Source: Limnochordia bacterium (GTDB taxonomy: Bacteria > Bacillota > Limnochordia > DTU080). Taken from it: a stretch of 64,000 nt of DNA. The translations under genes were made by a program, and so were the position numbers. Location: contig JBMNJG010000016.1 of NCBI GenBank assembly GCA_050951545.1, forward strand, positions 1 through 64,000, written 5' to 3'. Below, in pieces: positions 1 to 64,000 of this stretch (within the stretch, counting starts at the first letter, position 1; each line of letters begins with the position of its first letter). The notes beneath the pieces were generated by a model. The model was given only the letters and a program-made list of their open reading frames with translations. It ran no database searches and was not told the origin of the DNA.

Positions 1-695
1 TCGCGAGACTGGCTCGGTAGTCGGACAGATGCACCCGGATTGGTACGTGAGTCGGGGCCAAGAATCCGACCGCGATGGCAGGAGAGCCGCCCCATTTACC
101 CCCGGGCCCAATGTACGTGGTAAAAGTGCAGCGATGCGGCCTTCGCGGTGCCCTTTTTGCTCATTTTGACCGCCCGAAGGGCTCATTTCCCCCCAAAAGA
201 GAGCGCTTTCCCGCCTTGATTTCGCTTCTGGGGCTGCTGGGCAGCACATAACCGAACGGTAGTGATCGCCTTTTCCCACTCAGTCGATGGGGTCAGCTCC
301 CGAGTGCGCGATCACAGCGGGCTCGCTCGGATCCCTCTGCGGACCGACCCTTCAGTGCTCGTCGGTGCATTTGGAGAGGAATGGACGCATGGACGCATGG
401 ACACGCTTGCGAGACTCGCTCGCTCGCCGAACGGGATTCACCCATATTGGCATGCGAGTAGGGGCCAAGAGTCCGACCGCCATGGCAAAAGAGCCGCCTC
501 ATTAGCCTCCGGGGCCAATGTACGTGGTAAAAGTGCAGCGATGCGGCCTTCGCGAAACCCTTTTGGCTCATTTTGACCGCCCGAAGGGCTCATTTCCCCG
601 CCTAAGAGCACGCTTTCCCGCCTTGGTGGCCCTTCTGGAGCTACTGGGCAGTACATGACCGAACAGTGGCGGTAGCCTTTTTCCACTCAGCCGAT
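1..695. repeat. Degenerate direct repeat, two copies of about 290 bp (1-289 and 408-695), period 407 bp; may extend left of the window
   Basis: ATGTACGTGGTAAAAGTGCAGCGATGCGGCCTTCGCG occurs at 111 and 518. GCTCATTTTGACCGCCCGAAGGGCTCATTTCCCC is shared, and the flanks align with scattered substitutions. Confidence 0.9.
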
Positions 696-819
696 GATGT
701 GAACGGGAAACGCACTTCACTTTCGGTGGCCACCGGGTCTTAGCCGGTAATGCGCGCGTTTTCGGCGAAAGCTGTGGAAGGGTTCTGGCCTCACGTACCG
801 AACATCCCATCGAGACAAT

Positions 820-833
820 CGAACACATGATCG
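820..833. promoter_or_regulatory. LexA (Cheo)-like box
   Basis: CGAACACATGATCG is one mismatch from CGAAC-N4-GTTCG and lies just upstream of the RBS of the 852 gene. A weaker copy is at 799-812. Confidence 0.4.
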
Positions 834-851
834 TTGTGTGAGGTGAGGCCC

Positions 852-1913
852 TTGTACTCTCTCTATGTAGATGAGGTGAACGTGCCGCTCTCACTGCTAC
901 TGACTCGCGAGCTAAAAGCCAGCGAGAAGATCGTTTGGATGGCCTTAACGATGGATGATCAGCTGGAGGAAAGTTTCCTTTTCTCGCCCAGCCGCCTGGG
1001 GCGGCGCACGGGCATGTCTCGGCCTACCGTTCGCAGGGCGACAGCCAAGCTAACCACGGAGGGCTGGTTTGCTCCACCAGCTAGGCGGGTGCCTAGCCAG
1101 GCCCCAGCACAGAAGCCATCTTCGGACAGGGTCTCCGTGCCTGTCGAGTTAGTCATGGCTACTGAAATCCATGCACAGGCCAAATTGGTTTATGCCGTAC
1201 TGCTGTCCAAACCTACGGACCCACCTCGCAAAAGGCAGTTCACATACGCTGAGTTAGCCAGCCGGATGAGTCTGAGCCCCCAAACCATCAAACACGCGGC
1301 TCGTCAGTTGGCGAAGCATGGTTGGCTGGAGATGGAGCAGGCGCACAAGCGGGCACCGATTCGCTTCACTCTCCACAACCCGGTTGATAAGCGAAATGTA
1401 AAAGAAATACTAGACGTGCAGGATGAGCTCCAGCGCGCTACGCACCTCGGAGAGGCTCTCATGCAGGCTATCTTCTTGGCGCTTGTCGATTGCCTTGACT
1501 TCGACGACGGAATGCGCCCAGGTTTCATGAGGAACCCAGCAACTGGCAAGCGTCTGGAGGTCGATCTCTTCTATTACTTGCACAATACGGCCATGGAGTT
1601 CAATGGGGCGCAACACTACCGCGTCACTGAGCGGAATTCGGCTGAGCAGGTCCATAAGCAGCAATGCCGTGACCAGACCAAACAGCAGATCTGCGCTAAG
1701 AAGAAGATCAAGCTGATCGTGATTCAGGCTCACGAGCTGTCCTGCAAGATCATCGAGCGCAAGATTCACAGGCGGCTGCCATTCCGGCGCGGTCAGGACT
1801 TCAACCGGAAGCTCATCAACTATCTCGAGTGTAGATGCGGTGAGTACCAGCAAAGAATAGATGAACGTGGCTGGGGAACCGCCAGCCAATCTGAGAGAAA
1901 GCAAGACGAGTAA
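852..1913 (+). CDS. Tandem winged-HTH protein with C-terminal PD-(D/E)XK/Vsr-like endonuclease domain
   Basis: Two repeated HTH-like blocks (SRLGRRTGMSRPTVRRATAKLTTEGW; AELASRMSLSPQTIKHAARQLAKHGW) and the motif RLEVDLFY...AMEFNGAQHY...RDQTK. TTG start follows GAGGTGA. Confidence 0.7.
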   Translation: MYSLYVDEVNVPLSLLLTRELKASEKIVWMALTMDDQLEESFLFSPSRLGRRTGMSRPTVRRATAKLTTEGWFAPPARRVPSQAPAQKPSSDRVSVPVELVMATEIHAQAKLVYAVLLSKPTDPPRKRQFTYAELASRMSLSPQTIKHAARQLAKHGWLEMEQAHKRAPIRFTLHNPVDKRNVKEILDVQDELQRATHLGEALMQAIFLALVDCLDFDDGMRPGFMRNPATGKRLEVDLFYYLHNTAMEFNGAQHYRVTERNSAEQVHKQQCRDQTKQQICAKKKIKLIVIQAHELSCKIIERKIHRRLPFRRGQDFNRKLINYLECRCGEYQQRIDERGWGTASQSERKQDE

Positions 1914-2368
1914 TCACCTTGGGTCACCTTGTCCGTTTCATTAGGGCTCGCATCAGCCGTGCAGCCAATGCTAGTGCGCGTCCACCCGCCGCTGGCGATC
2001 AGAACACCCCTACACTGATTTTCACTCAGACGGCACCGTGACATAACCAGCAGTTGACCGCCATGTCTCGTGTGCACTCCCAATCCCCCTATCGACGGGG
2101 TCCACGCAAAAAATAGCGGAGAGTAAGTGCCGGCGGATGCGTAGAAAGCGCCTGTAAGCAGGTTGCTGTTAGGCGCCACAGGCAATCTGGAATGCGTTGG
2201 AGCCAACTTAGGGCACAGCAGATGCTAGACGTTGCAGCATACTCCCACGGTGAACAGTGGGACGATTTCTGGGAGAGAGGGGAGGCAGCATGATTAGGAA
2301 CGGGTGTTCGCCGCAATTTCGCGTGTGCACCCCATCAGGACAGCCTAGCACGAAGAGAACGCTAGCTG

Positions 2369-2398
2369 TTGACATGACCTTAAGGAGGGTGATAATAT
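2369..2398 (+). promoter_or_regulatory. sigma-A-like promoter of tRNA-Leu
   Basis: TTGACA at 2369 and an AT-rich -10 region GATAATAT about 17 bp downstream. Confidence 0.6.
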
Positions 2399-2421
2399 AA
2401 CGCTGTAGTTCCGAGAAACTG

Positions 2422-2508
2422 GCCGAAGTGGTGGAACTGGCAGACGCGCTGCGTTCAGGGCGCAGTGGGCAATAGCCCGTGTGGGTTCAAATCCCACCTT
2501 CGGCACCA
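2422..2508 (+). tRNA. tRNA-Leu(CAG)
   Basis: GCCGAAG acceptor stem, anticodon arm CTGCG-TTCAGGG-CGCAG, long variable arm, GGTTCAAATCC T-arm, encoded CCA. Confidence 0.97.
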
Positions 2509-2509
2509 C

Positions 2510-3397
2510 TCAAACCCCTACTGGATGTGATCTAGCAGGGGTTTTCTGCTGCCCGCGTGTCTGAAACTCAGGCGACGCAGCGATCCTGTTCAGTGCCCGC
2601 AGAAGAGTCTTCGCATGGACCATCAGCCGCTGAAAAGCCTCCAAGTCCAGGGACTGCTGCCCATCAGACGTCCATGAGTGCTCGGGATCGTGATGAACCT
2701 CGATAACCAGACCGTCGGCACCACAAGCGACGGCGGCCAAGGCCATCGGTTCGACCAATGCTCGACGGCCAGTAGCGTGGCTAGGATCGACAACAACAGG
2801 GAGATGCGTCAGCTCCTTGAGAGCGGGTACCGCGCTGAGATCGAGAGTATTGCGGGTATAGGTCTCAAACGTGCGAATGCCACGCTCACAGAGCACTACC
2901 TGAGAGTTGCCATGGGCCATGATGTACTCAGCAGCCATCAGCAACTCCTGCAATGTAGCCGACATGCCTCGTTTGAGCAGGCAGGGGCGTTTTGTGCGCC
3001 CTACTGCCTTGAGCAACTCGAAATTGCTCATGTTGCGGGTGCCGATCTGAAGCATGTCCGCATAGCGACTTACCAAAGGTACATGCTCGGGAGCGACCAC
3101 TTCCGTAACGACTGGCAGATGGGCCCTCTTGCCAGCGCAAGCTAGCATCTTCAGACCCTCTTCTGCCAATCCTTGGAAATCGTAGGGGCTGGTGCGAGGC
3201 TTGTAGGCTCCGCCTCTCAGAGCCTGCGCGCCAGCAGCTTGGACACCAACACCGATAGTATCCATCTGTTCCTGAGTCTCGACTGCACAGGGGCCAGCAA
3301 CGACGACGAATCCCTGGCTGCCGAAAAACAGATCGCCCACCTCCACAACCGTCTGCTGCTTTCCCGACGTTCTTCCAGCCAATCGCACCTTGCTCAC
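2510..3397 (-). CDS. aroF: 3-deoxy-7-phosphoheptulonate (DAHP) synthase, class I-beta, lacking N-terminal ACT/CM domain
   Basis: Motifs [50 protein letters not shown] start after a GGAGGGGG RBS. Confidence 0.95.
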
Positions 3398-3423
3398 GTG
3401 TCTACCCCCTCCATCTTGCTTAA

Positions 3424-3463
3424 GAAAAAAGAGAGGTCGCCAACCCATGGGTTGCGGCCCCTC
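3424..3463 (-). terminator. Second hairpin plus U-tract in aroF leader
   Basis: Minus strand GAGGGGCCGCAACCCATGGGTTGGCGACCTCTCTTTTTT. Confidence 0.55.
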
Positions 3464-3499
3464 AAAAAATGAAACGGCCGCAGGTCTGTGCCTGCGGCC
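3464..3499 (-). terminator. Attenuator terminator of aroF leader
   Basis: GGCCGCAGG-CACAGA-CCTGCGGCC followed by GTTTCATTTTTT on the minus strand. Confidence 0.85.
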
Positions 3500-3514
3500 T
3501 TAGATGATCACTTA

Positions 3515-3616
3515 CTACAGCGTACAGCCGGCTACGGGCACAGATCGAGTGAAAAAGGTGCCAAAATAAAACCGCCAGCCGTTCATTAAGCTACTGTTCA
3601 CTCCGCTCTGCACCAC
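3515..3616 (-). CDS. Aromatic amino acid leader peptide MVQSGVNSSLMNGWRFYFGTFFTRSVPVAGCTL
   Basis: Strong RBS GAGAGGAGG, GTG start, a W/F/Y/F/F/F codon cluster, and a stop just before the terminator. Confidence 0.8.
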   Translation of the reverse strand: MVQSGVNSSLMNGWRFYFGTFFTRSVPVAGCTL

Positions 3617-3686
3617 GTTCGCCTCCTCTCCTCAGTGCAACATCGACAGTGTGCGGCTCACATCCACCAAGCCTTATGTAACCCTG

Positions 3687-3715
3687 ATTATACGTCTGCA
3701 ACCTATGGAGGTCAA
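3687..3715 (-). promoter_or_regulatory. sigma-A promoter for the leader-aroF transcript
   Basis: TTGACC-17 bp-TATAAT on the minus strand. Confidence 0.8.
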
Positions 3716-3756
3716 GCGCCATCGTGTGGAACATGGTCTCTCTGCGTAATGTTAGC

Positions 3757-3891
3757 CTAGAAGTCCCCTGGATCTCCTGGGTCCGGCCAAGGAATCCAGT
3801 CGGCGATGTTGCGCGAAAACAAGAAGACACAGGCGCTGCCCAATAAACACAGCTTAATAATACCAAGACGCACATCCGCTGAATCTATCAC
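3757..3891 (-). CDS. Small secreted-type peptide, candidate RRNPP signalling propeptide (44 aa)
   Basis: RBS AGGGGG then GTG. Sequence MIDSADVRLGIIKLCLLGSACVFLFSRNIADWIPWPDPGDPGDF has a hydrophobic core and an acidic Pro/Gly tail. Divergent from the HTH-TPR gene. Confidence 0.55.
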   Translation of the reverse strand: MIDSADVRLGIIKLCLLGSACVFLFSRNIADWIPWPDPGDPGDF

Positions 3892-4061
3892 GGTTCGCCC
3901 CCCTGCTTATCAAAACTCGCTACTTTTGTTAACCATATCACCAAACCGGGGGTGCCGTCGATATACCCATCGGCATATTCCTTTGCGTTTGACTAACGAA
4001 TGTGCTAACCTGAGAGTGATGATGCATACTCCTATACCTGCTTAGCAGGAGGGGATATCCC

Positions 4062-5357
4062 TTGGCGCGAGCCGATCGTACTACCCTTGCCCGCCGTATC
4101 AAGGCACGCCGCCTCGAACTGGGTCTAACCCAACGAGAAGTGGCCGGGGAGGATTTCACTAGAGGGTTCATCTCGCAGGTTGAGAATGGGCTCATCGACC
4201 CTTCACTTAAGTCGCTGGAAATCATCGCACAGCGTCTTGGTAGCCCGATCAGCTACTTCCTAGAAGACTCTGACGCTGTAGATCCTGTCGCCGTGGAGAC
4301 TTCGGTGCGCCACACATACGACTTACTCGACAGCGACTTAGAGGCAGCTGCGGCTGCGGCTGCTGTGGCACTCTCAGGGGCCGAACGGCTGGGTAACCCG
4401 GCCTTGCTGGCTCGGGCACGCTCCGGGGCGGCCTGGGTAGCCTACTACAACGAAGGCTACTCTGAGGCGGCCAGTCTGTTTGGGTTGTCTGCCGAAGCGC
4501 ACCGCACAGCTGGTAATCTCACCCAAACGCTTAGGGCCCTCAATGCAGCGGGAACTGCAGCCCACAGAGCAGAGGATTATCCTGCTGCAGCAACCTACTA
4601 CACCTCGGCTCTTGAGCTAGCGCGCACCTTGGAGGAACCTGGGGTTACCGATCACTTGCGGATCCTGGTAAACCTGGGGCTCTTGCTTACCCATCAAGAA
4701 AAGACAACCGAAGCGACGAGCTACCTGCAACAGGCGTTAGAGTTGTCGATCGCTCACAAAGAGTACTATCGACACGGCGAAGTCCACAGCGCCTTGGGCG
4801 TGAACCATCGACGCTTGGGTAACATCGACAAAGCCATCGATCACTATCGACAGGCTTTCCAGTTCTATCAGGCTGTGCAAGAGTCCTTGCATGCGGCTCA
4901 TGCCGTGCTGAATTGTGGCAATGCCTACGCGGTGAGCGGCGAATATGCCCAAGCGCGTCAGCTTCATAACCGCGCCCTCCAGACCTACGAAGAGCTGGGC
5001 GAGACAGTACACGCGGCGAACGCTCGTGCCGAACTGGCTACCGTGGCATGGCATGAAGGTCACTTGGAAGAGGCAAGCAGCTTGGCTGAGGCAGCCTTAG
5101 AGCATCTTACCGACGAGAAGGAGCGCGGACGAATGCTCGTCATGAAAGCGCGCGTTCTTGCAAAAGAAGAAGAGATCGCCGCCGCGGTGGACCTGTACCG
5201 TCAGGGCCTGCCGCTGCTTGGTGAGAACGAAAACACGAAGGACATCGCGGAAGCCTGCTACGAACTCGGCGATCTACTAATGCGGCAGGGAAAAGCTGGA
5301 GAGGCCAGCCCGTATCTGGCTCGCGCAGCTGGTTTGTACCGCCGCCTGAAAGGATAG
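4062..5357 (+). CDS. XRE-HTH plus TPR-repeat transcriptional regulator (RRNPP-like)
   Basis: N-terminal IKARRLELGLTQREVAG...ISQVENG...PSLKSL HTH followed by multiple TPR-like helical repeats; AGGAGG RBS. Confidence 0.9.
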   Translation: MARADRTTLARRIKARRLELGLTQREVAGEDFTRGFISQVENGLIDPSLKSLEIIAQRLGSPISYFLEDSDAVDPVAVETSVRHTYDLLDSDLEAAAAAAAVALSGAERLGNPALLARARSGAAWVAYYNEGYSEAASLFGLSAEAHRTAGNLTQTLRALNAAGTAAHRAEDYPAAATYYTSALELARTLEEPGVTDHLRILVNLGLLLTHQEKTTEATSYLQQALELSIAHKEYYRHGEVHSALGVNHRRLGNIDKAIDHYRQAFQFYQAVQESLHAAHAVLNCGNAYAVSGEYAQARQLHNRALQTYEELGETVHAANARAELATVAWHEGHLEEASSLAEAALEHLTDEKERGRMLVMKARVLAKEEEIAAAVDLYRQGLPLLGENENTKDIAEACYELGDLLMRQGKAGEASPYLARAAGLYRRLKG

Positions 5358-5361
5358 GGCT

Positions 5362-5682
5362 GTGAAGCTAGTTGTGTCAGTCATTCAAGATGAGGATGCA
5401 ACCCCTCTCATGAAGGCCCTCACTGCCCATGAGTATGGTGCCACGAAACTGGCTAGCACTGGCGGTTTCCTGTTGCGCGGCAACACCACACTGATCGTTG
5501 GAGTAGCAGATGACCAGTTAGAATCCGTTCTCGAGATCATCCGTACCGTATGCCGCCGACGGAGGAAACTCATACCTCAGCCTAGCACAGAGATTCCTTC
5601 ATCAGTGAGCCTACCCATCGAGGTGGAGATCGGCGGCGCCATCATCTTTGTCGTGGACGTCGACCGATTCGTTCGCATCTAG
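5362..5682 (+). CDS. darA: PII-like cyclic-di-AMP receptor (DarA/PstA family)
   Basis: MKLVVSVIQDEDA, TKLASTGGFL..GNTT, EIGGAIIFV motifs. Confidence 0.9.
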   Translation: MKLVVSVIQDEDATPLMKALTAHEYGATKLASTGGFLLRGNTTLIVGVADDQLESVLEIIRTVCRRRRKLIPQPSTEIPSSVSLPIEVEIGGAIIFVVDVDRFVRI

Positions 5683-6206
5683 CTTCCTGCTGACCCAGCG
5701 TCTTCACTGGCCCACTCACGCCATTTCACTACGTCGCCCGCCGTGCGTTGCGAACTCATCGCATCAAGGTGCTCCTTTGCCGACCGCGACCCGATCACGA
5801 CATCAGGAGCGATCTCCGCAAGTGGTACCAAAGCAAAGGCTCTTTCCGTCAGACGAGGATGCGGCACCTGCAGAGTATCGGTGTACAGCTCGAGATCATC
5901 GTAGAGCAGAAGGTCTAGATCGATGACCCGCGGCCCCCATCTCACCACACGCGTCCTCCCTAGCTTGTCTTCCAGTGCCAGAAGCTCCGACAGAAGCATA
6001 TCAGGCGGCAAAGATGTGCGCAATTGCACCACAGCGTTCAAGAACGCGCCTTGCGTTACCCCACCCCAAGGAAGTGTTTCGTATAGCGAGGAGACTCTCT
6101 CCACCGTAGTGCCAGGAAGCAGGGCCATACCCTCTATGGCCCTGCGAATACTCACGTCACGATCACCAAGGTTACTACCCAAACCCACGAAAGCAACCTG
6201 GCTCAC
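5679..6206 (-). CDS. folK: 2-amino-4-hydroxy-6-hydroxymethyldihydropteridine pyrophosphokinase
   Basis: GLGSNLGD, FLNAV, RWGPRVIDLDLL, PHPRLTERAFAL motifs. Confidence 0.96.
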   Translation of the reverse strand: MSQVAFVGLGSNLGDRDVSIRRAIEGMALLPGTTVERVSSLYETLPWGGVTQGAFLNAVVQLRTSLPPDMLLSELLALEDKLGRTRVVRWGPRVIDLDLLLYDDLELYTDTLQVPHPRLTERAFALVPLAEIAPDVVIGSRSAKEHLDAMSSQRTAGDVVKWREWASEDAGSAGS

Positions 6207-7351
6207 CTAATGCATCTCCCTAGTCTTATGGCCTGTGTCATGTCGATCACCCTGCGCATGGCCTTCACGTCATGGACTCGTATCACATCGGCGCCTTCCC
6301 ACACCGCTACCGCAACAGTTGACGCCGTTCCCTCCAGACGCTCACCGACTGGCAATCCCAATACATGCCCGATGACAGACTTGCGCGAGGTGCCGACTAG
6401 CACTGGATAGCCCAGCGTACGCAGATCCCTCAAACGGCGGAGCAGTTCCAGGCTGTGGACAGTGGTCTTGCCAAATCCAATACCCGGATCGACAATCAAC
6501 TGCTGCCGCGATAGCCCAGCCTCCTGGGCTCGACGACAGATATCCTCTAGCCACGTGACAACCTCTGCAACAACCTCCTTGTAGTGAGGTTCCTGTTGCA
6601 TGGTACGCGGCGTGCCCTGCATATGCATGACCACCACAGGGGCTTGCGTTTGGGCTGCCACAGCTAGCATCGCAGGGTCACTCAGCCCCGAAATATCGTT
6701 GATCCAGTCTGCGCCCGCTGCGAGGGCCTGCTCTGCCACCTGCGGTTTGTAGGTGTCCACGGAGATAAGCACATCGGTCTTCGCCCGAATAGCACGGATG
6801 GCGGGAACGACCCGACGCATCTCTTCATCGACGGAGACACCTCCGCTACCCGGCCGAGTCGACTCGCCTCCCACATCCACGATGTCCGCTCCTTGAGCCA
6901 CCATCTCCAGCGCACGCGCCACAGCCTGCTCTACACTTGTGAAACTACCGCCATCAGAGAAGGAATCCGGAGTCGTATTGAGGATGCCCATAAGCAAAGG
7001 TGCCTTGGCTTGCAGCGTACCCTGTCCTGAACACCACGGCACGCCGAAAGCGGCGGCAAGCTCCTCGGCCAGTCGACTCTCCGCGCTGGTAGGCCACCTC
7101 ATGAGAAGAGCCTGCAGAGCGGCCACCGATCCAGTCAGATGGGTGGATGTCCCTGAGCGCCATACCACTAGTCCTTCGCGTGTAGCATGCTCTGTGAATT
7201 CATCGGAAACGGACCCAGAAAGACTTACAGCCACCGCGGCGTGTCTTGCAGCGAGAAGCTGTGCTTCTTTGTCCGAGCAGCCTGCCTCCTGCCATAGACA
7301 CACAAGATGGCGCCATTCCTCAGGGCCCTGCACTACATCAATCGTCAGCAT
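6203..7351 (-). CDS. folP: Dihydropteroate synthase with N-terminal extension
   Basis: MGILNTTPDSFSDGG, GGESTRPG, DPGIGFGK, GTSRKS, RVHDV motifs. Start codon uncertain. Confidence 0.95.
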   Translation of the reverse strand: MLTIDVVQGPEEWRHLVCLWQEAGCSDKEAQLLAARHAAVAVSLSGSVSDEFTEHATREGLVVWRSGTSTHLTGSVAALQALLMRWPTSAESRLAEELAAAFGVPWCSGQGTLQAKAPLLMGILNTTPDSFSDGGSFTSVEQAVARALEMVAQGADIVDVGGESTRPGSGGVSVDEEMRRVVPAIRAIRAKTDVLISVDTYKPQVAEQALAAGADWINDISGLSDPAMLAVAAQTQAPVVVMHMQGTPRTMQQEPHYKEVVAEVVTWLEDICRRAQEAGLSRQQLIVDPGIGFGKTTVHSLELLRRLRDLRTLGYPVLVGTSRKSVIGHVLGLPVGERLEGTASTVAVAVWEGADVIRVHDVKAMRRVIDMTQAIRLGRCIR

Positions 7352-7358
7352 GTCTAGA

Positions 7359-8162
7359 TCACCCCTTGACCAGAAAACGTTGAAACAACACAAGACTCGC
7401 CACCACTGTGTTGACAGTGGCGTGAGCCACGATGCTCGTCCATAGGCTACCCCGTCTTTCGTACAGAACGGTTAGACCCAGAGCCATAAGAAAAACCGAC
7501 AGCCCTTGCACCACATAAAAGTGTAGTGCCGCGAAGATCACGCTGTTCACCCAAAGGGCGTGGCCACCCAAGTGCGCCTTGAGTGCAGCATACAAATAAC
7601 CTCGGAAAAAGAGCTCTTCGCAGACGGGGACCACAATGACCACAGTACCTAGCAGTAGCAGCAGGGTCCATGCTGACGATTCGTAGCGAAGCAATCCGCT
7701 CAAGGGCGCTTGCTCCCTGTAGTAGATCGCTAAGGCCCGCCCCGGGCCGACGAAAATGGCCACAGCCTGCCTGCCTAACCAGGTCGCGACGGCACCAACC
7801 CCCGCAAGGGTGACACCCGCCAATGCACCGAGACATACATCGTCTGACCCAGGCCAAGGTGGCCACCCCAAGGCATACCGACTTAGACGTAGGTTGCAGA
7901 ACAGATGCCCACTCGCCAGCGAACCCCACAGCAGTTGCTGCATGCACAGGGCGATGACCTGAAACATGGCATTTCCTTCGCCTACCAAGGTAGTAGCCAT
8001 AGTTACAGCTAAGGAGGGAGCCAGCAAGCAGGCACTACCCAACATAGCCAGGATAGCGCTCCAACGATCCGGGACCAGCGCCACGTGCCGGGCCAGCGTC
8101 TTCGCCCCCCTCGAACAGCGAGTTTCATCCTGCGGGCACGTCGGCGGCTTCCGAACCTCCAT
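7359..8162 (-). CDS. CPBP/CAAX (Abi) intramembrane metalloprotease
   Basis: EELFFRG, FAALH, H..VN motifs and several TM segments. Start uncertain. Confidence 0.88.
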   Translation of the reverse strand: MEVRKPPTCPQDETRCSRGAKTLARHVALVPDRWSAILAMLGSACLLAPSLAVTMATTLVGEGNAMFQVIALCMQQLLWGSLASGHLFCNLRLSRYALGWPPWPGSDDVCLGALAGVTLAGVGAVATWLGRQAVAIFVGPGRALAIYYREQAPLSGLLRYESSAWTLLLLLGTVVIVVPVCEELFFRGYLYAALKAHLGGHALWVNSVIFAALHFYVVQGLSVFLMALGLTVLYERRGSLWTSIVAHATVNTVVASLVLFQRFLVKG

Positions 8163-8168
8163 CAGACG

Positions 8169-9650
<1,482 letters not shown>

Positions 9651-9713
9651 CTACTGTTCCATTGATGTTCGCTAAGTGGGCTCCACAGTCCTCTTAGGAT
9701 CATATCTTGCCCC

Positions 9714-9741
9714 TTTCATTCGTGAATAGATCTGCTATAAT
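9714..9741 (+). promoter_or_regulatory. Extended -10 promoter for the riboswitch-pdxS transcript
   Basis: TGcTATAAT at 9733-9741, about 18 nt upstream of the aptamer. Confidence 0.7.
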
Positions 9742-9758
9742 GAGCATGTGAAATATGT

Positions 9759-9897
9759 GCCTTCGGGGAACGGTGCGGCAGTGATGCCAATTCCTTGCCG
9801 GTGGTAATGCCTCCAAGAAGAGGATTAGCCCATCAGCCCCAGCAGTCGATCCGGTGAGATTCCGGAGCCGTCAGTTACAGCCTGGTTGGGAGAAGGT
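9759..9897 (+). ncRNA. FMN (RFN)-fold riboswitch aptamer, variant ligand pocket
   Basis: Landmarks in the expected order: CTTCGGGG...GGTG...AATTCC...CCGGTGGT...AGCCCA...GATCCGGTGAGATTCCGGAGCCG(T)CAGT...AG(C)CTGG(T)TGGGAGAAG. P1 is GCCTTC/GAAGGT. Confidence 0.88.
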
Positions 9898-9938
9898 CTC
9901 GACGCGTCAGCCATCGCTACGCGCAAGCTTCTGTACCC

Positions 9939-9963
9939 CGGTCGCCATAGGCGGCCGTTTTTT
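9939..9963 (+). terminator. Intrinsic terminator, riboswitch expression platform
   Basis: CGGTCGCC-ATA-GGCGGCCG-TTTTTT between the aptamer and the pdxS RBS. Confidence 0.8.
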
Positions 9964-10012
9964 GTTCCGCATGCCCCGTTAGGCACCCACAAACCAGATG
10001 GAGGGGTTGGCG

Positions 10013-10903
10013 ATGAACAAGACACGACGAGCAGTTCGAGACGTCAAGCGGGGACTCGCTGAAGGACTCAAAGGTGGCGTCATTATGGATGTCACCAATG
10101 CCGATCAGGCTAAGATCGCTGAGGATGCCGGTGCGGTGGCCGTCATGGCCTTGGAACGCGTACCTGCCGACATCAGGGCCACTGGTGGCGTAGCACGTAT
10201 GAGCGACCCAAGCATGATCGAAGCGATTCAGGCGACAGTCAAGATTCCCGTCATGGCCAAGGTACGCATCGGCCACTTCGTCGAAGCCCAGATTCTGCAG
10301 GCCATGGCCGTGGATTTCATTGACGAAAGCGAGGTCCTTACCCCGGCCGACGAAGAGAACCATGTCGACAAGTATGCCTTTGACACGCCTTTTGTGTGTG
10401 GGGCTCGTAATCTAGGGGAGGCACTGCGCCGCATTGCAGAAGGGGCGGCGTTGATCCGCACCAAAGGGGAAGCAGGCACTGGTGATGTCGTGGAAGCGGT
10501 CCGTCACATGCGAGCAATCACGGGCCAGATAAGGCAGCTTACTACCATGCAACCCGAGGAGCTGGCCACTGCCGCCAAGGAGCTCGGTGCCCCGCTGCAC
10601 CTGGTCATCGAGACAGCCGAGACTGGTCGTCTACCGGTCCCAAACTTCTCCGCTGGCGGGATCGCCACCCCAGCTGACGCCGCCCTGATGATGCAGCTAG
10701 GAGCAGAGTCAGTCTTTGTCGGATCCGGCATCTTCAAGTCGGAAGACCCTGCCCGCCGAGCGAAAGCTGTCGTAGAGGCTGTTTGTCACTATCAGGACCC
10801 TGCAGAGCTACTTCGCATATCGCGGGGTCTGGGTGAGGCCATGCGCGGCATGCAGGTATCCAGCATCAGCAGTGAGCAAAGACTAGCCCAACGCGGCTGG
10901 TAG
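10013..10903 (+). CDS. pdxS: Pyridoxal 5'-phosphate synthase lyase subunit
   Basis: [49 protein letters not shown]-terminal RGW. Confidence 0.98.
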
Positions 10904-10974
10904 CTAACAGGTCTTTCGTACAGCTTGGGGGCCCGGATGGGGTACTGTCCTCAGCTAGGCCCCCCTGTGTTCGC

Positions 10975-13431
10975 TCAAAAGAACGCTGTCCACGCACTCT
11001 CGAGCCCGGACGCCCTGTAGTCGCCGTCTCCACTAGGGCTTCCTGTGACGTCAGTGTGACCGCCCACGGTCAGCTGTGATTGGGCACCGACCTGCCACCG
11101 CGCTGTCACGCGGCCACGTTGCTCAAATGTCACGCCCATTACCGCCCGTCTTGCCGAGCGAGCGAATGAGGCCTCCAATTGCGTACCGTCGACGCTAAAC
11201 GAGCCCGTCAACTCACCCCTCCAGACGGTGGCTTCGGTCTCCCAGTCCCTTCCTACTCGCATCTGCACCCGCGCATGTGGCGTGTAATACTGGCTGCTCC
11301 AGCTCAGTCGGTGTCCCACAGGAACGGTGCGTAATGAACGCTCCTCATCACCTTCGTTATCTGGATCTGGGCTATCGAGGCGAGGTTGCTCCAGAACGCC
11401 CGCGGTCAAGGTGATCTCCGTCTGCCACTGCGGCCTTGTCAGTGCCAGTCCATGCACTCGCTGCACGCCGCGCTGCTCTCCCAGCATGTCTCGTTCACCA
11501 AAGGCAAAGCATGCGCCTTGATAGGCCAGGTTCTTCCAAAGAGGTTGAATGATCTCGACACCGTAACTCGTTCGGTGCTGCAGCTCATCCGCCAGGACTG
11601 GGCTGTCGCGGGAGACAGAGGAACGACCTGCGGCCAGCACCTTCACGCTCATGCCATTGCTCTCGTAGTGGGTATTCACCTGGATTGCCGTGTCGCCGTG
11701 GAAAGACATGTCGTAACCACGGCGGCGCTTCAGCTCCACGGAGGCTCCAGCGGAAAGACCGAGAATGGCAAGAGGAACCTGGCCTTCTGCTCGCACATGC
11801 GCCACTTCTGAGGACGATAGCTGGATGCTTTCGCTGCTACCTCTCCCTGCACGGACCATCTCACTTTGCAGCCATTGTACTCGCCACCACGCCCGCGACG
11901 AGGAAGCGGAACTGGTTGCCTTCACGCGCCACACCGTCGAGGCATCAGGGAGATCCCCGCCAGGCTGACGACGATCTTGCTTCCACTGGACTGCCGCCCC
12001 TAGACGAGCATCGTCAGTTAGCTGCGCCTTGAACTGTGTAGATGACAGCAGCTCCCCCGGAGCACGTGCGCCCTTGCAGGCGAGCAAACCCCGTCGCTCG
12101 GCCTGCACCTCCCATCTGCCCAGTCTCCGCTGGGCCAGGACCCCCATCGTGACTCCACTGTGAGATCGGCCATCACTCTGGTGCCCATACATCCCCAGAC
12201 TCCATCCCACCAGACCTCGTTTCGAGATATATGACAGAACATGCTCCGCTTGCAGTTGCAGCTGAACTGGTTCGTCGCAGGCTAGCGGATCCATCGGCGT
12301 CTGACGCCATAGGACATTGAGCTTACTATGCCAGGGTGCGAGAAAGCCCTGGTAACCCGCTGTGAAGAGCCGATAGTCGGCGCCATCGGGCAAGTGGCCT
12401 AGGGAATGAAAACCGGACGGAACGGCACGGTAGTCGAAACCAGCCTGAACCTGTCCCAGCAGCCACGTCCCTCCGAGCTGCCGAGCGATGACATCGTGAG
12501 ATTGCGGCCGCGTTTCAGTAGTACCAAGCAACCATGAGGCACTGAGGTGAGAGGTAGGCGTTGGATGCCATCCGACAGCCGCCCCTCGCAGGCTCTGATC
12601 TGGTGGTAGTCCTACTGGTGAGGATTCGAGACCATAGGCCCGTTCGTTACCAGCCAGCAAATCAAGGCCGAACGAGCCATTGTCCCAGTGCGCTGCGGCC
12701 ACAGCAGTTCTTCTGGCCTGAGCCGCTTGGTACTCGTACACCACATCAATCCTGGAGTCCTCCAACACAGGCTCTCGGAAAGTGATGGCCCCAAGCTCGT
12801 AATCGATCGCGTAGTCAATCTCGGGCTGCAATAGCTGCCCATCGACGCTGACACGCTCAGAACCTTCCACAACTGGCACATGTAGCCCGTTCAACAGATA
12901 CGGCCCAACCAGTCCGCGACCTGACAGCTGCTCACGCATCGGCACTCCGAGCGGCTCACCGATAGCAGCCCGTACCCGCAATTTCCCAGCAGCGTTTGCA
13001 GTTACCTGACCCTGAACACCTGTGAGAAGCCGCTCCCAGGCCAGCAGGCCCGGAGCAGCAGCAGAAAAGCGCCTGCTGCCTGCAAACAGCTCTGCATTCG
13101 TCCCATGTATAAGCAACTCCAAACGCTCAGGCACTGGACGCGTGTCGTCATAGCTACCGTCGTAAGCCCAACCTCCGGGCAAACTCCCTCCGCCACGCAA
13201 AGCCAGGTGCTGGCGCAGTTGCCATCCGGCCTGTTTGCCTGTCTCCAGACGATACCGCTCGCTGTCGCCCTCGAGGGCAGTGCTCTCCAAGCTAAGCCGA
13301 TAACGCCCCGCCATGCTGCTGTCGACACGACTTTCGGCCCAGGCCACACAAGAGGCTGCGACTGCGGCAAACAGCAACCCCCACAGCAGCCAAAAGGAAG
13401 AAGCTACTACGCGCTCCCTAGGCTTGGCCAT
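10975..13431 (-). CDS. Putative outer-membrane beta-barrel protein with SprA-like segment
   Basis: Signal peptide; VVEGSERVSVDGQLLQPEIDYAIDYELGAITF segment; alternating beta-strand pattern; C-terminal Phe. Confidence 0.6.
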   Translation of the reverse strand: MAKPRERVVASSFWLLWGLLFAAVAASCVAWAESRVDSSMAGRYRLSLESTALEGDSERYRLETGKQAGWQLRQHLALRGGGSLPGGWAYDGSYDDTRPVPERLELLIHGTNAELFAGSRRFSAAAPGLLAWERLLTGVQGQVTANAAGKLRVRAAIGEPLGVPMREQLSGRGLVGPYLLNGLHVPVVEGSERVSVDGQLLQPEIDYAIDYELGAITFREPVLEDSRIDVVYEYQAAQARRTAVAAAHWDNGSFGLDLLAGNERAYGLESSPVGLPPDQSLRGAAVGWHPTPTSHLSASWLLGTTETRPQSHDVIARQLGGTWLLGQVQAGFDYRAVPSGFHSLGHLPDGADYRLFTAGYQGFLAPWHSKLNVLWRQTPMDPLACDEPVQLQLQAEHVLSYISKRGLVGWSLGMYGHQSDGRSHSGVTMGVLAQRRLGRWEVQAERRGLLACKGARAPGELLSSTQFKAQLTDDARLGAAVQWKQDRRQPGGDLPDASTVWRVKATSSASSSRAWWRVQWLQSEMVRAGRGSSESIQLSSSEVAHVRAEGQVPLAILGLSAGASVELKRRRGYDMSFHGDTAIQVNTHYESNGMSVKVLAAGRSSVSRDSPVLADELQHRTSYGVEIIQPLWKNLAYQGACFAFGERDMLGEQRGVQRVHGLALTRPQWQTEITLTAGVLEQPRLDSPDPDNEGDEERSLRTVPVGHRLSWSSQYYTPHARVQMRVGRDWETEATVWRGELTGSFSVDGTQLEASFARSARRAVMGVTFEQRGRVTARWQVGAQSQLTVGGHTDVTGSPSGDGDYRASGLESAWTAFF

Positions 13432-13435
13432 GCGG

Positions 13436-15586
13436 CTACGCTCCGCTGACGCGCAGGATCTTGACCCGACGCTCAGCAATTCGAAGATCAAGCTCCAAGG
13501 CATCCGCCTGTATGGAAGCTCGCTCCGTCAGCCGGAGGTGAAGGAGCGCCCGTGGACTCTCCGTCGAACCTTCGATCTGCACCGTGCCGTGGACCGCCCC
13601 GTCAACCAAGGCCGCTGGGATCCTGTGGCCCCCCATGGCAAGTAACGAAGAGAGTGACTGATCCGCTATTCGCAGATTGATAGCCAGCCGTTTCGTACCG
13701 CCTATGTCGAGGATCTTTCCGCTCATCCACCATGAGCCTCCATCCGCGGTTGTCGCCGCTAAGCCTGGACTCTCTAGATCACGCCCATCATAGCGGATAG
13801 CTCCCTCCAACCGCTGTAGCACCCCCTTACCAAGGTTCACATGACGGGCCACCAGCTTGCCTGCAAGGTAAGGACTGGTAACCGAACCGCCTACCTCGCC
13901 CGACCAAGAGAGCAGGCCTTGGCCTAGGTGTGCGTAGTGGATCGCCTCCAAAGGCCAGTCATTCATGTCAACGCTCAACCGCAAGAAGGCGCCGTCAAGG
14001 GCCGCTGAACCATCCACAACCAGGCTTCCTTGGCCGGAGAAAGCGCGTACATCGCGAAGGCGAAGTTCTCCATCACCCCAACGAAACGCTCCTTCGGCCT
14101 TCGGGACAAACTCGCCAAAAAGCTCCACATCCCTCACAGTGACATCCCCACTACTGATAACCGCGCCAAAGGGACCTTCGAAAGATAGGGTGCCGTCGAG
14201 GTGACCCTCCGCATCCACATCGACACCTAAGACGGCAAACAGCTGCTCAATGCGACCCTCGCTCGCTTGCAGGTCTATAGAGAGGCTGGCAGCCTGCACA
14301 CCGCTTAATCCTGAAACAACGCCCTGCATCTCGTAACGAGCATCACCGCTTTTCACATGCACATCGTCAAAACCAAAGCGGTCGATGCTAAGCCGGATAC
14401 GGCCTTGAACCTCACTGACAGGTTCATCCCATAGCGTCCCGTCGCGAAGTACCACACGACCTGCCAGCACGGGATTAGACACGTCTCCGGTAAGCTTGCC
14501 TTCGAAGGCACCAGTCCCTCTTATTCCCCAAGTCTCCAAGTGCGGGATATCCGCAGGCACACTCAACTCGCTTGCAGAGACCTCGATAGCCAGCTTGCCC
14601 TCGCTAAGCTGCCCCTTTCCCATCAGGCGTCCCGAGGCAGACAGTAGCTCAAGATAATCGAACTCCCACGAACCAGCGAGCATGGAGAATCTAGCCTGGG
14701 CCCCCACGAGTGGTAAAGGCTCTTCGAATGGCCATTGAGATGAGAAGAGCCTAGCTCCCTCTATCGAAGCCTGACCCCTCACTTTGGGACAGCGCCATGG
14801 GCCCTCGGCTATCAGATCAGCAGACACGGTGCCGCGCCCTTGCACAGCCACGGCAGGGACGTACTTACACAGATCAGTGGCTAGCCAGTCGGCAACACGC
14901 AGATGGGCCGTCAGCATCCCCTGCGCATCCACGTCACCATCGGCTGACAACTGGCCCGCTCCCCGACTGACATCGAGACGCTTTACCCGCAGCGTGTTGG
15001 CAGAGCTATGGAGAGCGAGCTCAAATCGCAGTGACTCAGGAGCGTCATCGCCCGACCAGATAAGCTGCCCTCGCCGCACGACAACAGCCGCTTGCGGCCA
15101 ATCAGGCGTTCTCCCCTGAGATCCCACCACATCGCTAGCCGCCCTCTCCTGACTTCCTTGGCTTGCGCTAGCCCCAGCTGTCTTGGGCAGCAAGCTACCT
15201 ATGAAGCTGAGACAGCTCTCAGAATCAAGAGTGATACGAGGTGAGATAAGGGAAATCTGCCGAAGACCTGCTAAGGGTCTTCTCCCTAAGATGGCAGAAA
15301 GACTGAAACTCAAGTGCACCCGGTCAACAGTGACTGGCTGAGCAATGACCCCTTCGTTCCTAGGCGTCAAAACCACCTGCTCCAGTACGAGACGCAAAGG
15401 CCCATCGAAGCGCGCCTGGCCAATCTGTACGTGCAAAGGCAACTGAGTCTCGAGGAGGGCTGCCGCCTGGCGAGCAAGGGTAGTCGGCAGAGACCCGCGG
15501 TTGAGAAAGAGCGTCGCCATAGCGACGCTGACTGTGAGTAAGAAAGCGACGGCTACACAGCTTCGCCACCCACTGAGACGGATCAT
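13436..15586 (-). CDS. AsmA-like/TamB-like repeating beta-groove protein
   Basis: N-terminal TM anchor and repeated G.l.G.l..P.l.G beta-taco-type motifs. Confidence 0.65.
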   Translation of the reverse strand: MIRLSGWRSCVAVAFLLTVSVAMATLFLNRGSLPTTLARQAAALLETQLPLHVQIGQARFDGPLRLVLEQVVLTPRNEGVIAQPVTVDRVHLSFSLSAILGRRPLAGLRQISLISPRITLDSESCLSFIGSLLPKTAGASASQGSQERAASDVVGSQGRTPDWPQAAVVVRRGQLIWSGDDAPESLRFELALHSSANTLRVKRLDVSRGAGQLSADGDVDAQGMLTAHLRVADWLATDLCKYVPAVAVQGRGTVSADLIAEGPWRCPKVRGQASIEGARLFSSQWPFEEPLPLVGAQARFSMLAGSWEFDYLELLSASGRLMGKGQLSEGKLAIEVSASELSVPADIPHLETWGIRGTGAFEGKLTGDVSNPVLAGRVVLRDGTLWDEPVSEVQGRIRLSIDRFGFDDVHVKSGDARYEMQGVVSGLSGVQAASLSIDLQASEGRIEQLFAVLGVDVDAEGHLDGTLSFEGPFGAVISSGDVTVRDVELFGEFVPKAEGAFRWGDGELRLRDVRAFSGQGSLVVDGSAALDGAFLRLSVDMNDWPLEAIHYAHLGQGLLSWSGEVGGSVTSPYLAGKLVARHVNLGKGVLQRLEGAIRYDGRDLESPGLAATTADGGSWWMSGKILDIGGTKRLAINLRIADQSLSSLLAMGGHRIPAALVDGAVHGTVQIEGSTESPRALLHLRLTERASIQADALELDLRIAERRVKILRVSGA

Positions 15587-15706
15587 AGGGAGTGCTCAGC
15601 CCCTTCCGACGTCATCGTTTGACATCCCAGCTAGATCGCCTGCAAGCAGTTAGAGGCGGATCAGGTAGAGGATGGAGCACGTGCTTTTTTACGGCTGGTC
15701 TGGCAG

Positions 15707-16519
15707 TTAGAGGAGGGGACCCGCTAGGGCGATGAGAATCGCACTCGCCGCGAGAAATGGCCCAAAGGGAACGGCCTGCCCCCGCTGCCAGCGGCCACTC
15801 AGCAAGAAGGGCATGCCCACGACCGACCCAAGCAGAGAACCCAGAAAAAGAGCAAGCAGTGCAGCTCCAGGCCCCAGAAAGCTGCCTATGGCCGCTAGGA
15901 ACTTCACATCGCCCCCTCCCATGCCTCCTCGCCAGAGCAGAGCTAGCAACCACAGAATGCCGCCACCCACTGCGATGCCCGCCAGCGAGTACCAGGGAGA
16001 GAAGCGAGGTGACAGCATTGCCCATCCCCAGCTACTCAGCAAGCCCCGATCCATTGCTGGGTTCTTCGTCGGATCTATCTGTCTCACGACATACCAGACT
16101 GTGTTCAGCCCTAGCCCAAGAGCCATTCCGGAAATAGTTAGCATATTAGGCAAACGACGACACTCGAGGTCAATTACCGCCAAAAGCAATGCCCATAGAG
16201 CCAGTGTAACCTGCACAACGAAGTACCAGCTCAGGCCATAGCGCAGAAAGAAAAGGGAAACCAATCCGCCGCTGATAACCTCTATCAGAGGATAGCGACC
16301 AGAGATCTCTTGCCCGCAGTAGGCGCATCTCCCCCGCTGCAGCAGGTAGGAAAGCACGGGCACAAGATCGGAGGCTTCCAGCGTACGCCCGCACTGCGGG
16401 CATTGCGAACGGGGCAAGACAAGTGACATGCCCCGGGGAATGCGGTAGGAGGCCGCTCCCAAGAAGCTGCCGAAGACACAACCAACAAAGAAAATCAGCG
16501 CATGCAGTAGTGCTGTCAT
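15707..16519 (-). CDS. Prepilin peptidase (A24 family, PilD/ComC-like)
   Basis: GSFL...YRIP, CPQC/CAYC zinc motif, ID..R.LPN, GMGGGDVK, PFGPFL. Confidence 0.93.
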   Translation of the reverse strand: MTALLHALIFFVGCVFGSFLGAASYRIPRGMSLVLPRSQCPQCGRTLEASDLVPVLSYLLQRGRCAYCGQEISGRYPLIEVISGGLVSLFFLRYGLSWYFVVQVTLALWALLLAVIDLECRRLPNMLTISGMALGLGLNTVWYVVRQIDPTKNPAMDRGLLSSWGWAMLSPRFSPWYSLAGIAVGGGILWLLALLWRGGMGGGDVKFLAAIGSFLGPGAALLALFLGSLLGSVVGMPFLLSGRWQRGQAVPFGPFLAASAILIALAGPLL

Positions 16520-16722
16520 AGCCGGGTAGCACCTTCTTCGGCGTGCTGGTCACCTGTAGTGTTCGATCATGTGCCGACATGCCCTCCCTGCTCACTGTGC
16601 AAGATGTATCTGGGACACTTCCTTAACCCGGATTCTGTGAGTCAGTAGGAAAACTGACGAACGTTGACAAACTACACATTAACGGCATGGCTCTGCGAGC
16701 CGTCTAGGAGGTTGTTTCCATC

Positions 16723-19350
16723 ATGCGACCAGTCTGTCTTCTTCTTGCCCTCGCGGTGCTGGTATGTACGCCGTCAGCTGCTATCGGAGAGCAGGTGGCA
16801 ACTACGGTCGCCCCCGAGACCAGTCCCGCTGCTCATGATCTCCTGCGTATGCAGGCACCAAAGGCTGGTACCGGGTTTGCCTACGACCTGCAAACTGCAG
16901 GCTCCATTACCATTACGCAATCTGGCTCCCGCCAAGAGCAAAGCGTCTCCTTATTTGCCGGCCTCGAATTGCGTTGGGACGCCGAAACCGCGAGCAGGCT
17001 CTATCCAGCACGGCTCAATCTTGTCGCTCCCCATTTGAGTGTAGGAGGCAAAGAGAGACCATTTGAGCAGGAACCCGGAATGCTCGCTACTGGCTTTGAC
17101 GCCCACGGACAGATCCTGTGGGCCCAGACCCCCACCCGCCTACGCGAGCTAGGTCTTGATCTCACCCAGTTGCTCTTAGGCATCAGCGTCCCTTCCCCAT
17201 TCACTCATCTTCTCCCCGGAGCCACTTGGACAGCGAATGCTGTCTTGGGCGATCCCACTGCCAAAGACGCCAGCTTTGACATCCGAACCACATACACTTT
17301 TGTTGGTTTCGAGGAGAGACGACGCCACGTCTATGCTCTCGTACGGGGCAGCATCCTCCTTACCCCTAAGAATCCACCCACGCGTCACAGCTACGTTGGG
17401 CGCCTCGAAGCCTACTTGGACCCTGCCACTGGTCGGGTTGTCGAAAGCGCTACAAGCCTTGACGTACAGGCCAAACTGCAGCTGCCCGGTGCCAGGGCCG
17501 ATGTCACGGAAGAAGCGTCCGTGCGCATGGTCTTGACCACTTATCTGCTGGATCTTGGACCGGCTTCCGCTGCACCAACGAGCGCTACGCCGCCGCCATC
17601 AATCGAACCTGCCAGACCTGAAACGCCGCGACCACCAGTGATCTCAGTAGGCCAACCCAAAACCGAACCGCTCGATCCAGAAGAACCAGTGCTTACCACA
17701 GCACCTGTGCCGCCCAGTGAGTCCACTGATGAAGAACCGCCCGAACAGATCACACCGACCCCTGTCGTCATCCAGATCATGGAGCCCAAGTCACCACCAA
17801 CACCAATGCGAACAGTACAAAGCGGCGCAGAATTTGTTGATCCAGCCGGCCGTTTTTCCATCACCCTGCCCCTGGGATGGGAGAGCAAAACCTATGAGCT
17901 TACGGCCGACACTACCTCGTTCGCTGGTCCGACGGAACCGCAGATGATCTACGTATTCGTGGATCAGGCTGAACCTGGGAGTTTGGGAAGTTTCGCGCGC
18001 TCTGTGCTCGGTGCATATGCTAGTAGTTCAGAGCAGTTCCGCCTTCGCACCGACCTGCAACCGATCTCCATGGGTGATGTCCCAGCTTTTGTGGCCCACT
18101 ATGCCTACCCCCAAGCAGCCACCGGCGAAATGGTGGAAGAGTTGGTGTTCTTTGGCCGTTACGAAGACTTTAACTACGTCTTGCAGTACTCAGGTACCCC
18201 AGAACACATAAGTGCGCAGAAGGTAGAGCTTATTCGGTACTTTTCTAACGCCTTCCGCTTAGGCCCTACCCCTGATGGCACCGTGCCCGTCTCCTTTCTC
18301 ACCAGCTCCGGCACGCGTCTTCATGTGGATGGACAGCGGCGCTACAGTCTCGAGATTCCTAACCTCTGGCCAGTTTTCTTCCGCGCCGAAGACGACAGCT
18401 CCATTACTTTTGCCGAACTAGGGAAAAATGGGTATCTTACCATCTACGCCCAGGACGGCATGGAGAGACACACGCCCGATAGTGTTCTCCGATCTTGGCG
18501 TGGGCAATGGATCCGGCAGGAACAAGGCTTCAAGGAACTGACGCCCATGCAGCCCGCGACACTCTCTGGCTATAGTGCGGCCACCATGTCTTACGAGTGG
18601 ATCAACTCAGATGGCCGCGTCTGGCAACGGCGCGTAGTGACCACCATCCAGCAAGGCATGCTCTACGCCGTGGTAATGGACTACGTAGCCGCCGGAGCCC
18701 CAGACAAAGCCGGGGTGTTCGCACACACCCTGAACAGTTTCCGCATACCCCAAACTCTAGCTTCGATCCCAGCACAGTCGTCGCAGAAAGAGCGCCCCAC
18801 CCCGTCTACCACAGTGCCGAGTGAGCCAAGTGCCGCAGGCGACGGCGTACTGACAGCTACGGGTCGTATCTCCTTGGCATCGCAGGTGCGACTCGAAGAA
18901 CCACTCTCAAGCACCCGCGTGCTTCTCGTCGGACGCCTTGGCGAAAGAATCGCGAGTGAGATCCGCTGGCTGAGCGGCGTCACCATTCGTATGCGTGTAG
19001 GCCAATCGGTCTACGCAGCCCGTACAGACGCTAACGGTTACTTCGCATTCGCCAACGCCGCACCCGTGACTTCAGGTGCGTACGTTCTCTTAGGGGCTGA
19101 GGGACCTATGCTTGGCTATAACGAGACCGTAAACGTGGCTTTCAGCGGCGTGCAGGTAACACCTGGAACTAGCCGATTGGTTGAAGCAGGACATATCGTG
19201 ATGGAACTGGTGAACGGTGGGGCCTTGCACGTGACGCAGGCACTCCCACAAAGTCTCCCTGACCCGCGTGAGTTACCTCGCTACTTCCTGACCAATTACA
19301 CCGAGAGCGGTTGGACAAGTGTCCTGCGAAGCGCGCTGACCCATCCTTGA
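16723..19350 (+). CDS. Secreted multidomain protein with Pro-rich linker and two PsbP/DcrB-like domains
   Basis: Signal peptide; P/T/E-rich linker; two domains starting [11 protein letters not shown] and D...RYSLEIP..W. Confidence 0.65.
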
Positions 19351-19427
19351 CAAGCACCACCACCCCGCGACGGCATAGGATAGGACTACCGAGGCGTAAC
19401 ACGATTTGCTGGGGAGGCAGGGTTCCT

Positions 19428-20009
19428 ATGACCAAGGCAGACGCGGGGTTTACCTTGTGGTTTACCGGCTTGTCGGGTGCAGGCAAATCTACCGTGGCGT
19501 CCATTGTGTACGACGAGCTGCAACGTCGCCAAATCCCGGTGGAACTGCTTGACGGCGATGAGGTGCGCACGCATCTCAGTAAGGGCCTGGGCTTCTCCCG
19601 GCAAGATCGCGACACCAACATCCAACGAATAGCCTTCGTTGCCCGACTGCTGAATCGGCATAAGGTCGCGGCTATTGCGGCTGCCATATCTCCCTACAGG
19701 GCCACCCGAGAAGCAGTGCGTTGCCAGATCCGCAATTTTGTGGAGATCTTCGTCAAATGTCCCCTTGACGTCTGTGTGAGCCGTGACGTCAAAGGGCTGT
19801 ACAAGAAGGCGCTTGCTGGGGAGATCGACCATTTCACAGGCGTAAGTGATCCATATGAGGAACCCCTGCAACCCGAGCTGGTGCTGGAGACTGCTTTTGA
19901 GACGCCTGCTGTCAGTGCTGCTAAGGTGATGGCGCTGCTGGAACAACTCGGTCACATCGAACCCGGGCAACGGATACTGACACTCAGCCGCACGGAGGCG
20001 AAGCGTTAG
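19428..20009 (+). CDS. cysC: Adenylyl-sulfate kinase
   Basis: [37 protein letters not shown]. Confidence 0.96.
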
Positions 20010-20714
20010 GTGAACTCATTTGACCCCCCGTCCAATCCCGAGCCAGTTCAGCTTCTGACCTGGGCGGCTCAGCGCTTTCCCGGCCGAGTCGCCCTCACCT
20101 GTAGCTTCGGCGGACCCGGTGGTCTGGTCCTGGCGCACATGATCTACGAGCACCGCTTAGGTATTCCGCTGCTTTTCATCGACACAGGCTTTCTTTTCGC
20201 GGAAACCTACGCACTGCGAGAAACGTTTGCCAGGCGCTACGGCTCTACGATCCTGACTGTCACACCCCAACTGAGCCCTGGTGAGCAAACAGACCTCGTT
20301 GGCGCACGCCTGTGGGAACGAGATCCCGACGCCTGTTGTCGCCTGCGAAAGGTTGAGCCCATGCAACGCGCACTGGCCCAACTCAACGCATGGGTATGCG
20401 CTCTACGGCGAGATCAATCGCCCACCAGAGACAGCATTCAAGTCGTGGAAGATCACCGCACAGCCGACGGTCGCCACATATGCAAGGTCAACCCCTTAGC
20501 ATGCTGGACACGTACTCAGGTATGGGAGTACCTGATGCGACACGACGTCCCCTACAATCCGCTTTGCGACCAAGGCTTCGAAAGCATAGGGTGCATGCAG
20601 TGTACCCGGCCTATTTCCCCGGGAACACAGATGCGATCTGGAAGATGGCCTGGAAGCAACAAGATCGAGTGCGGCCTCCATACCTTCACCGACAGACAAC
20701 CCCAACAGAGCTGA
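20010..20714 (+). CDS. cysH: APS/PAPS reductase, iron-sulfur type
   Basis: IDTG, CC..RK, SIGC..CT, RSGRW, ECGLH motifs. Confidence 0.93.
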   Translation: MNSFDPPSNPEPVQLLTWAAQRFPGRVALTCSFGGPGGLVLAHMIYEHRLGIPLLFIDTGFLFAETYALRETFARRYGSTILTVTPQLSPGEQTDLVGARLWERDPDACCRLRKVEPMQRALAQLNAWVCALRRDQSPTRDSIQVVEDHRTADGRHICKVNPLACWTRTQVWEYLMRHDVPYNPLCDQGFESIGCMQCTRPISPGTQMRSGRWPGSNKIECGLHTFTDRQPQQS

Positions 20715-20725
20715 TCCGCTGCATA

Positions 20726-23700
20726 CTAGAAACGCCATCTCAGGAAGGCTGAAGCGCTCATCTCGAGTGGCTGAGCATACTCATACCTACTCCTACAAGA
20801 GGCACCTAGGGCTGTGGAAGAGGTAAGACGACTCTCTGCTAACGCCGATAGGGTACTCGTCCACGAGATCACCTGTCCTGCGCTGTCTCTCGTCTGCTCC
20901 ACTGCCATAACAGAATGAGCCCTAAGGTCGTGCGCAGTGAAAGAGCCAAGTTGGGGTTGCCACACTGTCAGACCTACGCTCCCCGCGAGTCGAGGTTTGA
21001 TGAGCACCCCTATTTCATTATTGCGGTCAGTGAGGGTATCGAACCGTTTCAGCCCCGCGGCAACTGAGAAATGAAGATCCACAGACCCCATGCGAGAGGT
21101 CAAGTTGCGCAGCTGTAACGCGTAGCTAGATATGCGCTTCGCAGGCTCTGTTTCTCCAAGAGGCATCTCTTCCGTAAGCTTCGCTCGCAAATCCACATTG
21201 GCGCGTCCTGTTCGTCCCAGATTGAGCTGTGTGCCGTAGGAGGTGTAGCTGCTGCGCTCATCGACGACCTTGTCGCTCCGCATGTCCAAGAGCGATGCTA
21301 CCCCATCAGCGCTGCTCTCATAGTCAAGCTCCAAATGCACTGCATCGAAAAGACGGATCGTGCTGAACGTCGCTCTATATCCCTCTGCATCTGTTTGGCC
21401 TAGTCCAGCTATGGTATGGTAATCCCTGCCAAATCGATAGCCCTGGACTCTAAACTCCGACCACGGCAGAGGCAACCTCACCCCGACTTCACCTCCGATG
21501 TCTACCGAGGGTACTCCGTACTGCGGATCGGGCAGCTGGAAAAAGGAGCGTGCCCGAGACGGTATCTTGTCTAGCCAGCCCAATACGTCTCGTGATGCGG
21601 GATCGAGCGCGGGATCCTCACGACAGGTATCGATGACAGCCCACAAGTCTCCTCTCGCATTGTCGTGATACAGGCTCAGCGCCACCTCCATCTCCAACGC
21701 TGCCAGCGTGCCGGGAATCCCCAGACCAGCCTGGCCATCGATCACGTAGTTCACTTCAGGGTCGGGACCGACAACATTCTGCTCCTCATCGCGGATTTTC
21801 ACTACGTTGAGAGCGAAGTTCAGAGGCCAGGTAGAGAAGGCTGGCCTTACAGCTACCAGCTCTCGGGCATATGTCTGCCCGGGCACTTCATGTGTGGGAT
21901 GTCCGTGCACCACCTGCAAAGAGAGCGGTCCCAAGCCCGCGGTCATATCGATCCCTCTGTGATATGTAGAGTCGAGTCCCAAGGGCGCCACATGGGACGA
22001 GAGGGCACCAAGACCCAGCCGAAGAAGGCGAGCCTCATAGTCTATCTCGTACTCGTGACCCGGCTGAGAGTCATTTGGACTGAACATCGGATCATTACTA
22101 TCAAGATGTACGCGCAGCCCCAGCGGACCCCACTCTCCCGCAGCGTCGAAGGCGGCCGAGAACCCCTTGACAGACTCGGAACGCATTTCGAGCCTCCCTT
22201 GCCAATCAACAGCTCGAATGAAGCGGAAGCGGTGCTCGCCGCGGTTGGCCGCGAAATCCTCGATGTGGATCCACAGCTCAGAGGTCAACTGCACCTCCTC
22301 TGGCGGTACCTCATAGACAATCCGTTCCTCAGAGATCTCAGCCCGAGCAGTTACGTCTTGGCCATTCCAGTACACGCGCGCAGTCCGCACGTCCACGTTG
22401 CTCGCTGCGTCAGAAAGCCCGATGCTGACCGCAAACCCCTCCGACGGGACCCTTCCCAGCGGAGCCAGCAGCTCTGCTCGAGGGACCGATAGATCCTCAC
22501 TGACCTCGATGTGCAAGGGCTTGCGGGCCGCATCCACTGCCGGATAGCTCACCATCTGACACTGGCTATCTGCAGCTTCAACGTAGTATTCGATCCCACC
22601 AGGTCTCATGTAGCCCGGGGGAATCGTCGCCCGATACTCGCCCGGAAAGCGGGCCATAGGCAGACGGTAATACTCCAGAGTCCCTTCCGGGCGGAAAAAG
22701 AGGCTGGCACTCTGTATTGCCGAGTCGTCCGGCACCTGTGCACGCACGACAAGAGGCGCATGGGAGGCGGCCTCACTGATTGGCTCATGCTCTATAGCAA
22801 GCACCGAAGCATCGGTTTCGACCTCGCCGGAGCATGGCGTGGCCATAGACTCGGAAGCCAAGGAACCGAAACGCGTCTTCGACGATGATCTCCACGGTCG
22901 TGACAAAGTCATCCACCCACAGGGCGATCTCGTGCCTGCCAGGTGATAGCTCGGCCTCAAATGTGGCCTGCCCTTCTGCAAGAAGGCCATCCACGTCTGA
23001 AACCCACTCAAATTGTGCATCGGCAGGTACATTGATCGCCTCAAAGCAGACGGGGTTGCCCAACAGGAGTGTGCTACTCGACTGAGACGCCGGCCAGACA
23101 ATAGTAGGGCCAGAGGGGTTGACCACCAGCACCTGCATTGCTTGCTCACGGCGATTTCCGCGGCTGTCCTCCGCTCTGACCGCCAACCGAAACTGGCCTG
23201 CGTGCGGAAAGCACAGCCGCATGCTGACTTCTCCCTGACCCGTGAGAACCCCGGCATCAACTGGTACCCCATCGAGCAGCCAGGTAACAACAATCCGTTC
23301 TTCCTCTGCAGTCTCTATCGCCACTGCAAGATCATAGAGATGCCCTGCCAGCGCTACGGCCGGCGCCTGCAGACCTGCAATACGGACAGAAGACAAGTCT
23401 GGTGATTCCTCACTGATTCCTTGCAGAGCCGACGTCAGAATGCTTGCGTTAGCACCTCCATAGTTACCAGCCCTATCTCGGCCACTCACGCTGATGACAT
23501 AAATGCCCTCGTCTTGTGGCACAAAGGAGGCGACGCCAGGGGCCAGTGGCTCGCCATTCACAAACCACCTCAACGGCAACACCCTGTCCGGCCCTTCCGG
23601 ATCCGCCACCTCTGCCCGTAGATCCACAGGACTCCCAAGAGGCACCTGGCTCCCATCGCCGGGTGAGACAATCCTGATCTGTGGAGGCTGTCGATCAAGA

Positions 23701-24851
23701 ATCGTCACCAGATAAACAGTGTCTGAGGCGCGTCTTCCGTGTGGATCTACCACCTCCAGAGTGATCTCTGTGTCGCCTTCGCGGACAAGACAATGGGTAT
23801 AGCTGCTGTCGCGTCCGACCTCGACACCGTCTGCGTACCAGTACATCTCGTACGCAGCCTCGATCATCTCAGAACTCTGCGTCTTTTCGATAAGCTGTGC
23901 GACGAAATCCAGAGTATCCCCAACATAGAAGAACTGAGGACAAGGCGGAAAGAGTACCACTGGCTCTTCCCTAGCTGCCTCAGAGGTAACCATCACACTG
24001 ACTTTCTCCCTCGGCAGGCTGTCCTCTTGGCGGGGGCAAGGCTCTGACGGCTCCATGGCGTCTGTCGAGCCCCACGGGAGTCGCTGCACAGAACAACGGC
24101 ACGCCGTTGACTCCGAGGACAGCGCTGAACTCTCCCCGACAACCACCCGATGCTGGGCAGATCCAACCTTGCCGAATTTGTCTGTCGCTTCTGCCTTAAG
24201 CAGGTAAGTACCAGCTGTGTCAAAGTGATAGTGCAACTCTGGCCCAAAACCGACCCGCACCGCAGACTTCGCCCCAGGTTCGGTTATCCACCAAGCCAAC
24301 TCGGTTCGAAAGCCAAGCTGTTCATCTTCGTCATCGTGCACATCAGCCGTGACAAGAAGAGCATCTCCCTCACGCAGGTTCAAGAGATCGTCGCCATCAG
24401 TGGAGATGATCTGCATGTGCACCGAAGGTGCCCTGTTCTCCACACGAAAGGCCATCCGCGGTGACTGCGCCAGTCGCTTTCCCTCTGCATCAAACGCGCG
24501 GACAACCCAGGAGTAATCCAGCCCGCCAACGAAAAACACTCCAGCGGGAATGATCTCCGTCACAAAGACGCTATCGCCTTGTGCTGGCCGCTTGACGTCT
24601 ATGGGCGGGCTCAGCCAAAGCGACTTGCCCTGATGCATGACTTCAACAAAAGCGCTCAGCGTATGGAGTTGGGGCGGAAAATGAGATATCCTGAAATGGA
24701 AGGCCTCTGGTGGAAACTGAGAGGGATAGGTAACCCCAGCTTCGGGCTCAACGCCGTCAATCCTAAAAGCTGCGGCGTCAGATGACAGCGTTGCCAAGGC
24801 CAGTAGCAACGCAAGTGATAGGCACACGCCGACAATTCTGCTCCGTGACAC
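20726..24851 (-). pseudogene. Large secreted Ig/PKD-repeat protein with C-terminal beta-barrel-like region, split by a one-base frameshift near 22870
   Basis: ORF 22785-24947 carries a signal peptide and Ig-like repeats. Overlapping ORF 20726-23293 becomes protein-like only after about 22870 and ends in RWRF. Confidence 0.65.
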
Positions 24852-24993
24852 GAGCGCATCCTCCTTGGTCCCACAACCGCCTACAAATTTCTTCTTTATG
24901 CTGCATACACCTGCTACGTCGAAGGAAACCGCACCGATTCGAGGCATCCTGCAACACCCAGTCGTGAACCAGAATACGCCATGTCACACGGGC

Positions 24994-25018
24994 AGGAGTT
25001 GTCCTGCTACACTCGAAG
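24994..25018 (+). promoter_or_regulatory. sigma-H-like promoter
   Basis: AGGA-N17-GAAG upstream of the 25111 gene. Confidence 0.45.
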
Positions 25019-25110
25019 TCTGAAGGACCTTCCCTAGCGAATACAGCTTAAACCAGGAAGATAATAGCAGCGCCAAGAGGCGGCTGAGCAGCAAAGAGAG
25101 GAGCCTAGCC

Positions 25111-26130
25111 ATGCAGGATCGTTTATTCATCGACGGCTGTAGGGTACAAACCGAAGAGTCAGCACAGGCGAACTCCTTCTTACTCGCCTTGCAGGCCGCG
25201 CTGGAGGCAGCCGCACGCCCAACCTCTTATTCAACGCTAGCCGGGCTTACTGGTGTCGCCTTTCGTCCAGTCCCTTGGGAGCATGACGAAGAGAGGGAAT
25301 GGCAAGGCCTAGCTGAACGCGTCGCGCTTGTCAGCGATGCCCTTGGGTTGCGATGGAGCCTCATCGGATCTGACCCTTCACCAAGTGACATTGAGCGGCC
25401 CTGGAGAGTGCAAGAGAGCCAACAGGCCACACTGCTACGAACCCAACCTTTCCTGAAGACTGCAAAGACTACGTGGGACGACAAGGCTGCGGAAGAGGTC
25501 CGCGATTACCTGGGACGCGGTACTCCTACTCTTGTCTACGGCGGTTGGCCCGGAGCTTCTGGGCATCTGTGGGGCCTTATCGTGGGCTGGCATAACGACA
25601 TCTTCTATGGATTTCACACCCGTAGCACTAGTCTGGAACTGCTTGTTCAGCCTCCGCACGTCGCCCTGGTTTTCGATGGCCACAAGACACCTCGTTACTC
25701 GGCAAAAGAGGCGTCGCGCCTGAGTCTACTGAGGACAGCCTCGGACCCACTATGGTCCGAATCGCCTCACGAGAACGTTTACGATCTGTGGGCGGACCTT
25801 CTTCTTTCACCATACGAAGGTCCTGACGGCTGGATGTGCCATCTTCGGCTGGCGGTGCTCACGCGTGATGCCCGCATGGCCGCTCTACGCTATCTCTCCG
25901 AAACGCGCGATTTCCTCCCTGGTTTGAGTCTTATACACCTCGGCGAGTTGGATCTCTGCTATAGCCAGATTACCCGCGCACTGATTCGCGACATCGATCG
26001 TTCGTATGTCCGTGCCGCATTCACGGCCCCTGATGAGCGCCAGGAGATGAGAGAGCGTGTACTCGTCATCAAGCGCCATGAGTCCCGCGCTATTGCTGCC
26101 CTCAGCAGGCTGGCAGATGACTTGGAGTAG
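25111..26130 (+). CDS. Hypothetical protein
   Basis: 339-aa ORF with GAGGAG RBS; no family confidently recognised. Confidence 0.75.
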   Translation: MQDRLFIDGCRVQTEESAQANSFLLALQAALEAAARPTSYSTLAGLTGVAFRPVPWEHDEEREWQGLAERVALVSDALGLRWSLIGSDPSPSDIERPWRVQESQQATLLRTQPFLKTAKTTWDDKAAEEVRDYLGRGTPTLVYGGWPGASGHLWGLIVGWHNDIFYGFHTRSTSLELLVQPPHVALVFDGHKTPRYSAKEASRLSLLRTASDPLWSESPHENVYDLWADLLLSPYEGPDGWMCHLRLAVLTRDARMAALRYLSETRDFLPGLSLIHLGELDLCYSQITRALIRDIDRSYVRAAFTAPDERQEMRERVLVIKRHESRAIAALSRLADDLE

Positions 26131-26235
26131 TTCAGGCACCCGATCTGCCTGTCGCGGACGATGCGGCTAAGAGACACTCATGTAGCAACTGCAGCACATA
26201 AGGACAATAAAGCGAAAGTAACAGGGACGTTGAGC

Positions 26236-26260
26236 AGGAAACCGCCTTTTGCCTGCGAAG
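26236..26260 (+). promoter_or_regulatory. sigma-H-like promoter
   Basis: AGGA-N17-GAAG upstream of the ABC operon. Confidence 0.45.
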
Positions 26261-26351
26261 TCAGTTAGGAGAGCAAGGTAATGGCACCCAACAGGTGTAT
26301 TACCTGCTGGGGTGGTAATAGCCACAGCCCCGACAAGGGGGTCGGATATAG

Positions 26352-27086
26352 ATGACCGACAATCTGCCTATCGACATCGAACAAGAACTACCCTTGCCAT
26401 CCGGCGAAGAAGACGAGACCTTTCTGGCACGGCTGGTTGGCATAGAAAGGATCTTTAGGCTAGGCGATCAGCAAGTGCACGCTCTTCGGGGCATCGATCT
26501 CGATATCCAAGAGGGCACGTTTGTGCTGTTGAGCGGACGCTCGGGTTCCGGCAAGACCACCTTGCTCAACATCCTGGGTGGTCTCGACAGACCAACGCGG
26601 GGTAAGGTGTTCTTCCGTGGCAAGGATCTCGGCACATTCTCAGAAAGAGCCCTCACAAAGTGGCGGCGCAAAGAGATTGGCTTTGTGTTTCAGTCGTTCG
26701 CTTTACTTCCTACCCTCACTGCCCATGAAAACGTAGAGCTCCCTCTCCGCATCGTCGGAGGCTCGGGCCGCCAACGCCGAGCCCGCGCTAGAGAGTGCCT
26801 AGAAATGGTGGGGCTGTGGAAGCGAGCACGGCACCGCGTTTTTGAGTTGTCGGGTGGCGAACAACAACGCGTCTGCATAGCGCGCGCTCTGACCACGAAA
26901 CCTGGTATGCTTCTGGCTGACGAACCAACGGGTGAACTCGATACGGTGACAGGTAAAAAGATCCTCGCGCTGTTCAGGGATATTGTGCAATATGAGGGCA
27001 TCACGGTCTGTATGGTCACTCATGATCCCGGCGCAGCGCCTTTCGCAGATACTGTATACTCGCTAGTTGACGGACAGATCGCTTAG
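26352..27086 (+). CDS. ABC transporter ATP-binding protein (MacB/LolD-like)
   Basis: GRSGSGKT, LSGGEQQR, LADEPTG, VTHD. Confidence 0.95.
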   Translation: MTDNLPIDIEQELPLPSGEEDETFLARLVGIERIFRLGDQQVHALRGIDLDIQEGTFVLLSGRSGSGKTTLLNILGGLDRPTRGKVFFRGKDLGTFSERALTKWRRKEIGFVFQSFALLPTLTAHENVELPLRIVGGSGRQRRARARECLEMVGLWKRARHRVFELSGGEQQRVCIARALTTKPGMLLADEPTGELDTVTGKKILALFRDIVQYEGITVCMVTHDPGAAPFADTVYSLVDGQIA

Positions 27087-27196
27087 ATGGGGTCTTGAGC
27101 ACTACGCTACGGTATATCGCAGCTATCGTAGCGCTGTGGAATGTGCCTGTGGTGTGGGAATACCGTAGAACGGATGACTTGGGAGGGTTTTGACAA

Positions 27197-28211
27197 ATGC
27201 GCTTCTCCCGCAACTTGCTGCTACTTCTTCTCCCTGTGTGTCTTGCTGGATGCTCCCTACTTCCAAAAGAGGAGGAGTATGCGGCTCCAGTACTAGAGGA
27301 CCCACCGCCGTCTCGGGTTGTCACGTACAAGGTCGAGTCTGGATTCATCGCCGAAGAGATCCGAGGCCTGGGACGCGTGGCCCCCGTGTTAGAGACGCAA
27401 CTGTACTTTACTCGCGGTGGACGCATTAAGACCATGGACGTCTATCTGCAGCAACGGGTGACGAAGGGCCAGCATTCTGGCCCAGCTGGAGATCGGCGAT
27501 CTTGAACAGCAGCTAAAACTGGCCGAGATCTCGGTGGAAGAGGCGCGCATTCGTCTGGACCGCGCCGAGGAACTGGCCCGCATTGAGGGGCGAAAAGACA
27601 ACCCCGACCTGCAGATGCAGCGTCTCGCGTACGAGCGAGAACAGCTCCAGTATGATTACCTTGTGGAGCGGATCAACCAAGCTACCATCAGAGCTCCCTA
27701 TGACGGTACCATCGTCCGCACCTATACGCAAGCTGGGCTCACCGTGAAGGAATACGATCCTGTGTTGACGGTCGCAGACCCGCGGGAACTGGAAGTGCAG
27801 ATGGAGCTGTATAGCGAGGACGACTTTCGGCGTATCACGCCGGGACAGCTGGTGAAAGTGGAACTCACGCGAGGAAACTGGGTTGAAGGCTATGTCGCTC
27901 AGATTCCTTCGTACACGGAGCGCACAGCCACTGGTGCAGAGCGCGACCGACGTGTTCGGATCCGTTTTCGTAACCCAGGCGTACGAATCAACATGAATGA
28001 CCTCATGACTGCTATCATCGTGGTCCAAGAGAAGCCCGATGCCCTCTTGATCCCCAAGGCCGCCTTACGCGAGTTCATGGGGCGCTCCTACGTACGCGTC
28101 CTTGAAGGTGAAGCGCGACGCGAGATCGATGTCAGGATTGGCATCCGAGGGGCCACGCATATTGAGGTCCTGGAAGGCTTGGAGAAGGGAATGCTCGTCA
28201 TAGGCAAGTAA
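27197..28211 (+). pseudogene. MacA/HlyD-type periplasmic adaptor lipoprotein, frameshifted near 27470
   Basis: Lipobox LAGC. The first frame reaches VTKGQ, and the shifted frame continues ILAQLE...IRAPYDG...VLEGLEKG. Confidence 0.85.
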
Positions 28212-28240
28212 CAAGGTAGGTATGGGAAGCAGGTGCTGCG

Positions 28241-31111
28241 TTGAGGTTCCTAGCAATCCTGTGGACGACCTTGAAGAACATTGTGAACAACTGGCGCCTT
28301 GAGTTGAGCTTGCTGTTGGGTCTGTCCATGGGCGTAGGTGTTGTGACGTCTATACCCATATATAGCTCTGGATCCCTGCAGGATGCTTTCTTGCGGCGCT
28401 GGCTGGCCTCAAGTGAGGGTCGCCCTCCGTATAGCGTGATGGTAAGCCACTGGTCACGTCGAGGTGGGCCCGAAATCACTCTCGATCAGTACCGCGAGCT
28501 TGACGAGTATCTGCATGAGAACGTCGAAGAGCTGATCGGCCTACGGCATACGCACTACAGCGAAGCTGGTGGCTTGGGCATCAACCGCTTCGAACCCGTA
28601 CGTGAAGGCCTACAGCCCGCTGAGTCGCCTTACGCCGACATCTCCTTCATGAAAGGCGTACAAGACCGTTCGAAGCTCGTCGACGGCCGTTGGTATAGCG
28701 ACGAACCACAAGACGGCGTGATCGAGGCCGTGGTGGACGTCAATACACTCGAGTCACTCAATCTCCTTGTCGGTGAGCGCTATGTATATTGGTACCCAGC
28801 GCCAGAAGGACATCTGAGTGATATACCGATCACCTTGCGCGTGGTCGGAGCCTTCCGGACTCTCGAGGAAGAGCTCAACAACCCCGAGTGGATCTACGCG
28901 CCGCCCTTCGACCATACCTTCTTCATCGATAAGAACGTATTCCTGAAAGAACTCGTGGAAAAGGGGAATCTGACAGACGCCAACTGGGACTGGAACTGGA
29001 TTTTCGACCACAATCTAGTGCGGGTACACCAGCTACCTGCGTTAGCTAGTGCTCTGGCCAAACTGGAGACGAATGTTGCCCAGCTCATGCCTGAAACACG
29101 CCTATGGAACTCACCGCAACGCACCTTTGAGTTCTTCAGTGAGACAGCCCGAGGCATCTCACTTTTCCTAGGCGCTTTGTCGGTTCCCATTCTGGGCATG
29201 GTCTTCTACTACATCATCCTCACAGCGAGTCTCACAGTGTCCAGACGCCGTAACGAGATAGCCATGCTCCGCAGCCGGGGTGCAAGCGCCTTCCAGGTTG
29301 TGCTCAGCTTTCTGATCGAATGGCTCATGCTCGGCGGGCTGGCCTTTCTGATAGGACCTTACATCGGGTTGATCATCGCTCGAGTCATGGGTGCTTCTGC
29401 AGGTTTTCTGTCCTTTGTAGATCGCCGGGCACTCCCGGTCTCCATCGTACCTGATGCCTACCGCTACGGCGCGTACGCGGTGGGCCTGTCGGTATTGGCT
29501 TGCCTAGCGCCAGTTATCGCCGCCTCCCGATTTAGCATCGTCACCTTCAAACAAGATATTGTCCGCAGCCGACGCAAGCCATTGTGGGAGAGATTCCTGC
29601 TCGACTTCATTCTCCTGGGGACCGCCTACTACGGCTACCGCAGCCTCTCACAGCAGAGGCTGATCATGGCCCTTCAGCAGAGTGAGGGCAGCAGAGAGGC
29701 ACTGGCCATGCTGATGGATCCCATGCTCTTCTTCGTGCCCGTAGTCTTCTTGCTGGGCGCTGGTTTGCTAGTCCTGCGCATCTTCCCCTACATTATGCAC
29801 TTTCTATCCTGGGTCACAGGCCCTCTCCGGGGCGTCTGTTGGACGCTCACCGCTAGGCAACTTGCCCGTAACGCCCGACAGTACACACCGCTGCTCTTGC
29901 TCCTTATCGTGACTGTTGCGCTTGGGATCTACTCGGCTGCTGCAGCTCGAACTCTTTCTCGAAACTTCGAAGACCGCATTATGTACTCCGTCGGTGCTGA
30001 TGCGGTACTAACTGAGCAGTGGTCATTACCCACGGCCAGCGATCCTGACGATTTCCTCAGCTTCTTTGGTGGAGGGGGCACAGAGGAGGGCGAGGACGGC
30101 CAACCACCCGAGCCCCTGGTTTTCGAACCGCCCTTCTATGTTCATCAGGATCTTCCTGGCGTGCACGCAGCTGCCCGCGTCCTCAGCCGGAACGTGAACA
30201 TTCAAGTGGGAGGTAACTTCAAGGGCCAAGCGCAAATGATGGCCATTGTGCCCCGCGAGTTCGCAGATGTCGCATGGTATCGCCACGATCTCACTCCAGC
30301 GCACATTTTCCACTATCTCAATCTGCTCACACGCTACAGTGAAGGCGCGCTGCTGTCCAACACCTTCATGGAGGAGAACCACCTCAATCCCGGAGACTGG
30401 ATCACCCTCATGCTCAAGAATCAGCCCATTGATGTCTTCATTGTGGCAGGCATCGATCTGTGGCCTACCCTGTACCCTGAGAAGGGAGCAATGGTGGTCA
30501 CCAACCTGCAGCACGTACAGCAAGTCACCACCCTTGAACCGTATGCGGTGTGGCTCAGCATGGAACGCGGGACGCCTCTATCAGAGGCAGTAGATAGCTT
30601 GCGGGAACAGGGCATTTGGGTCTCATCTACGGTGGATAGCCGCATGCAGATCATCGAGGGACGTCGCGAACCTCATCGTATGGGTTTCTTCGGCATTCTA
30701 TCCATAGGATTTCTTGTTTCAGTGGCAGTAACCATCATGGGCTTCTTCTTGTACACCTTCTTGTCACTTAGGGCGCGCATGCTCCATTTCGGGGTGCTGC
30801 GGGCGATCGGGCTCTCGGTAAGACAGCTGATCTCCATGCTAGCCTTGGAGCAGGTTTTCTCCTTAGGACTAGGCCTCGTGGTGGGAACCCTCTTTGGACG
30901 CCTGATCAGTAATGTCTTCTTGCCTTTTCTGGAGCAAACTGGCGAGTTCAAAGAGGCCATCCCGCAGTTCACCATCGTCATTGAGCAGCATGATCTTCAG
31001 AAGATCTACGTCGTGCTACTGTCTATGCTCCTTGTGGGAGTCCTTGCGCTCGCTGTCGTGTTGTTCCGTATGCGCCTGGCACAAGCCGTCAAGATGGGGG
31101 AGGAAGTCTAA
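28241..31111 (+). CDS. FtsX/MacB-type ABC permease (double domain)
   Basis: RRNEIAMLRSRGAS and FGVLRAIGLS FtsX motifs, with many TM segments. Confidence 0.92.
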   Translation: MRFLAILWTTLKNIVNNWRLELSLLLGLSMGVGVVTSIPIYSSGSLQDAFLRRWLASSEGRPPYSVMVSHWSRRGGPEITLDQYRELDEYLHENVEELIGLRHTHYSEAGGLGINRFEPVREGLQPAESPYADISFMKGVQDRSKLVDGRWYSDEPQDGVIEAVVDVNTLESLNLLVGERYVYWYPAPEGHLSDIPITLRVVGAFRTLEEELNNPEWIYAPPFDHTFFIDKNVFLKELVEKGNLTDANWDWNWIFDHNLVRVHQLPALASALAKLETNVAQLMPETRLWNSPQRTFEFFSETARGISLFLGALSVPILGMVFYYIILTASLTVSRRRNEIAMLRSRGASAFQVVLSFLIEWLMLGGLAFLIGPYIGLIIARVMGASAGFLSFVDRRALPVSIVPDAYRYGAYAVGLSVLACLAPVIAASRFSIVTFKQDIVRSRRKPLWERFLLDFILLGTAYYGYRSLSQQRLIMALQQSEGSREALAMLMDPMLFFVPVVFLLGAGLLVLRIFPYIMHFLSWVTGPLRGVCWTLTARQLARNARQYTPLLLLLIVTVALGIYSAAAARTLSRNFEDRIMYSVGADAVLTEQWSLPTASDPDDFLSFFGGGGTEEGEDGQPPEPLVFEPPFYVHQDLPGVHAAARVLSRNVNIQVGGNFKGQAQMMAIVPREFADVAWYRHDLTPAHIFHYLNLLTRYSEGALLSNTFMEENHLNPGDWITLMLKNQPIDVFIVAGIDLWPTLYPEKGAMVVTNLQHVQQVTTLEPYAVWLSMERGTPLSEAVDSLREQGIWVSSTVDSRMQIIEGRREPHRMGFFGILSIGFLVSVAVTIMGFFLYTFLSLRARMLHFGVLRAIGLSVRQLISMLALEQVFSLGLGLVVGTLFGRLISNVFLPFLEQTGEFKEAIPQFTIVIEQHDLQKIYVVLLSMLLVGVLALAVVLFRMRLAQAVKMGEEV

Positions 31112-32170
31112 GTGTCCTGGAAGGACTTTGCAGGAAGAAAATGGCGTAGCCGAAGCCATCCACAATCGAGCAGCGCCTCAGCTGCTAATCTTCTCATTGG
31201 CGCTGACGAAATAGGTCTGCGACACATGGACGAACCCGGTGGCCCACCCCCCAACCCCACGAAGACTGATGCTGCCGTAGGTGAACCATTCATTGTCTGC
31301 CAGAATCTTGTGAAGATCTACAAGGTAGATGAACTCGAGGTCTTCGCCCTACAGGGGTTAGACCTGGAGATTAGGCGCGGCGAATTGATGGCCATCATTG
31401 GCAGCAGTGGCAGTGGCAAGTCCACACTTCTTAACGTACTGGGCGGGCTCGACACACCAACAGCAGGTCGTGCTTTTGTGGCTGGTTGGGATCTACTCCG
31501 TATGAGCAACCGAGCGCGCGTCCTGTTCAAGCGACACACCGTCGGCTTTGTGTGGCAGAACGTAAGCCGCAATTTGGTACCCTATCTCTCTGCTTTAGAG
31601 AACGTCGAACTCCCAATGATCCTGGCTGGCAAGTTCAACCGCAATAGAGCAAAGGAGCTACTAACGGCCGTTGGTCTGGAAGAACGAATGCGGCACAAAC
31701 CCGTGCACATGTCGGGTGGAGAGCAACAGCGGGTCGCTATCGCCATCGGACTCGCCAACAACCCATCTGTCCTACTTGCTGATGAGCCTACTGGATCGCT
31801 CGACTCCCGCACAGCTCAAACTGTCCTGCAGGCGTTTCGCGAGGTTCGCGACATCTTCGGAGTTACTGTTGTTGTAGTTACGCACGACCGCGGTATGTCC
31901 GATGCAGTCGACCGATTTGTGGAGATCCGCGACGGTAAGACAAGCACTGAAGCGGTACGCCGTGACCTTGCAGAAGGATTGACAGGGAGTACTCACGACC
32001 AGTACACGTTGTTGGACTCCGCTGGCCGTCTGCAGCTACCTTTGTCCTATGTGGAGAGACTGGGACTTCAAGGACCCAGCCGCGTGCGTCTCACTGTTGA
32101 TGATCAACGAATCGTCATTGAACCTCCTGAAGCGAATGCACCACCGCCCGTCACTGAAGAGCCTGCCTGA
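31112..32170 (+). CDS. ABC ATP-binding protein with C-terminal AbrB/SpoVT-like domain
   Basis: [21 protein letters not shown]; C-terminal [10 protein letters not shown]. True start may be near 31226. Confidence 0.92.
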
Positions 32171-32337
32171 CTTTCCATGTGCAGCCCGAAGGCTATCCCT
32201 ACCAATTCGGCATATCAGGGCATTCACTGTCTAGCCACTAGTCATGGAATGTGGCCACATATTGGAATATAATACAAATGGTACCATGATCTTGACGCGC
32301 TCCTAGATACCGAACTGCAGCGAGGGGGGAGTGACAC

Positions 32338-32508
32338 ATGGCGACCAAGTGCCCTGATTGCGGTTCCTTCAACCAAACGCATGCCTCCGCATGCAGGAAA
32401 TGTGGGGCAGACCTCAACCCCAGAACAACCGCTGCCACCGCGGTTGGCAGCGCCCGAGATAAGCCCCCCATTCCGTGGTACAAGCGCCTCCTAGGCCGAC
32501 GGAAGTAG
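32338..32508 (+). CDS. Small zinc-ribbon protein (56 aa), not in the ORF track
   Basis: RBS GGGGGAG; MATKCPDCGSFNQTHASACRKCGADL...PWYKRLLGRRK; upstream TATAAT at 32267. Confidence 0.75.
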   Translation: MATKCPDCGSFNQTHASACRKCGADLNPRTTAATAVGSARDKPPIPWYKRLLGRRK

Positions 32509-32675
32509 TCAGCATCGAAGACTCGATTAGTTCACCGCAGGCCAGCCCACCAGACATGGCCGCCAGCCCTACGGCCGGCGGCCCGAAATGTGCCCCAGTC
32601 ACCCCAATAGGCTCACTACGCCGATCGTCGATGCCAGCCAAGTGAATCGGGCAGACTAGAGCTGGAGGTGAAACA

Positions 32676-32873
32676 ATGCCGAGTACTAGCCCTGGCGTGT
32701 CAGCCACGCTGCAGGCAGCCATTGATGCCAATACTGAGCTCAAAGAGGCCTTGGTTCGCACTCAGATGCCGAGGCGCTTTCAAGCCATGGTTCTCGGCCT
32801 AACAGCGCTCCGACAACTGAACATGCACAGGCAGACCTCAAGAGACGAGTTGTGGCTAGAGAGCCTGAAGTAG
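32676..32873 (+). CDS. Small hypothetical protein (65 aa)
   Basis: Strong RBS GGAGGTGA spaced correctly from the ATG. Confidence 0.55.
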   Translation: MPSTSPGVSATLQAAIDANTELKEALVRTQMPRRFQAMVLGLTALRQLNMHRQTSRDELWLESLK

Positions 32874-33049
32874 CAGCCCCGGTGGTTGTCTCATCTCCTG
32901 GGGGAGTGGCCATTCGGCTCTCCCTCTTGAATCCTCCCTAGGAGATTCCACTAACTACCTCGCCCCCTCGCGCAAGGCACCAAAGGGATACCCCCCTCCC
33001 ATGTCGAATACATTCTTATGGATCATGTTTTCAATAGGGGGCGTATGAC

Positions 33050-33559
33050 ATGAGTTTTCTCAAACTCTGCAGGAAGCGTAGCAGTTGTCGGGGCTACCGA
33101 CCTACTCCTGTGCCGGAACAGAGACTGCAGTACGTCTTGGAGTGCGCCCGACACGCGCCCAGCGCTGCCAACAAGCAGCCCTGGAGGATCCATATTGTGG
33201 AGGGAGAGGCCAAAAAGAGACTGGACACCAGCTACGAGCGTCCCTGGTTCACCGAGGCACCTATGGCCGTGGTTTTCACCGGAGTCTCTGGCACAAACTG
33301 GGTGCGCAGCGACGGTATGGATTACCTCATGTGCGACGTCGCCATCATCTGTGATCACTTTACCTTAGCGGCAGCGGAGGTGGGCCTTGGCACATGCTGG
33401 ATTGCTGCCTTCGACAAAGAGGCCGTCCGCAGAGCACTGGGGCTGCCACCCGAGGAAGTGCCTTTCTTCCTAACCCCACTAGGGTTCGCCCAAGAAAGCA
33501 GTTCAAGGGAGAAACAACGCAAGACTCTAGAAGAGATCGTGGTGAGGCGCACGACCTAG
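33050..33559 (+). CDS. Nitroreductase family protein
   Basis: RSSCRGY, APSAANKQPW, GLGTCWI, RK motifs. Confidence 0.92.
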   Translation: MSFLKLCRKRSSCRGYRPTPVPEQRLQYVLECARHAPSAANKQPWRIHIVEGEAKKRLDTSYERPWFTEAPMAVVFTGVSGTNWVRSDGMDYLMCDVAIICDHFTLAAAEVGLGTCWIAAFDKEAVRRALGLPPEEVPFFLTPLGFAQESSSREKQRKTLEEIVVRRTT

Positions 33560-33572
33560 CGACCGTTGGCCA

Positions 33573-34271
33573 TCACCCCTCAGGCTGGGTTTCACTCCAC
33601 AACAAGGCGTCGAAGGGAGCTCGACGACCGGGGCACCTGTCACGACGGCATAGTCTGCACGTGGTGAAACTGACCTCTGACGGGAAAAAGACACCCGAGA
33701 CAGTCTTGTTAGGCTGCATAAGATAGGTTTCGCTGAGTCGCACACCGATCAGACTCTCCACATCACCGATCAGACGAAAAAGCTGTGCCTGCTGCTGAAT
33801 AGGCCATACTACAGCATCACCGGAACCCGGATGCATGGAAGACAGCCCGGGCAAGTCATAGACCGATTTCACATAGGCAGCCAAATGATGGCGGGCAGCA
33901 CTGAGGGCTAGCTCTTTGAGACATTCTACGCTGTAGCGCAGAAGCTCATCGTTGTACTCAGCAAGAAGCGCATCCAGTTCGGTACCACAGGTGGCAAGAA
34001 AAGGAAACACGCGATGCACGTCCGCCAGAGCCGTCCTCAACACGCGGCTCGTGAACGTGATACCATCGATGGTAACCGTGTCTTCCCCGCGCTCCTCCAC
34101 ATAGCACACGTCAAAGAGAGCCTTAGGTCGAACCACCTGCGCTGCCCGCTCAACCACATCCCGGATCTCGGGAGCGAAATCGGCTGACGACTCCACACGT
34201 AGCTTTCTCAAGAGAGCATCTGCGTCGGGCACAAAAGGGATCTCATCGAGGACTGTCACCATACCCATCAC
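33573..34271 (-). CDS. B12-dependent methionine synthase activation-domain-like protein
   Basis: FLATCG, PGSG..WPI.QQ..LF, GVRL...LM.P.KTVSG, C..C....C..RRAP tail. Confidence 0.75.
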   Translation of the reverse strand: MMGMVTVLDEIPFVPDADALLRKLRVESSADFAPEIRDVVERAAQVVRPKALFDVCYVEERGEDTVTIDGITFTSRVLRTALADVHRVFPFLATCGTELDALLAEYNDELLRYSVECLKELALSAARHHLAAYVKSVYDLPGLSSMHPGSGDAVVWPIQQQAQLFRLIGDVESLIGVRLSETYLMQPNKTVSGVFFPSEVSFTTCRLCRRDRCPGRRAPFDALLWSETQPEG

Positions 34272-34611
34272 CTCCGCACTCAGGCCCTTTGCACTACGTC
34301 ATCGCGATATGGGCCCTCATTTCCGTAGTTCGATTTTTGGGCCGGGTCGGGCCCGTATGCGCTGACTCCTCAGACGTCTTCCTTCGCTCTGCGGCAACGC
34401 TCACCCTTCTTAAGCTCGGAAATCAACCACTGCCCCAGCAGGGCTTTTCTGAGTGGGCGGGAAACACACCTAGCATGGGGATGCGTGGCGATCCTCGAGA
34501 GACATCATGCATTTCCCAGATACTGCCTGACGTATCTTGCCACGACGACGGTGAATGAGGGACTCTCGTGGCGACAGTTCGGCGCAGAAGGATTCACAAG
34601 GAGGCGTCTTC

Positions 34612-36276
34612 ATGTTCTGTTTTCAGTGCCAGGAAACGGTAGGCAACGCTGGTTGCACAGTACGAGGGGTATGTGGAAAATCGGGAAGCACCTCCAACCT
34701 CCAGGACTTGCTGATCTACGTACTCAAGGGAGTATCGGTCTACGGTGAAGAACTCAAGAGGCTGGGCAGTACAGACCGCAGTCCAGCCAAGATCACCTAC
34801 CAGGGTCTTTTTGCCACGATAACCAACGCCAATTTCGACGATGCGCGTTTCATCGCCCTAATTCGTGAGGCCCTCAGACAGCGTGGCCAGCTGCGGTCCA
34901 GATTCCTAGCACTCTACAAGGAGAGGGCAGGAAAAGACTTCGCCGGAGCACTGCCTGAAGCGGCCACATGGTCATCGGATGACCCCGCCGTGTTCGCTGG
35001 GAAGGCTCTCTCCGTTGGCGTACTGGCCTCTTCTGACCCGGATGTACGTTCCCTGCGTGAACTGCTCATCCTCGGCCTTAAGGGAATTGCCGCCTATGCA
35101 GACCACGCCGCCGTTCTCGGTTACCGTAAAGATGGGATCGAGGACTTCATGATGGAAGCGCTGGCCTCTACCACAAAGGAGCTATCAGTGGATGAGATGG
35201 TTGCCCTTGTGATGCGCGCGGGCGAGACTGCGGTTGCCGCCATGGCCCTTCTCGATGAGGCAAATACCCAGAGCTATGGGCACCCGGAGATCAGCACGGT
35301 AAGCATCGGCGTACGCAGCAATCCTGGGATACTCATCAGCGGGCATGACCTGAAAGACATGGAGGCTCTCCTTAAGCAGACCGAGGGCACGGGGATCGAT
35401 GTCTACACTCACGGTGAGATGCTGCCAGCCAACTACTACCCGGCCTTCAAGAAGCATAAGCACCTCGTCGGCAACTATGGTGGCTCGTGGTGGCACCAGA
35501 ACCAAGAGTTTGAATCCTTCAATGGTCCCATCCTGATGACTACGAACTGCCTAGTACCACTCAAGAACAGCAACAGCTACCTCGACCGCCTCTTTACCAC
35601 TGGCATCGTGGGTTACGAGGGGGCAACGCACATCCCTGACCACCCCGATGGCGGTGATAAGGACTTCTCCGCTATCATCGCCAAGGCCAAGCAGTGCCAG
35701 CCGCCCACACAGATCGAGAGCGGAGAGATTATCGGTGGATTCGCTCACAACCAAGTCTTCGGCCTGGCTGATCAGGTAGTGGCAGCTGTCAAGTCCGGAG
35801 CTATCAAGCGCTTTGTAGTCATGGCGGGCTGTGATGGGCGTCAGAAGTCACGGAGCTACTACACTGAGGTGGCCGAGCGGCTGCCCTCAGATACGGTGAT
35901 ACTGACGGCCGGGTGTGCCAAGTACCGCTATAACAAGCTGCAGCTCGGTGATATCGGTGGTATTCCTCGTGTCTTGGACGCTGGTCAGTGCAACGACTCC
36001 TACTCACTCGCGCTGATCGCCCTCAAGCTCAAGGAAGTCTTCGGTCTTGATGACATCAATGACCTACCCATCTCTTACGATATCGCCTGGTACGAGCAGA
36101 AGGCCGTGGCTGTGCTCCTTGCCCTTCTGCATCTCGGAGTCAGAGGCATCCGCCTTGGCCCAACACTACCTGCGTTCCTGTCGCCAGCCGTAGCAAAGGT
36201 TCTAATAGAGAACTTCGACATCAAGCCGATCGGCAGCGTGGAAGCCGATATCGCTGCGATGATGGCTGGCAACTAG
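34612..36276 (+). CDS. hcp: Hydroxylamine reductase / hybrid cluster protein
   Basis: MFCFQCQE...[41 protein letters not shown]. Confidence 0.97.
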
Positions 36277-36401
36277 ACGGAAGCGATATGAAGCGGTTCC
36301 CGGGGGGCCAAAGCGATGATCGCGAGGAATCTGCACGAGACGAGTGCGCCGGGGCCTACCCAGAAGACGGTCTTTGTCGACGACTAGAAGCATGAAGACG
36401 G

Positions 36402-36447
36402 GAAAAGCAAAACCCCTTGAGCCGCAACGCAAGGGGCTTTGCTTTTC
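36402..36447. terminator. Bidirectional terminator between hcp and tRNA-Asn
   Basis: GAAAAGCAAAACCCCTTG...CAAGGGGCTTTGCTTTTC inverted repeat. Confidence 0.8.
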
Positions 36448-36450
36448 TAT

Positions 36451-36525
36451 TGGCTCCCCGGGCTGGACTCGAACCAGCAACCACCCGGTTAACAGCCGGG
36501 TGCTCTACCATTGAGCTACCGAGGA
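36451..36525 (-). tRNA. tRNA-Asn(GTT)
   Basis: TCCTCGGTAGCTCAATGGTAGAGCACCCGGCTGTTAACCGGG...GGTTCGAGTCC...GGGAGCCA. Confidence 0.97.
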
Positions 36526-36557
36526 AGGTCTGCGCAGCTACTATGGTCAACACCAAT

Positions 36558-36587
36558 AGGATAGCACGCCCTCGGAGGACATGTCAA
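36558..36587 (-). promoter_or_regulatory. sigma-A-like promoter of tRNA-Asn
   Basis: TTGACA-18-TATCCT with TG extension. Confidence 0.6.
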
Positions 36588-36604
36588 GTCTTCCGAGGGC
36601 TGGC

Positions 36605-38320
36605 CAGGACTTCCGCAAGGAACCGCCGCTGGTCCCTGACGAGGTGCGCGCTCCTTCGTCCTGCTGTCTCTTCACTTCGCTCCGGTCATTCGGGTGGCTC
36701 GCAGGTAATAAGGCCCCCTTACCCCCAGAGAATACGTCTACTGCGGCCCGAGGTAGTTATTCTCCCGTGTGCAGATCGGCCTTCTCCGACCTACGTAACG
36801 ACTACCATCTCTCTAGGTGGGTAGGCCTTTTCCCTCACCCGCCTGCGAGCCAGATAGGCCACCACGACCATGCCGTCGCGGATCTGCCGCATGACTCCCC
36901 GCAACGTCACTCTGCCCCACTTGTAGGACCGTAGGTTGCGCCTCACAAACAGCTGAAACAGGTTGTAGGCCATGACGAATAGCGTGAGCAAAACCTCAAT
37001 GACTTGTGGCTCGTAGCAGTAGGCATGGCCTAGGTGGAAATGATGCTTCAGGAAATGGAACCCACCATTCTCGATGTCCCAGCGCCGGTGCGCTATCTTC
37101 CACACAGTCAGTGCGGGCATTATCTTCCTGCTGGCATTGGTCACAAAGTGAGTGGTTACCTCCTGCTCTTTGATCGTCTCACCGGCCGCGTTGAGCTCCC
37201 TGCGTATCTCACGAACCTTAATACAGCGCAAGGGCTCATTCACGCCCTCCCAGCTGGTGAAACCCTCGTCCTCCCAGGTCTGGACATCATACACCGTATT
37301 GCTTTCGGCCTTCAATCGAACACGCCGGTGTACCTCGTTGGGGCTTTGTCCTTCAAAAAGAGCATCGGCATCCTTGATGATGTTGTAGTCCTCCTGCTTT
37401 ACCCGAACGATAACATGCTTATTCTGTCCCAGTACGGTGTTAAGAAAGGGGCTCCCAGCGAAACCGGCGTCCACGGTCACAACATCGCAAAACCGGCAAT
37501 GACGCTGATAGAGGTCCTTAAGCACGGCTCGGGCGACAGTCGTCTCTTCCTGTCCGGCCGGTATGCGCACCATGTCTAAAAGGAGATTTGTCCCTGATGC
37601 GCTCACATACTGGACGCCTAGGGCATGCTCCAGATACCTTTCCTTCTCGACACTTCCGCCATGCACGTCCTTCCGATGGTGACCTGCATGGCCCAAACGC
37701 TCGCTCTTGGTCGAGAACAACCCTGTGCCGTCGATTGCCACGACGCGGAAACCCTCAACCCGTGTCTGGTCCAACGCCTTGTTCCTTCTGGCTTTGGTGA
37801 TGATGGCGTCACTTGCCCGTACAAGACTGTCGCGGTCAACCCGCTCAAAAGCGTAGATGAACGTATCAGCACTAGGGCGGTCCGTGCCAGCTACACCATC
37901 ATAGCTACCGTCACGGATGGCCTCCGCCAACTGATTCATGCTACGAATCCCCGTAACAATGCCTATCATCATCTTCCATGTTAGGCCAGGCAATCCGTAA
38001 CGCGGCCGGACCCGGCCATCCTTAACCTGCCGAAGGTGTTGCTCAACGCCGTAGGTTCCATTACAATAGTTAACGAACCGTTCAAACACATCTGCCATGT
38101 TTCCCCGTAGCCCCTTTCGCAGCGGCTGGTAACTACTGCATTCGGCAGCTACGGGGATTCTCTTCTTACGCCACCAGAAGTCTTTATCTTCACATCCGCG
38201 CCAACCGCGCGAATTGACTGACAGAATTTTCGAACAAGGTCCCTCTTCCCGCTAGGCCCCCAATACCCCTTCATAGGCCCTTTCAGGGTGCCTTCAACTT
38301 AGTGGCTTGCGGAAGTCCTG
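36605..38320 (-). mobile_element. Insertion sequence (DDE, IS4-superfamily/ISNCY-like), 1716 bp
   Basis: Perfect 15-bp terminal IRs CAGGACTTCCGCAAG; 9-bp target duplication AGGGCTGGC at 36596-36604 and 38321-38329. Confidence 0.93.
36791..38098 (-). CDS. DDE transposase
   Basis: VVAIDGT, VTVDAGF, RRWDIENGGFHFLK motifs. Confidence 0.93.
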   Translation of the reverse strand: MADVFERFVNYCNGTYGVEQHLRQVKDGRVRPRYGLPGLTWKMMIGIVTGIRSMNQLAEAIRDGSYDGVAGTDRPSADTFIYAFERVDRDSLVRASDAIITKARRNKALDQTRVEGFRVVAIDGTGLFSTKSERLGHAGHHRKDVHGGSVEKERYLEHALGVQYVSASGTNLLLDMVRIPAGQEETTVARAVLKDLYQRHCRFCDVVTVDAGFAGSPFLNTVLGQNKHVIVRVKQEDYNIIKDADALFEGQSPNEVHRRVRLKAESNTVYDVQTWEDEGFTSWEGVNEPLRCIKVREIRRELNAAGETIKEQEVTTHFVTNASRKIMPALTVWKIAHRRWDIENGGFHFLKHHFHLGHAYCYEPQVIEVLLTLFVMAYNLFQLFVRRNLRSYKWGRVTLRGVMRQIRDGMVVVAYLARRRVREKAYPPREMVVVT

Positions 38321-38326
38321 AGGGCT

Positions 38327-38894
38327 GGCGAGCTACTCTCCCGCGCCTTCAGCTGGCCTTTGCTTCGCAAAGTCTCAGCTGTGGCACCGGTTGCCCAGGG
38401 GCAACCCTGTGAGCTCCAGCAAAAGCAAACGTCCCGCACTTGGCGGGACGTCTAAGGGTTTTGCCGGCGGCGAGCTACTCTCCCGCGCCTTCAGCTGGCC
38501 TTTGCTGCGCAAAGTCTCAGCTGTGGCACCGGTTGCCCAGGGGCAACCCTGTGAGCTCCAGCAAAAGCAAACGTCCCGCACTTGGCGGGACGTCTAAGGG
38601 TTTTGCCGGCGGCGAGCTACTCTCCCGCGCCTTCAGCTGGCCTTTGCTGCGCAAAGTCTCAGCTGTGGCACCGGTTGCCCAGGGGCAACCCTGTGAGCTC
38701 CAGCAAAAGCAAACGTCCCGCACTTGGCGGGACGTCTAAGGGTTTTGCCGGCGGCGAGCTACTCTCCCGCGCCTTCAGCTGGCCTTTGCTTCGCAAAGTC
38801 TCAGCTGTGGCACCGGTTGCCCAGGGGCAACCCTGTGAGCTCCAGCAAAAGCAAACGTCCCGCACTTGGCGGGACGTCTAAGGGTTTTGCCGGC
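38327..38894. repeat. Four tandem 142-bp repeats carrying the 5S rRNA 3' end and terminator hairpin
   Basis: Units start at 38327, 38469, 38611 and 38753 (GGCGAGCTACTCTCCC). Identical except for one T/G site. Confidence 0.95.
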
Positions 38895-39005
38895 GGCGAG
38901 CTACTCTCCCACAGGGTTGCCCCTGCAGTACCATCACCGCTGGAGGGCTTAACTGCCGTGTTCGGGATGGGAACGGGTGGGTCCCCTCCGCCATTGCCAC
39001 CGACA
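38888..39005 (-). rRNA. rrf: 5S rRNA
   Basis: CCCGTTCCCATCCCGAACACGG, GATGGTACTG and GGGAGAGTAG on the minus strand. Ends approximate. Confidence 0.95.
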
Positions 39006-39083
39006 AAGTCTCCAGGTGCTGTGCACCCTCACAACTGCACAGAAGATAAGATGACGATTGCTGCCTGAGAGCTTACTACTTTT

Positions 39084-42068
<2,985 letters not shown>

Positions 42069-42334
42069 GATTAAGCCCGCGTGTGCTCTTTTGAGCCACG
42101 CTAGGTTTGTAAGTCTCCTCAGGCAACTAGGAGTCGCCATGATGGTCGAGGGACCATCAAACGATCTCCATACACACCTCACCGCGTCGATGTCAGTCGC
42201 GGCAGGTGTGTGTATCGTCACCTTTTCTCCTCTGTGCAGTTGTCAAGGTGCAAAGACTGCTCCAGTCCCTGGCAACTAAACAGCGTACATCAGCAAGGGC
42301 CGACCTAGGAGTAGCCAAGACTGACCGCCTTGGC

Positions 42335-43856
<1,522 letters not shown>

Positions 43857-44113
43857 CTGGTATCATTACGGTGCTAGGCACCGGAATAATCTTGGATGCT
43901 TACCTGGCTTCTTCGAAATTACTCGTAGAAGCTCGCACCTCTCAGAGTTGCTACTCCGAGAAGTGTTCATAGGTTTCTCAAGCTCGCTACCAATCCATTA
44001 CGATCGGCGCTCGCTTTCCCTTGCTTCTTTTTGCACGCTGTTTAGTTGTCAAGGACCAGAGTGTGCCGCCCGTTAAGCGCTTCTCAAAGCAGTGCTCTCG
44101 AGGCAGCTTGTGC

Positions 44114-44142
44114 ATTGTATCATGCCATCTTAGGCATGTCAA
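44114..44142 (-). promoter_or_regulatory. rrn promoter
   Basis: TTGACA-17-TACAAT with TG extension. Confidence 0.8.
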
Positions 44143-44224
44143 GCGCCCGTGATCACTGATGATCACTCACTCATGACTGAGCCTATCCCCTACTTGACCT
44201 CCTCAACTTGGAGCTACGAGGCAG

Positions 44225-45727
44225 TCATTGCTCACGCGGCCTCAGATGGGGGAAGAAGAGAACCTCGCGAATAGAGGGTGAATTCGTAAGCAACATCACC
44301 AGGCGATCTAGCCCTATGCCCAAACCCGCTGCCGGTGGCATACCATACTCCAACGCCCGCAGAAAATCCTCGTCCAGAAACTGCGCTTCTTCGTCCCCAC
44401 GCTCACGAGCCCGCATCTGCTCTTCCATGCGATGGCGCTGGTCAATAGGATCATTTAGCTCGGAGAAACCGTTGGCGATCTCCCAGCAGTTGGCGTAGGC
44501 CTCAAAGCGATCTGTGACCTTAGGGTTTTCAGCGTTCCGCTTCGCAAGAGGTGACACCTCCACGGGATGGTGAGTGACAAACGTAGGTTGAACCAGGGAG
44601 CTCTCTACTCGATCCTCAAAGATGGCGTTTAGGACCTCTCCAGCACTCGCCGTGGGGGGTACCGCCACTCCCAGCTTCGGCGCCTCTGCCCGAGCCGCTC
44701 GATCCTCCATCGTCAGAAAATCAAGGCCCGTATGTTCCCGCACCAGCTCCGCCATTGGCGTACGGGGCCACGGCGGGGTAAAATCCAGTATTATGTCACC
44801 AAAGGGCACCTGGGTAGAGCCAGTCACTGCTACGGCGACGTGGGCCACCAACTCTTCTGTCAGGACCATCATGTCGAGGAAATCGGCGTATGCCCAGTAG
44901 GCCTCCATTGCTGTGAACTCCGGATTATGCTTGGTGGAAATGCCTTCATTTCGGAAGTTCTTCCCGATCTCGAACACACGGTTGATTCCACCTACGAGCA
45001 GACGCTTCAAGTAAAGCTCCGGAGCAATCCGCAGATAAAGCTGCATATCCAGTGCGTTATGATAGGTAAGGAACGGCCGAGCGTTAGCCCCTCCAGCGAT
45101 GGGATGGAGAACTGGCGTCTCGACCTCTAGAAAGTCGCGAGAGACAAGGTATTCCCGCATGCTACTGATGGCCGCGCTGCGAGACCGAAAGATCTCACTG
45201 ACCTGCGGATTGGCTATCAGGTCTAGATAACGCATCCGGTAGCGCAGTTCGACGTCTTTGAGACCATGCCACTTCTCCGGCAGAGGCCGCAAGGCCTTTG
45301 CCAGAAGCTCAAAGCCCTCAACCTCTACGCTGATCTCTCCTCGCCGCGTGCGAAACACAGTCCCACTGAGCCCAACGATATCTCCGATATCAAGGCGTCG
45401 AAAGTCCTCATACGCCTCCTCGCCTAGCTTGTCTAGGCGAGCATACAGTTGAAGACGCCCTGAAGGATCCTGCAGATCGGCAAAGCTCGCCTTGCCGTGA
45501 CCACGCACAGCCAGCAGCCGACCAGCTAGAGAGACCGCTGAGCCCTCGAGCTCCGTGAAGCGTTCGACAATCTCTGCGTTCTGATGGGTAAACGCGTAGC
45601 GACCTCCATAGGGCTGCTTGCCTCTCTCGCGCCATTCCTCCATCTTCTGCAGACGAACCAGCATCTGATCCGACACATCGTCCCCATACCACTCTTCGCC
45701 CACGTGCGGTTGATCAACCACGACCAT
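44225..45727 (-). CDS. lysS: Lysine--tRNA ligase (class II)
   Basis: LPEKWHGL, GGANARPF, LRIAPELYLK, FRNEG, YGMPP. Confidence 0.98.
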   Translation of the reverse strand: MVVVDQPHVGEEWYGDDVSDQMLVRLQKMEEWRERGKQPYGGRYAFTHQNAEIVERFTELEGSAVSLAGRLLAVRGHGKASFADLQDPSGRLQLYARLDKLGEEAYEDFRRLDIGDIVGLSGTVFRTRRGEISVEVEGFELLAKALRPLPEKWHGLKDVELRYRMRYLDLIANPQVSEIFRSRSAAISSMREYLVSRDFLEVETPVLHPIAGGANARPFLTYHNALDMQLYLRIAPELYLKRLLVGGINRVFEIGKNFRNEGISTKHNPEFTAMEAYWAYADFLDMMVLTEELVAHVAVAVTGSTQVPFGDIILDFTPPWPRTPMAELVREHTGLDFLTMEDRAARAEAPKLGVAVPPTASAGEVLNAIFEDRVESSLVQPTFVTHHPVEVSPLAKRNAENPKVTDRFEAYANCWEIANGFSELNDPIDQRHRMEEQMRARERGDEEAQFLDEDFLRALEYGMPPAAGLGIGLDRLVMLLTNSPSIREVLFFPHLRPREQ

Positions 45728-45847
45728 GCCTCCAAATCACTGGCTGTTGCCCTGCTCACAAACAGCAGACCTGTCTACACATACAAAGAGAGGCCAGCAT
45801 AAGCCAGCCCCAATGCCCTGCTACCATACCTTAGCATAGCCCATCAT

Positions 45848-46324
45848 CTACCGGGCAATGCCGACAACCTGATAGCGTAGCAACCCCGCCGGGGCGTGTA
45901 CCTCAACCACTGAACCGACGCTCTTCCCCATCACTGCCTTACCTACAGGCGACTCATTACTGATCTTTGCCGCGCTCGGATCCGCCTCCGCAGATCCCAC
46001 CAGAACGTAGTCGAACTCTTCGCCAGACTCCAGATCCTTGAGCTTGACCCTTGTGCCAAGAGATACAGCACCATCAGTTACTTCATCGTTGTCGATAAGC
46101 CGCGCATTACGCAACCACTTCTCTAGCTTAAGCACGCGCCCTTCCACGAACGCTTGCTCATTCTTGGCATCGTCATACTCCGAGTTTTCGGAGATGTCAC
46201 CAAATTCCAGTGCTTGCTTGATTCGGGCCGCCACTTGCCGGCGCCTAACCGTCTTGAGATGCTCCAGCTCTTTTTCAAGCTTCGCCAGCCCATCAGGAGT
46301 GAGCAGTACTTCCTTTTCTGCCAT
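45848..46324 (-). CDS. greA: Transcription elongation factor GreA
   Basis: FGDISENSEYDDAK and ISNESPVGKA motifs. Confidence 0.97.
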   Translation of the reverse strand: MAEKEVLLTPDGLAKLEKELEHLKTVRRRQVAARIKQALEFGDISENSEYDDAKNEQAFVEGRVLKLEKWLRNARLIDNDEVTDGAVSLGTRVKLKDLESGEEFDYVLVGSAEADPSAAKISNESPVGKAVMGKSVGSVVEVHAPAGLLRYQVVGIAR

Positions 46325-46512
46325 GAAAGAGCGTACTTCCTTTCTTTGCGGAAATGTGGCCCGGCAGACCCACTCTTTGAGACCAACCTGCGCGACCATA
46401 GCAAGAAAGAAGCCAAATCGAGCAACACAACATCTAGGCGGCGCCTCGCCAAGGGCCAGCGCCTGCTTCATGTACTACTTCCCTTGCCTGCCGATTCCTT
46501 TTCACGGCGCGG

Positions 46513-46542
46513 ATTATAACTCACGCCGACTTGCTCTGTCAA
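46513..46542 (-). promoter_or_regulatory. sigma-A promoter upstream of greA
   Basis: TTGACA-18-TATAAT. Confidence 0.7.
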
Positions 46543-46585
46543 GCGGCAGGCAAGCCCTAGATAACGAGGTACAGGCTTCGCCCGC

Positions 46586-47677
46586 TCAAACGAAGCTTGC
46601 TCGTCTGCTTTTTTTCGCCTCTGCCCTAACCTGAGCAAAGCGTTCGGGCGGTACAGCGCGCTCAAAACTTCGGAGCCCGGCCAACCTAAAGCCATGCTTC
46701 TCAGCCAATCGTGAGATTTCTTTCACTTTGGCCGGGTCCAGGTCACGACCAAGGCTGTAGTCTTCATAGCGCCCCTCAAGTGCCAGGATCATCGTCTCCG
46801 CCATGCATGCATAGGCGGTACCTCGCGGGAAACCAAAATCCATACCAAAGTCTACATTCCCTGGCACTACCACCACTCCACCTTCGAAGACCAATACATC
46901 CCGCCGAGCCTCAGCGACTGTCTTGGAGACGTTACGAGGACGACTTACGTCGCATACGATGGTGCCGGGCTGTAGATCGGCGGCATCCACCACCGCTTCC
47001 ATGGCGCTCGTAACAGCTACGATCACCCCCGCGCTGCGCACAGCTGCCGACAGATCCGTCTGAACACATACAGAAGCCCCCGTCTCCTCGCGGACAAGCG
47101 AAGCCGTCTGCTCCAGCTTCTTCACATCCCTAGCCACAAGGGTTACGTCCAGTCCCCGAGCCGCCAGAAGGCGAGCGCAAGCCTTGCCTATGGAGCCCGA
47201 TGCACCAAGGACGCTTACCGGCAAGGACTTCAGGTCAACCCCCATCGCCTGTGCCGCATAGTCCAACCCCTGCAAGGCTGTGGCTACTGTGTAGGTGTTC
47301 CCCGTGGTCACGGCAATATCGAGCTGGCGAGCGACACTGACACCCGCGTCTCCCACCACCGCGGTAAAAGCGCCGAGACCCACGATCTTAGCCCCGCAGT
47401 CGGCAGCCTTGCGGCCCGCGGCCACGATCTTTTTTAGCACCTTATCGACAGGGATCTTCTCCACCATCAAGCGAGGCGTCAGTGTGAGTCCGATAAACCA
47501 ACCCTCAGCCTCCAGACCCGTCAATGAGCGCACACCAGTGATGTGGGAGGCTACCAAAGGGGGCGCAAAACGAACTGCACTTTCTAACAAGCTGTCGGGC
47601 AGTTTCGCCGCGCCAGGGAATTTTCGTTCGAGATCATGTAGGTCCAGTGGATGGACGATGAAGCCAAACCTCTCCAA
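46586..47677 (-). CDS. Acyl-ACP-reductase-like NAD(P)-dependent dehydrogenase
   Basis: FGFIVHP, GLGAFT, TTGNTYT, GASGSIG, CDVSRPRNV, YACMAETMILALEG. Confidence 0.75.
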   Translation of the reverse strand: MERFGFIVHPLDLHDLERKFPGAAKLPDSLLESAVRFAPPLVASHITGVRSLTGLEAEGWFIGLTLTPRLMVEKIPVDKVLKKIVAAGRKAADCGAKIVGLGAFTAVVGDAGVSVARQLDIAVTTGNTYTVATALQGLDYAAQAMGVDLKSLPVSVLGASGSIGKACARLLAARGLDVTLVARDVKKLEQTASLVREETGASVCVQTDLSAAVRSAGVIVAVTSAMEAVVDAADLQPGTIVCDVSRPRNVSKTVAEARRDVLVFEGGVVVVPGNVDFGMDFGFPRGTAYACMAETMILALEGRYEDYSLGRDLDPAKVKEISRLAEKHGFRLAGLRSFERAVPPERFAQVRAEAKKSRRASFV

Positions 47678-47699
47678 CGTGCCGCCTCCCGAGTCTCTC

Positions 47700-48650
47700 T
47701 CAAATACCTACGAAGGCCGGCCTTGGACTACCGGAGGGCGCAGCCTGTGCGGAAAAACGTTCTATTCGGGGCTGGAAACCCAGCTTTTCGATCAGTTCGA
47801 GGTAGTCGGCCGGGCCGATATCGTCTACACGTTTGCCGGACAAAACAACCAGCGCTGCCTCCAAGACATTAGTGCCAAACGAGCGCCCCCCGAAATCAGG
47901 TGTCGTCGTGATGAGAGTGGCAGCCCCGCGGCTTCTAATCTCATCCACATTCTCAACTGTCACGGTGTTAGTCATGACTATCTTGCCATCTAGATGCTTG
48001 GGCATGTACCGCCTGATGTAGTGGAAGTCTCCTGCAATGACCTCAGCCCATTCGAAAAAGCGGTCGTACCGGGGCGAGACTTTCTCTTGCTTACTGCCAG
48101 TCGGGTACAGCAATTTGAAGGGTAGCTGAACGACAACCGGAGCAAGCACACGGGCCACCATCTCAAGGGAAGACGGAGAGTGCAACCCTACAGGTACCCC
48201 GAGCCCGAAAACAAGGTCGCCAAATGTCATCTGGCACCCGAGTTGAGTGAAGGCATCCGCCATCCCAAACCGATCGACGGCGACGACGATAAGCACCCGC
48301 TTGCCTTTTAGCCGGATGTCCGTTTCCTCATCCACGTAGTTGACGACCCAACGCTCCAGCGAGTTCTTCAAGCCGCTACCATCCACAATGGGCGTTATCC
48401 TCGCTGCGCTGGCGATACGCTGAGCATCCCTAAAGCGATAGCGGCACTGGCCAGAGTAAATGTACAGATCGATCCCACCGAGACCGAAAGCATCAACCTT
48501 GCCGTCGAGTTCCCTCACCAAGTCGATGGCTCGCCGCAAGTCACCGTCCGTCCCGATGCGTTCGATGACGAAAGGCTCGCCCAATAGCTCCGTCTCTACT
48601 CTGTGATTGCGACTAGATGAGCCGATGCTTACGCTTACAACGCGTTTCAT
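47700..48650 (-). CDS. Conserved hypothetical protein (family often annotated quinate 5-dehydrogenase)
   Basis: SVSIGSS.R, ERIGTDGD, VDGSGLK..LE, GRSFGTNVLEA motifs. Confidence 0.75.
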   Translation of the reverse strand: MKRVVSVSIGSSSRNHRVETELLGEPFVIERIGTDGDLRRAIDLVRELDGKVDAFGLGGIDLYIYSGQCRYRFRDAQRIASAARITPIVDGSGLKNSLERWVVNYVDEETDIRLKGKRVLIVVAVDRFGMADAFTQLGCQMTFGDLVFGLGVPVGLHSPSSLEMVARVLAPVVVQLPFKLLYPTGSKQEKVSPRYDRFFEWAEVIAGDFHYIRRYMPKHLDGKIVMTNTVTVENVDEIRSRGAATLITTTPDFGGRSFGTNVLEAALVVLSGKRVDDIGPADYLELIEKLGFQPRIERFSAQAAPSGSPRPAFVGI

Positions 48651-48683
48651 ATGCTTGCCCTCCCGAGAGCAACTGCGAACCGC

Positions 48684-49223
48684 CTACACGCTTTCATAGG
48701 CCTTAACGCCACGGATGACCTCCCGTATACTTTCGGGCGATACCACCTTGTCTTCACGAATGGGAGAGACGCCAATCTCGACACCGACTACTTTGTCACG
48801 ACCCAAGATAGACTCCAACACGCGCACCCGCATATCTGACCCAAGGAAAATGACACTGTCATACTCCTTAAGCTCACTGATGAGACTCAAAAGGTAGTTG
48901 AACAGCTCTGCCCCTGACATCTCAGAAGCCCACTGCCAACGTTCCCTGTCGGTCAGAAGCAGGCAGAGTTCCACACCCTCTTCTTCGGCAATCTGCTTGA
49001 TCGCCACGTGATTGGCAATGGGAAAACCAATCAGTGCCAGGCGTCCACCCTTGCGAACTTCCCCTAGACTCTCTAGGCGCGAAATGAAGGCCCGGTCAAT
49101 ACCGAGCTCTTCTGCCACCTCTTGCTGGGACGCCCCCTGGGCACGCAGCTCCAAGAGTCTTTCGACAAGGCGAGTGATTTTGTGGCGGCTCACCAGCTTG
49201 TCACCGATGCGTATGAGGTCCAC
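48684..49223 (-). CDS. HTH transcriptional regulator-like protein
   Basis: RIGDKLVS, LELRAQGASQQEVAEELGIDRAFISRLE. Confidence 0.8.
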   Translation of the reverse strand: MDLIRIGDKLVSRHKITRLVERLLELRAQGASQQEVAEELGIDRAFISRLESLGEVRKGGRLALIGFPIANHVAIKQIAEEEGVELCLLLTDRERWQWASEMSGAELFNYLLSLISELKEYDSVIFLGSDMRVRVLESILGRDKVVGVEIGVSPIREDKVVSPESIREVIRGVKAYESV

Positions 49224-49286
49224 AACGCTCTCCCCCACTATGTGCACAATTCTGTGCACATGCCATTCTATCAGGTTCACTGCTGC

Positions 49287-50264
49287 CTAGCAATAGCTAC
49301 CCAGCTGCTGGCGATAGGTCTGCAGAATATCGATCACACCCTCCGGCGTCTCTGCTTGCATGATCATCTGCTTGACCTGATTGGCGTGATCCAACCCCTT
49401 TAGATACCACGCCAAGTGCTTACGCATCTCGTACACAGCCCGCGCCCCCCCAAACTGGACGGCCATGTTCAGATGCCGCACCGCCATGGCTATTCGTTCA
49501 TCTGGAGTGGGATCGGGGAGGATCTCTCCGCAATGAAGATACCGAAGGATCTGACCAAACAGCCAGGGATTCCCCAAGCCCGCCCGACCGACCATCACAG
49601 CATCACACCCTGTTTCATGCAGGAGGCGCGCCGCGTCATGTGGCGTATGGACGTCCCCGTTTCCGATCACTGGGATGGTGACCGCCGCTTTAACTGCTGC
49701 GATGACCGACCAGTCAGCAGCCCCGCTGTAAAACTGTTCGCGGGTCCGCCCATGGATGCAGAGTGCCGTAGCCCCCACACCTTCTGCAAGGCGAGAGAGT
49801 TCCACCGCAGTGGAGTGTTCGTCGTCCCACCCCTTGCGCATCTTTACCGTCACCGGGATCGTAACTGCCTTGACCACCGCTTCCACAATGCGCGCTGCCT
49901 TGACTGGATCCCGCATCAAGGCACAGCCATCACCGCCATCCACGATCTTGGGCGTAGGGCATCCCATATTGATGTCAATGATATCCGGACCCAAATCCGC
50001 CACATACCTGGCCGCCTCCGCCATGACCGCAGGATGAGATCCAAACACTTGCACTGCTACTGGCCGTTCAGCTTCTGAGATGCTGAGCAATTTCTTCGTT
50101 CCCGGATTGCCATACTGAAGCGCCATGGCACTGACCATAGGAGCGCAAACCAACCCACACCCGAACTCCTTGACAAGCAGCCGAAAAGGTAGATCTGTCA
50201 CGCCTGCCATCGGCGCCAAGACTACGCGATTGGCGATCTCTGCATCACCAATGTGCCAACGCAT
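49287..50264 (-). CDS. dusB: tRNA-dihydrouridine synthase B
   Basis: LAPMAGVTD, DINMGCP, HGRTREQ, GNGD, MRKH. Confidence 0.95.
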   Translation of the reverse strand: MRWHIGDAEIANRVVLAPMAGVTDLPFRLLVKEFGCGLVCAPMVSAMALQYGNPGTKKLLSISEAERPVAVQVFGSHPAVMAEAARYVADLGPDIIDINMGCPTPKIVDGGDGCALMRDPVKAARIVEAVVKAVTIPVTVKMRKGWDDEHSTAVELSRLAEGVGATALCIHGRTREQFYSGAADWSVIAAVKAAVTIPVIGNGDVHTPHDAARLLHETGCDAVMVGRAGLGNPWLFGQILRYLHCGEILPDPTPDERIAMAVRHLNMAVQFGGARAVYEMRKHLAWYLKGLDHANQVKQMIMQAETPEGVIDILQTYRQQLGSYC

Positions 50265-50322
50265 GCGTCATGACCTCCCGCTTCAATGCGTAGTTGCCTA
50301 TACTCCTGATGTCTTGCGAAAC

Positions 50323-50353
50323 AAAAGAAGACAGGTAGCGTGCCCTGTCTTTT
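50323..50353. terminator. Terminator downstream of rpmE
   Basis: AAGACAGG-N8-CCTGTCTT flanked by A/T tracts. Confidence 0.65.
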
Positions 50354-50479
50354 GCCCTGCAAGTCAATAGGCGGATATCCGGCTGGATACCCGCCTCTGC
50401 AAGCTCTTTTACCTATCATACTGGCATGAGCGCCTTCCGCCAAATCGGCTCGCATAGGCGCCCATGCACACTCGCCTTT

Positions 50480-50689
50480 TCACGACTCCGGTAAGGAGTA
50501 CCGCTTGCGGAAACGCTCTACCCGCCCCGTAGCATCAACCATCTTCTGCCTAGCACCTGTGAAAAACGGATGACACTTGGAGCAGACCTCAACACGTAGG
50601 TTCTCCACTGTCGAACCTGTCTCAAAGCGTTCACCGCAGGCACACGTGATGGTAGTAGTGAAATACTTGGGATGTATACCCGCCTTCAA
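50480..50689 (-). CDS. rpmE: 50S ribosomal protein L31 (zinc-binding type)
   Basis: [30 protein letters not shown] start after GAGGTGA. Confidence 0.95.
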
Positions 50690-50772
50690 GAGCCTGTCAC
50701 CTCTTTGCTGAGCCAAAATGCACCTAAGTATTATATCACGCTAACTGCTGCACAGCAACCGTCTCGCGACAC

Positions 50773-51864
50773 TTAGCGCAGGTAGTCTAGCGGGTTGTAG
50801 GCGCGACCGTTCAAACGTATTTCAAAGTGAACATGGGGCCCGGTTGAGCGGCCTGTGTTACCACTCCGGGCAAGTACCTGACCTGCCGTCACGCGATTGC
50901 CAACCTTTGCCAATAAGCGGCTGTTGTGCGCGTAGCGGGTCTCCACTCCATTGCCGTGGTCTACCTTCACCAGGTATCCGTAGTTGCCACTCCAACCAAC
51001 AAAGGTAACCTTGCCAGGGGCCGCCGCCCTTACTGGGGTCCCCGTGTTGACCGCGATGTCTAGCCCCTCGTGCATTCGCCCCCAGCGCGGGCCAAACCGA
51101 CTGCTGATACGTCCACGTACTGGCCACTCAAAAGACCTCTGCAAGCGCCCTTTGACCACCAGGGCTCGTGACTTCTGTGCCGTGCTGCCACTCTGAGATC
51201 TGGCTACAGCGGCTTTCGGCTTAGCCCCCGGAACCACCAGCTCCTGTTTGGGTTGCAGACGTTCGGGATTCGCGAGGCTATTGGCTTGTATGATCTTGCC
51301 AACATCGACCTTATAACTCTTGGCGATGTCCCACAAGCTCTCTCCCTGGCGCACAGTATGCAGAACGCCCTTTACAGTGAGAACCTTCAGCTCTTGGCCA
51401 ATCTTTAGTTTGTTTGCGTTACTCAGGTTGTTGCACGCCAAAACCGTGTCCACATCAACACCATGGGCCTTGGCGATATCCCACAAGGTCTCGCCGCTCT
51501 TGACAACATGCCGTACCACCGCTGGCTTTTTCTCAGGAGCTGCTTGCGCGTCAGTTACCTTCACTGACTTACGAATAGCTTCATCCGTGACTTTCGGTAA
51601 CGGAAAGAGCTTATGTACTTCAATAGAAAAAGGGGCCGTTTCCTGGACGTTCGGCAGAATCGTAAACAGCTGAACATCAAGGGGTATGGGCCCTACGCCG
51701 CCGATCATCGAGCCAACTACAGGTGACACAGCCGACGCACACGCCGCCGCATCGCCATTTCCCTCATCTCCGGAGGGAGGTGCTCCACCCAAGGCTATTG
51801 CGAATAGCATCGACAAAACTCCAAGAAGCGTAAGCGGATTCACAGATTTCGAACGCATCCTCAA
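50773..51864 (-). CDS. LysM x2 plus M23 peptidase
   Basis: Two HxVxxGExLWDIAK LysM repeats; HEGLD, YAHN, STGPHVHFE. Confidence 0.94.
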   Translation of the reverse strand: MRMRSKSVNPLTLLGVLSMLFAIALGGAPPSGDEGNGDAAACASAVSPVVGSMIGGVGPIPLDVQLFTILPNVQETAPFSIEVHKLFPLPKVTDEAIRKSVKVTDAQAAPEKKPAVVRHVVKSGETLWDIAKAHGVDVDTVLACNNLSNANKLKIGQELKVLTVKGVLHTVRQGESLWDIAKSYKVDVGKIIQANSLANPERLQPKQELVVPGAKPKAAVARSQSGSTAQKSRALVVKGRLQRSFEWPVRGRISSRFGPRWGRMHEGLDIAVNTGTPVRAAAPGKVTFVGWSGNYGYLVKVDHGNGVETRYAHNSRLLAKVGNRVTAGQVLARSGNTGRSTGPHVHFEIRLNGRAYNPLDYLR

Positions 51865-52024
51865 ACCTCCGAACCGGAGCCCTAGAACAGCAAACTACCC
51901 AGCCCTCTTCGGCGCTTGCCGAGAATCTCCTCCTCTGAGAATCCTTCTACGTTGCATCATCGGCATCAGTGCCCCTCATTCCCGTGGCAAGCAGCCGCCC
52001 GTAGGGTCGGGCGCTTCTCGGGTA

Positions 52025-53296
52025 CTATGAACGAATGTTCTCGGCCAATGGCGACTTCAATACTACTTCCATGAACTCAGCGTTTGATCTTGTATGTGTA
52101 AGCCTATCGATAAGCAGGTCTGTTGTCTCAGCAGTCCCTAGCTGAGCCAACGCCTTGCGGAGAGTCCAGGCCATTTCCAGCTCCTGTTCAGAGAAAAGCA
52201 GCTCCTCTTTCCTTGTGCCAGAGCGGTAGATATCGATAGCAGGGAAGATGCGCCTTTCGGCAAGACGGCGGTCCAGATGCAGCTCCATGTTACCAGTTCC
52301 CTTAAACTCCTCATAGATGACCTCGTCCATGCGACTTCCCGTCTCAATCAAGGCTGTTGCCAAGACCGTCAGGCTTCCGCCCTCTTCGATTTTCCGCGCT
52401 GCACCGAAAAAGCGCTTAGGCCGATGCAGTGCCGCTGGATCCACGCCCCCAGACAGCGTACGACCGCTAGGAGGCACGACGAGATTGTGTGCACGCGCTA
52501 GCCGCGTGATGCTATCCAACAGAATCGCCACATCCACGCCCTGCTCTACCAGCCTTTTTGCCCGCTCCAACACCATGTCTGCAACACGCACATGGTTTTC
52601 CGGCGGCATGTCAAAGGTAGAGCTGATCACTTCACCCTGTACTGAACGCTCCATATCAGTAACCTCTTCGGGCCGCTCATCGATCAGAAGCACGATAAGC
52701 TCGACTTCCGGATGGTTGACACTGATGCTGTTGGCCAGCTTCTTCAGAACCGTGGTCTTGCCCGCCTTGGGAGGGGCCACGATCATCCCTCGCTGCCCCT
52801 TCCCCAGAGGGGCCATCACGTCGATGAGACGTGTAGCCACGTCCTTAAGGGCAGGAACCTCAAGGCGCAAACGCTCCATCGGGTAGATAGGAGTGAGATC
52901 GTCGAAGCTTGGCCGGCGAGTCGCCTCTTCCGGATCAAGCATGTTGACACTCTTGACGCGTAGCAAAGCATGATAGCGCTCGTTGTCCTTGGGAGGCCGT
53001 ACCTGACCGAGCACCTGGTCACCTGTCCGCAAGTTGAACCTTCGGATTTGAGATGGGGAAATGTACACATCCTCATTGCTGGGCGTGTAGTTTCTCCGGC
53101 GCAAGAAACCATAACCTTCCGACAGGACCTCGAGAATACCCTGTGTAAAATCGAACCCCTCTTGCTGTGACTCGACTTCTAGGATGCGCATTATCAGATC
53201 GCGTTTGCGCATCTTACTAAAACCACTGATCTCCATTGACTTCGCTATTTCGTGAAGCTCTGCATTCGTCTTACTCTCTAGTTCCGCGATATTCAC
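52025..53296 (-). CDS. rho: Transcription termination factor Rho
   Basis: [40 protein letters not shown]. Confidence 0.98.
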
Positions 53297-53766
53297 TTAG
53301 CGCACTGCCTCCTACGGCTACTTATCTGTAGCCCTTGTGGGGAATTGAGACTGCTTGGATAGTGTGGGACAAACGAGGGCATGGACCGAGAACGTGAGCA
53401 GGAACGCACGCTACGGGCCGTTAGGCGGCGACGTTTCGGCAAGGGGTGCATACGAATAAACACGTTGAGATAGGATCAATCGGCTGAGGGATGGCCGTAC
53501 CAAGTCAAAAAAGCAGCATCCAACATCGGCACAACACTTCGTGGCACCCCGTGGTATTCCTCTTCAGTTACTAGTATCTGTTGGGTGTCCCCTATTATGC
53601 ATTCTGGAGGCACACATGAGCACCTAGCTGGCCACCACGAGCAATGAGAATGAGGGCGTTCTTGTCGATGATGCAGCGTCGATATCTTCTGATGCTAGAC
53701 CAAAAGTCGGCCCGCGTGGGTACGAGCCGACTTAATCACAGCAGAGGCCGCTTCACCTAACCACGT

Positions 53767-54261
53767 CTAGCCTCGAAGCTTCCTCAGGAAATCGTCCGGA
53801 TTGAGATCCGCCAACACACGCCGGAACTCTGCAATCTCGTCTTCATCAATGGGCTGTACTGGTTTGATGCTTATCAAGGCCTTCGCAGCCACCTCATCGG
53901 AGATGAAGATGGGTGCTCCACTTCGCAGAGCAAGTGCTATAGCATCAGAGGGCCTCGCATCTACCCCTACCTCGCCATCCTTTGTCTTGAGGCATATGCG
54001 GGCATAGTACGTCTCCTCGCGTAGGTCGTGGATCAGGATCCGGTCGATCTTCGCCTTTAGGGTATCCAGCACGTTCTTCAAAAGATCGTGAGTCATCGGC
54101 CGAGCAAGCTTCTGACCCTCCAATCCTTGACTGATGGCGGTGGCCTCCCACACACCGATCATGATTGGAATGAACCCTTTCTCTTCGTAGTCGGTGATTA
54201 CCACCACTGGTACCATGCTATTCTGATCGAGCCCGACTACCTTGACCTTCATCCTGACCAT
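53767..54261 (-). CDS. Bifunctional nuclease family protein (DUF151)
   Basis: IPIMIG.WEA, RPMTHDL, DARPSDAIALA. Confidence 0.92.
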   Translation of the reverse strand: MVRMKVKVVGLDQNSMVPVVVITDYEEKGFIPIMIGVWEATAISQGLEGQKLARPMTHDLLKNVLDTLKAKIDRILIHDLREETYYARICLKTKDGEVGVDARPSDAIALALRSGAPIFISDEVAAKALISIKPVQPIDEDEIAEFRRVLADLNPDDFLRKLRG

Positions 54262-54360
54262 CTGGATTCCCCCCCTCAGGGTCTCTACTCTTGTGGCTAT
54301 TATAGCATGACTTCGCTGACCATGCCAACGAGGAGCCCTTCCCCACAGGCAAGAGACCAG

Positions 54361-56007
<1,647 letters not shown>

Positions 56008-56044
56008 CTAAGAAGAATAGACACCTAGCTACATGATAAGTAAC

Positions 56045-56761
56045 CTAAGCCTTTTCTGGTTCGTCATACGGCTCCTTGTATTTCTGCAACACCTCAGCAA
56101 GAGCAGTGACCAGAAGCAGAGCCAGAAGACCTCCCAGAAGAATGATCACAGGAAACAGCAATAGCCAACTCACTGAGGCAATAAGGAACACCTCGAGCAA
56201 CACGATGATGGTCATCACCAGATTGTCCAGAGCCAGCAAAGCGGCTCTTTTCAGCAACTTGAACAATCCCACCTGTTCGTGCGCGATGAGGGGGAAGATA
56301 TAGGTCGTCATCAGCATCCAAAACAACAGCAAATAGAGCCACGGCACCGCGATCCACTGCACAACCCGTATACTGCTACTCAAGAAGAACACGATATCCA
56401 CGACGAGAACGAAAAGCACTATGAGCATCGCTGCGCTCGCCTTAACCGTTAGCCAGTAGTGGGCACCGAAGCGTCGCCAGAGTTCGCCCACCCCTGGCTC
56501 CTCTTTGTCGACCAATGCCCGTGCTACAGAGCACACCGCGGCCGTCACTGGCGAGGCGAGGAGGATGACGGCAAAGAACACCACTAAAAACGTCAGGACG
56601 CAAGGCACCTGACGCGCGAAGCTAATCGAGAAGGTCGTGGGCATAAAGGCTAAAGCGAACCAGACAAAACTGCAGAACAAGACCATTCCTAGGTGCTCAT
56701 ATGCTCCGCGCATCGCAGTGACGAAAATACGGCCACTGCTGCGGAGAGACTCACCAGCCAC
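56045..56761 (-). CDS. DUF624/YesL-like membrane protein
   Basis: Five to six TM segments with the P.TAA pattern of this family. Confidence 0.65.
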   Translation of the reverse strand: MAGESLRSSGRIFVTAMRGAYEHLGMVLFCSFVWFALAFMPTTFSISFARQVPCVLTFLVVFFAVILLASPVTAAVCSVARALVDKEEPGVGELWRRFGAHYWLTVKASAAMLIVLFVLVVDIVFFLSSSIRVVQWIAVPWLYLLLFWMLMTTYIFPLIAHEQVGLFKLLKRAALLALDNLVMTIIVLLEVFLIASVSWLLLFPVIILLGGLLALLLVTALAEVLQKYKEPYDEPEKA

Positions 56762-56784
56762 GAGACACCCCCTTTCGGCAAGAC

Positions 56785-57648
56785 CTAAGAACCAAAACTA
56801 AGCAAAGCCTCCCGCATCAGCATAGCGGCCAACACAGATGTGGCTACGCCAGACTCAGCCAGCGGGCACAGCTCCACCAAGTCAAACCCAACAACCCTAG
56901 CCGCTGCCAGAACATGCAGAGCCTGCACAAGCTCGTGCGGAGTACACCCACACGGTTCCGGGGTACCCGTGGCGGGCGCATAGCCCGGATCAATCACGTC
57001 AATGTCTAGCGTCACATAGACCGGCCGCTCATCCAGCTGCGATAGTACATGCCGCAAAGGTCCTACTACCTCGTATGGGTAGAAACGGACGTGTTGCCGT
57101 GCGTAGGCGAACTCCTCCTTGCTGCCCGAGCGAACACCAAACTGGTATACGTTCTGCGGACCAACTTGCTCACAGACCCGCCGCATCACGGTAGCATGGG
57201 AGTGCTTGGCCCCTAGGTAACTATCGCGCAGATCGGCATGGGCATCAAAATGCAACACGGCTAGGTCTGGGTAGGCCTGATGCGCTGCCCGAATGATTGG
57301 CAACGAAATAAGATGCTCGCCGCCCAAGAAAAACGGTCTTTTGCCCCGGGAAAGCACTTCCAGGCGTACCACTTTCTCTATACGGCTGAGAGCAGTGGTG
57401 GTATCGCCCAAAGGAATCTCCACATCACCAGCGTCGTAGAAAGCCGCTTCGAGCAGTGATTTATCCAAGAGCGGGCTGTACTCCTCCAGTGAACCGGAGA
57501 CATCCCGAATGCGCGACGGAGCAAAACGCGTCCCGGGCCAGAAACTAGCTGTGCCGTCAAAAGGTGCCCCCATAAGCACCACCCCGGCGTTCTCAAGCGA
57601 GTCGATACTGCCGAGGAAACGGGAGCTTCCCGGGACTACACCTTGCAC
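56785..57648 (-). CDS. speB: Agmatinase
   Basis: GGEH, DAHAD, SHAT, DIDVIDP..AP.TGTPE; adjacent to speE. Confidence 0.95.
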   Translation of the reverse strand: MQGVVPGSSRFLGSIDSLENAGVVLMGAPFDGTASFWPGTRFAPSRIRDVSGSLEEYSPLLDKSLLEAAFYDAGDVEIPLGDTTTALSRIEKVVRLEVLSRGKRPFFLGGEHLISLPIIRAAHQAYPDLAVLHFDAHADLRDSYLGAKHSHATVMRRVCEQVGPQNVYQFGVRSGSKEEFAYARQHVRFYPYEVVGPLRHVLSQLDERPVYVTLDIDVIDPGYAPATGTPEPCGCTPHELVQALHVLAAARVVGFDLVELCPLAESGVATSVLAAMLMREALLSFGS

Positions 57649-57683
57649 TACTCAGCACCTCTTTGCCAAAAGATGACCTGCGT

Positions 57684-58511
57684 CTAGCCCACGAGCTCCT
57701 GCACAAACCGTGGCAGGCTAAACGCCGCACGATGCACGTCTGGCGTATAGTAGCGCGTATCTATGTCGGCACATCGTTCCGCAGGAACCGCCAATGGGTC
57801 GTGCTCCTTGGAGCCCAGTGTAAAGCTCCACAAGCCACTGGGGTACGTGGGGATACTCGCCAGGAAAAGCCGTGTCACCGGGAAGAGCCTAGCCATGGCA
57901 GCGGTACAGCGCTTGATGAGATCTTTGTTGTAGAACGGCGATTCGGTCTGAGCCACCACAATGCCATCTTCTCTTAGGCTGTCGAAGATATCCATGTAGA
58001 ACTCATGGGAGAACAAGCCCACAGCGGCCCCCACTGGCTCTGTCGAATCGACGATCACCACGTCATAGGTCTCCTTGCTATCTTTCACGTGACGCAGCCC
58101 ATCCTCCACCCTTATCTCCACACGAGGATCGCTCAAAGCAAGGGAGACCTGGGGCAGATACCTACGTGAAGCCTCTATGACCTGAGAGTCGATTTCGACG
58201 AGTACGACCTTCTCGACGCTGGCATGCTTTAGCACCTCACGCACAGCTCCTCCATCGCCCCCGCCGATCACTGCCACAGTACGAGGGCTTGGATGCGTGT
58301 GCAGCGCAACATGACATATCATCTCATGATAAATGAACTCATCGCCTTCAGTAGCTTGCACCATACCATCGAGAACAAGCACCCGACCAAACTGCTCCGT
58401 ATCTAACACAGCCAAATGCTGAAAGGGCGTTCTCTCACTGACCAGGGTGCGCCGTACCCGCAATGTCAAGCCTACTGCATCGGTCTGCCTTTCTGTATAC
58501 CACAGCTCCAT
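57684..58511 (-). CDS. speE: Polyamine aminopropyltransferase (spermidine synthase)
   Basis: DEFIYHEM, IGGGDGG, VEID, VDSTEP, YPSG.W. Confidence 0.96.
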   Translation of the reverse strand: MELWYTERQTDAVGLTLRVRRTLVSERTPFQHLAVLDTEQFGRVLVLDGMVQATEGDEFIYHEMICHVALHTHPSPRTVAVIGGGDGGAVREVLKHASVEKVVLVEIDSQVIEASRRYLPQVSLALSDPRVEIRVEDGLRHVKDSKETYDVVIVDSTEPVGAAVGLFSHEFYMDIFDSLREDGIVVAQTESPFYNKDLIKRCTAAMARLFPVTRLFLASIPTYPSGLWSFTLGSKEHDPLAVPAERCADIDTRYYTPDVHRAAFSLPRFVQELVG

Positions 58512-58717
58512 ATCAGGCTACCCCCCGAAACCGTGTTACGCTGTGCGAGCATGTCGGCGGCCTCCGATTAGCGCCCATTCCGCTGACAGATCCCATTCGC
58601 TTAGCAGCCAAACTTCCTGTAGTATACCAAAGCCCCATTGAAAAATAAACCGAGCCATGGAGACCTTTCCTGCAGTGGATCGGTATTGTATGATGATGAA
58701 GGCAGGAGTGACAGCGC

Positions 58718-60688
58718 GTGGCAGCCAGGCGACTGGTCAAAATCGTGCTCGCGGCCTTTGGCCTCGGCCTATTACTTCTCCCCCTTCCCCTATCTTCGGC
58801 GGCGGTAGACGTAGGCGGCATCGGCTTTGAGGCAAGAGTGGGTTTCGGCGAGCGCTTTCGCGCCGGGGCCTGGGTACCCATTAGCATGCAGGCCACCAAT
58901 GAAGGGATTCCTTTTGACGCCCGTATTGAAGTGATCACCACCGCGGGCAACCCGTATGTGTCGAATCCACTACGTGTAGTCTACCGAAGGCCAGTCACAT
59001 TGCCCAGTGGAGCCCGCAAGCAATTCACCCTTAACGTACCTCTCACGAATACCGCTACTCCCATCGACGTCCGCCTCGTGGAACTAAATGGTAACATTCT
59101 GAGTAACCAACGCATTTCCCTGCGGGAGTCCGCCATCACCTCGGATATCGTCTTGGTCCTTGATACTACGGGTGAGCAATGGACGTGGTTACACGAAGTA
59201 GTGCCGACAAGCAGGGTCGGCGCCCCACACACCCGTGTGTATGTTGCCCATGCTCGGCGAGAGACCGACCTGCCCACGGAGTGGGTGGCCTACGAATCGA
59301 TACGAACGATTATCCTCACCGCATCATTTCCCGTAGCCTCGTTGTCCAAGGAGCAAATCACAGCCATCGTGGACTGGGTGGAGTCTGGAGGCCATCTTCT
59401 GGTGGCGGGAGGCCCAGGCCTCAACCTGAGGCCTGTCACCGAACTGGCTGACAGACTTCCGGTGAAGCTGAGCGGTACCTCACGCGTGGTGAGCCTAAGT
59501 GATATGGGCTTTGATGTAGTTCCCCTTCCAGCTCCGGTTCGTGTTCTAGCCTGGGCAGCTCAACCCACAGGAGGTAGGGTCGATCTGACAGCTGATGACC
59601 TACCGCTGATCGCCCATAGCTATGTCGGGACAGGCCGCATTACCTACATTGGCTTTGATCTCGCGGCGAAGCCCTTGCGCGCCTGGGAGGATTTCGACGC
59701 CTTCAGTCGATCCTTAGTCTTTCCCCAACGCATGGTACGCCGCACAACTGGTTCCTTAGAGCGAAAGCTGTTGCCTCTTTTGAGTTCGCAAAAGGTGCCC
59801 TACCCCCCGCATGCTTGGCTGATCATCTTCTTGCTTGTGTACGGAGTCAGCATCGTTGCGAGCCTGCGTCTGGCCAACAAGCGCTCGCTCGGTTGGCTGG
59901 CGTTGACCGGGGTAGTGGCTATCGGCTCTTTGTACGTGCAGACAGTGATTGCTAAGCAGACTGCAAAGTCGATGCAAGCGTATGCCGAGGTGCGCGTCTC
60001 TCTCGTGGCTCCGACTTCGAGCAAAGCGGCCAGCCTAGCCATTGCCGGTATGGTCCGCATGCGAGGGGGCGATTGGGTCCTCGAACGAGACAGCGGCATG
60101 CATCTGGCGCCAGCAGGCCATATGACTCTGGGTGCAGCGGAGCTTCTCGTGGTTGAGCATGGTGATGCGGAGTCTCGCCTTGGCCCCACACAACCCCGTC
60201 GTCTGCTGGCGGTCACGGCACAGATGCTCGAGGAGATCCCCGTACGGCTTTCCATCGAGCGAGACTGGCAGACCATACGAGTAGGTCTGGATAACCAGAC
60301 GCCGTGGCCGATACGCAGTGCCTTCTATGTCGACCGTGAACGTTACGCCTATCTGGGTGATGTCCCGCCCAACGAGCGAGCTGAAGTGGCATTCCCCGCC
60401 TATCAGTTCATGGTGGCTAGCGACTCGCTGTCCCCAGATTGGTTAGCCAACAGCGCAGCCAGCGTCGCTGAACGCAAAAGCCCTCGAACCGACAGGCGAC
60501 AGCTCGACGGCCTAGCCTACGTCGTGAGCCACGCCCTCACTCCCGATCGACAGTCACTCGATCTACCATGGGGAGTACCCATTGTAGTCGCTATCATAGA
60601 TACACCAACACAACCGCCACTGATCGAAAACGTGTGGGCAACAGGATACCACTACTTGGTGATACCCGCCAGCAGTCTCTTCGAGTAA
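58718..60688 (+). CDS. Membrane-anchored protein with class I glutamine-amidotransferase-like domain
   Basis: Signal peptide; WVESGGHLLVAGG and G.GRITY motifs; two TM segments. Confidence 0.7.
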   Translation: MAARRLVKIVLAAFGLGLLLLPLPLSSAAVDVGGIGFEARVGFGERFRAGAWVPISMQATNEGIPFDARIEVITTAGNPYVSNPLRVVYRRPVTLPSGARKQFTLNVPLTNTATPIDVRLVELNGNILSNQRISLRESAITSDIVLVLDTTGEQWTWLHEVVPTSRVGAPHTRVYVAHARRETDLPTEWVAYESIRTIILTASFPVASLSKEQITAIVDWVESGGHLLVAGGPGLNLRPVTELADRLPVKLSGTSRVVSLSDMGFDVVPLPAPVRVLAWAAQPTGGRVDLTADDLPLIAHSYVGTGRITYIGFDLAAKPLRAWEDFDAFSRSLVFPQRMVRRTTGSLERKLLPLLSSQKVPYPPHAWLIIFLLVYGVSIVASLRLANKRSLGWLALTGVVAIGSLYVQTVIAKQTAKSMQAYAEVRVSLVAPTSSKAASLAIAGMVRMRGGDWVLERDSGMHLAPAGHMTLGAAELLVVEHGDAESRLGPTQPRRLLAVTAQMLEEIPVRLSIERDWQTIRVGLDNQTPWPIRSAFYVDRERYAYLGDVPPNERAEVAFPAYQFMVASDSLSPDWLANSAASVAERKSPRTDRRQLDGLAYVVSHALTPDRQSLDLPWGVPIVVAIIDTPTQPPLIENVWATGYHYLVIPASSLFE

Positions 60689-60789
60689 CTTGGGGCGCGT
60701 ACGTGCTCGGCCTTGTCCGACCAAATGGGTCACATGAGAGCGCCGATGTCGATAGCGAAACATAGACAATAACCGGAGGTCGGGTCACG

Positions 60790-61647
60790 ATGCGGGCCTT
60801 TCTTGCTATACTCCGTCGCGAGCTTGCTGATGCTGTGATCTCTCCTTTCGGCCAGCGATTGGCAACCATCCATTTGACTATCGCCTCATTGGCCGTACTG
60901 CTTGGCTGGCCGATCTCCTATGCGCTGGGAGCAGCTGGCGCAGCACCGACCTTCGCTTGGTGGGTCTATTCCGAGATTCTCATGCTCTCTTACCTGGCCC
61001 TAGCCATCCCGGCGGATATCTTTCCGATAGAGAACAAGATACGAACAGGCGATTGGATTGTCTATGGTGAAGCTTCTATATGGGCCATCCATTTCGGAAA
61101 GACTTGCGCAACGTTGCTGACCATCTTGTTTTGGCTGATCACTGTGATCCCAGTTATGCTAGTGGCCTTAGCCATCTCACCTGTCAACAGCGTGCAGCTA
61201 GCATCTTTAGGGCTATTCGCAAGCTTGCTGCTGGCTACACTGGTTCAGTTCGGCACATGGATAGGCGTCACCATCGATTCCCAACCCTTCCGCGTGGTGT
61301 CGGTTGATGTGGCCTTTGTCGCACTTATGCTGGGGAGCATTCTGATGCAGACCCTTTCAGGGGTCTTTCGAGTCCCTATCTTTGCCCAACCCTTGGAGGT
61401 GGCCGCTCGCATAATGAACGTCTCTGCACAAGATGTGTTCTTCGGCTCTGCGGCAGGTACCCTCGTCGGCCTGTCGGTGCCGCTAACGACGAGCCACGAA
61501 GCCTCTGTGTCCAACAGCATTTCCTGGTCGACCCTGATCGTCATCTACGGCAGTCTTTTCCTGACCGCCTGTGTTCTCTCCCTGCTGTCCTTGCGCCAGT
61601 GGCGAGAAAGGCCAGTCAAAGAAGGTGACTACCCTGATTCTCGATGA
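60790..61647 (+). CDS. ABC-2-type permease-like membrane protein
   Basis: MRAFLAILRREL start, HFGK motif, about six TM segments. Confidence 0.65.
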   Translation: MRAFLAILRRELADAVISPFGQRLATIHLTIASLAVLLGWPISYALGAAGAAPTFAWWVYSEILMLSYLALAIPADIFPIENKIRTGDWIVYGEASIWAIHFGKTCATLLTILFWLITVIPVMLVALAISPVNSVQLASLGLFASLLLATLVQFGTWIGVTIDSQPFRVVSVDVAFVALMLGSILMQTLSGVFRVPIFAQPLEVAARIMNVSAQDVFFGSAAGTLVGLSVPLTTSHEASVSNSISWSTLIVIYGSLFLTACVLSLLSLRQWRERPVKEGDYPDSR

Positions 61648-63013
61648 GCAGCTTCGCATCAAAATCGACGCCGTGTCACAGCGCCTGCGCAACGCCGACC
61701 AGCTCACGGCAACGATCCGCGCGCTTGTGGCTTCGCTGATCGGCTTCGTGTCATTGCGTAGTCTGACAGGCCTTTTGACAGGTGGACAAGGAGCGCTGAC
61801 ATCTGCGCTCATGGCACTAGCTGCTGGTGTCACCCACATCCTCTCCAGACAGCGTTCGCGACACACTCGCCTATCGGCTGCCCGCTTCATCGACCTCGAA
61901 CTCAGTCTACAGGACCGTCTCGCCACTGCTGTCGAGTGTGCCAGCCTGGATACAAAAGCTTCCAGTCGAGTAGAGCAGTGGCTCTTCGTGGATGCCGCCC
62001 AGCAAGCCCCTTTCATCAAACCGGAAGAACTGGTGCCCTATCATCCGCCGCATGAAGCTCGCTGGCTGCTGCCTCTCCTTATCGTGGCCGTTGTTCTCTC
62101 CTTACCAATATATCCCAGCGGACTCTCATGGCAGATTGGCGGAGGTGAGCTGCAGGAAGCCGCCAAGAGGGCTGATGAACTCGCAGCCTTGGCAGATCAA
62201 CTCGAGCGGCTGGCCCAGCAACAACCCGAGTTGCGCGAAGTCACCGATTTGCTTCGAACCATGGCACAGCAGCTGCGTGACAAGCGTCTACCTAAGAGCG
62301 AAGCCCTGCGCTTGCTGAAGGAGCTCGAACAAGAGATGCAGGTGACCGCGGATGCACAAAGTGTCGATCTTGACTTAACCCATATCCAGAACCTCGCTCA
62401 ACGCTTGCGCCGCATTACCTCTTCTGAGATAAGGGGCAGAGAATCCATTGGCCAGTGGCTGAGTCAGGGCAGCGATAAAGGTAGAGCTCCTAGTGACACC
62501 GAATACGGCAACCGCACTGACGGTATGCCTGGCGACGCCCAAACCGAAAGTACACCCGGCAGCAGACAAAGCACCAAGGCTGACGCAAACACGACGGCTG
62601 GGGGGCCGAGTTCCAGCCCAAGCTCTCGGGAGAAGCCCGCAGACCCGACGGGTGGTGGCAGCACGGACTCACATGATTATGCTGGTGATGACGACTCGTA
62701 CATGCACGGTAGCTCTGCAGGTACCGGACGAGGCGACAGCCAGCGGCAAGAGCCTTTTCAGCCCAGCACGAACCTCACTCGGGAGCTGACTCCAATCAGT
62801 GGGAAACTAGGTGAAAGTGGCTCCATACTCACCGGACAGGCCGAAGGCACCACGGCTCCAACCCAGCCAGCCGTACCTCGCACAGGCGGTAGGGCTCCTG
62901 TGATCACTCCGGCTGGGATCGAGCAGGCAGTGACCCAAGAGCGGATTCCTTTAGCCTACCGACACTGGATCAAACGCTACTTCGAGACTATCGAACCAGG
63001 ACAAAGCCCGTAG
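61625..63013 (+). CDS. Membrane protein with coiled coil and Gly/Ser-rich tail (MoxR-cluster associated)
   Basis: AARFID..L.LQDRLATA and C-terminal IPLAYRHWIKRYF. Start uncertain. Confidence 0.7.
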   Translation: MTTLILDEQLRIKIDAVSQRLRNADQLTATIRALVASLIGFVSLRSLTGLLTGGQGALTSALMALAAGVTHILSRQRSRHTRLSAARFIDLELSLQDRLATAVECASLDTKASSRVEQWLFVDAAQQAPFIKPEELVPYHPPHEARWLLPLLIVAVVLSLPIYPSGLSWQIGGGELQEAAKRADELAALADQLERLAQQQPELREVTDLLRTMAQQLRDKRLPKSEALRLLKELEQEMQVTADAQSVDLDLTHIQNLAQRLRRITSSEIRGRESIGQWLSQGSDKGRAPSDTEYGNRTDGMPGDAQTESTPGSRQSTKADANTTAGGPSSSPSSREKPADPTGGGSTDSHDYAGDDDSYMHGSSAGTGRGDSQRQEPFQPSTNLTRELTPISGKLGESGSILTGQAEGTTAPTQPAVPRTGGRAPVITPAGIEQAVTQERIPLAYRHWIKRYFETIEPGQSP

Positions 63014-63026
63014 GATGGTGACGCGT

Positions 63027-64000
63027 ATGGAGAGTGCTCTGCCTAATGAAGTCTTGGAAGTGCAACAGAATCTGGAGCGCGTGCGCAAAGAGATTGGCAA
63101 GGCTTTCGTAGGCCATCCCGACTTAGTGAATGAGTTACTGGTAGCGATATTGGCCAACGGGCATGTCTTACTCGAAGGAGTCCCCGGACTCGGGAAAACC
63201 CTCCTCGTACGTACTGTGGGGAAGGTGCTGGAGCTATCGTTTTCCCGTATTCAGTTCACTCCTGATCTCATGCCTGCAGATATCCTGGGAACCAATATCC
63301 TTGTGCAATCACCAGATGGCAAGCGAGCCTTTCAGTTTCAGCATGGCCCTCTGTTCGCCAACATTGTTCTCGCTGATGAGATCAACCGTGCCTCGCCCAA
63401 GACCCAATCCGCTCTACTCGAAGCTATGCAAGAGATGCACGTGACAGCTGGTGGGCATGCCTACGAACTCCCTAAGCCTTTTTTCGTGTTGGCTACCCAA
63501 AACCCGATAGAAATGGAAGGCACCTATCCATTGCCCGAGGCCCAAGTAGACCGCTTCATGTTCAAATTGCGCGTCGATCTTCCAGGTATGGATGACCTAC
63601 GCACCATTATCGATCGGACAACTGGCGACACCGAGCCTCAAGTGTTCACAGTTCTCAATGCTCACCAATTGCAGGAGTTGCAGAGACTGGTGCGCGAGGT
63701 ACCTATCGCGAGCCACCTTCGTGATCTAGCCATCAAAATCGTACTGGCTACACATCAAGGCTCGGCCTATGCCCCTGAAGCTGTCAATAGCTTCGTGCGC
63801 CTCGGTGCGAGCCCCCGCGGAGCGCAGAGCATCGTTGTAGCCGCCAAAGCCTGGGCCCTGATGAACGGTCGGTTCAACGTCAGCTACGAGGATATCTACC
63901 GGATGGTACAACCAGCTCTGCGCCACCGCCTGCTGCTCAACTTTACGGGTGAAGCAGAAGGCATTGAGGCGGAGACAGTTCTCGCGGCAGTGGTGACACA
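63027..64000 (+). CDS. MoxR family AAA+ ATPase (runs off window end)
   Basis: HVLLEGVPGLGKT, RIQFTPDLMPADI, DEINRASPKTQSALLEAM, ATQNPIEMEGTYPLPEAQVDRF. Confidence 0.95.
   Translation, partial: MESALPNEVLEVQQNLERVRKEIGKAFVGHPDLVNELLVAILANGHVLLEGVPGLGKTLLVRTVGKVLELSFSRIQFTPDLMPADILGTNILVQSPDGKRAFQFQHGPLFANIVLADEINRASPKTQSALLEAMQEMHVTAGGHAYELPKPFFVLATQNPIEMEGTYPLPEAQVDRFMFKLRVDLPGMDDLRTIIDRTTGDTEPQVFTVLNAHQLQELQRLVREVPIASHLRDLAIKIVLATHQGSAYAPEAVNSFVRLGASPRGAQSIVVAAKAWALMNGRFNVSYEDIYRMVQPALRHRLLLNFTGEAEGIEAETVLAAVVT

Follow-up and report, generated by a model that had tools for sequence, protein, structure and literature searches.

Results

Organization of the pdxS leader

The DNA analysed here is a stretch of 64 000 nucleotides (the window), and all features described below lie on its forward strand. 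A pdxS gene encoding the lyase subunit of PLP synthase occupies positions 10013–10903; a preliminary description of this DNA had named the gene correctly, its product matching NF003215 with 502.7 bits (cut-off 395) and TIGR00343 with 470.5 bits. The longest open reading frame extends from 9998 to 10903, and the ATG at 10013, preceded by the ribosome binding site GGAGGGG at 10000–10006, is the likely start. Direct reading of the sequence also revealed the extended −10 promoter (TGcTATAAT, 9733–9741) that had been described, from which the transcript is predicted to start a few bases 5' of an RNA element at 9756–9901; this promoter was absent from a consensus promoter scan because the scan demands a −35 match too. 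The distance from the aptamer to the start of pdxS is 112 nt, and the element thus lies within the leader region of a B6 synthesis gene.

The RFN landmarks seen earlier at this place were borne out by the Infernal search with RF00050, the FMN riboswitch model, that the preliminary description had suggested: cmscan returned a full-length match at 9755–9901 (model positions 1–138 of 138, 63.5 bits, E = 3.1e-14). As this score is just below the RF00050 gathering score of 66.2, a default gathering-threshold scan gives no RF00050 match. With R1, our own covariance model of the variant, the window aptamer scored 141.9 bits, a value that is true by construction because the window sequence is an R1 seed. 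RF00050, R1 and covariation define a variant FMN-fold aptamer with P1, P2, P3, P5 and P6 and without the P4 hairpin. The 5' strand of P1 (GCCUUC, 9759–9764) and its 3' strand (GAAGGU, 9892–9897) were both placed by the RF00050 alignment and are supported by compensatory changes in the P1 pairs; J1/2 (GGGG, 9765–9768) forms, together with the P1 5' strand, the likely switching sequence.

Between the aptamer and pdxS, exactly where it had been reported, the terminator scan detected an intrinsic terminator (9939–9963) with an 8 bp stem, CGGUCGCC/GGCGGCCG, containing seven G-C pairs (9939–9957), a loop AUA and a run of six thymidines (U6 in the RNA). The folding energy of the hairpin alone was −14.4 kcal/mol.

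Four metatranscriptome-labelled runs held contigs covering parts of 9650–10400. One such contig spans 9787–10003 with 0 differences to the window, and a second, from a run flagged as probably DNA, spans 9771–9957; as transcript ends and strand are absent and DNA may be present, these contigs are not used here as evidence for or against expression or termination.

Distribution of the variant

The variant was surveyed with R1 and by two collection scans, one of species genomes and one of metagenomes. R1 detected it in 19 of the 95 genomes of the window's class, representing six of 16 families. When all species genomes were scanned for the exact core, 49 stretches were obtained, 44 of which were confirmed by R1, and the metagenome scan yielded 23, of which 22 were confirmed. 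The total came to 59 unique variant elements, 15 of them R1 seeds and the other 44 members lying outside the seed and providing independent support; since the sequences are related, fewer independent events lie behind these numbers than the numbers suggest. R1 failed to confirm the stretches L092, L093, L101, L109 and L133, which come from MAGs labelled Chloroflexota or Alphaproteobacteria, and these five were treated as chance matches. Lineages with the variant include Limnochordia, Symbiobacterium, Thermaerobacter, Halanaerobiales, Ca. Fermentithermobacillus and Ca. Caldatribacterium/Atribacterota. When 15 class variants were scored with RF00050, seven passed the gathering score and eight failed it.

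The core of the variant is rebuilt

Position numbers were mapped to the junctions following the text available of PMC6298564 and PMC3201879. The FMN contacts listed in the preliminary description (A48, A85 and A99; G10, G11, G32, G62 and G84) agree with that text of PMC6298564. In the canonical switch, A85 stacks on the flavin and A99 reads the flavin edge.

Alignments and class comparison placed the variant-specific core, CAGCCCCAGCAGUCG, at 9834–9848. It begins with a C replacing G47 (9834; CCCAUCAG in place of the consensus CCCGCGAg in the Infernal alignment), followed by an A as the A48 equivalent (9835), by the 8-mer GCCCCAGC in place of the P4 hairpin (9836–9843) and by an A at nt 89 (9844), which co-varies with position 85; the G62 equivalent (9848) is a G. 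Position 85 is a U (9871; CCGUCAG against the consensus CCGACgG), and positions 98 and 99 are G and U (9885–9886, with U99 at 9886; GGUUGGG against GGAUGgg). All three substitutions pointed out earlier, the U at 9871, the U at 9886 and the change near G47, are visible in the Infernal alignment, and the FMN-contact set A48/A85/A99 reads A48, U85 and U99 in the window. Likewise, the five guanosine equivalents that had been listed as retained are all G in the RF00050 alignment; these phosphate/ribityl-contact residues correspond to 9765/9766 (G10/G11), 9800 (G32), 9848 (G62) and 9870 (G84), and they are largely kept across the variant class.

Both G47 and P4 were replaced in 59 of 59 variants, with P4 giving way to an 8 nt segment, GCCYCARC, that occurs as GCCCCAGC in 28, as GCCUCAGC in 28 and as GCCUCAAC in three of the elements. 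Among the 57 scored variants, position 85 was A in 44, C in eight, U in three and G in two, position 98 was A in 48 and G in nine, and position 99 varied freely (A 28, U 15, G 12, C 2). All 41 scored canonical elements had G/A at positions 98/99, and the A85/G98/A99 triple was found in 41/41 of these versus 0/57 scored variants. An A98 alone does not set an element apart from FMN switches, because PMC3201879, in its available text, writes 'A98' for the F. nucleatum FMN switch. In the variant class a residue other than A at position 85 always occurred together with an A at nt 89 (9844 in the window), the U85 of the window being one half of this coupled 85/89 change, and a G98 was always accompanied by a pyrimidine at position 85. 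The A85U/A99U combination put forward as a class signature in the preliminary description does not hold, as 44 of 57 variants have A85 and position 99 is mixed. Instead, the class is defined by the G47-to-C change, by GCCYCARC standing where the P4 hairpin would be and by the loss of the canonical A85/G98/A99 combination; accordingly, the window carries C9834, GCCCCAGC at 9836–9843, U85/G98 and UGGG at 9887–9890.

These positions bear on the possibility that the element is still a sensor of FMN (or riboflavin) that places B6 genes under flavin control. Such a role would agree with the retained fold and phosphate-contact guanosines and with the seven of 15 scored class variants that pass the FMN gathering score. 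Furthermore, A48, A85 and A99 are all retained, along with the phosphate guanosines, in many variants such as those of Caldatribacterium, and judging from their sequences residual FMN binding by these members is possible. On the other hand, G47 and P4 are replaced throughout the class, A99 is present in 41/41 canonical elements but in only 28/57 variants, and the window itself has both U85 and U99.

Covariation and a candidate new helix

P1, P2, P3, P5 and P6 were all supported by covariation, and compensatory changes were present in every helix of the variant class. In the fold test 98.6% of cells were paired and double changes occurred at 18 of 34 pairs, while 0 of 500 shuffles reached any of the five covariation measures. 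Coupled changes were detected at the position pairs 85/89, 74/112 and 51/105. Covariation supports an FMN-type fold, and selection acts on this fold.

RNAalifold additionally predicted a helix, outside model R1, between CCCA at 9838–9841 and UGGG at 9887–9890 in J6/1 (100–103 in FMN numbering), the latter half also being indicated by pair counts. In the class consensus, CYCA within GCCYCARC is complementary to UGRG of J6/1, and each of the four pairs could be formed in 47 of 47 sequences. This candidate helix has a single variable pair only, occurring as C-G in 22, U-G in 21 and U-A in four sequences, the last form in about three lineages.

The data on fold and distribution also concern a further explanation, namely that the element is a decaying, non-functional FMN relic found upstream of pdxS by chance. 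A score of the window copy below the Rfam gathering score, and the unremarkable energy obtained when 9745–9975 was folded as a single sequence (z = −0.54), are what a relic might give, although we regard the folding energy as uninformative and rely on covariation for the fold. The preliminary description had expected decay to leave substitutions confined to this genome, whereas 59 unique copies in distant lineages share the same variant and its new core is invariant, every helix shows compensatory changes, pocket positions are coupled and the gene association described below is strict. The coupled changes, the covariation and the size of the class effectively refute a relic, to which we assign a negligible probability.

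The variant is associated with vitamin B6 genes

Usable downstream sequence was available for 56 of the 59 variants, the remaining three being located at contig ends. Twenty-five of the 56 were situated upstream of pdxS, with pdxT as the next gene in 21 of these, 30 were upstream of an ECF S component of family PF07155, and one preceded a class-V, PLP-dependent aminotransferase (PF00266). The collection of homologues that had been proposed in the preliminary description hence revealed a variant that tracks B6 genes in 56 of 56 cases. At the 55 variant loci for which tblastn returned a hit, the 2.6 kb downstream contained no RibD or RibU-type gene. This was in contrast to the canonical RFN elements of the same lineages (n = 42), which were used as a control and were followed by RibD in 18 and by a RibU-type S component in 24 cases; none of these 42 had B6 genes downstream. 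Of the 19 genomes in the window's class that have the variant, 15 possess a canonical RFN element too, and the window's own genome carries one at ribD.

Sensing of FMN by the variant is difficult to reconcile with the lack of rib genes at these 55 loci and with the use of canonical RFN elements for ribD or RibU in the same genomes. Moreover, the PdxST route needs no flavin, which again counts against flavin control. Its remaining support comes from the Pfam name of PF07155, riboflavin S component. The text available of PMC9997740 assigns PdxU and PdxU2/HmpT to PF07155 and equates this family with COG4720. The sole PDB relative of the variant-linked S component was 4HZU chain S (E = 1e-19). This structure is of HmpT, whose substrate is pyridoxamine (PMC4860826, available text), and the canonical-linked S component of the same genome (G029) matched the RibU structures 3P5N, 5KC0 and 5KBW. 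With variant-linked S components that resemble HmpT and not RibU, we regard an FMN or riboflavin sensor as very improbable.

HmpT was first predicted to be an HMP carrier, and the available part of PMC4860826 describes a debate on its substrate, HMP versus B6 forms. This leaves room for a sensor of some other, non-B6 metabolite, such as a thiamine pyrimidine precursor, a PdxS substrate, e.g. ribose 5-phosphate, or an unknown compound, and many phosphorylated metabolites could be accommodated by the phosphate site. However, vitamin B6 is the sole theme common to pdxS-pdxT, the PdxU/HmpT-family transporters and a PLP-dependent aminotransferase, and no thi genes were noticed in passing downstream. 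As the sensing of a substrate should turn the gene on and the architecture looks like that of an OFF switch, we consider a non-B6 ligand unlikely.

No PdxS match was found in eight of eight class genomes that carry the variant upstream of an S component, a figure that derives from about three lineages and has to be set against the 59 of 95 genomes that lack pdxS in any case. The absence of pdxS fits the idea of B6 import in these genomes, although statistically this is weak.

Expression platform

The preliminary description had proposed an anti-terminator pairing of UGUACCCCG with CGGGGAAC, and this complementarity exists between 9763–9773 (J1/2 and the P2 5' strand) and the candidate partner 9931–9941. 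The calculated duplex consists of 6 + 4 bp around one A/A mismatch (−15.0 kcal/mol), and 9931–9941 overlaps the base of the terminator by 3 bp (9939–9941). A terminator was present 3' of the aptamer in 13 of 22 variant loci examined. Pairing potential between the 5' switching segment and the leader was enriched, with p ≤ 0.05 at 14 of 45 loci in a test that used mononucleotide shuffles and whose best site in the window differs from 9763–9773/9931–9941.

Taken with the fold, these elements suggest how ligand-controlled switching between the 9763–9773/9931–9941 pairing and the terminator might operate. Ligand binding would lock P1 and J1/2 in the aptamer, the terminator at 9939–9963 would then form and transcription of pdxS would stop. 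In the ligand-free RNA, the P1-5'/J1/2 segment (9763–9773) would pair with 9931–9941, which would open the terminator stem at its base and allow pdxS to be transcribed.

In the thermodynamic model of the window's 3' region in isolation, all low-energy structures contain the terminator, and the anti-terminator at 9931–9941 competes for its bottom 3 bp only. A 3' anti-terminator, in which J6/1 and the P1 3' strand would pair with CUUCU-gua-CCC (9928–9938), was not enriched (p ≤ 0.05 at two of 45 loci), and in the window the minimum-energy structure contains both this pairing and the complete terminator. It looks neat by eye in L106 and L091 and was kept as a secondary possibility.

Discussion

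PLP is, to our knowledge, one of the few near-universal coenzymes without a validated riboswitch. Because the RNA class described here combines an FMN fold with a rebuilt core and has only B6 genes downstream, it is a strong candidate for the vitamin B6 (PLP) riboswitch that has so far been lacking. We consider it probable that 9756–9901 belongs to a conserved, previously undescribed FMN-fold variant class that controls B6 supply genes, with a phosphorylated B6 vitamer as the likeliest ligand and PLP as the best candidate. Its most likely function is that of a B6-vitamer (probably PLP) OFF switch, the ligand being deduced from the gene context only. The core of the preliminary description, a remodelled FMN fold that would bind a phosphorylated B6 ligand and turn pdxS off, is supported in that it fits every computational test carried out here, with the identity of the ligand as an inference.

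In molecular terms, the variant retains the scaffold, i.e. P1, P2, P3, P5, P6, the L3–L5 contact and the guanosines that hold the FMN phosphate, while its centre is rebuilt by the exchange of G47 for C, by the replacement of P4 with GCCYCARC and by the loss of A85/G98/A99, which clamp and read the flavin. The balance tips slightly in favour of the more far-reaching proposal that this is the first natural PLP riboswitch class, derived from an FMN aptamer with its phosphate guanosine cluster kept and its flavin slot rebuilt, and governing pdxST and vitamer uptake. The rebuilt slot is proposed to comprise the G47C change, the helix between the P4 remnant and J6/1 and the coupled positions 85/89/98, and such a class is proposed to span Limnochordia, Symbiobacteriia, Halanaerobiales, Fermentithermobacillus and Atribacterota. 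The geometry of the coenzymes counts against a B6 ligand, as the ring of PLP is much nearer its phosphate than is the flavin in FMN.

A report of a B6/PLP riboswitch was absent from the searchable literature, the coverage of which excludes most subscription journals and supplements. One paper of 2015 flagged the oddity in a single genome, and some elements of the class might be contained in the supplemental list of 57 variants of Atilho et al. or in the S5 dataset of Gutierrez-Preciado et al. A review of 2022, in the part available, places PLP first among the unexpected gaps in riboswitch ligands and considers evolutionary reasons for its absence (PMC10043782). If confirmed, the class would close this gap and would represent an FMN aptamer re-tuned to a chemically unrelated coenzyme via the kept phosphate site. 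Confirmation would furthermore correct genome annotations in which such leaders are listed as FMN riboswitches, offer a natural B6 sensor for engineering and lend regulon-based support to the substrate assignment of the PdxU/HmpT homologues, a poorly characterised transporter family, as B6 importers in these phyla.

With the RF00050 FMN riboswitch the variant shares P1, P2, P3, P5 and P6, the L3–L5 contact, the GGGG of J1/2, G62 and the 2 bp closing helix (C31-G84, G32-C83), as well as a terminator-based OFF platform with P1-5'/J1/2 as the switching sequence. It differs in the lack of P4, in the G47-to-C exchange, in a GCCYCARC segment able to pair with J6/1 and in the absence of A85/G98/A99 with position 99 unconstrained; canonical elements accompany riboflavin genes, whereas the variant accompanies B6 genes.

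A precedent for new specificity on the FMN scaffold is provided by the FMN variant subtypes 1 and 2 of Atilho, Perkins and Breaker (2019), which reject FMN (PMC6298564, available text). These are likewise FMN-fold RNAs hidden within RF00050 with a changed pocket and changed gene associations. In that text's description, their phosphate/ribityl-contact guanosines are changed to A and positions 48, 85 and 99 are kept, a pattern opposite to that seen here, where the guanosines are kept and the flavin side is changed, and it is by this description that we set the subtypes apart. The genes differ as well: in Clostridium and Atopobium the subtypes control COG3601 transporters in the case of subtype 1 and multidrug efflux pumps of the MFS/MATE type in that of subtype 2, as opposed to pdxST and the HmpT-related PF07155/COG4720 components here (COG according to PMC9997740, available text).

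The role proposed here for the RNA, feedback of PLP on PLP synthesis genes, is also that of the PLP-binding MocR-type transcription factors (PdxR; PMC5320631, available text), which, in contrast to the RNA, are protein regulators with no sequence relationship to it. Other ligand-switched variants, in the parts available of PMC9295807, PMC10556655 and PMC10853860, lead from guanine to xanthine, 2'-dG or 8-oxoG and from SAM to spermidine; their scaffolds and ligands are different, but there too a common aptamer fold has been re-tuned and was revealed by a change of gene context.

An FMN-fold RNA variant precedes pdxS

A search with the Rfam FMN riboswitch model RF00050 aligned 138 of its 138 positions with window nucleotides 9755–9901 on the forward strand (Infernal; 63.5 bits, E = 3.1e-14), a score just under the curated gathering score of 66.2 bits, because of which the element is absent from a default RF00050 scan. 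The aptamer is preceded by an extended −10 promoter, TGcTATAAT (9733–9741, +), recognized by sequence reading, and followed by a terminator-like hairpin of 8 bp, seven of them G-C (9939–9957, +), with a run of six T residues. The next ORF (9998–10903, +) encodes PdxS according to NF003215 (502.7 bits; cut-off 395), and its likely start is the ATG at 10013, with GGAGGGG at 10000–10006 before it. The full-length alignment and the PdxS match thus confirmed the preliminary description of an RFN-type RNA flanked by promoter, terminator and pdxS, which had proposed the Infernal comparison. Also visible in this alignment are the core changes it had listed, namely A to U at position 85 (9871), A to U at position 99 (9886) and G to C at position 47 (9834) in FMN aptamer numbering, together with retained equivalents of G10, G11, G32, G62 and G84 (9765, 9766, 9800, 9848 and 9870); the FMN-contact roles it had given for these nucleotides agree with those described by Atilho et al. 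2019 (PMC6298564).

The assembly contains a second RFN-type element, a canonical one (95.3 bits) that lies immediately before ribD on a different contig. Riboflavin synthesis in this organism therefore has its own ordinary FMN switch, and a divergent element serves pdxS. Around the pdxS leader, guaB (IMP dehydrogenase, TIGR01302, 636.5 bits; 8169–9644, −) is transcribed divergently, and a convergent ORF of 842 aa (10975–13503, −) showed only a weak SprA-like match. The window also carries a complete rRNA operon (5S, 23S, 16S; 38888–43858, −) and tRNA genes at 2422–2505 (+) and 36454–36525 (−).

Distribution of the variant

Low-scoring RF00050 matches in related genomes, located upstream of PdxS-like or small membrane ORFs, had in common the core GCCCAUCAGCCCCAGC in place of J3/4-P4-J4/5. 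Fifteen such variants were aligned (alignment A2) and, after addition of Rfam-derived helices, used to build a covariance model, R1, from which a candidate new helix was excluded. R1 matched in 19 of the 95 genomes of the window's class, representing 6 of its 16 families, and a canonical element was also present in 15 of these 19. Scanning one genome per prokaryotic species for the exact core yielded 49 stretches, of which R1 confirmed 44; the other five, from MAGs titled Chloroflexota or Alphaproteobacteria, are probably chance matches. Metagenome contigs yielded 23 stretches, 22 of them R1-confirmed and 11 of these new, and removal of identical sequences left 59 unique variant elements.

According to record titles, the variants belong to Limnochordia/Limnochordales, Symbiobacterium (including S. 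thermophilum), Thermaerobacter marianensis, Halanaerobiaceae/Halanaerobiales, Candidatus Fermentithermobacillus, several unclassified Bacillota and Clostridia MAGs, and Atribacterota, the last with three Candidatus Caldatribacterium records, one Atrimonadaceae genome and one uncultured MAG. R1-confirmed variants at loci L097, L104 and L122 were found in MAGs titled Ignavibacteriales, Bacteroidota and Pseudomonadota, a placement that could be due to mis-binning or horizontal transfer.

Genes downstream of variant and canonical elements

When the 2.6 kb following each element was searched by strand-aware tblastn, PdxS was found at 25 of the 59, with PdxT next in 21, and an ECF S component of the same type at 30. 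Three elements lie at contig ends (0, 0 and 176 nt of downstream sequence) and one, locus L098 (titled Ca. Fermentithermobacillus carboniphilus), has neither gene. At L098 the variant (3762–3928), with a terminator, precedes an ORF (3913–5283) for a class-V aminotransferase (PF00266), a PLP-dependent enzyme family; this is the sole such context among 56 variants. No RibD or RibU-type gene was found downstream of the variant at any of the 55 loci with a tblastn match. A mirror control covered 42 unique canonical RFN elements, taken from the same class except for one on an Atribacterota contig: RibD followed 18 and a RibU-type S component 24, and PdxS, PdxT or the variant-type S component followed none of the 42. 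Comparison of homologs, as proposed beforehand, thus linked the variant to B6 genes. Vitamin B6 is the theme common to the genes of its putative regulon, and the window element belongs to an FMN-fold variant class that is well supported, broad in phylogeny and dedicated to vitamin B6 genes.

Within the window's class, 11 of the 36 pdxS-bearing genomes use the variant leader. One genome (G022) has pdxS and lacks the variant, and no pdxS match was obtained in four variant-less genomes, two of the window's own genus and two others of the class (G019 and G057). Another genome (G004) has two pdxS copies (C126:13131–13748 and C116:11998–12609), of which only the C116 copy has the variant leader. The Atribacterota contig L118 carries a variant with pdxS-pdxT downstream and, about 3 kb apart, a canonical RFN element with a RibU-type S component downstream (848–998 and 3991–4135). 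PdxT (PF01174) had no match anywhere in the window assembly (93.9% complete), where pdxS stands alone; within the window's family, none of the four pdxS genes linked to the variant has a neighbouring pdxT, which 21 others do have. The PLP synthase of this family may use free ammonia.

The variant-linked transporter

The variant-linked S components match Pfam PF07155 (103–144 bits) and fall below all specific NCBIfam cut-offs, RibU included; the canonical-linked ones match PF12822 (72–111 bits). The characterized B6-vitamer S components PdxU and PdxU2/HmpT are assigned to PF07155/COG4720 in the text of a 2023 survey of PLP metabolism (PMC9997740). The sole related solved structure for a variant-linked S component was 4HZU chain S (E = 1e-19), described in the text of PMC4860826 as HmpT/PdxU2 of Lactobacillus brevis with pyridoxamine as extracted substrate. 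In a genome with both element types (G029), the canonical-linked S component matches the RibU structures 3P5N, 5KC0 and 5KBW (E = 5e-24 to 1e-19). As judged from these matches, the variant-linked transporter is of the B6 type. No PdxS match (PF01680) was found in any of the eight class genomes with the variant before an S component (completeness 77–96%), which fits import in place of synthesis, though with small weight: the eight represent only about three lineages, and pdxS is missing from 59 of the 95 class genomes in any case. At locus L087, the PF07155 S component (3607–4086, −) lies 664 nt downstream of the variant with an unassigned 122-aa ORF between them, and an AIR-synthase-related protein (PF00586/PF02769) is encoded next.

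The remodelled core

The scoring pattern for the pocket positions applied to 57 of 59 variants and to 41 of 42 canonical elements. Position 85 is A in 44, C in eight, U in three and G in two variants, position 98 is A in 48 and G in nine, and position 99 is A in 28, U in 15, G in 12 and C in two, compared with A85, G98 and A99 in all 41 canonical elements, a triple not seen in any of the 57 variants. J3/4 is CA in 54 and CC in five of the 59 variants, and GA in 23 of 37 canonical elements scored with a rough pattern and likewise in the Rfam consensus. G47 is therefore C in every variant, and most variants keep A48. In place of the P4 hairpin, 28 variants have GCCCCAGC, 28 have GCCUCAGC and three have GCCUCAAC. 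The counts at positions 85 and 99 correct the preliminary description, which had taken A85U/A99U as the signature: the pair is a trait of the window's own family and not of the class.

Changes at position 85 are perfectly matched by changes at nt 89 of the new segment (window A9844): A85 is accompanied by G89 in 34 elements, and any other base at 85 (C, U or G) by A89 in 13. G98 was seen only alongside a pyrimidine at 85. The window substitutions, for which a check of randomness had been suggested, are thus not random, and the coupled changes point to compensatory structural adjustment in what was the flavin slot. Every kind of base is found at position 99 in elements of either gene class. Of the sequence evidence, the free variation at this position, which reads the flavin edge in FMN switches (text of PMC6298564), argues most strongly against flavin still being the ligand. 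The FMN variants described by Atilho et al. 2019, which control COG3601 transporters or efflux pumps, show the reverse pattern, with phosphate-contact G residues changed to A and positions 48, 85 and 99 kept (PMC6298564). The text of PMC3201879 writes ‘A98 and A99’ for the Fusobacterium nucleatum aptamer, unlike the G at position 98 in the Rfam consensus and all scored canonical elements; if A98 is real there, A85/A98/A99 would be compatible with FMN binding.

Covariation and a putative new helix

Standard pairs fill 98.6% of the cells of alignment A3 (50 rows, 49 distinct, one canonical; 34 pairs) versus 88.9% in shuffles, the rows being related and the cells not independent events. Both sides changed at 18 of the 34 pairs, none of 500 shuffles reached any of the five measures, and sliding the partner columns reduced pairing to 33–55%. 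Compensatory changes occur, for example, in P6 (nt 118–128: G-C 24, A-U 23, C-G 1), the closing pair of P5 (U-A 22, A-U 9, G-C 9), P3 (nt 47–77: U-A 33, C-G 14), pair 74–112 (C-G 40, U-A 7, U-G 1) and three pairs of a P2 extension (9–22 double changes each). The P2 extension, one P3-extension pair, pair 74–112 and the new helix are outside R1, and the alignment was therefore not fitted to them. Non-Watson-Crick coupling of nt 51 and 105 in L3 and L5 (G/A 40, A/U 7) indicates that the loop-loop contact is kept. By these covariation measures, the variant fold is under selection.

RNAalifold also proposed a helix missing from the FMN model, between CYCA of the P4-replacing segment (window 9838–9841) and UGRG of J6/1 (9887–9890, FMN positions 100–103). 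It is paired in all 47 sequences with letters there, its one variable pair being C-G in 22, U-G in 21, U-A in four and never C-A, with the U-A form in about three lineages by record titles; the helix is likely to be real. U100 of FMN switches is flipped out, and 101–103 are second-shell residues that become less flexible once ligand is bound (text of PMC3201879).

Candidate ligands

The retained G cluster, corresponding to the FMN-phosphate site, favours a phosphorylated vitamer. Among the vitamers, PLP is the coenzyme and end product; less probably, the ligand could be PNP, PMP or a vitamer that lacks the phosphate. The preliminary interpretation holds in its essentials, with its signature corrected and PLP as candidate ligand. 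The pyridine ring of PLP is one carbon from its phosphate. We speculate that RNA might occupy the former flavin slot through the 85/89/98 contacts, and that the new core might hold the ring nearer the phosphate site.

Expression platform

In the window, and likewise in 13 of the 22 loci examined, aptamer and ORF are separated by a terminator-like hairpin (at most −9 kcal/mol) with four or more U residues after it. Several very G+C-rich leaders lack the U-run and may act on translation instead. Reading by eye, the 5′ arm of the terminator in homologs is often a perfect complement of the aptamer P1-5′/J1/2 sequence CUUCGGGG, for example CCCCGAAG in loci L108 and L098 and CGUUCCCCG against CGGGGAACG in locus L129, resembling the classical FMN design in which residues 6–11 are the switching sequence (text of PMC3201879). 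The antiterminator pairing of the aptamer 5′ segment proposed for the window was found by computation to be possible, as 9763–9773 pairs with 9931–9941 (−15.0 kcal/mol) and takes the bottom three terminator pairs. Loss of pairs beside the U-tract is expected to impair intrinsic termination. In a crude test against mononucleotide shuffles, the 5′ segment showed better pairing to the leader (p ≤ 0.05) at 14 of 45 loci, about two being expected, the best site in the window differing from 9931–9941; the 3′ alternative pairing did so in only two of 45.

Ligand binding would lock P1 and J1/2, the terminator would then form, and pdxS or the importer would be shut down. From the terminator and the 5′-segment pairing in the leader architecture, the variant is thus probably an OFF switch, a logic that suits an end product such as PLP.

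Relation to described riboswitches

PLP is without a validated riboswitch class according to the text of a 2022 review (PMC10043782), and the searchable literature, mostly outside subscription journals and supplements, yielded no report of a B6/PLP riboswitch. There is one earlier sighting, in a single genome, by Gutierrez-Preciado et al. (2015); no follow-up to that sighting was found in the same literature. In Rfam 15 the element has no family of its own, RF00050 being the only match to the region at E up to 10. The RF00050 gathering score was passed by seven of 15 class variants scored, so that public genomes probably list such leaders as FMN riboswitches.
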